Below, piece after piece: positions 1-25,839 of a stretch of 25,839 bases of DNA (position 1 is the first letter of the stretch; the number at the start of each line of letters is the position of its first letter). The stretch is from a virus. Taxonomy: Duplodnaviria; Caudoviricetes. A program made the position numbers and the translations under genes. Below the pieces are notes generated by a model, which saw only the letters and a program-made list of their open reading frames with translations, was not told the origin of the DNA and ran no database searches. The DNA lies in the IMG/VR virus record IMGVR_UViG_3300020042_002992, positions 1 through 25,839 of that record, one strand, 5' to 3'.

Positions 1-12
1 TGAAATAAAAGC

Positions 13-40
13 TTGACATTTTGAAATAGTTTGATATTAT
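13..40 (+). promoter_or_regulatory. sigma70-type early promoter P1
   Basis: TTGACA (13-18), 16-bp spacer, extended -10 TG-A-TATTAT (32-40); A-rich UP-like tract upstream. Confidence 0.8.
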
Positions 41-87
41 GAATGAGTAGTTTGATTCTTTATCAATTATTAAGAAAGGTATTTCAA

Positions 88-294
88 ATGACTTATACTA
101 TATATTATGGCAAAAAAGAACCATTAAAAGCGGTTGGCAAACATCAAATTAATATGTTGATGTTCGCTGAAAAGTATCAGGGTTGGCATTCTTATTCAGA
201 GGATAAGACAACCTTAAACGCTCTAAACGGGCTATTAAAAAGAAAAGCGATCATTATTAATGACAATAAACAATTCAGAATTAATTATAAATAA
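88..294 (+). CDS. early hypothetical protein (68 aa)
   Basis: The track ORF starts at 43, which lies at or before the predicted +1 of P1. ATG 88 follows SD-like AAAGGT (75-80). Confidence 0.7.
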   Translation: MTYTIYYGKKEPLKAVGKHQINMLMFAEKYQGWHSYSEDKTTLNALNGLLKRKAIIINDNKQFRINYK

Positions 295-307
295 TTTATA
301 AAAGGGC

Positions 308-336
308 TTGACAAATGAAATTAAGTTATATATTGT
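308..336 (+). promoter_or_regulatory. sigma70-type early promoter P2
   Basis: TTGACA (308-313), 17-bp spacer, TATTGT (331-336); A-rich upstream. Confidence 0.75.
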
Positions 337-409
337 GGTTCCTAGTAGGTTGTATCAATCTTTATATGTTTATTTTTTTAATGTTATCTTTATAATAAGG
401 GGTTTAATT

Positions 410-730
410 ATGCACCAATCTATTAATGAGTATCAATTCAGAGACGCTTTTCGATCAATGGGGAGGGGCGATCAATTCACCTATGAGGGTTTAAATATCC
501 TCTTTAATTGGTTAGAACAATATGAGGTGGATACTGGCGAAAGGGTCGAGCTTGATGTCATAGCCTTGTGTTGTGATTTTTCAGAGGATAGCGAAGACAT
601 AATTCGGGGGTCTTATGCTGACATGATGGACGAAGACGAGGACATAGAGGAATTTTTAAACGATAATTCTTTGGTTATTGGTTCGCATGAAATGGACGGC
701 GTGAAGTATTATATTTATCAACAGTTTTAA
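410..730 (+). CDS. acidic early hypothetical protein (106 aa)
   Basis: ATG 410 after SD AAGGGG; the track start 308 is the TTG of the -35 box. D/E-rich (DMMDEDEDIEEF). Confidence 0.8.
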   Translation: MHQSINEYQFRDAFRSMGRGDQFTYEGLNILFNWLEQYEVDTGERVELDVIALCCDFSEDSEDIIRGSYADMMDEDEDIEEFLNDNSLVIGSHEMDGVKYYIYQQF

Positions 731-742
731 AAGGGGCATAGC

Positions 743-820
743 ATGAACTATCTATTATTTAAGGCAACATATCAAAGCATGATGTTTAAACAATCTAAAC
801 AAAGAGAGGCTATAAAATGA
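743..820 (+). CDS. possible 25-aa peptide MNYLLFKATYQSMMFKQSKQREAIK
   Basis: SD AAGGGG upstream; ATGA overlap with the next ORF; below track cutoff. Confidence 0.4.
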   Translation: MNYLLFKATYQSMMFKQSKQREAIK

Positions 821-981
821 CAAGGGCAAACGATATTTTTAAAAATGTTTTAAGGGCTATGCAAGACGCAGAGGAAATTGAGGGAGTAGAAAACCCTCAA
901 GACTATTTAAAACTCATGGAAGACATAAGACATGAGGCTCAAAAACGCTTTAACAATTGTGTTGATAATATGGGGGGGTAG
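817..981 (+). CDS. early hypothetical protein (54 aa, MTRANDIFKNVLRAMQDAEEIEG...)
   Basis: Translated by hand; SD GAGG upstream; fills the gap between neighbouring ORFs. Confidence 0.75.
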   Translation: MTRANDIFKNVLRAMQDAEEIEGVENPQDYLKLMEDIRHEAQKRFNNCVDNMGG

Positions 982-984
982 ATA

Positions 985-1203
985 ATGAAGACTTTATTTC
1001 ATATTGAGCATGAATACGAAATAGACCTAGGGCTTTTAGATGATTCGGACTTATTCGAGGAACTAGAGGAAAGGGGCTATGATGTTGTAGAAGAGGGAAC
1101 GAAAGCCCTCATTGAAGAGATATATAACACAAAAAAGCTAGGGAAACCTTATAACCACTTACTAGAAAAACTAATAGAAGAGACAACAGGGAGGATTTTA
1201 TAA
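985..1203 (+). CDS. acidic early hypothetical protein (72 aa)
   Basis: Track ORF; G-run SD upstream. Confidence 0.75.
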   Translation: MKTLFHIEHEYEIDLGLLDDSDLFEELEERGYDVVEEGTKALIEEIYNTKKLGKPYNHLLEKLIEETTGRIL

Positions 1204-1301
1204 AATAAGTTTTTACAATTTTTTAGTTAAAAATATTTTAACAAGTGGTGTTTTTACCTGTAAATTTTTAAACAATTAACTTTTTTAATAAGGAAAATAA
1301 A

Positions 1302-1526
1302 ATGACAATTAATATTTTGGAACTTGATCAAATATGCGACATTGCAGACAAAGTTTATTTTGATGTTATCGATCATTTGAACATTGAATCAAAATGTGTT
1401 GAATTTGACAAAGACACAAAAGGCACAAAAAACACAGAGTATGGAATGGAGTTATATTATTTAATAGAAGAAGCAGTTAAAAGTGCTATTAACTACAAAG
1501 AAGAAGACGAGGAGGACGAAGAATGA
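1302..1526 (+). CDS. acidic early hypothetical protein (74 aa) ending EEDEEDEE
   Basis: Track ORF; SD AAGGA upstream. Confidence 0.75.
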   Translation: MTINILELDQICDIADKVYFDVIDHLNIESKCVEFDKDTKGTKNTEYGMELYYLIEEAVKSAINYKEEDEEDEE

Positions 1527-1651
1527 AATCATTATTAGCAATCTTATTATCATTCACAATTAATGCTTACGCTTGTACATTAAAGACTTACATTGTAGAT
1601 GGGCGGGTAATTACTTGCAGCATTTGTGGAAATGTTATTAATTGTTCGTAA
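1523..1651 (+). CDS. 42-aa exported cysteine-rich peptide
   Basis: Hand translation MKSLLAILLSFTINAYA-CTLKTYIVDGRVITCSICGNVINCS; ATGA overlap with the previous stop; SD GGAGG; signal peptide with AYA cleavage motif. Confidence 0.7.
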   Translation: MKSLLAILLSFTINAYACTLKTYIVDGRVITCSICGNVINCS

Positions 1652-1672
1652 AAACTTAATGGAGGAATAAAA

Positions 1673-1897
1673 ATGAAATTTTTACCAATAGAAAAAGACG
1701 ACATCATAGAAGCAATAGCTGATTGTGATGAGTGGGGTTATGGGAATAAAGCAACCTGTCATCTAATAGCTGAGCGACTTACTGATAGATTATCAGAACA
1801 AGGAATAGATGCTAAGGCATATTATCAGGACTTTATTTCACTAGCTCATAGTATGAATAGTGGACGCAGTTTTTATGAAATTGAGGTGCAATCATGA
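1673..1897 (+). CDS. early hypothetical protein (74 aa)
   Basis: Track ORF; strong SD GGAGG. Confidence 0.8.
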   Translation: MKFLPIEKDDIIEAIADCDEWGYGNKATCHLIAERLTDRLSEQGIDAKAYYQDFISLAHSMNSGRSFYEIEVQS

Positions 1898-2070
1898 AAT
1901 CTTACAAAGTTAGAATTTTTTATAATGCTTATTTTGATATGTCAGTGGACGCACCCAACGAAGAATATGCTAGAGACATTGTGAACGATCATGCTATGGA
2001 TTATGCACAAGACGCTATACTTTCTTATGACTTCGCAGAAATTGACGAGATAACACAAAATGGACATTAA
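1894..2070 (+). CDS. acidic hypothetical protein (58 aa, MKSYKVRIFYNAYFDMSVDAPNEEYARDIV...)
   Basis: Hand translation; SD GAGGT; ATGA overlap. Confidence 0.75.
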   Translation: MKSYKVRIFYNAYFDMSVDAPNEEYARDIVNDHAMDYAQDAILSYDFAEIDEITQNGH

Positions 2071-2425
2071 TTTCATAGATGCTCAATTAACCTGTATGAG
2101 TGTTGCAATCTACCACGAGGCACATACACAAAGCGAAAGGGCAAAAAAGGCAGTGGGGGAAATTATCTTAAATAGGGTTAAACACAAATCTTTTGGGAAA
2201 ACCCCTTGCGATGTGGTTCACCAAAAAGGGCAATTCGTAGGAGTTTACGATGACACACACAAAGAAGCTACGAGAGAGGATTTTTTAAAAACAAAGCTTA
2301 TAGCGTGGAAAGTGTGGTATAAACCCGAACACATCGTAGGGAATAGACTTTATTTTTATGATGATTCAATTAAATTAAAAAAGCATAAGAACGACTTAAA
2401 GATTGACAACCTGATATTTTACTAA
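2060..2425 (+). CDS. SleB-like cell wall hydrolase (Hydrolase_2 family)
   Basis: Motifs CMSVAIYHEA (catalytic Glu), AVGEIILNRV, CDVVHQKGQF and C-terminal KIDNLIFY match the SleB/CwlJ-type pattern. Confidence 0.8.
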   Translation: MDINFIDAQLTCMSVAIYHEAHTQSERAKKAVGEIILNRVKHKSFGKTPCDVVHQKGQFVGVYDDTHKEATREDFLKTKLIAWKVWYKPEHIVGNRLYFYDDSIKLKKHKNDLKIDNLIFY

Positions 2426-2491
2426 AATTTACAAAGTTTTACATAGTTGTATTTTATTTTAACTCAATTTTTCCTGAAAGGATTTGATAAA

Positions 2492-2590
2492 ATGCTTGAA
2501 ATTATTATAGCTTTTGTGGTAGGATTTATATTCGGATATGTATTAGGAAACCGAGAAAAGAACAACGAAACATATTTTGGAGATTATTAA
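2492..2590 (+). CDS. 32-aa single-TM membrane peptide MLEIIIAFVVGFIFGYVLGNREKNNETYFGDY
   Basis: Hand translation; SD AAGGA; stop abuts the next ATG. Confidence 0.6.
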   Translation: MLEIIIAFVVGFIFGYVLGNREKNNETYFGDY

Positions 2591-2902
2591 ATGAAAACTT
2601 TTAAAGTATATGCAGAGGCAATCGTGCCTTATTACAAAGTTATTGAGGCAGAGAATAAAACAGAGGCTTATTTGAAAGCTACTAAGACCCCTAAAGAAGA
2701 GTTTAGTTTTGCTTATGAAGTGAAGCATGAGGAATGGCACACTAACATTAATGACATGGAAGAGATTTTAGACTTTCCTTCATGGATAATGGAACATCAT
2801 AATAATAGATTTACGGCTGACCTAGCAGACGCTATGGAAGACACTGATTTACAAGATGATTATATGGATTTTTATGGACTTTCTGAAAGGGACATGGTAT
2901 AA
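2591..2902 (+). CDS. hypothetical protein (103 aa)
   Basis: Track ORF; SD GGAG; acidic C-terminal half. Confidence 0.8.
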   Translation: MKTFKVYAEAIVPYYKVIEAENKTEAYLKATKTPKEEFSFAYEVKHEEWHTNINDMEEILDFPSWIMEHHNNRFTADLADAMEDTDLQDDYMDFYGLSERDMV

Positions 2903-2997
2903 TGTTAAGTGATACGCTACTTTATTATCGTAATGCAAAAAGATATTTAAAACTTTTGGAGAAACAAAATGATAAACGCATGGCTACAAAAAACTAA
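2902..2997 (+). CDS. possible 31-aa basic peptide MLSDTLLYYRNAKRYLKLLEKQNDKRMATKN
   Basis: TAATG overlap with the previous stop; overlaps the next ORF by 29 nt. Confidence 0.35.
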   Translation: MLSDTLLYYRNAKRYLKLLEKQNDKRMATKN

Positions 2998-3181
2998 AAA
3001 CTTTGGAGAGTATAAGATAGTTTACTTGACAAAAAACACTTTTAATTTCTTTTGGGGATATGGTTGGGAATCACAAGCAAAATTTAAACGAGATGGTAAA
3101 ACATTTACACTTATTCAAAGACCTACTCGAAGCTTACCAAGAGAAGTTAATGTTATTCTTTCTAAAATGATTGGGGTATGA
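2969..3181 (+). CDS. hypothetical protein (70 aa)
   Basis: Track ORF; SD GGAG. Confidence 0.7.
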   Translation: MINAWLQKTKNFGEYKIVYLTKNTFNFFWGYGWESQAKFKRDGKTFTLIQRPTRSLPREVNVILSKMIGV

Positions 3182-3182
3182 G

Positions 3183-3389
3183 ATGAGATGTATCGCCTGT
3201 AATGCTTTATTATCAGATTATGAATCAACACGAAAAAGCCAAACGACAGGGGAATACTTAGACCTATGCAATCATTGTTTAAACGACATTAAGAATGATT
3301 TGCTTTACATGGAACGAGAAGACCTAGCTAGTAAAGAAACACCTTCAGATGAAGATCATCATGACTTTATAGAATGGAAAGACCTATGA
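3183..3389 (+). CDS. small zinc-finger protein (CxxC...CxxC)
   Basis: MRCIACN...LDLCNHC; ATG 3183 directly after the previous stop is preferred over TTG 3171. Confidence 0.75.
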   Translation: MRCIACNALLSDYESTRKSQTTGEYLDLCNHCLNDIKNDLLYMEREDLASKETPSDEDHHDFIEWKDL

Positions 3390-3616
3390 AAAAACCTGAC
3401 GCATGGCTTTACGAAGAGTTTGACACGAATGGGGAACTACGATCAAGTCAGATATGGACATTTTTACCCTCTGATTTAAAACAAACTATTAAACTTAAAG
3501 ATGTCCATCATGTAGAACTTACACCGATGTATTTAGACTTAAAAGAAAAGCAAGTGTATAATAAAGAAAACAAGTTTGATTCTAAAAAACTCGTAGAGGC
3601 ATTTTGTGGACTTTAA
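3386..3616 (+). CDS. hypothetical protein (76 aa)
   Basis: Track ORF 3374-3616; ATG 3386 gives an ATGA overlap with the upstream stop. Confidence 0.7.
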   Translation: MKKPDAWLYEEFDTNGELRSSQIWTFLPSDLKQTIKLKDVHHVELTPMYLDLKEKQVYNKENKFDSKKLVEAFCGL

Positions 3617-3776
3617 TTATGCTATTATAGATGAATTTGGCGACATTTTACGCAAGTATAGATGGTCAGCTAAAGAAGCTAAATGGCATAAGGAACAAGG
3701 TAAAACCATTATTAAATTAGAAGTAGAGAAACAAAAACCTTTTAACACTAACGACTATGAGGAATGTCTATTTTGA
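3606..3776 (+). CDS. hypothetical protein (56 aa, MDFNYAIIDEFGDILRKYRW...)
   Basis: Hand translation from GTG 3606; SD GAGG; fills the gap before primase. Confidence 0.65.
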   Translation: MDFNYAIIDEFGDILRKYRWSAKEAKWHKEQGKTIIKLEVEKQKPFNTNDYEECLF

Positions 3777-4495
3777 GTCATTTTCTATACAATGAGAGAT
3801 GCCCTAAATGCAGTGCCAATGGTGCTGACAAATCAGGAAACAATCTAGCAGTTTATTCTGATACGCATAAGTATTGTTTTGCTTGTGGTTATCACGATAG
3901 AGGGGACATTGTAGAGAAATACAAGGATCGTTTAAACACTGTAGTAGAAAAGAAATCTTTCATGTCATTCAATAAAGCTCAATTTATGGACGCTAAGGGA
4001 ATGACCTACCTTAAAAAATATGGACTAACAAACGATGAAATCAATAAAAATTATTTTTGGGATAGTGATGGCTATTTGGTATTTGATGGTGGTAGCTATC
4101 AAAACGCTAGAAACTTCACTGGATTAGGTGCTAAGTATATGACTAGGGGAGTTATTCGCAATAATGAACCCATTATGCAGAATACGCAAAATGATAGTGT
4201 AATTATTGTAGAAGATGCAATTTCTGCTATAAAAGTTAGTAGAGTGCTACCAAGTGTTCCAATACATAACTCAATTATACCCCTAGAACTCATTTTAAGG
4301 CTCTCTAAACAGTTTAAAAAACTTTTTGTATGGCTCGATAAGGATAAAAGTTTATCGGCTCTTAAACAGGCAGGAAATGCGAAATTACTTTTTGATGAAG
4401 TAAGAACAATTTGGACTGATCTCGACCCAAAATGTTATTCAGAAACAGAGATTAAAAAATATTTAAATGTTATTGACATGGAGAAACAAGTATGA
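3764..4495 (+). CDS. DNA primase (T7 gp4-type Zn finger + TOPRIM), not fused to helicase
   Basis: CPKC...NLAVYSD.HKYCFACG zinc-binding domain; TOPRIM VIIVEDAISA and WLDKD. The true start may be in-frame TTG 3773 (TTGA overlap, better SD spacing). Confidence 0.9.
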   Translation: MSILSHFLYNERCPKCSANGADKSGNNLAVYSDTHKYCFACGYHDRGDIVEKYKDRLNTVVEKKSFMSFNKAQFMDAKGMTYLKKYGLTNDEINKNYFWDSDGYLVFDGGSYQNARNFTGLGAKYMTRGVIRNNEPIMQNTQNDSVIIVEDAISAIKVSRVLPSVPIHNSIIPLELILRLSKQFKKLFVWLDKDKSLSALKQAGNAKLLFDEVRTIWTDLDPKCYSETEIKKYLNVIDMEKQV

Positions 4496-4501
4496 TAGAA
4501 T
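4473..4501 (+). promoter_or_regulatory. sigma70-type promoter overlapping the primase stop and helicase start
   Basis: TTGACA (4473-4478), 17 bp, extended -10 TG-A-TAGAAT (4493-4501). Confidence 0.75.
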
Positions 4502-5712
4502 TAATTATTATTAAATATATATTAAATAATATAATATATAATAAATATATAAATAATATTATAATAACAAACAAAGAACTTGTCAAGCTTCTTTATTGTG
4601 TTAAATCTTTACAGGAATCTTCTGATAAAGAACAATACACCATTGACGACCTAGAACTAAAATTCTTCTCAGATTATCCATTCTTAAAAGATGTTGAAAA
4701 GGAAATGTTCAATACAATCTTCGATAAGCTTCGTGGATTGGAAGTTGACGACACTCGGATTGAGGAATATCTCGACAAACAACGATCAGCAGTTATGGCT
4801 CGTGAGGTTGCAGAAATGGCTCTTGAAGTCACTGAGGGCAGAAAAGACTTTAACGAGATTCTTGACAAAATCTCTAAGATGGATATTGACAGACCAAACG
4901 AGGAAGAGATTACATTCGTCACTGATGACCTAGAGGAACTCTACGAGTCTCAAGTGACTACAAAGGGACTTCGTTGGAGATTAAATTGTCTCAATCAATC
5001 TTTGGGTAGTCTTAGACAAGGGGACTTTGGGTTTCTATTCGCTAGACCTGAGACTGGTAAGACAACATTCTTGGCTAGTGAAGTCACACACATGGCTACA
5101 CAAGCTGAGGGTAATATTCTTTGGTTCAACAACGAGGAACAAGGCAAAAAGGTTATGCTAAGATGTATCCAATCATCACTTGGTTTATCTCTACCTGAGT
5201 TGTATAGTGATTTAAAAGGGCATAAAGAAAAGTTTAATAATATTACACAACATAAGATTAAAATCTTTGACCAAGCCTCAATTACCTACAAAGATGTCAA
5301 TAAAGTTTGTGAGCAGATTAAACCTAGTTTAATTATATTCGACCAGATAGATAAGATTAAAGGATTTGAAGAGGATAGGAATGATTTGATGTTGGGTTCT
5401 ATTTACCAATGGGCTAGAGAACTTGCTAAAGACTATGCACCAGTGATTGCAGTGTGTCAAGCTGACGGATCAGGTGAAGGAGTTAAGTGGCTTAACATGG
5501 GTAATGTTGCTAATGCTAAGACATCTAAACAAGCGGAAGCAGATTGGATACTAGGCATTGGTAAGACGAATGACGAGGGCTTGGAGTATATGAGGCATTT
5601 CTGTATCTCTAAGAACAAACTTGTAGGGGATAACGATTCAATACCTGACATGAGACATGGCAAGTTTGATTGTGTTATTAAACCTGATGTTGCAAGATAT
5701 GTAGATGTGTGA
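4492..5712 (+). CDS. replicative DNA helicase, DnaB/T7 gp4 (SF4) family
   Basis: Walker A ARPETGKT, FNNEE, Walker B IIFDQ, AVCQA, KQAEADWIL, ISKNK. Confidence 0.92.
   Translation: MIELIIIKYILNNIIYNKYINNIIITNKELVKLLYCVKSLQESSDKEQYTIDDLELKFFSDYPFLKDVEKEMFNTIFDKLRGLEVDDTRIEEYLDKQRSAVMAREVAEMALEVTEGRKDFNEILDKISKMDIDRPNEEEITFVTDDLEELYESQVTTKGLRWRLNCLNQSLGSLRQGDFGFLFARPETGKTTFLASEVTHMATQAEGNILWFNNEEQGKKVMLRCIQSSLGLSLPELYSDLKGHKEKFNNITQHKIKIFDQASITYKDVNKVCEQIKPSLIIFDQIDKIKGFEEDRNDLMLGSIYQWARELAKDYAPVIAVCQADGSGEGVKWLNMGNVANAKTSKQAEADWILGIGKTNDEGLEYMRHFCISKNKLVGDNDSIPDMRHGKFDCVIKPDVARYVDV
4499..4567. other. 69-bp tract with no G or C (candidate unwinding element / origin)
   Basis: Directly visible; contains an imperfect ~30-bp-period duplication (TAAATATAT at 4512 and 4542; AAATAATAT at 4524 and 4551). 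Confidence 0.6.
4558..4586 (-). promoter_or_regulatory. antisense full-consensus sigma70 promoter inside the helicase gene
   Basis: + strand TGTCAA 4581-4586 (= TTGACA) and ATTATA 4558-4563 (= TATAAT), exactly 17 bp apart. Confidence 0.75.
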
Positions 5713-5718
5713 TAGAAT
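5690..5718 (+). promoter_or_regulatory. sigma70-type promoter for the polymerase N-half (probably leaderless)
   Basis: TTGCAA (5690-5695), 17 bp, TG-A-TAGAAT (5710-5718); the ATG lies 7 nt after the -10. Confidence 0.7.
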
Positions 5719-5724
5719 ATAGAT

Positions 5725-6885
5725 ATGAACACAATAATCTTAGATGTAGAAACAACAATCCATGCTAATGGAAACCCATTCTCTGAAAGGAATAAACTTT
5801 GCTATGTCGGACTTCATCATAATAATGTTTCTAGTTTATTTGATATTGAATATAGTGGAAATCCGTACAGGGAGCAACTTAACGCTATACAGAATGTGCT
5901 TGACAATGACGCTATTCTTGTTGGCTTTAACATTAAGTTTGACTTGCACTGGATAAGAAAATATGGAATTAATTTTGTGGATAAGCGTGTGTGGGATTGT
6001 CAGTTGGTACATTTTATACTCACTAACCAACAGAATCCCTATCCTTCACTTAATGGTGTCGCTGAGTACTATGGTTTGGGTAGTAAGCTTGATGTTGTTG
6101 CTACTGAGTATTGGGGCAATGGGATAGACACACCTGATGTTCCTAAAGACATTCTTGAAGACTATTTGAAACAAGACTTGCTTCTAACAGAGGCAGTGTT
6201 TAAACGGCAGTATGAGGAAGTAATGTCTCTACCTTCAGAACGACAACGATTGATTAGCTTACACAATCAGGACTTGCTTGTTTTAGAAGAGATGGAGTAT
6301 AATGGAATTTTATTTGATGAAGATAGGAGTTTAGAACTTGGTGCCTTACTGGAAAAGGAAGTCGGATTACTTGATGAGGAATTGGCTAAAACTTTTAATA
6401 TTGATGGTTTTAACTTTAATAGCAAAGATCACCTCAGTTGTCTTTTGTATGGTGGAAGGATTACTATACCCAAGAAAGAAGTTATCGGAGTTTATAAAAC
6501 TGGCGAGAGAAAAGGGCAAGTAAAAGAAGGGTGGAAAGATCATCACTATGACTTGCCTAGATTAATTGAGCCACTAAAAGGGAGTGAATTAAAAAAAGAT
6601 GGGTACTATAGCACAGATGAACAGACGCTTAGAAGTCTTAGGGGCACAGGAGTTTCTAAAGGAATTATTCAACTTATCCTTAAACGGAGTGGACTTGAAA
6701 AGCGTAGAGGGACTTACTATTCAGGACTCCCTGAACTCAGAGAGAATCAAGGTTGGAGTAAAGGTTCGCTACATGGACAACTCAACCAGTGCGTTGCTAG
6801 AACTGGTCGCCTTAGTTCCTCAAAGCCGAATCTACAAAATTTTGATGGAGAAATAAAAGAACTGTTTTATTCACGATTTATTTAA
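5725..6885 (+). CDS. polA: family A DNA polymerase, N-terminal part (3'-5' exonuclease + thumb + first palm region)
   Basis: ExoI ILDVETT, ExoII VGFNIKFD, ExoIII YLKQD; ends HGQLNQCVARTGRLSSSKPNLQN...KELFYSRF. Confidence 0.92.
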   Translation: MNTIILDVETTIHANGNPFSERNKLCYVGLHHNNVSSLFDIEYSGNPYREQLNAIQNVLDNDAILVGFNIKFDLHWIRKYGINFVDKRVWDCQLVHFILTNQQNPYPSLNGVAEYYGLGSKLDVVATEYWGNGIDTPDVPKDILEDYLKQDLLLTEAVFKRQYEEVMSLPSERQRLISLHNQDLLVLEEMEYNGILFDEDRSLELGALLEKEVGLLDEELAKTFNIDGFNFNSKDHLSCLLYGGRITIPKKEVIGVYKTGERKGQVKEGWKDHHYDLPRLIEPLKGSELKKDGYYSTDEQTLRSLRGTGVSKGIIQLILKRSGLEKRRGTYYSGLPELRENQGWSKGSLHGQLNQCVARTGRLSSSKPNLQNFDGEIKELFYSRFI

Positions 6886-6894
6886 GGAGAACTT

Positions 6895-7125
6895 ATGTTT
6901 ATTAAATTAACAAACGCAACAAAAGAATATGCTGGTGAACAACTCATTATTAACATTGACCATGTTTTATCTATCTTTGAATTACAAGATAAAAGATTTG
7001 ACGATGATAATGTAGAGTTTGAAGTTTCTGTATCAAACCTGTATACTACTACACAACAATCTTATATTGTTGAAGAGTCAGTAAAGGATATTTATAAACT
7101 TATTGAGGAGAAGCAAAATGGGTGA
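6895..7125 (+). CDS. 76-aa protein resembling the FlbD/SwrD-like family, between the polymerase halves
   Basis: Strong SD AAGGAG; pattern MFIKLT...G...IN.D.V..I...YIVEESVKDI recalled from the FlbD family; not verified by search. Confidence 0.6.
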   Translation: MFIKLTNATKEYAGEQLIINIDHVLSIFELQDKRFDDDNVEFEVSVSNLYTTTQQSYIVEESVKDIYKLIEEKQNG

Positions 7126-7309
7126 TGAAATTGATTATGATTATGATTATGATGTACCTGATATGAACCCTTCAGAAGATGAAGCATACTTCTATCATAC
7201 TCTTGGAGACTTTGAGAGTTATGTTAAAGACTTAGGTGCTAAGTATGTTTTAACAGAGATGAATGAGGATGTTAGAAAGCTTTTAGAAGAAGCGTTTAAA
7301 CAATGCTAA
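7118..7309 (+). CDS. 63-aa acidic hypothetical protein, between the polymerase halves
   Basis: SD GAGGAG before ATG 7118 (track start TTG 7103 is less likely); DEIDYDYDYD encoded by a GATTAT x3 repeat. Confidence 0.75.
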   Translation: MGDEIDYDYDYDVPDMNPSEDEAYFYHTLGDFESYVKDLGAKYVLTEMNEDVRKLLEEAFKQC

Positions 7310-8022
7310 TTCAGGGCGATGCCTCTGCTCTTGAGTGGAGATGTGCTGCATTTTTAAGTAAGGATAAAGTAGCCTATGAAGAGATATGGAATGATGTCGA
7401 TCAGCATACTGATAATCAGAATCGCTTTGGTTTGCCTAGTCGTCTTATTGCTAAGACATTTGTATTCAGACTTATTTATGGAGGAAGTGCTTACTCCTAC
7501 GCTAATGATCCAAACTTCGCTGAGGTAAGTAAGAGTGAGAAGTTTTGGCAAGGAATTATTGATGAGTTTTATAACAAATATAAAGGACTTCATAAGTGGC
7601 ATATTAAACTTATGCAAGAAGCTACAACGACTAAGATGGTTAAACTTCCTACTGGTAGAATCTATCAGTTTGAACCTGAATTAAGACGAGGGGAGAAGGT
7701 TTTCCCTCGCACCACAATTCTTAACTATCCTGTTCAAGGACTTGGTGCAGACTTAATGACACTAGCAAGAGTATCTTTATATAACCGAATGAGGAAATTA
7801 AACTATGAAAAGGCGAGACTTGTTAATACAGTTCATGATTCCATTATCATTGATTGTGATAGTGGTTTTACTGATACTTTAGCTAAGACAATGTTAGATG
7901 TATTTGAAGATGTTCCTAAGAACTTTCAGAAGATGTTTGGGACTGAATTTGACCTCCCAATGAAGGCAGAAGTACAGGTTGGAAATAATTGGAAAGATAT
8001 GGAAATTTGGGTTGACAAGTAG
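7303..8022 (+). CDS. polA: family A DNA polymerase, C-terminal catalytic part (motifs A, B, C)
   Basis: Motif A LIQGDASALEWR, motif B RLIAKTFVFRLIYG, NYPVQG, motif C VNTVHDSII. Confidence 0.93.
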   Translation: MLIQGDASALEWRCAAFLSKDKVAYEEIWNDVDQHTDNQNRFGLPSRLIAKTFVFRLIYGGSAYSYANDPNFAEVSKSEKFWQGIIDEFYNKYKGLHKWHIKLMQEATTTKMVKLPTGRIYQFEPELRRGEKVFPRTTILNYPVQGLGADLMTLARVSLYNRMRKLNYEKARLVNTVHDSIIIDCDSGFTDTLAKTMLDVFEDVPKNFQKMFGTEFDLPMKAEVQVGNNWKDMEIWVDK

Positions 8023-8039
8023 TATGGATATGGTATAAT
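8012..8039 (+). promoter_or_regulatory. sigma70-type promoter upstream of the putative SSB operon
   Basis: TTGACA (8012-8017), 16 bp, TG-G-TATAAT (8031-8039); short hairpin TAGTCT/AGACTA near +1. Confidence 0.8.
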
Positions 8040-8082
8040 ATATGTATAGTCTTAGTAAAAGACTAATTTTAAAGGAGTATTT

Positions 8083-8577
8083 ATGATTATAGAAATTATT
8101 GATGTAGGTTCACCTGAGTCAGTGAAGACTGGTAAAGGACAATATCAGACATTACAAGTTAGTTTCAAGAATGAACAAGGGCAAGTGCAAGGTAAGAAGC
8201 TTATGTCATTCAGCAATCCTACAGTGTTTAAAGACATTCAAGGGTATGCTAAAGGTGATCGTTTAGATGTCCTTACTGTTAAAGAAGGTGATTACTGGCA
8301 GTGGAAGTCTATTGACAAAGAAGGTGAAGCTCCTCCAAGAGCAGAAGCCCCTAAATCAACTGGTGGCGGTGGTAAGGTCATTGGTAGCAACTATGAGACA
8401 GCAGAAGAAAGAGCTAGACGACAAGTGTATATCATTCGTCAATCTTCTCTTGGCACTGCGGTGGAATTGTTAGGTCAAGGTGCATCAGTAAATGATGTAG
8501 TAAAGACTGCTAAACAGTTCGAGGCTTATGTCTTCTCTAAAGAAGCTGAACTAGCAACGGAAGAGTCTCCAGCATAA
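8083..8577 (+). CDS. putative single-stranded DNA-binding / recombination protein
   Basis: Own promoter and strong SD AAGGAG; beta-rich aromatic N-domain, Gly/Pro linker, acidic tail; located between pol and exonuclease. Function is inferred from context. Confidence 0.45.
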   Translation: MIIEIIDVGSPESVKTGKGQYQTLQVSFKNEQGQVQGKKLMSFSNPTVFKDIQGYAKGDRLDVLTVKEGDYWQWKSIDKEGEAPPRAEAPKSTGGGGKVIGSNYETAEERARRQVYIIRQSSLGTAVELLGQGASVNDVVKTAKQFEAYVFSKEAELATEESPA

Positions 8578-9254
8578 TGGAAGCTTTGATGGATGGCGAT
8601 ATTTACGCATTTAGAGTAGCTTGTACTACCGAGAATGATAACGAAGCTATCGCTGTCTATCGTGTCAATGAGATGATTGAGAATACTTTAGCTGAGGTGG
8701 AAGCATCTGAGTATAAATTATTCTTGACATCTCCTGACAATTTCAGGAAGCACATTTATCCTGAATACAAGGCTAATCGTACTGCAACCAAACCTAAGCA
8801 CCTACAATTCCTTCGAGACTATCTAGTAGAGAGTTGGCAAGGAACAGTTGCTGAGAAGATGGAAGCAGACGATTATCTTGGTATCAATCAAAATGAATCT
8901 AGCATCATCTGTTCTATAGATAAAGACTTGTTGCAAGTGCCTGGAAAGCACTACAACTTTGTTAAAAAAGAATTCTATGAAGTAGATGAAGAAACTGGAT
9001 TTAGAAACTTCTACACACAACTTCTCACAGGTGATACTTCTGATAACATAAAAGGTATAGCAGGTATTGGACCAGTTAAGGCTAAGAAAGCTTTAGCTGA
9101 TTCTTTCACTGAGCAAGAAATGTTTTCTGTAGTTAGAGATATGTATAAGAATGATGAATGGATGATAATGAATGGAAGATGTTTACACATCCTCAGATCA
9201 TTAGATGATGATTGGACAAATCATTTTGAAAGGTTAGCACTTGGCGACAAATAA
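8577..9254 (+). CDS. 5'-3' exonuclease / flap endonuclease (T7 gp6, T5 D15 family)
   Basis: DGD, YKANR, EADD, SIDKDL, GDTSDNIKGIAGIGPVKA (H3TH motif). Confidence 0.93.
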   Translation: MEALMDGDIYAFRVACTTENDNEAIAVYRVNEMIENTLAEVEASEYKLFLTSPDNFRKHIYPEYKANRTATKPKHLQFLRDYLVESWQGTVAEKMEADDYLGINQNESSIICSIDKDLLQVPGKHYNFVKKEFYEVDEETGFRNFYTQLLTGDTSDNIKGIAGIGPVKAKKALADSFTEQEMFSVVRDMYKNDEWMIMNGRCLHILRSLDDDWTNHFERLALGDK

Positions 9255-9621
9255 GGAATGGACTGAAGGTCGCTTAAAATCATTTATAACTTCTACCCTA
9301 AGAGGTGGATTTAGAAGGTACCCCCCAAAATATGAATCTCTTAAAGAAGCTCAAGTTGGTAAGAAAATTAACAACAAATCTCAACGCTTGGCTATGCACT
9401 ATGAATGTGGTAAATGCAAAGGGCATTTCCCTGCTAAGGAGGTTCAAGTGGATCACATACTTCCTGTGGTCTGCCCTAAGAAAGGATTCGAGTCGTGGGA
9501 TATATTTATTGCACGGCTCTTTTGTTCATCGGATAATCTACAAGTACTCTGCAAAGGTTGTCATGACATCAAAACAAAAGACGAAAGGGTAAAGCGTGTT
9601 AGTAAAAGGACTAAAACCTGA
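9241..9621 (+). CDS. HNH endonuclease (Zn-binding)
   Basis: CGKC...VQVDHILPV...NLQVLCKGCH. Confidence 0.88.
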   Translation: MATNKEWTEGRLKSFITSTLRGGFRRYPPKYESLKEAQVGKKINNKSQRLAMHYECGKCKGHFPAKEVQVDHILPVVCPKKGFESWDIFIARLFCSSDNLQVLCKGCHDIKTKDERVKRVSKRTKT

Positions 9622-9787
9622 TGGCTCTTTTGAGAGTGTAGAAATAGACGAACAAGAAGAAGAAATATTATTAAAGATTGTATCAAGATATATAACTAAC
9701 AACTGTGTACTAGAACAAACGGAAGATGGTCATGAGATTCATTTGCACTACCTTCCTGATTGGATATTTGAAGGGAAAATGCAATGA
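9596..9787 (+). CDS. hypothetical protein (63 aa)
   Basis: Track ORF tiling between neighbours; ATGA overlap with the next ORF. Confidence 0.6.
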   Translation: MLVKGLKPDGSFESVEIDEQEEEILLKIVSRYITNNCVLEQTEDGHEIHLHYLPDWIFEGKMQ

Positions 9788-10056
9788 GTAAAAATGACAT
9801 AACAGGTGATTCAATTAGAAGTAAACCATTATCTAAAGAAGCAGAAGATAACTGGGATCGTATCTTTAAAAAACAAGGCATTACTTTAACTGAAGAAGAG
9901 TTAGCTGATGTTGAAATTATTGCAGATATTGTACAACATCATCATGATAAGAAATTAGATTATGAATATGAGTTAAATAAAAGTACAGGTGATGTAGAGA
10001 AAAGATTTAAAGATGGTGTATCTAAACCTAATGGAGAACAGTTTAATGACGAGTAA
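9784..10056 (+). CDS. hypothetical protein (90 aa)
   Basis: Track ORF; N-terminal NDITGDSI...NWDRIF. Confidence 0.75.
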   Translation: MSKNDITGDSIRSKPLSKEAEDNWDRIFKKQGITLTEEELADVEIIADIVQHHHDKKLDYEYELNKSTGDVEKRFKDGVSKPNGEQFNDE

Positions 10057-10798
10057 AATACTGCTACTAGATATTGAAACCAGTCCTAATACAGCTCATG
10101 TATGGGGTATATGGGATCAGAACATTGGGTTAAACCAATTACTTGAATCCTCTTATACTTTATGCTATGCTGCTAAATGGCTAGGTAAGAAAGAAGTTAT
10201 ATTTGACTCTGTGAATAAGTCGTCACAAAAGAAGATGCTACAAGGTATTCATAAACTTCTAGACGAGGCTGATGCAGTCATTCACTACAATGGTGCTAGG
10301 TTTGACATACCAACACTTAACAAAGATTTCATTCTTAATGGATTAACACCTCCTGCTCCGTTTAAACAGATTGACTTGCTACAAGTTGCTAAGAGACAAT
10401 TTAGATTTGTTTCTAATAAACTTGACTATGTTTCTCAAGCACTAGGACTTGGTAAGAAAACTGCACATGAAGGACATGAGCTTTGGATTAAATGTATGAA
10501 CAAAGACCCACAAGCTTGGAAGACTATGGAGAAGTATAATAAGAATGATGTAATCCTCTTAGAGAATGTCTATCAACGCTTTAAGCCTTGGATTAAGAAT
10601 CACTTGAATTTATCTGTCTTATCTGAAGATGGTTTAGTCTGCCCTAATTGTGGTGGAAAACATCATCAGAAGAGAGGGTATGCAGTCACTGCTAGTGCTA
10701 AATATCAACGCTTCCAATGTCAAGGATGTGGTAATTGGTTTAGAGGTACTAAGAGTATTAGTCATAAAACAGGAGAGAAATATGTCAACATCACTTAG
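10046..10798 (+). CDS. RNase H-fold DEDD 3'-5' exonuclease with C-terminal zinc ribbon
   Basis: LLDIETSP, HYNGARFD, YNKND; CPNCG...CQGCG. ATG 10046 after SD GGAG is preferred over 10013. Confidence 0.85.
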   Translation: MTSKILLLDIETSPNTAHVWGIWDQNIGLNQLLESSYTLCYAAKWLGKKEVIFDSVNKSSQKKMLQGIHKLLDEADAVIHYNGARFDIPTLNKDFILNGLTPPAPFKQIDLLQVAKRQFRFVSNKLDYVSQALGLGKKTAHEGHELWIKCMNKDPQAWKTMEKYNKNDVILLENVYQRFKPWIKNHLNLSVLSEDGLVCPNCGGKHHQKRGYAVTASAKYQRFQCQGCGNWFRGTKSISHKTGEKYVNIT

Positions 10799-10988
10799 TA
10801 AACAAATTGGAGGGGATCATTATAAGAAATTTACTATACAACCTATCGAGTTTATAACTAAAAACAATATCCCTTTTATAGAGGGAAACATAATTAAGTA
10901 CATTTGCAGATGGAAAGACAAGGGTGGTAAAGCTGACCTAGATAAAGTCATTCACTATGTAGAGTTGCTAAAAGAATTGAAAACATGA
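10782..10988 (+). CDS. DUF3310 family protein (T7 gp1.7 nucleotide kinase-like)
   Basis: QIGGDHY...IQPIEFI...GNIIKYICRWKDKGG..DLDK..HY; SD AGGAG before ATG 10782. Confidence 0.85.
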   Translation: MSTSLSKQIGGDHYKKFTIQPIEFITKNNIPFIEGNIIKYICRWKDKGGKADLDKVIHYVELLKELKT

Positions 10989-11164
10989 TAACATTAACAG
11001 AATTACAAGAAAAGATTATTGAACAAGTTTCAGAGGTAGATTTAATTGATCTTCTCGGACTTACTACTGAGGATTTAGTCTATGCTTTCCAAGACAAAAT
11101 TGAAGATAAGTACGACAAGTTGGTCAATGAACTGGAACTTGGAGATAGTTCTTCCTCCGATTAA
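10985..11164 (+). CDS. acidic hypothetical protein (59 aa, MITLTELQEKIIEQVSEVDLIDLLGLTTEDLV...)
   Basis: Hand translation; ATGA overlap with the DUF3310 stop. Confidence 0.75.
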   Translation: MITLTELQEKIIEQVSEVDLIDLLGLTTEDLVYAFQDKIEDKYDKLVNELELGDSSSSD

Positions 11165-11195
11165 TTTATATAACTACGCTATAAGAAAGAAACCA

Positions 11196-13046
11196 ATGGA
11201 TAAAAGTCAAAAGATATTAAGTGACATAACCATATTTAATAAATATGCTAAATATGTCCCTGAAGCACAAAGAAGGGAAACTTGGGAAGAGTTAGTCAGT
11301 CGCAACATGGTAATGCACATGAAGAAATACCCACAACTGAAAGAGGAAATTAAAGATGTTTACAAATATGTTTACAATCGTCAAGTATTGCCTTCAATGC
11401 GTAGCCTTCAATTTGGAGGTACTCCTATTGAACTTAGCAATAATCGTATGTTCAATTGTGCTTATTCCCCTGTCGATCATCCTGCCGTTTTCAGCGAGAC
11501 CATGTTTAACTTACTTGGCGGAAGTGGCGTGGGCTTCAGCGTTCAACGCAGACACACAGATAGACTCCCTACTATCCTTGGTCCATCCGCTAAACAACGA
11601 CGATTCTTGGTAGGAGATTCTATTGAGGGTTGGGCTGATTCTATTAAAGTATTAATTAAGTCTTATACTCTTGGTAAATCTGACCCAGTATTTGACTTTA
11701 GAGATATTAGACCTAAAGGTGCTAGACTTATTACCTCAGGTGGTAAAGCTCCAGGTCCTGATCCATTACGAATCTGTTTAGATAAGCTACGCAGTGTTCT
11801 TAACAATGCTGTTGGTCGTAAGCTAGAACCTATTGAAGTACATGACATGATCTGCCATATTGCTGATGCTGTTCTATCAGGTGGTATTCGTAGAGCTGCC
11901 TTAATCTCTTTATTCGATAAAGATGATATGGATATGATGTCAGCTAAGACTGGTACATGGTATGAACTCAACCCACAACGAGGTAGAGCTAATAATTCAG
12001 TAGCTTTAAATCGTGAAGAGATCACAGAAGAAGAATGGTTCTCTATTTGGAAACGAGTAGAACAATCAGGTGCAGGTGAACCTGGAGTGTTTTGGACTAA
12101 TAACTATGATGTGGGTACTAACCCATGTGCTGAAATTAGTTTAAGACCTAATTCCTATTGTAACTTAGTTGAGGTTAATGTATCAGATGTAACTACACAA
12201 GAGGAACTTAATGCTCGTGTTAAAGCTGCTACATTCATTGGTACACTACAAGCTGGATACACTGACTTCCATTATCTAAGAAGTGTATGGAAAGAAACTT
12301 CAGAAGAAGATGCACTACTAGGTGTTTCTATGACTGGTATTGCTTCAGGTGGTGTTCTTAAACTTAACTTAGCTGAGGCTGCAAATGTTACTAAAGAAGA
12401 AAATAAACGAGTGGCTAACATCATTGGCATCAATGAGTCAGCTAGAATTACTACAGTTAAGCCTGCTGGCACTACTTCTCTTGTACTTGGTAGCAGTAGT
12501 GGTATTCATGCTTGGCATAATGACTATTATGTTCGTAGAATGCGTGTAGGTAAGAATGAACCATTATATAGATATATGACATCAACAGTACCTAGTCTAA
12601 TAGAAGACTGTGTATGGAAGCCCCACTTAGAAGCTGTTATGAGTTTCCCTCAAAAAGCTCCTGAAGGTTCTATCCTTCGCACTGAAAGCTATAAAGACAT
12701 CTTAGAAAGAGTTAAACGCTTTAATATAGAGTGGGTAGCTAATGGTAATAATAGAGGTGATAATAAGCATAATGTATCATGCACTATCTCTCTAAAGAAT
12801 GATGAGTGGGCTGAATGTGGTAAGTGGATGTGGGAGAATCGTTATAACTATACTGGTATCTCTGTACTACCTTACGATGGAGGCACTTATGTTCAAGCCC
12901 CATTTGAAGACTGTACTAAAGAAACCTTCGAGGAAATGTTTAAACATCTTCAAGAAATAGACTTAACGAAAGTAATTGAAACTGACGACCATACGGAAGC
13001 TAAAGATAATTTGGCTTGCAGTGGCGGAACTTGTGAGGTTAATTAA
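11196..13046 (+). CDS. nrdJ: class II adenosylcobalamin-dependent ribonucleotide reductase (monomeric RTPR-like), 616 aa
   Basis: MFNC, GGSGVG, GGIRRAA, TNPCAEI, CNL, TTVKPAGTTS, C-terminal CSGGTC; no nrdB small subunit nearby; start moved to ATG 11196. Confidence 0.88.
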   Translation: MDKSQKILSDITIFNKYAKYVPEAQRRETWEELVSRNMVMHMKKYPQLKEEIKDVYKYVYNRQVLPSMRSLQFGGTPIELSNNRMFNCAYSPVDHPAVFSETMFNLLGGSGVGFSVQRRHTDRLPTILGPSAKQRRFLVGDSIEGWADSIKVLIKSYTLGKSDPVFDFRDIRPKGARLITSGGKAPGPDPLRICLDKLRSVLNNAVGRKLEPIEVHDMICHIADAVLSGGIRRAALISLFDKDDMDMMSAKTGTWYELNPQRGRANNSVALNREEITEEEWFSIWKRVEQSGAGEPGVFWTNNYDVGTNPCAEISLRPNSYCNLVEVNVSDVTTQEELNARVKAATFIGTLQAGYTDFHYLRSVWKETSEEDALLGVSMTGIASGGVLKLNLAEAANVTKEENKRVANIIGINESARITTVKPAGTTSLVLGSSSGIHAWHNDYYVRRMRVGKNEPLYRYMTSTVPSLIEDCVWKPHLEAVMSFPQKAPEGSILRTESYKDILERVKRFNIEWVANGNNRGDNKHNVSCTISLKNDEWAECGKWMWENRYNYTGISVLPYDGGTYVQAPFEDCTKETFEEMFKHLQEIDLTKVIETDDHTEAKDNLACSGGTCEVN

Positions 13047-13201
13047 TGTTTTATTTTGGATCAGAACTAATCAGTGGTGTTAATTTAGGTATTGAACACA
13101 TGAGTTATAGACAGATTGGTAGGAAAGGTAAAGGTTGGATTTTACTGCTTGATCTTCTAATCATTCGATTTATGATTGAATGGGATGAAGAAGGTGAATA
13201 A
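13046..13201 (+). CDS. hypothetical protein (51 aa, MFYFGSELISGVNLGIEHM...)
   Basis: Hand translation; TAATG overlap with the RNR stop; ends just before the terminator. Confidence 0.65.
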   Translation: MFYFGSELISGVNLGIEHMSYRQIGRKGKGWILLLDLLIIRFMIEWDEEGE

Positions 13202-13204
13202 AAC

Positions 13205-13229
13205 AAAGGGGCTTAATTGCCCCTTTTTT
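13205..13229. terminator. bidirectional rho-independent terminator between the convergent arms
   Basis: AAAGGGGC-TTAATT-GCCCCTTT hairpin, with a T-run on + and an A-rich run upstream (U-tract on -). Confidence 0.9.
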
Positions 13230-13230
13230 A

Positions 13231-15018
13231 TTACATAGGCATTACTCTAGCTGCTTCTGCACCTAACAGACCTAATATAGAATCTTTTAGAACTACTGCT
13301 CCTACAGTACCTAACTTAGTACCAGTAGATTTATACTCAGCAATACTTCTTTTAATCTTTGTTAAGTCTTCCATAGGGAGTACTTTAGATTTACGCATTA
13401 CTGGCTCAAGGCGATTAAACTCATTTACTAAATCTTTCTCAGGAATAACTTTAAGATAAGTACTTAATGACTTTCTAAAATCTTCTACACCAGCTTTACT
13501 CTTAGATAGATTTGTAAGAGCTTGGTCTATGTCATCACCTTTAAAACCTTTTTGTATTAATACTGGAAGACTATCTCTAGCTTGAGCTACATATTTATCT
13601 TCCTCAACTTTTTTAAGAATACCATATAAAGGCTTTCCAGTAGTTGATGTAAAGTAGTCATCCATAGCACTTGTAAGAAGTTTTTGAGCTGTCTTATCTA
13701 AGTTATATACTTTATAACCAGTAGTCTCACTTTGTTGAGCTAGATTAAGTAAAGTAGTTTTAAACTTATCAGCATTTAATGGTGATTTTTGACTACCAAT
13801 AACTTTAGTAATAATCTTTAATTCTTGTGGATCAACAAGACCATCTCTAATACTTTGAGCTAAATCAGCCTGTAGTTTTTGATATTGTGGGCTATCAGAG
13901 AAAGCTTTTCCTTGCTTAAATAAATCGTCAATGTTTGTCTTAACAAAGTTACGAACAGCATTGTCAGCATTTTCTGCTTGAGTAAAAGGAATATTATTTT
14001 GAGCTAAGAATCTTCTTTGAGCTTCTTCATTGCCTCTAGTAAATACATCTGTAGAAGTACCAGGTTTAACTCTTTTAGCAAAAGCTGCGTCAGTTCTACC
14101 AAGTTTAGTTTCTTTCAATATAAACTCAGACTCAGTTTCTCCACCAAGTAAAGACTTTAATGGTCTACCAATGTATTTAGTAAGAACATCTCCTGGAAAC
14201 AGATTAGTAATAGCTGTAGGAAGTCTTCCAATGAGTTCTCTAGTAATGGTTGGTGCAGCTCCTGCTGCTAATTCAATACCCATAGCTGTAACATCATTCT
14301 CAAAATTCTCAGGTCTTCCAGCTTTATAGTATTCACCAGCAAGAGAAGATGTTGCTCCTGATGCTGCTCCACCTAAAGCTCGTTTACCTAATTCTAAACC
14401 AACTTTTCCTACTCTATATGGACCACCAATAGCAGGAATTAAGCTTAAACCAGCACCAATAGCAGAACCGATTCCAATATTTTGAGGATTAAACTCATAG
14501 TAATTTTGTGGGTTTTCTACAGCAGATTGAACTGTTCCTGTTGGAGCTTCTAAAGAAGGTTCTTCTGTTTGTGGAGTAGCTTCTGTAGGAGTTACATTAA
14601 CTGTAGGTGTATATAAATCACCTAATCTAGTAACATAGTCAATAGTTTCACTAGGAAGGATTGATGGGTCTTTAGATGATAAGAATCTATCCGCTACTCC
14701 TGGGCCTGCGTTATAAGCAATTCCAGTTAAGTAAGGATCTTTATATTTATCAAAGTTTTGTTTAATGTAAGACACACCACCTTTAATGTTGTCATCAACA
14801 TTGTTAGGGTCAACATTTAAGTCTTTAGCAGTGCCAGGCATAAGTTGCATAACACCAATAGCCCCTTTAGGTGACTTTGCAGAAGCTTTAAAGCCACTTT
14901 CAATGTTAGCCATACTTAATGCTAAGTTTTCATCAACACCTTGCTTTTGAGCTTCTAATACTACTTTCTCAGCTATGTCAAGTTGTTCTTGAGATAATTT
15001 AGACCAATCAATATTCAT
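13231..15018 (-). CDS. internal virion (ejection) protein with N-terminal lytic transglycosylase (SLT) domain
   Basis: IESGF...SPKGAIGVMQLMPGTA...AYNAGPG...ETIDYV; last gene of the virion arm, T7 gp16-like role. Confidence 0.85.
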   Translation of the reverse strand: MNIDWSKLSQEQLDIAEKVVLEAQKQGVDENLALSMANIESGFKASAKSPKGAIGVMQLMPGTAKDLNVDPNNVDDNIKGGVSYIKQNFDKYKDPYLTGIAYNAGPGVADRFLSSKDPSILPSETIDYVTRLGDLYTPTVNVTPTEATPQTEEPSLEAPTGTVQSAVENPQNYYEFNPQNIGIGSAIGAGLSLIPAIGGPYRVGKVGLELGKRALGGAASGATSSLAGEYYKAGRPENFENDVTAMGIELAAGAAPTITRELIGRLPTAITNLFPGDVLTKYIGRPLKSLLGGETESEFILKETKLGRTDAAFAKRVKPGTSTDVFTRGNEEAQRRFLAQNNIPFTQAENADNAVRNFVKTNIDDLFKQGKAFSDSPQYQKLQADLAQSIRDGLVDPQELKIITKVIGSQKSPLNADKFKTTLLNLAQQSETTGYKVYNLDKTAQKLLTSAMDDYFTSTTGKPLYGILKKVEEDKYVAQARDSLPVLIQKGFKGDDIDQALTNLSKSKAGVEDFRKSLSTYLKVIPEKDLVNEFNRLEPVMRKSKVLPMEDLTKIKRSIAEYKSTGTKLGTVGAVVLKDSILGLLGAEAARVMPM

Positions 15019-15020
15019 GG

Positions 15021-16283
15021 TTATCCTTTTTTAGGTGCTTTAAAACTTCTAATAATGTCTAACACACTTCCACCAGCAGGAGTAGAGGCTGGGGCTGCAG
15101 GGGTAGCTGCAGGTGCTTTTGGAGAAGCCGAAGCTTTTTCAGCTAAAGACTCTTTAAGAATACCTTGCAGTCTTCCATAGCTTGCTTTAATTTCAGCTAA
15201 GTTTTTAGCAAGTTCTGCTTTATCTAAACCTTGATCTAATGATGCAATTGTTTTTTGTAAGAACTCAATTTCCTTAACAGCAACTTGACCTAATGCACCA
15301 CCAGTTGGTGAAGCATCTCTCATAGCTTGTAATCTGTCAAAGCCTAAGTTAGCTTGAATTGTATTAAGTGTATTTTTAAGAGTGTAAGCATCTGTACCAG
15401 GAATCTTAGAAGCACCAATACCCACTAAACCAACAGTTTTATCAGATATTTGTGAAAGAGCTTTATCAACAGTCTTATCAACAAGATTTACAGAAGCTAA
15501 TTGATTATTAATCTTAGTAACTTCTCTCTTCTCTTTATCGATTGCCTTATCAGCTGCAGGAGTACCTGGAAGAGGTTCATAAGCACCAGTCTCAGGATTT
15601 CTTTGAAATTGACTCATACCTGATGCTTTAATTGGGAAAAGTCTATCAATAGTTTGTTGTGCAATTTTCTTTTGATCCATTGAAGCATTTGGATCATTTA
15701 ATGTAGCGTTTGCTTCAGCATACTGAGCATCTGTAGATTGTTTCTCTGTAGAAAGTTTTCCTACTTCTCCACCAAAAGCTTTAACACGAAGCTTTAATGA
15801 TTCATTAGTAGGATCGGCTGCTAAAGCTGTTTCCGCAGCAGTTAAGTTATCTAAAGCTTTTTCTAAGTTAGATTTTTTACCTTCTTTTTCAGTAAGAGCT
15901 TTTTTAATTTCTACTTGAGTCTTAGCGTCAGTTAATGCTAAGTCAGCTCTTTGAGAAATAGCATATTGACCTAATTGAAGAGCTTCTTCAGGTAAGTCGT
16001 ATGCTTTAAAAGTCTCAATAAGTTTTGGATATAGAACATTAGGGTTTTGTAAATCTTCAGGATTTAATTGACTTTGAGCTTCTGAAAGAGCTTGTCTAAC
16101 TTTTTTAGCTCTCACTAAAGCAGGATCTTCAATACCAAATAATGATCCTAGTTCTCTTGCACCTTTAGTAATGAGAACTCTTCCAAGACCACCTCTAGTA
16201 TCCCTAGTATCTATTCCTTGTTGGACTTCCTCAGGAGAAGGTCCTAATATATCACCAAATAAACCTTTAACAACATTAGCCAT
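15021..16283 (-). CDS. internal virion / DNA ejection protein
   Basis: 420 aa, helical and A/K/Q-rich; position between the other ejection genes. Confidence 0.6.
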   Translation of the reverse strand: MANVVKGLFGDILGPSPEEVQQGIDTRDTRGGLGRVLITKGARELGSLFGIEDPALVRAKKVRQALSEAQSQLNPEDLQNPNVLYPKLIETFKAYDLPEEALQLGQYAISQRADLALTDAKTQVEIKKALTEKEGKKSNLEKALDNLTAAETALAADPTNESLKLRVKAFGGEVGKLSTEKQSTDAQYAEANATLNDPNASMDQKKIAQQTIDRLFPIKASGMSQFQRNPETGAYEPLPGTPAADKAIDKEKREVTKINNQLASVNLVDKTVDKALSQISDKTVGLVGIGASKIPGTDAYTLKNTLNTIQANLGFDRLQAMRDASPTGGALGQVAVKEIEFLQKTIASLDQGLDKAELAKNLAEIKASYGRLQGILKESLAEKASASPKAPAATPAAPASTPAGGSVLDIIRSFKAPKKG

Positions 16284-16285
16284 GA

Positions 16286-17038
16286 TTAACCTCCTCCTAG
16301 TAAACTACCCCAAAAACCAAGATTTTGTCCATAACCTTGTTGTTGTGCTCCTACAATTCTACCACCAGCTTCAGCACCAGCTTGTCCTAATTGAACAGAT
16401 GGGGCAATGTAAGGATTAACAGCACCAAATAAACTTGTACCATAACCAAGAAGATTAGCTGAAGTTGCATAAGGAGCTGTTTTAAGCTCTTGACCAGTGC
16501 CATAGAAACCTAAAGCATTTCTAAGATCATCAATCTGTTGTTGTCTTGCTCTATCTTCAGCACCTAAATAGATATTTCTATTAGCTTCTTCTCTTGCTTT
16601 AAATAAAGCATACTGTTCAGGGTTAATATAACCACCACCACCAACTCCAACGCCAGCTCCTGTACGACCTTGCGAGAATAATGTATTAGCTAAAGTAACA
16701 TTCTCTTGTTCTCTTTGTGGCTCCATGCCAGCAAGAACTTGATTATAATAGTCTCTAGTCTTAGCACCAATGTCTACACCAGCACCTCTAGTAAACAAAC
16801 CTTTACCTAAATTAGATACATCAGTAGCAAAGCCCATTTGCTCTTCTGATGGTAAAGCTTCAGTAGCAGCTCCAGTAAATCTAGCATATAAAGCTTGAAG
16901 TTCAGGAGAAAGTTCAATTGTGCCAGTTTTTCCTTGGTAAGAGATACCACCTGCTGGTCCTTTAATACTATATGGTTGAAACTCTGCTTGACTATAATCA
17001 GGCTTATCTCCACCAAAGAAATCTGTAATAAAACTCAT
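16286..17038 (-). CDS. internal virion / DNA ejection protein (small, G/A/Q-rich)
   Basis: 250 aa with Gly-rich hydrophobic termini; follows the GNAT-like gene as in podovirus tail-core operons. Confidence 0.6.
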   Translation of the reverse strand: MSFITDFFGGDKPDYSQAEFQPYSIKGPAGGISYQGKTGTIELSPELQALYARFTGAATEALPSEEQMGFATDVSNLGKGLFTRGAGVDIGAKTRDYYNQVLAGMEPQREQENVTLANTLFSQGRTGAGVGVGGGGYINPEQYALFKAREEANRNIYLGAEDRARQQQIDDLRNALGFYGTGQELKTAPYATSANLLGYGTSLFGAVNPYIAPSVQLGQAGAEAGGRIVGAQQQGYGQNLGFWGSLLGGG

Positions 17039-17039
17039 A

Positions 17040-17399
17040 TTATACCTCTGTCTTTATATAATTAATAACATCTTTAGTTCTTCCAACCTCTTTAAATCCT
17101 AGTCTTTCTACAAATTCTTTTGTATCAATGTAAGTAGATGTTTCTGCTTTACCATATTTAAGAATAATATTCTTACAAAGTCTTTTATACATCTTCATTG
17201 GGAACCATTTTCCACTAGCTTCAGGGAGACATCCACAATGTATTCTGTTACCTTTAGTCATGAATATAGCAACTACCTTGTCTTCTTTGTACACTGGGTA
17301 ATATTCCCAAGTAGCTGCTTCTTCTAAGAACTTCTTTTTATTTTCTTTAGGGCTTCCATATATTCTATATAGAAGGTTTACATATTCTATCTTACTCAT
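17040..17399 (-). CDS. GNAT acetyltransferase-like protein (T7 gp13-like position)
   Basis: IHCGCLPEASGK...FVERLGFKEVG; ATG 17399 gives a TAATG overlap with the upstream stop. Confidence 0.55.
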   Translation of the reverse strand: MSKIEYVNLLYRIYGSPKENKKKFLEEAATWEYYPVYKEDKVVAIFMTKGNRIHCGCLPEASGKWFPMKMYKRLCKNIILKYGKAETSTYIDTKEFVERLGFKEVGRTKDVINYIKTEV

Positions 17400-18085
17400 T
17401 AACTCTTCATAATGTAACATAAAGCATAGTACGGAGGTAAGTTAGCATTAGTACCACTTACACCTTCAGTAGAAATAGTTGCTGTATGAGTATGGGAACC
17501 ATCAAAGTTAATAGTTCTACCAGGTCTACTTTCACCACCATCACCATCTACTTGGTAATTTGTTTGAGAAAACACACCAGTTGTACTACCATTGCCACCA
17601 CCACTAGCATATTGGTCTGTAATAGAACCAGTAAGTGATGTTGTAGCAACTGTTGCAGTATGAGTATGTGATACGACTACAGCATTTGCACTACCACCAG
17701 TAGCACCAACTGCATAAGTAGAACCAGCACCAACAACAAATCTATTTCTTAAATCAGGAGTTGAGTTTGATCCATTACATAATACCCAACCTGTAGGTAT
17801 AGTTGCAGAACTACCTGACCAAATAATAATACCACCTGAAGGAAAAAGAGTAGCCGCTACAAATTCTGTTGTAGCAAGTTGAGTTGTACTAGTTCCTGAA
17901 GCTGCTGTTGGAGCCGTAGGAGTACCAGTAAAAGCTGGAGAAATAGAATTAGCTTTACTATTTACTGCTGTTTGTAAAGCATTAAACTCAGTATCAAACT
18001 CTGAACCTTTAATAATCTTAGCAGGATCTCCTGTTGCTAAAGAATCTTTTGCTAAGAAATTGGTTGCTTTGGTATAGTTTGCCAT
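17399..18085 (-). CDS. short tail fibre / tail-collar domain protein
   Basis: GGIIIWSG..IPTGWVLCNG...TPDLRNRFVVGAG collar motif; HTH metal-binding repeats; NLPPYYALCYIMK terminus. Confidence 0.8.
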   Translation of the reverse strand: MANYTKATNFLAKDSLATGDPAKIIKGSEFDTEFNALQTAVNSKANSISPAFTGTPTAPTAASGTSTTQLATTEFVAATLFPSGGIIIWSGSSATIPTGWVLCNGSNSTPDLRNRFVVGAGSTYAVGATGGSANAVVVSHTHTATVATTSLTGSITDQYASGGGNGSTTGVFSQTNYQVDGDGGESRPGRTINFDGSHTHTATISTEGVSGTNANLPPYYALCYIMKS

Positions 18086-19899
18086 TATATCATTTTCCCT
18101 GTTTGTAAATAGACATCTATTTTTTGAATAGACACTGGATTATCGTTAATCTCTGATTCAACTCCAAATTGTATTACTTTTCCTGATCCACCTAAAGGCA
18201 CTGAGATTGTATTAACACCAATACCTACTGAAGAATACTTAGCAATATTATACTCAAAAGTGGTATTAAAAGTACTATATATTCCTGAACCTAAACTTCT
18301 ATTAATAGGTTGTGTTGTATAGTTTAATGTATAGTCATAACCATACTTAAATGAAAAGTCTTGATCACCAGTACCTATAATAACTAATGAAGCTTTCTTT
18401 AACATCTTATTAGTTGTAGCACTACCTAAGTCAGAACTAGATGTATAATAAGTCATATTATATGTTGTAGTTCCATCTAAATAACCATTGTATTTAGCAA
18501 TCTTACCAGGAAGTCCAATTAGGAGTTCTCTGTCTTCTGTAGAGCAAAACGCTGTATAAGGTACACCATCAGTGCTATTCCATAAAGTACTTCTAGCTGC
18601 CCCATTTTGAAGGACTTGCCTTAAATCAAAATAAACTGTAACTTTAGAACCTGGGAATGTTATAAGATAAAAAGCATCTTTTTCATAATAGGCACTTCTA
18701 ATATTATTCGTAGTTTCTACAGCTAAATAGCCAACTAAGTCATCTCTAATGTTAAGAGATAGTTCACGAAGTGGCATTGTGTTTTCTTGTACTGTTCTGT
18801 TAAAGCTTCTTACACCACTCTTAGATAAGAATATTAAGTCATTACCAGTATTTTGTACTGAATCTCTTGCAATACATCCAACACCTTTAATAGTATCAGC
18901 TAATGTCATTGTTGTAGGATCATTAGCACCTTGATAAACTACAATGTTATTCTTACAAAAGATAACTAAATATTTATTATGATAAGCTATAGATACAATC
19001 TCATCATTATTACCAATAACAGAACTAATATCTAATAGACCTGAACCAGTGCCAGTAAAATGAGCACCATCTAAAAGAGCACTATAATAAATAGTTTGTT
19101 TATGGCTTGTAAGACTTGCTACCCATATTCTACCAAAGGCTGCTAGTACACAATCAGGATCAAATGTAGTTACTCCTGAAGGTTTAGATCCATAATCACC
19201 AACTCTTTGCCATATAAATGGACCTGAGTGAGATGATTTTCTCCACACTAAAAATGGATTACCAATCTGTGCAGCAAATCCATAAGATGATGCTGAGATA
19301 CCACTACCTTCTGCTAAAGAAGCAAACTGCCATCTATCATCTATAGGGCTAATAGGTGAGGGAGTAGTTTGGTTAGCTGCTTTAGGAATGTGCTCTGTTA
19401 GAGTCTCAGTTCCTGTAAATAGTTTACCACCACCAGCAGATAGATAAGTTATAGTACCATCTACCTCTTTAAATTCAAATATAGATCCAATAGCATTTGA
19501 TGAGCCTAACGCATTAGATGCAGTTATAGCTGTACTTGAAACTGTTTGAGATACACTTACTGTATAATTACCTACTCCGCCTGTACCTGTACCTAAAGCA
19601 GTAATAGTAGTTCCTACAGTAACTCCAGTACCTGATAACACTACACCAACTGATAATGCTCCTGAAGTAACTGCTGATACAGTTAAAGTAGTAGTTGAGA
19701 TACTTCCTGTAACAACTGCATTAGTAGCATTTGTAACAGCATCCCAACCTTTTCTAGCACCAAGTCTACCATATTTATCTATGATACAATTAGTTGCTAT
19801 AGAAGCATACCCACTTTCAAGCGTAACAGAAGAATCTTGGGTGTTTAAACCCATGAATCCTGGTGCTGAAATGGATGTAGTTTTTAAGGTTCCAGCCAT
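18085..19899 (-). CDS. tail tubular protein B / nozzle (T7 gp12 / P22 gp10-like)
   Basis: 604 aa, beta-rich; GCIARDS...[11 protein letters not shown] pattern; directly follows the adaptor gene. Confidence 0.7.
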
Positions 19900-19900
19900 A

Positions 19901-20542
19901 TTAACTAGGATACCAAGTAGTTTCGTCTACTCTTTGACCATTCTCAATAGCAATAAGGTCAGCTAACATATTTCTATAACGCATCTCTTGGTCTTGATTA
20001 CCACCATCTTCACCTCTTTCAGCAATTGCTCTAGCAAGTGTTGCTTCAATAAGAAGCGTATAAGGTATTTGTACTACTTCAGTGTCAAGAGTTAAGTCAT
20101 CTTGTGGCATAACTACATTAAAGCGTAATGTGTAAACAGCGTCAGGTATAGGGAATACATCTACTTGAGAATCACCATAGACAGTAACACCATTAAAATT
20201 GTAGTATATTGGACTACCTTTTTGTGGATCTGCTAATAATAGATGAGCTTCAAACCATCTACCATCTCTTGGTTGCATAAAGTAATTATCTGTATCATTA
20301 ATAACTTCTAAAACTCTAAAGCGAGTTCCAGCACCACGAAGGACATAGTTGAATAGATCAGGAGCAGTGGTAGCTGTAAGAGTTGTTCTTAAAACAGACC
20401 AGTTCCAAGCATCTTCTATCTCTCGTTTGGATACATTAACAAGTTCACCAATAAGAGCACTATATGAGTTTTCACTCACAGAGGCTACAGTTGGTTCTCT
20501 TAATCTTCGTAAAACCTTATTGACAACTTCTAAATAAGTCAT
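19901..20542 (-). CDS. tail tubular protein A / head-tail adaptor (T7 gp11-like)
   Basis: [16 protein letters not shown]...WNW...FPIPD; size and position. Confidence 0.75.
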
Positions 20543-20568
20543 GTATTATTTTCCCAGTATATATAACA

Positions 20569-20597
20569 ATTATACCATAATTATGGTTTAATGTCAA
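20569..20597 (-). promoter_or_regulatory. full-consensus sigma70 promoter for tail/ejection genes, with a palindromic spacer
   Basis: - strand TTGACA (20597-20592), 17 bp, TG-G-TATAAT (20577-20569); palindrome ACCATAATTATGGT at 20574-20587. Confidence 0.85.
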
Positions 20598-20894
20598 CTA
20601 CTTCTTTTTGTTTTTATTTCTGTTAGATATTGCTTTAGCTTTAGCCTTTGCATCTGCTTTAGAAGAAGCACCCCAAGCTTTAAGAGATAGTAGTAATCTT
20701 GTAGGCTCTCCATTAGGTTTCTTTTCAGGTCCTGGCATACCACCCATACGAGCTAAGAAAGAAGCTCTACGAGGGTTATCACCAGCTTTAACAGGGGCTT
20801 TTAAAGTGCCTCCTGTATAACTAGCTCTTCCTTTGGCATTCAACCCACCTTTAGGATTCTTGCCTTCTTTTCTTGTCCACGCTGGAGTACTCAT
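20598..20894 (-). CDS. small basic phage protein (DUF6321-like)
   Basis: PAWTRKEGKNPKGGLNAKGRAS...RRASFLARM...SLKAW; family name recalled, not searched. Confidence 0.7.
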   Translation of the reverse strand: MSTPAWTRKEGKNPKGGLNAKGRASYTGGTLKAPVKAGDNPRRASFLARMGGMPGPEKKPNGEPTRLLLSLKAWGASSKADAKAKAKAISNRNKNKKK

Positions 20895-21004
20895 TTCTTT
20901 TTAGGTTTAACAACCATTTTTTTACCTGATTTCTTAGCTGCTTTTTTAGCTGCTTCCATACCAGTCTTAGTGTAGCTATATTTTTTTCCGTTTACCATTG
21001 GCAT
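20891..21004 (-). CDS. 37-aa lysine-rich peptide MPMVNGKKYSYTKTGMEAAKKAAKKSGKKMVVKPKKK
   Basis: Hand translation; SD AAGGA; ATGA overlap with the downstream gene. Confidence 0.75.
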   Translation of the reverse strand: MPMVNGKKYSYTKTGMEAAKKAAKKSGKKMVVKPKKK

Positions 21005-21016
21005 AATATTTTCCTT

Positions 21017-21451
21017 TTAGTTAAAGTTTCTTTTACCTTTATTATCTATTACTAAGGCTTGTTTTCTAGGGGTACTGCCTTTAACAGTTGGAATAGATAT
21101 GTGTACCCAACTATCAAATTCTAATATAACCTGATCGTAAGGAATATCAGCAGTAACAATGGCTCTAACCACAGCATCAGGAGACATTCCCTTGACATTA
21201 AAGTCAGCTGCACACCCCTCACAATGTTGAGATGTTTTAGATCCACCCACTGATTCATTAACTTCCTTTGATCTATATCCTGAACTTATGGATATGGGTT
21301 TATTAACCACTTTACGGACTTGTTCTAAAAATAAAGCAAGTCTTTCTAAATTATCTTTTACTTTAGCAGAGGGTGTATTGTCTACTCCTCTTCTACTTGC
21401 TACTTGACTAAATGTAAGTTCTTCTAAACTAAAGTTAGGAGTTAATTTCAT
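21017..21451 (-). CDS. endolysin, peptidase M15A (Zn D-Ala-D-Ala peptidase fold)
   Basis: ISSGYRS...VGGSKTSQHCEGCAAD...WVHIS. Confidence 0.9.
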   Translation of the reverse strand: MKLTPNFSLEELTFSQVASRRGVDNTPSAKVKDNLERLALFLEQVRKVVNKPISISSGYRSKEVNESVGGSKTSQHCEGCAADFNVKGMSPDAVVRAIVTADIPYDQVILEFDSWVHISIPTVKGSTPRKQALVIDNKGKRNFN

Positions 21452-21813
21452 TTCTTCTTAATATAGAACAAACTGCGTTCTCCAAAGAGATAGAATCCAA
21501 CTGCACTAGCAAAGTTATTAACCTCATCACTTGGTTGTCCACTACATATCGTATATACCCATGTAGAAAGCACAAGAACCCCTATTATAGGACGCATCAG
21601 TCTAACTATGGCTTCTACCCAAGGGTAAGACGGATTACCTGCCCCAACCTCATTCATAACCTTAAAGAACTCTAAATCTATACTCTTCATTTGAGTATAT
21701 TGTTCAATAGTAGCTGGTTTAAACACATCGGGTGCTACAAACTTATTAATAAGAGACTTACCTAAATCCATAGCTACAGGTAAGAATGCAGATAATATGG
21801 TTATTGGATCCAT
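21448..21813 (-). CDS. putative holin
   Basis: Hydrophobic N-terminus, two C-terminal hydrophobic segments after RP, basic tail; overlaps the endolysin start. Confidence 0.65.
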   Translation of the reverse strand: MDPITILSAFLPVAMDLGKSLINKFVAPDVFKPATIEQYTQMKSIDLEFFKVMNEVGAGNPSYPWVEAIVRLMRPIIGVLVLSTWVYTICSGQPSDEVNNFASAVGFYLFGERSLFYIKKK

Positions 21814-22151
21814 TAAAATTCCTCTAAATTAAAGTTATGCTCATCACAAACCATCTTTGAATACTTTTTAAACTTAACTGAGTGCTTATCATAATCCGTA
21901 TGCCCACTATTCCATAACATACAATGGACCATTTCGTGCATAAGGGTCTCAGATACTTTTAAAAAAGAATCATTAGCAATGTCTACTTCTATTCTTGTAG
22001 GGTAAGTGTGAAAGTACCCTAACACTTCTCCCTTTGTATCCATCACTCCAAAGCCCACTTTATGAGGTGCTGGCATTGGGTATAGATTAAAGGGTGGTAG
22101 TTTAACAAAACAGGCATAGAGTTTACGCAAGTTTTGTTTAGTTAATAGCAT
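21813..22151 (-). CDS. SprT-like zincin metallopeptidase
   Basis: ETLMHEMVH motif followed by a downstream H...F. Confidence 0.7.
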   Translation of the reverse strand: MLLTKQNLRKLYACFVKLPPFNLYPMPAPHKVGFGVMDTKGEVLGYFHTYPTRIEVDIANDSFLKVSETLMHEMVHCMLWNSGHTDYDKHSVKFKKYSKMVCDEHNFNLEEF

Positions 22152-22152
22152 C

Positions 22153-22320
22153 TTAAAAGAATTTATGTGTTAGTAAAAAAACAATAACGAACCCTGCTGT
22201 TCCTAAAAGTATTTGCTCTAGTCTTTTAAGACGAGCATTAATTGACTCATAACGAAAAGCACATACTTCTTCATGCGTACTTAGTCTTGACTCAACTTCA
22301 TTTACATTATGCTTAACCAT
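22153..22320 (-). CDS. 55-aa coiled-coil + C-terminal TM peptide (XhlA-like lysis/membrane protein)
   Basis: Hand translation MVKHNVNEVESRLSTHEEVCAFRYESINARLKRLEQILLGTAGFVIVFLLTHKFF; SD GGAG. Confidence 0.7.
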   Translation of the reverse strand: MVKHNVNEVESRLSTHEEVCAFRYESINARLKRLEQILLGTAGFVIVFLLTHKFF

Positions 22321-22322
22321 TA

Positions 22323-22850
22323 CTAACTCCAATTTTGATTATTAAGTACTGTAATAAGCTCTTCTACAGTAGTTGATGCTTGTATATCAACTTCTAATCT
22401 ATTTGACTCTGTGATGATTTGTGTGCGTTCTAAAGCTACTTTTGCAGGGATCTCTATAGCTCTTTCAGCTTTACGAATAACATACCAATCGGTAGAATTT
22501 AGTAGTTTACCTGCTGTATCTTTAACTTGAGCTACAAATTGACTTTTAAGTCCTTTAGTTACCACTTGTTCTGTAGTGTCAACCATAGACTCTGTAGCTT
22601 TGTCATACACTTGTTTGTAGAGTGGTGAGCCATCTTCTTTAACTTCAAGTTTATCTTCAAGAGCTTTAGGTAAGTCTGTGTCCCAGTAGAATCTTGAGTC
22701 AAATGGTGCTGGGTCTGCTACCCATGTAATGCCAATAGCTGCTTTTTGTTCTTCTGTAGAAGTGTTAAGCCATTGTGGTGGGTATTGTGTTCCATTAGCA
22801 TCATAAAAGGAGGTTCCCTCTGCTAATCTATTTCCGTTTAATAAAAACAT
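22323..22850 (-). CDS. tail fibre assembly chaperone-like protein
   Basis: Directly downstream of the fibre gene; LLNSTDWYVIR motif; SD AGGAG. Confidence 0.6.
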   Translation of the reverse strand: MFLLNGNRLAEGTSFYDANGTQYPPQWLNTSTEEQKAAIGITWVADPAPFDSRFYWDTDLPKALEDKLEVKEDGSPLYKQVYDKATESMVDTTEQVVTKGLKSQFVAQVKDTAGKLLNSTDWYVIRKAERAIEIPAKVALERTQIITESNRLEVDIQASTTVEELITVLNNQNWS

Positions 22851-22862
22851 AGTTTTCTCCTG

Positions 22863-25229
22863 TTATCTTGCGTTAGCGTTTTTAAATGGGTTTTCTGCAA
22901 ATGCCATGTATATAAATGTTTGACCTGAACCATTACTACCTGCGTCTGTGCTTCTCCATTTAAAACCATTACTTAAAAAATCACAAGCATCAGAAGTTCC
23001 TTCTGCATTAGATAAATTAGGTAATAAATATGAATTTGTTACATTATAAGTATTTCTTGAAGAATCAAATACAGACCAATTTCTTGCGCCATCAGTAGAG
23101 CTTTTCCATAATATAAATTTAGGTCTAAATCCTGTATATACAAACGGCCCATCAGCAGAACCATTACCTGTGTAAGAACCAAACTTACTAAACCCTGCTA
23201 TTTCTGCCCAACAATAGGCTACATATTTTTCACCATTTGCACCTACATTACCTTCTAAACCATTTACAGAAAATACAGTACTTGTTGGTGCAGTATTATT
23301 CCAATAAGATGTTGAAGTTGCTGCGGCAGCAGTTGTGTTTAATATGAGATATTGATTAGTTGCTAAAGAGCCATGATATACAGGCCAGGGTCTGCCAATG
23401 TCCCTATCTTTAAGAATAATTAATTTAGGTGCAACCCCAAGTCCATGACCGATAGTCATAGCTCCACCATTACCTGTGTAAAGAACAATACTAAACCCAG
23501 CAGTTGCGTTTACAGATACAGTACTCGTGATGGTACCACTCGTGTTAGATGATGTTGTTCCTTGACCAGCTTGCCATTGCCAGCCTACATAAGTATCACC
23601 ATTAAGATTCCATCCATAATAAGCATCAACAGTATCAGCACCTAATGTAAATCCGTTTGAAGCAAAACCAACACCTTGTGCATCATAAATTTCTGCATTA
23701 GTTTGGTTAGAGGATAATTGATAACCAGCACCACGAACAGAGTCAGCTAAAATATGCCATGTTGCTCCACTACTTCTTGACTTTACCCATACTAAATCAG
23801 TTTTAAAGGAGCCAGCATTAGTTACTGTGCGACTAGCACCATTTCCCGTATATAGCGTTGCATCCATCACAGTGGAACCTTTTTTGATAGTGCTATCAGG
23901 TAGGTTATATGTGTTTAGTCTTACAAAGCCTGTAGGTGGTGTGTATAAGAATGGTCGTTGTCCAAAGTTTACTTGATGCCCTGCACTTATGTAGCCATAA
24001 AAAAATACAGTCCATTGTATCCCAGCTAAATTGCTGAAGGCAGTTCCTTGACTTGTCCCATTTTTATAAAAAACTATTGTGCCAGCATCCATATCAACAG
24101 CAACGCCTAATGTATCACCAGCAGCCCAAGATGCACCATAAGATGAAGATGTGCCGTTACTTTCTTTTATTCCTGTTTTTCTATAGGCTCTATAAATTCC
24201 GCCAGAAGTAAAAGTAGTTCCAGTTTGGTCAGTCGTAATACCAATCCAATTATCTGTGCCTGTTGCAGAGCAATAGGTTTCCCAATACCATTTACCACTC
24301 AAAGGTAGTTGAATTGTTGCTTTAGGGCAAACTTCCCCACCCCCACTACTAAAGTCTAAATTACCAGCAGTAGGTGCTACAGCAGATTGCAATGGGTTTA
24401 ATACAGCATAATTAGCCACAGTTGCACTTGTTAGCGTAGGACTGTCTATCATAGCATCATAGGTTGTGCCAGCAGTTACAGATATGTTATTAGTAGTCCA
24501 GTAGTTAGCATTCCCACTAAAGTCTTTACCTAGACCTGCATTAGAACCTGATGTAGTAGCTATGTCAGAGAATTTAAGGTAGAAGCCATTAGTGCCATAA
24601 GTGCCAGAGTATGCTTTAGGTTTCCATACACCTGTAGTTGTATCTGTTTCACCGAATGATGATGGTGTTAGGGCTTGTCCATCTACAAAGTTTAACTCTG
24701 ATAGATAACCATCAAGATAAAATACTCCAGAGTTTTCTCTACCAATAGTATGAACAGATGCTTGATTTATTCCTTGGTCAGAGTTTTGAGCAATTTGAGC
24801 AGATATATTATTAGTAGCAAAATCTGTTACTTGACTTCCATTAATATATAATTTTAATCTATTATTTGCAGTAGCTTGTGTTGTATCCATTGTAATAACA
24901 ATATGATACCAAGCTGAAGGGTCACGAAATACTTGTGTTGTAGTCAGAATGCTTGTGGATGCGTTTCCTATATATAAAGCATTACTTGTTTCAAATCTTA
25001 CAAGAAAATATGTTGTATTTGTTGCTGAACCATAGCAATGCCATAAAGCATCATTACCATTTAAATTTCCTCTTTTAAACCAAGTGCTCCATGTCCAAGT
25101 TTTTCTATTCCCAGCACTTGCTGGAGTTCTTGATAAATAAGCAGATGCACTACTTCTAAAGCGAAGTGAGTTATTTATGTCATAGCCACCAGCAGTACTG
25201 ATAGCATTACTATTATTTAAAATAGCCAT
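22863..25229 (-). CDS. tail fibre / receptor-binding protein with ConA/LamG-like, SPRY-like and YTGNG-repeat domains
   Basis: WTWSTWFKR...WYHIV...KLYING (LamG-like); GKWYWE...GDTLGVAVDMDAGTIVFYKNG (SPRY-like); three YTGNG motifs. Confidence 0.75.
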   Translation of the reverse strand: MAILNNSNAISTAGGYDINNSLRFRSSASAYLSRTPASAGNRKTWTWSTWFKRGNLNGNDALWHCYGSATNTTYFLVRFETSNALYIGNASTSILTTTQVFRDPSAWYHIVITMDTTQATANNRLKLYINGSQVTDFATNNISAQIAQNSDQGINQASVHTIGRENSGVFYLDGYLSELNFVDGQALTPSSFGETDTTTGVWKPKAYSGTYGTNGFYLKFSDIATTSGSNAGLGKDFSGNANYWTTNNISVTAGTTYDAMIDSPTLTSATVANYAVLNPLQSAVAPTAGNLDFSSGGGEVCPKATIQLPLSGKWYWETYCSATGTDNWIGITTDQTGTTFTSGGIYRAYRKTGIKESNGTSSSYGASWAAGDTLGVAVDMDAGTIVFYKNGTSQGTAFSNLAGIQWTVFFYGYISAGHQVNFGQRPFLYTPPTGFVRLNTYNLPDSTIKKGSTVMDATLYTGNGASRTVTNAGSFKTDLVWVKSRSSGATWHILADSVRGAGYQLSSNQTNAEIYDAQGVGFASNGFTLGADTVDAYYGWNLNGDTYVGWQWQAGQGTTSSNTSGTITSTVSVNATAGFSIVLYTGNGGAMTIGHGLGVAPKLIILKDRDIGRPWPVYHGSLATNQYLILNTTAAAATSTSYWNNTAPTSTVFSVNGLEGNVGANGEKYVAYCWAEIAGFSKFGSYTGNGSADGPFVYTGFRPKFILWKSSTDGARNWSVFDSSRNTYNVTNSYLLPNLSNAEGTSDACDFLSNGFKWRSTDAGSNGSGQTFIYMAFAENPFKNANAR

Positions 25230-25839
25230 TATGCCATTATCCCACCAGTAGTTACATATACATTAGTGCCATCTGTAAAGTATGATAGTAAGTATGTACC
25301 TGCTGCTGATACTGTAGCTAAGAATGTAGTATTTACTTTTGTAGTTGCTGCTGCTGTTACAGTGTAACCACCTGTGTTTACTAATAATACATAGCCTGAT
25401 TGACCTGCTGTAATGTTAGTAAATGTAAGAGCAAATGTAGCTGTAGGGGTGCATTTAAAGTTGTTAGTAACAGACATATCAAATGATCCATCATTGTCTG
25501 TAGTCACTGTACCACGCTGTGATGCTGTCCATGTAGAAGCTGTAGCTATTGCTGCATAATCCGTTCCTGCTGTAGCAGCACTAATTGCTGTACCATTTCC
25601 TTTTAATACACCTGTAATAGATGTTGTTAATGTAATAGCTGGGGTTGTTGTAGCAGTTGCTACTGTACCTGCAAATCCATTAGCTGATACCACTGAAGCT
25701 GAAGTTACTGTACCACTTCCTTTATTATTAAAAGTAGTCCAATCAGCAGAGGATAATACACCTCTATTAGAAGCTGATGCTGTAGGTACATTTAAAGTGA
25801 TAACTGGTGTAGTAGTACCATCAGCTACTGTTGAAGTTA
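25229..25839 (-). CDS. tail fibre protein, 5'-truncated by the window edge
   Basis: The frame stays open from the window end (TSTVADGTTTPVITLNVPTASASNRGVLSSADWTTFNNKGSGTVTS...) into track ORF 25229-25693; T/A/G/S-rich. Confidence 0.7.
   Translation of the reverse strand, partial: TSTVADGTTTPVITLNVPTASASNRGVLSSADWTTFNNKGSGTVTSASVVSANGFAGTVATATTTPAITLTTSITGVLKGNGTAISAATAGTDYAAIATASTWTASQRGTVTTDNDGSFDMSVTNNFKCTPTATFALTFTNITAGQSGYVLLVNTGGYTVTAAATTKVNTTFLATVSAAGTYLLSYFTDGTNVYVTTGGIMA

What the first reader, a model, noticed from the sequence alone, without database searches (positions are those of the whole stretch)
4473..4586. Convergent sigma70 promoter pair bracketing a 69-bp G/C-free tract inside the helicase gene: candidate transcription-activated origin
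Seen: a + promoter TTGACA-17-(TGA)TAGAAT (4473-4501) faces a perfect - promoter TTGACA-17-TATAAT (4586-4558). Between them lies an A/T-only stretch (4499-4567) with an imperfect 30-bp-period duplication, and the whole element is also in-frame helicase coding sequence (MIELIIIKYILNNIIYNKYINNIIIT). The + promoter would start near 4508, downstream of the helicase ATG (4492), so it cannot express full-length helicase. The - promoter points antisense into primase and the early genes. Neither therefore looks like an ordinary mRNA promoter. Established: the T7 primary origin is phage-RNAP promoters followed by an AT-rich tract. Inference: host RNAP opens this tract from both sides and/or supplies primers for bidirectional replication, giving a triple-coded element (protein, two promoters, unwinding element). 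An alternative is an antisense or collision switch that shuts off the early arm.
Basis: partly seen in the sequence, partly recalled or inferred. Interest (0 to 1): 0.85.

Follow-up and report, generated by a model that had tools for sequence, protein, structure and literature searches.

The report
Promoter-flanked melting tract, candidate phage origin
This bacterial virus has a conserved 69-base stretch of only A and T between two facing promoter-like sites inside its helicase gene, and about a hundred related lineages often keep a similar promoter-plus-tract, which likely marks where host transcription opens the DNA to start replication.

Summary
The window is a Zobellviridae-like podophage with no RNA polymerase found.

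The element is frozen in 13 close alleles (3 of 33 codons vary silently, against 228 of 373 elsewhere). Across 97 helicase clusters, the locus's A/T-richest window lies at the primase-helicase junction in 79 of 89 long loci. A forward sigma70-type promoter sits just before it in 47 of 97.

One close relative has an endonuclease gene inserted here. It carries a non-coding promoter-tract-promoter of identical spacing, and its helicase start has relaxed to G/C codons. The tract is therefore a DNA element, not a protein constraint.

The facing promoter is rare (3 of 97 clusters) but non-random. Six of 12 near-complete relatives carry a second tract, located beside the late-arm start wherever I inspected it.

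Best reading (0.6): a host-polymerase, transcription-activated origin like T4 oriF, with the facing promoter a recurrent add-on. No start site or initiation was measured, and some relatives lack the tract.

The parts
3764..4495 (+). DNA primase gene; its last codons hold the -35 box of the forward promoter
   Evidence: PHROG 239/47 hits; ORF
4473..4501 (+). Forward sigma70-type promoter (11/12, extended -10); predicted start near 4508; orthologue of the family-wide junction promoter
   Evidence: -35 box invariant in 14 alleles while both flanks vary
4480..4484 (+). Shine-Dalgarno of the helicase, inside the promoter spacer
   Evidence: invariant in 14 alleles amid variable spacer positions
4492..5712 (+). 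DnaB-like replicative helicase gene; codons 1-33 carry the element
   Evidence: Pfam DnaB_C, PHROG 19
4499..4567 (.). 69-bp A/T-only, TA-step-rich tract running from one -10 box to the other; predicted DNA unwinding element
4558..4586 (-). Reverse perfect-consensus sigma70-type promoter facing the tract; predicted start near 4551; clade-specific
5725..8022 (+). Split family A DNA polymerase genes (5725-6885, 7303-8022); likely also transcribed from the forward promoter
   Evidence: Pfam DNA_pol_A; transcription inferred

Best explanation
The element is likely a transcription-activated replication origin, in which host sigma70 RNA polymerase would start at the forward promoter and open the adjacent A/T-only tract. 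The RNA would then stay paired as an R-loop or leave an open bubble, which loads the phage helicase and primes the phage Pol I-type polymerase, as at T4 oriF. Shown: the anatomy, its DNA-level conservation, its mobility between coding and non-coding positions, and a twin near the late-arm start in several relatives. Inferred: transcription from these sites, unwinding, priming. The facing promoter is a derived add-on that would help open the tract from the other side, prime the opposite strand, or damp the forward promoter; its role is less certain than the core.
For: (1) Silent-site freeze: 3 of 33 codons vary against 228 of 373, in 13 alleles. (2) Natural experiment L006 (94% helicase identity): an endonuclease ORF is inserted after the -35 box. 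Upstream of it is a non-coding forward promoter, a 72-bp A/T-only tract and a reverse promoter with the same 113-bp distance between -35 boxes, while helicase codons 4-25 gain 8 G/C. None of 99 other endonuclease homologue regions has so G/C-poor an upstream window. (3) The locus-wide A/T-richest 60-mer is at the junction in 41 of 46 loci (6.0 expected) and, held out, 38 of 43 (6.8 expected). A forward promoter directly precedes it in 30 of 54 (1.6 expected) and 17 of 43 (1.1 expected). (4) Junction promoters are followed by a median 8 G/C per 60 bp, against 18 for other strong promoters. (5) Sequence is not conserved but low stability is: TA/AT steps 677 against 466 expected, no homopolymer over 4. 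This matches the replaceable unwinding element of T4 oriF (PMC3016281 passages). (6) The junction is among the two least stable windows in 10 of 12 near-complete relatives. (7) 3 of 4 perfect reverse promoters in 722 kb face the tract, including a fully non-coding case, L416. (8) No single-subunit RNA polymerase was found in the window or 5 relatives (no positive control rang).
Against: There is no direct evidence of transcription starts or initiation. The element is weak or absent in MEP401 and G003 and absent near the junction in L198 (63% identity). It is short in the L196/L197 insertion allele (12 G/C in the next 60 bp). Only 39 of 97 clusters reach 6 or fewer G/C per 60 bp. The facing promoter is missing in 94 of 97 clusters; its test zone was widened after seeing L416 and includes the seed. 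The rebuilt L006 element is known from one contig and may descend from a duplication (gapped score P 0.012). Another facing pair of consensus sites without a tract exists at 20520-20597. Clusters share ancestry, so the counts are not independent events. GC skew follows the coding strands and says nothing on the origin.
Confidence: 0.6

Rival explanations
1. A purely regulatory element. The TA-rich tract is a nucleation site for a host silencer of A/T-rich DNA, or a collision or antisense switch, that times the replication-operon promoter and damps primase or early transcripts.
For: The forward promoter lies upstream of the helicase start in many relatives. The reverse promoter would transcribe antisense into primase. 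A preference of H-NS-like proteins for TA steps over A-tracts is recalled, not tested; it fits the composition.
Against: Other strong promoters lack tracts. In L006 the tract sits between facing promoters and the downstream gene has its own further promoter. The terminal twin in G001 leads into a hairpin, not a gene.
Confidence: 0.2
2. A DNA-processing site other than a primary origin: a recombination entry point, or a signal for concatemer or terminal-repeat processing, used at the genome end and duplicated internally.
For: The twin lies between the terminase/portal arm and the early arm, where cobaviruses have their direct terminal repeats (PMC6775973 passages). Endonuclease genes are inserted at the junction in at least three lineages.
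Against: An internal copy has no obvious packaging use. Origins are themselves recombination hot spots in T4 (reference title seen).
Confidence: 0.12
3. A by-product: low-structure 5' codons for translation, an Ile/Asn/Tyr/Lys-rich N-terminus, or slippage and mutation bias next to a promoter.
For: 5' gene ends are often A/T-rich (recalled). The marine OM43-phage clade shows only a mild dip inside the helicase start.
Against: Tracts are wholly or mainly intergenic in L006, L416, QDWS535 and ctOsX528. The protein tolerates C, R, E, T, S and A here in insertion alleles. Silent sites are frozen.
Confidence: 0.08

Closest known systems
Phage T4 oriF (ori(uvsY)) and oriG (ori(34))
   Same: About 100 bp made of a promoter read by host-derived RNA polymerase plus a downstream A+T-rich unwinding element whose sequence is replaceable (PMC3016281, passages).
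   Different: T4 uses MotA-dependent middle promoters and one promoter per origin. Here there are plain sigma70-type boxes, a wholly G/C-free tract inside the helicase frame, and a second, facing promoter.
Phage T7 primary origin (phi1.1A/phi1.1B) and secondary origin phiOR
   Same: Promoter-dependent initiation with Pol I-type polymerase and ring helicase; one internal and one secondary origin (PMC8373140, passages). The A/T-rich tract of the primary origin and the right-end position of phiOR are recalled.
   Different: T7 needs its own RNA polymerase and has tandem co-directional promoters. No such polymerase was found here.
Zobellviridae-like phages: Methylophilales phages MEP401/MEP402, Alcaligenes phage QDWS535, cobaviruses
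   Same: Gene order primase, helicase, split polymerase, exonuclease, reductase; two arms; helicase 44-50% identical. QDWS535 has the junction promoter-plus-tract and the twin.
   Different: MEP401 has no marked tract. The MEP401 paper has no hit for promoter or AT-rich, and its 'origin' hits are unrelated; the cobavirus paper likewise. Both were seen as term passages only.

Membership tests
T4 oriF/oriG-type R-loop origin | Promoter immediately upstream of an A+T-rich unwinding element | tested here: met
   (sequence level)
T4 oriF/oriG-type R-loop origin | Unwinding element replaceable in sequence | tested here: met
   tracts differ in sequence but keep low stability across clusters; comparative only
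T4 oriF/oriG-type R-loop origin | MotA-dependent middle promoter | tested here: not met
   the -35 region is a sigma70 consensus box
T4 oriF/oriG-type R-loop origin | Persistent R-loop and autonomous replication | not testable with these tools
   needs experiment
T7-type origin | Promoter of a phage single-subunit RNA polymerase | tested here: not met
   PF00940 absent from the window and 5 near-complete relatives (no positive control rang); sites are sigma70-type
Iteron/initiator origin (lambda, P4, SaPI type) | Significant direct repeats | tested here: not met
   best lag between 20 and 40 reached by 9% of shuffles
Known structured RNA family | Rfam match | tested here: not met
   0 matches at E up to 0.1 in 3500-6000
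Zobellviridae | Formal genome-based assignment and terminal repeats | tested here: inconclusive
   nearest cultured relatives by helicase are MEP401/402, filed under Zobellviridae; the window is 69% complete; no whole-proteome test

The most novel reading that the evidence does not exclude
A large family of polymerase-less podophages replicates from sequence-free, G/C-less origins defined only by a host sigma70 promoter and a TA-rich tract, usually one internal and one terminal. Some lineages have repeatedly evolved a head-to-head version in which two host polymerases open one tract and prime both directions. Here that version is written into the helicase frame and is rebuilt when an endonuclease gene invades the site.
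Probability: 0.25. Interest if true: 0.8.

Novelty: new variant of a known kind. Interest (0 to 1): 0.62.

Why it matters
How T7-like replisomes start in phages without their own RNA polymerase is not addressed in the papers I could see. Four searches on this gave no description, but the library lacks most subscription papers. This gives a precise 114-bp candidate, a cultured phage with the same core (QDWS535), natural variants with and without it, and a simple rule for spotting it in many environmental phages. A facing-promoter origin would be a new geometry for transcription-primed initiation.

Tried and rejected
- Assembly artefact: rejected.
- 30-bp repeat or iterons: not significant.
- Structured RNA: no Rfam hit. 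The folds are modest and were run without a shuffle control.
- RNA evidence: 9 runs were listed, all contigs with small shares. Four laid on 4600-6900 gave 11 short pieces and no start or strand information.
- GC skew: follows the coding arms.
- The tract as a general feature of strong promoters or of endonuclease cassettes: rejected.
- A collection-wide motif census independent of the helicase was not obtained, so occurrence outside this family is open.
- ICP2 (33% identity) shows no tract.
- The helicase tree is a quick search without bootstrap, with 19 of 53 branches open. It is used only for the well-supported near clades.
- Earlier scan notes: none on this genome or look-alikes. Word and sequence look-ups showed other phage elements that did not affect the reading.
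- Supplements of the cited papers were not read and might mention origins.

Full report
Context. The window is a 69%-complete phage record. The rightward arm carries primase 3764-4495, DnaB-like helicase 4492-5712, a split family A polymerase, exonucleases and a ribonucleotide reductase. The leftward arm meets it at a two-way terminator at 13205-13226. The nearest cultured phages by helicase are Methylophilales phages MEP401/402 (50%) and Alcaligenes phage QDWS535 (45%). No single-subunit RNA polymerase was found in the window or in five near-complete relatives, though no positive control rang. A 96%-identical relative carries pqqA, as does MEP401, so a methylotroph host is likely.

Observation. 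Both promoter-like sites and the 69-bp A/T-only run are at the stated coordinates. Weak consensus sites are at chance level in this genome (64 found against 52 +/- 8), but only two 12/12 sites exist in 1-13000, and one is the reverse site. The tract far exceeds chance (next run 25; simulated maxima 28 and 31) and is the least stable 70-bp window (z 6.1). The 30-bp period is not significant (9% of shuffles).

Close relatives. In the cluster at 88-100% helicase identity, 30 of 35 locus records carry both sites and a 69-bp run; these records include the window and repeat fetches. Among 13 distinct non-insertion alleles, 3 of the first 33 codons show silent variation against 228 of the other 373 (sites and alleles are not independent). 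At the primase end, the -35 box and the helicase Shine-Dalgarno are invariant in 14 alleles while the bases on either side vary. The stretch is therefore read as protein, ribosome site and promoter at once.

Natural experiments. The other 5 records (two contigs, L006 and L011) have a 130-aa endonuclease ORF inserted at the junction. In L006, the only contig that reaches far enough, the old -35 box now heads a 12/12 forward site. It is followed by a non-coding 72-bp A/T-only tract and an 11/12 reverse site 113 bp away, the same distance as in the window; a further forward promoter serves the inserted gene. The helicase start there has lost the forward promoter, gained 8 G/C in codons 4-25 and changed residues, so the protein does not need the A/T codons. 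This is not a general property of such endonucleases: 0 of 99 distinct homologue regions have 3 or fewer G/C per 60 bp upstream. A second, independent insertion (44% identical protein; separate branch) occurs in L196/L197. Its helicase start is also relaxed and the forward promoter kept, but the tract is short. Their relative L198 has neither near the junction. These two cases count against an absolute need at this site.

Family survey. Of 182 loci with a helicase match, 143 had enough upstream DNA and formed 54 clusters at 80% identity. The A/T-richest 60-mer of the whole locus lies within -900 to +220 of the helicase start in 41 of 46 loci of 4 kb or more (6.0 expected). A forward promoter directly precedes it in 30 of 54 (1.6 expected; 6 for the next A/T-richest window). 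A held-out set (140 usable new loci, 71 outside earlier clusters, 43 clusters) gave 38 of 43 and 17 of 43. Junction promoters are followed by a median 8 G/C per 60 bp (n 30), against 18 for other strong promoters (n 54). In 22 promoter-tract rows (21 clusters), TA and AT steps number 677 against 466 expected, homopolymers never exceed 4, and A exceeds T in 20. The tract may be intergenic (QDWS535, ctOsX528, L229) or coding (L036, L214, this clade). Strength varies: 39 of 97 clusters reach 6 or fewer G/C.

The facing promoter. It was scored in 2 of 54 and 0 of 43 clusters within the preset zone. L416 falls 8 bp outside it: a 46%-GC phage with a wholly non-coding forward promoter, a tract of about 130 bp and a perfect reverse promoter, followed by an HNH gene. 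With the zone widened after the fact, 3 of the 4 perfect reverse-strand sites in 722 kb face the tract (2% of the sequence; P 3e-5 including the seed). Sister clades at 62-71% identity lack it. It is thus a recurrent add-on, not the core. A facing pair without a tract at 20520-20597 shows that facing sites alone are not unique.

Whole genomes. In 12 near-complete relatives, the junction region is among the two least stable windows in 10; in G006 and G009 it is weak and 650-870 bp upstream. It is not so in G003 or MEP401. Six (G001, G004, G002, G008, QDWS535, ctOsX528) have a second tract of z 5.4-7.8, each next to a promoter-like site (a weak one in G002). In G001, QDWS535 and ctOsX528 it lies at the boundary between the late arm and the early arm; in G001 a hairpin follows. 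By analogy with cobaviruses, whose direct terminal repeats lie in the gene-free region between the arms (PMC6775973 passages), this is likely near a genome end. The window does not reach that region.

Mechanism. T4 oriF and oriG are about 100 bp, made of a promoter and a downstream A+T-rich unwinding element of replaceable sequence. There the transcript forms an R-loop that primes the leading strand and admits the helicase (PMC3016281 passages). T7 origins, primary and secondary, all need a promoter (PMC8373140 passages). The element has this anatomy with host-type promoters, and these phages appear to lack their own polymerase. I therefore infer host-transcription-driven opening and priming (0.6). 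The predicted starts are 43 bp apart, with the tract running from one -10 box to the other, so the reverse promoter could aid opening, prime leftward synthesis, or simply regulate. The rivals are a regulatory silencer or antisense site (0.2), a recombination or end-processing site (0.12) and a by-product (0.08). Nothing here measures transcription or initiation; RNA contigs beside the element were uninformative.

Known and new. It works like a T4 oriF-type origin but fails membership on promoter type, and it fails T7 membership on the polymerase. Searches for Zobellviridae origins, convergent-promoter origins and related terms returned no description. Term look-ups in the MEP401 and cobavirus papers found no promoter or AT-rich mention, and passages of a Pseudomonas phage transcriptome paper did not describe it. 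All papers were seen as search listings or term passages only; supplements were not read. Verdict: a real, selected DNA element and a new variant of a known kind; interest 0.62.

Noticed in passing
L263 (G001) about 4456-4590; also G002, G004, G008, QDWS535, ctOsX528, L016/L017: Second promoter plus 70-130 bp A/T-only tract, at the late/early arm boundary where inspected. It is often followed by a GC hairpin and, 140-600 bp on, C-runs. Possible terminal origin or end-processing signal.
   Followed up: partly
L263 4659-4727 (-); L272 (MEP401) 41902-41970 (-); L016, L017: 23-aa PqqA precursor genes (TIGR02107). The MEP401 copy is not in its GenBank annotation or paper text. Viral pqqA was reported from Lake Baikal (PMC7678222 passages).
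   Followed up: partly
L037, L206, L027, L223, L225, L229, L218, L057 helicase starts: 8 of 54 clusters have no ATG/GTG/TTG near the helicase start but have a ribosome site just before ATA/ATT/ATC codons; likely non-canonical starts.
   Followed up: partly
L006, L196/L197, L416 primase-helicase junction: Different endonuclease genes sit at the same junction. L006 and L197 also have an altered helicase 5' end, as expected for homing at this site.
   Followed up: partly
window 20520-20597: Another facing pair of sigma70-like sites (11/12 forward, 12/12 reverse with extended -10) in the late arm, without an A/T-only tract.
   Followed up: no
window 8012-8039: Perfect forward promoter before the 164-aa ORF at 8083; a perfect forward site recurs 3-4.5 kb downstream of the helicase start in many relatives.
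   Followed up: no
window 5690-5718: Weaker extended -10 site overlapping the helicase stop, just before the polymerase gene.
   Followed up: no
G009 pieces L289 and L290 (about 24650 and 42190): Two related promoter-plus-pyrimidine-rich stretches at the junction and at a distant site, instead of TA tracts.
   Followed up: no
L198 about 2050-3000: The primase region appears frameshifted and abuts the helicase with no tract or junction promoter; defective copy or assembly error.
   Followed up: no
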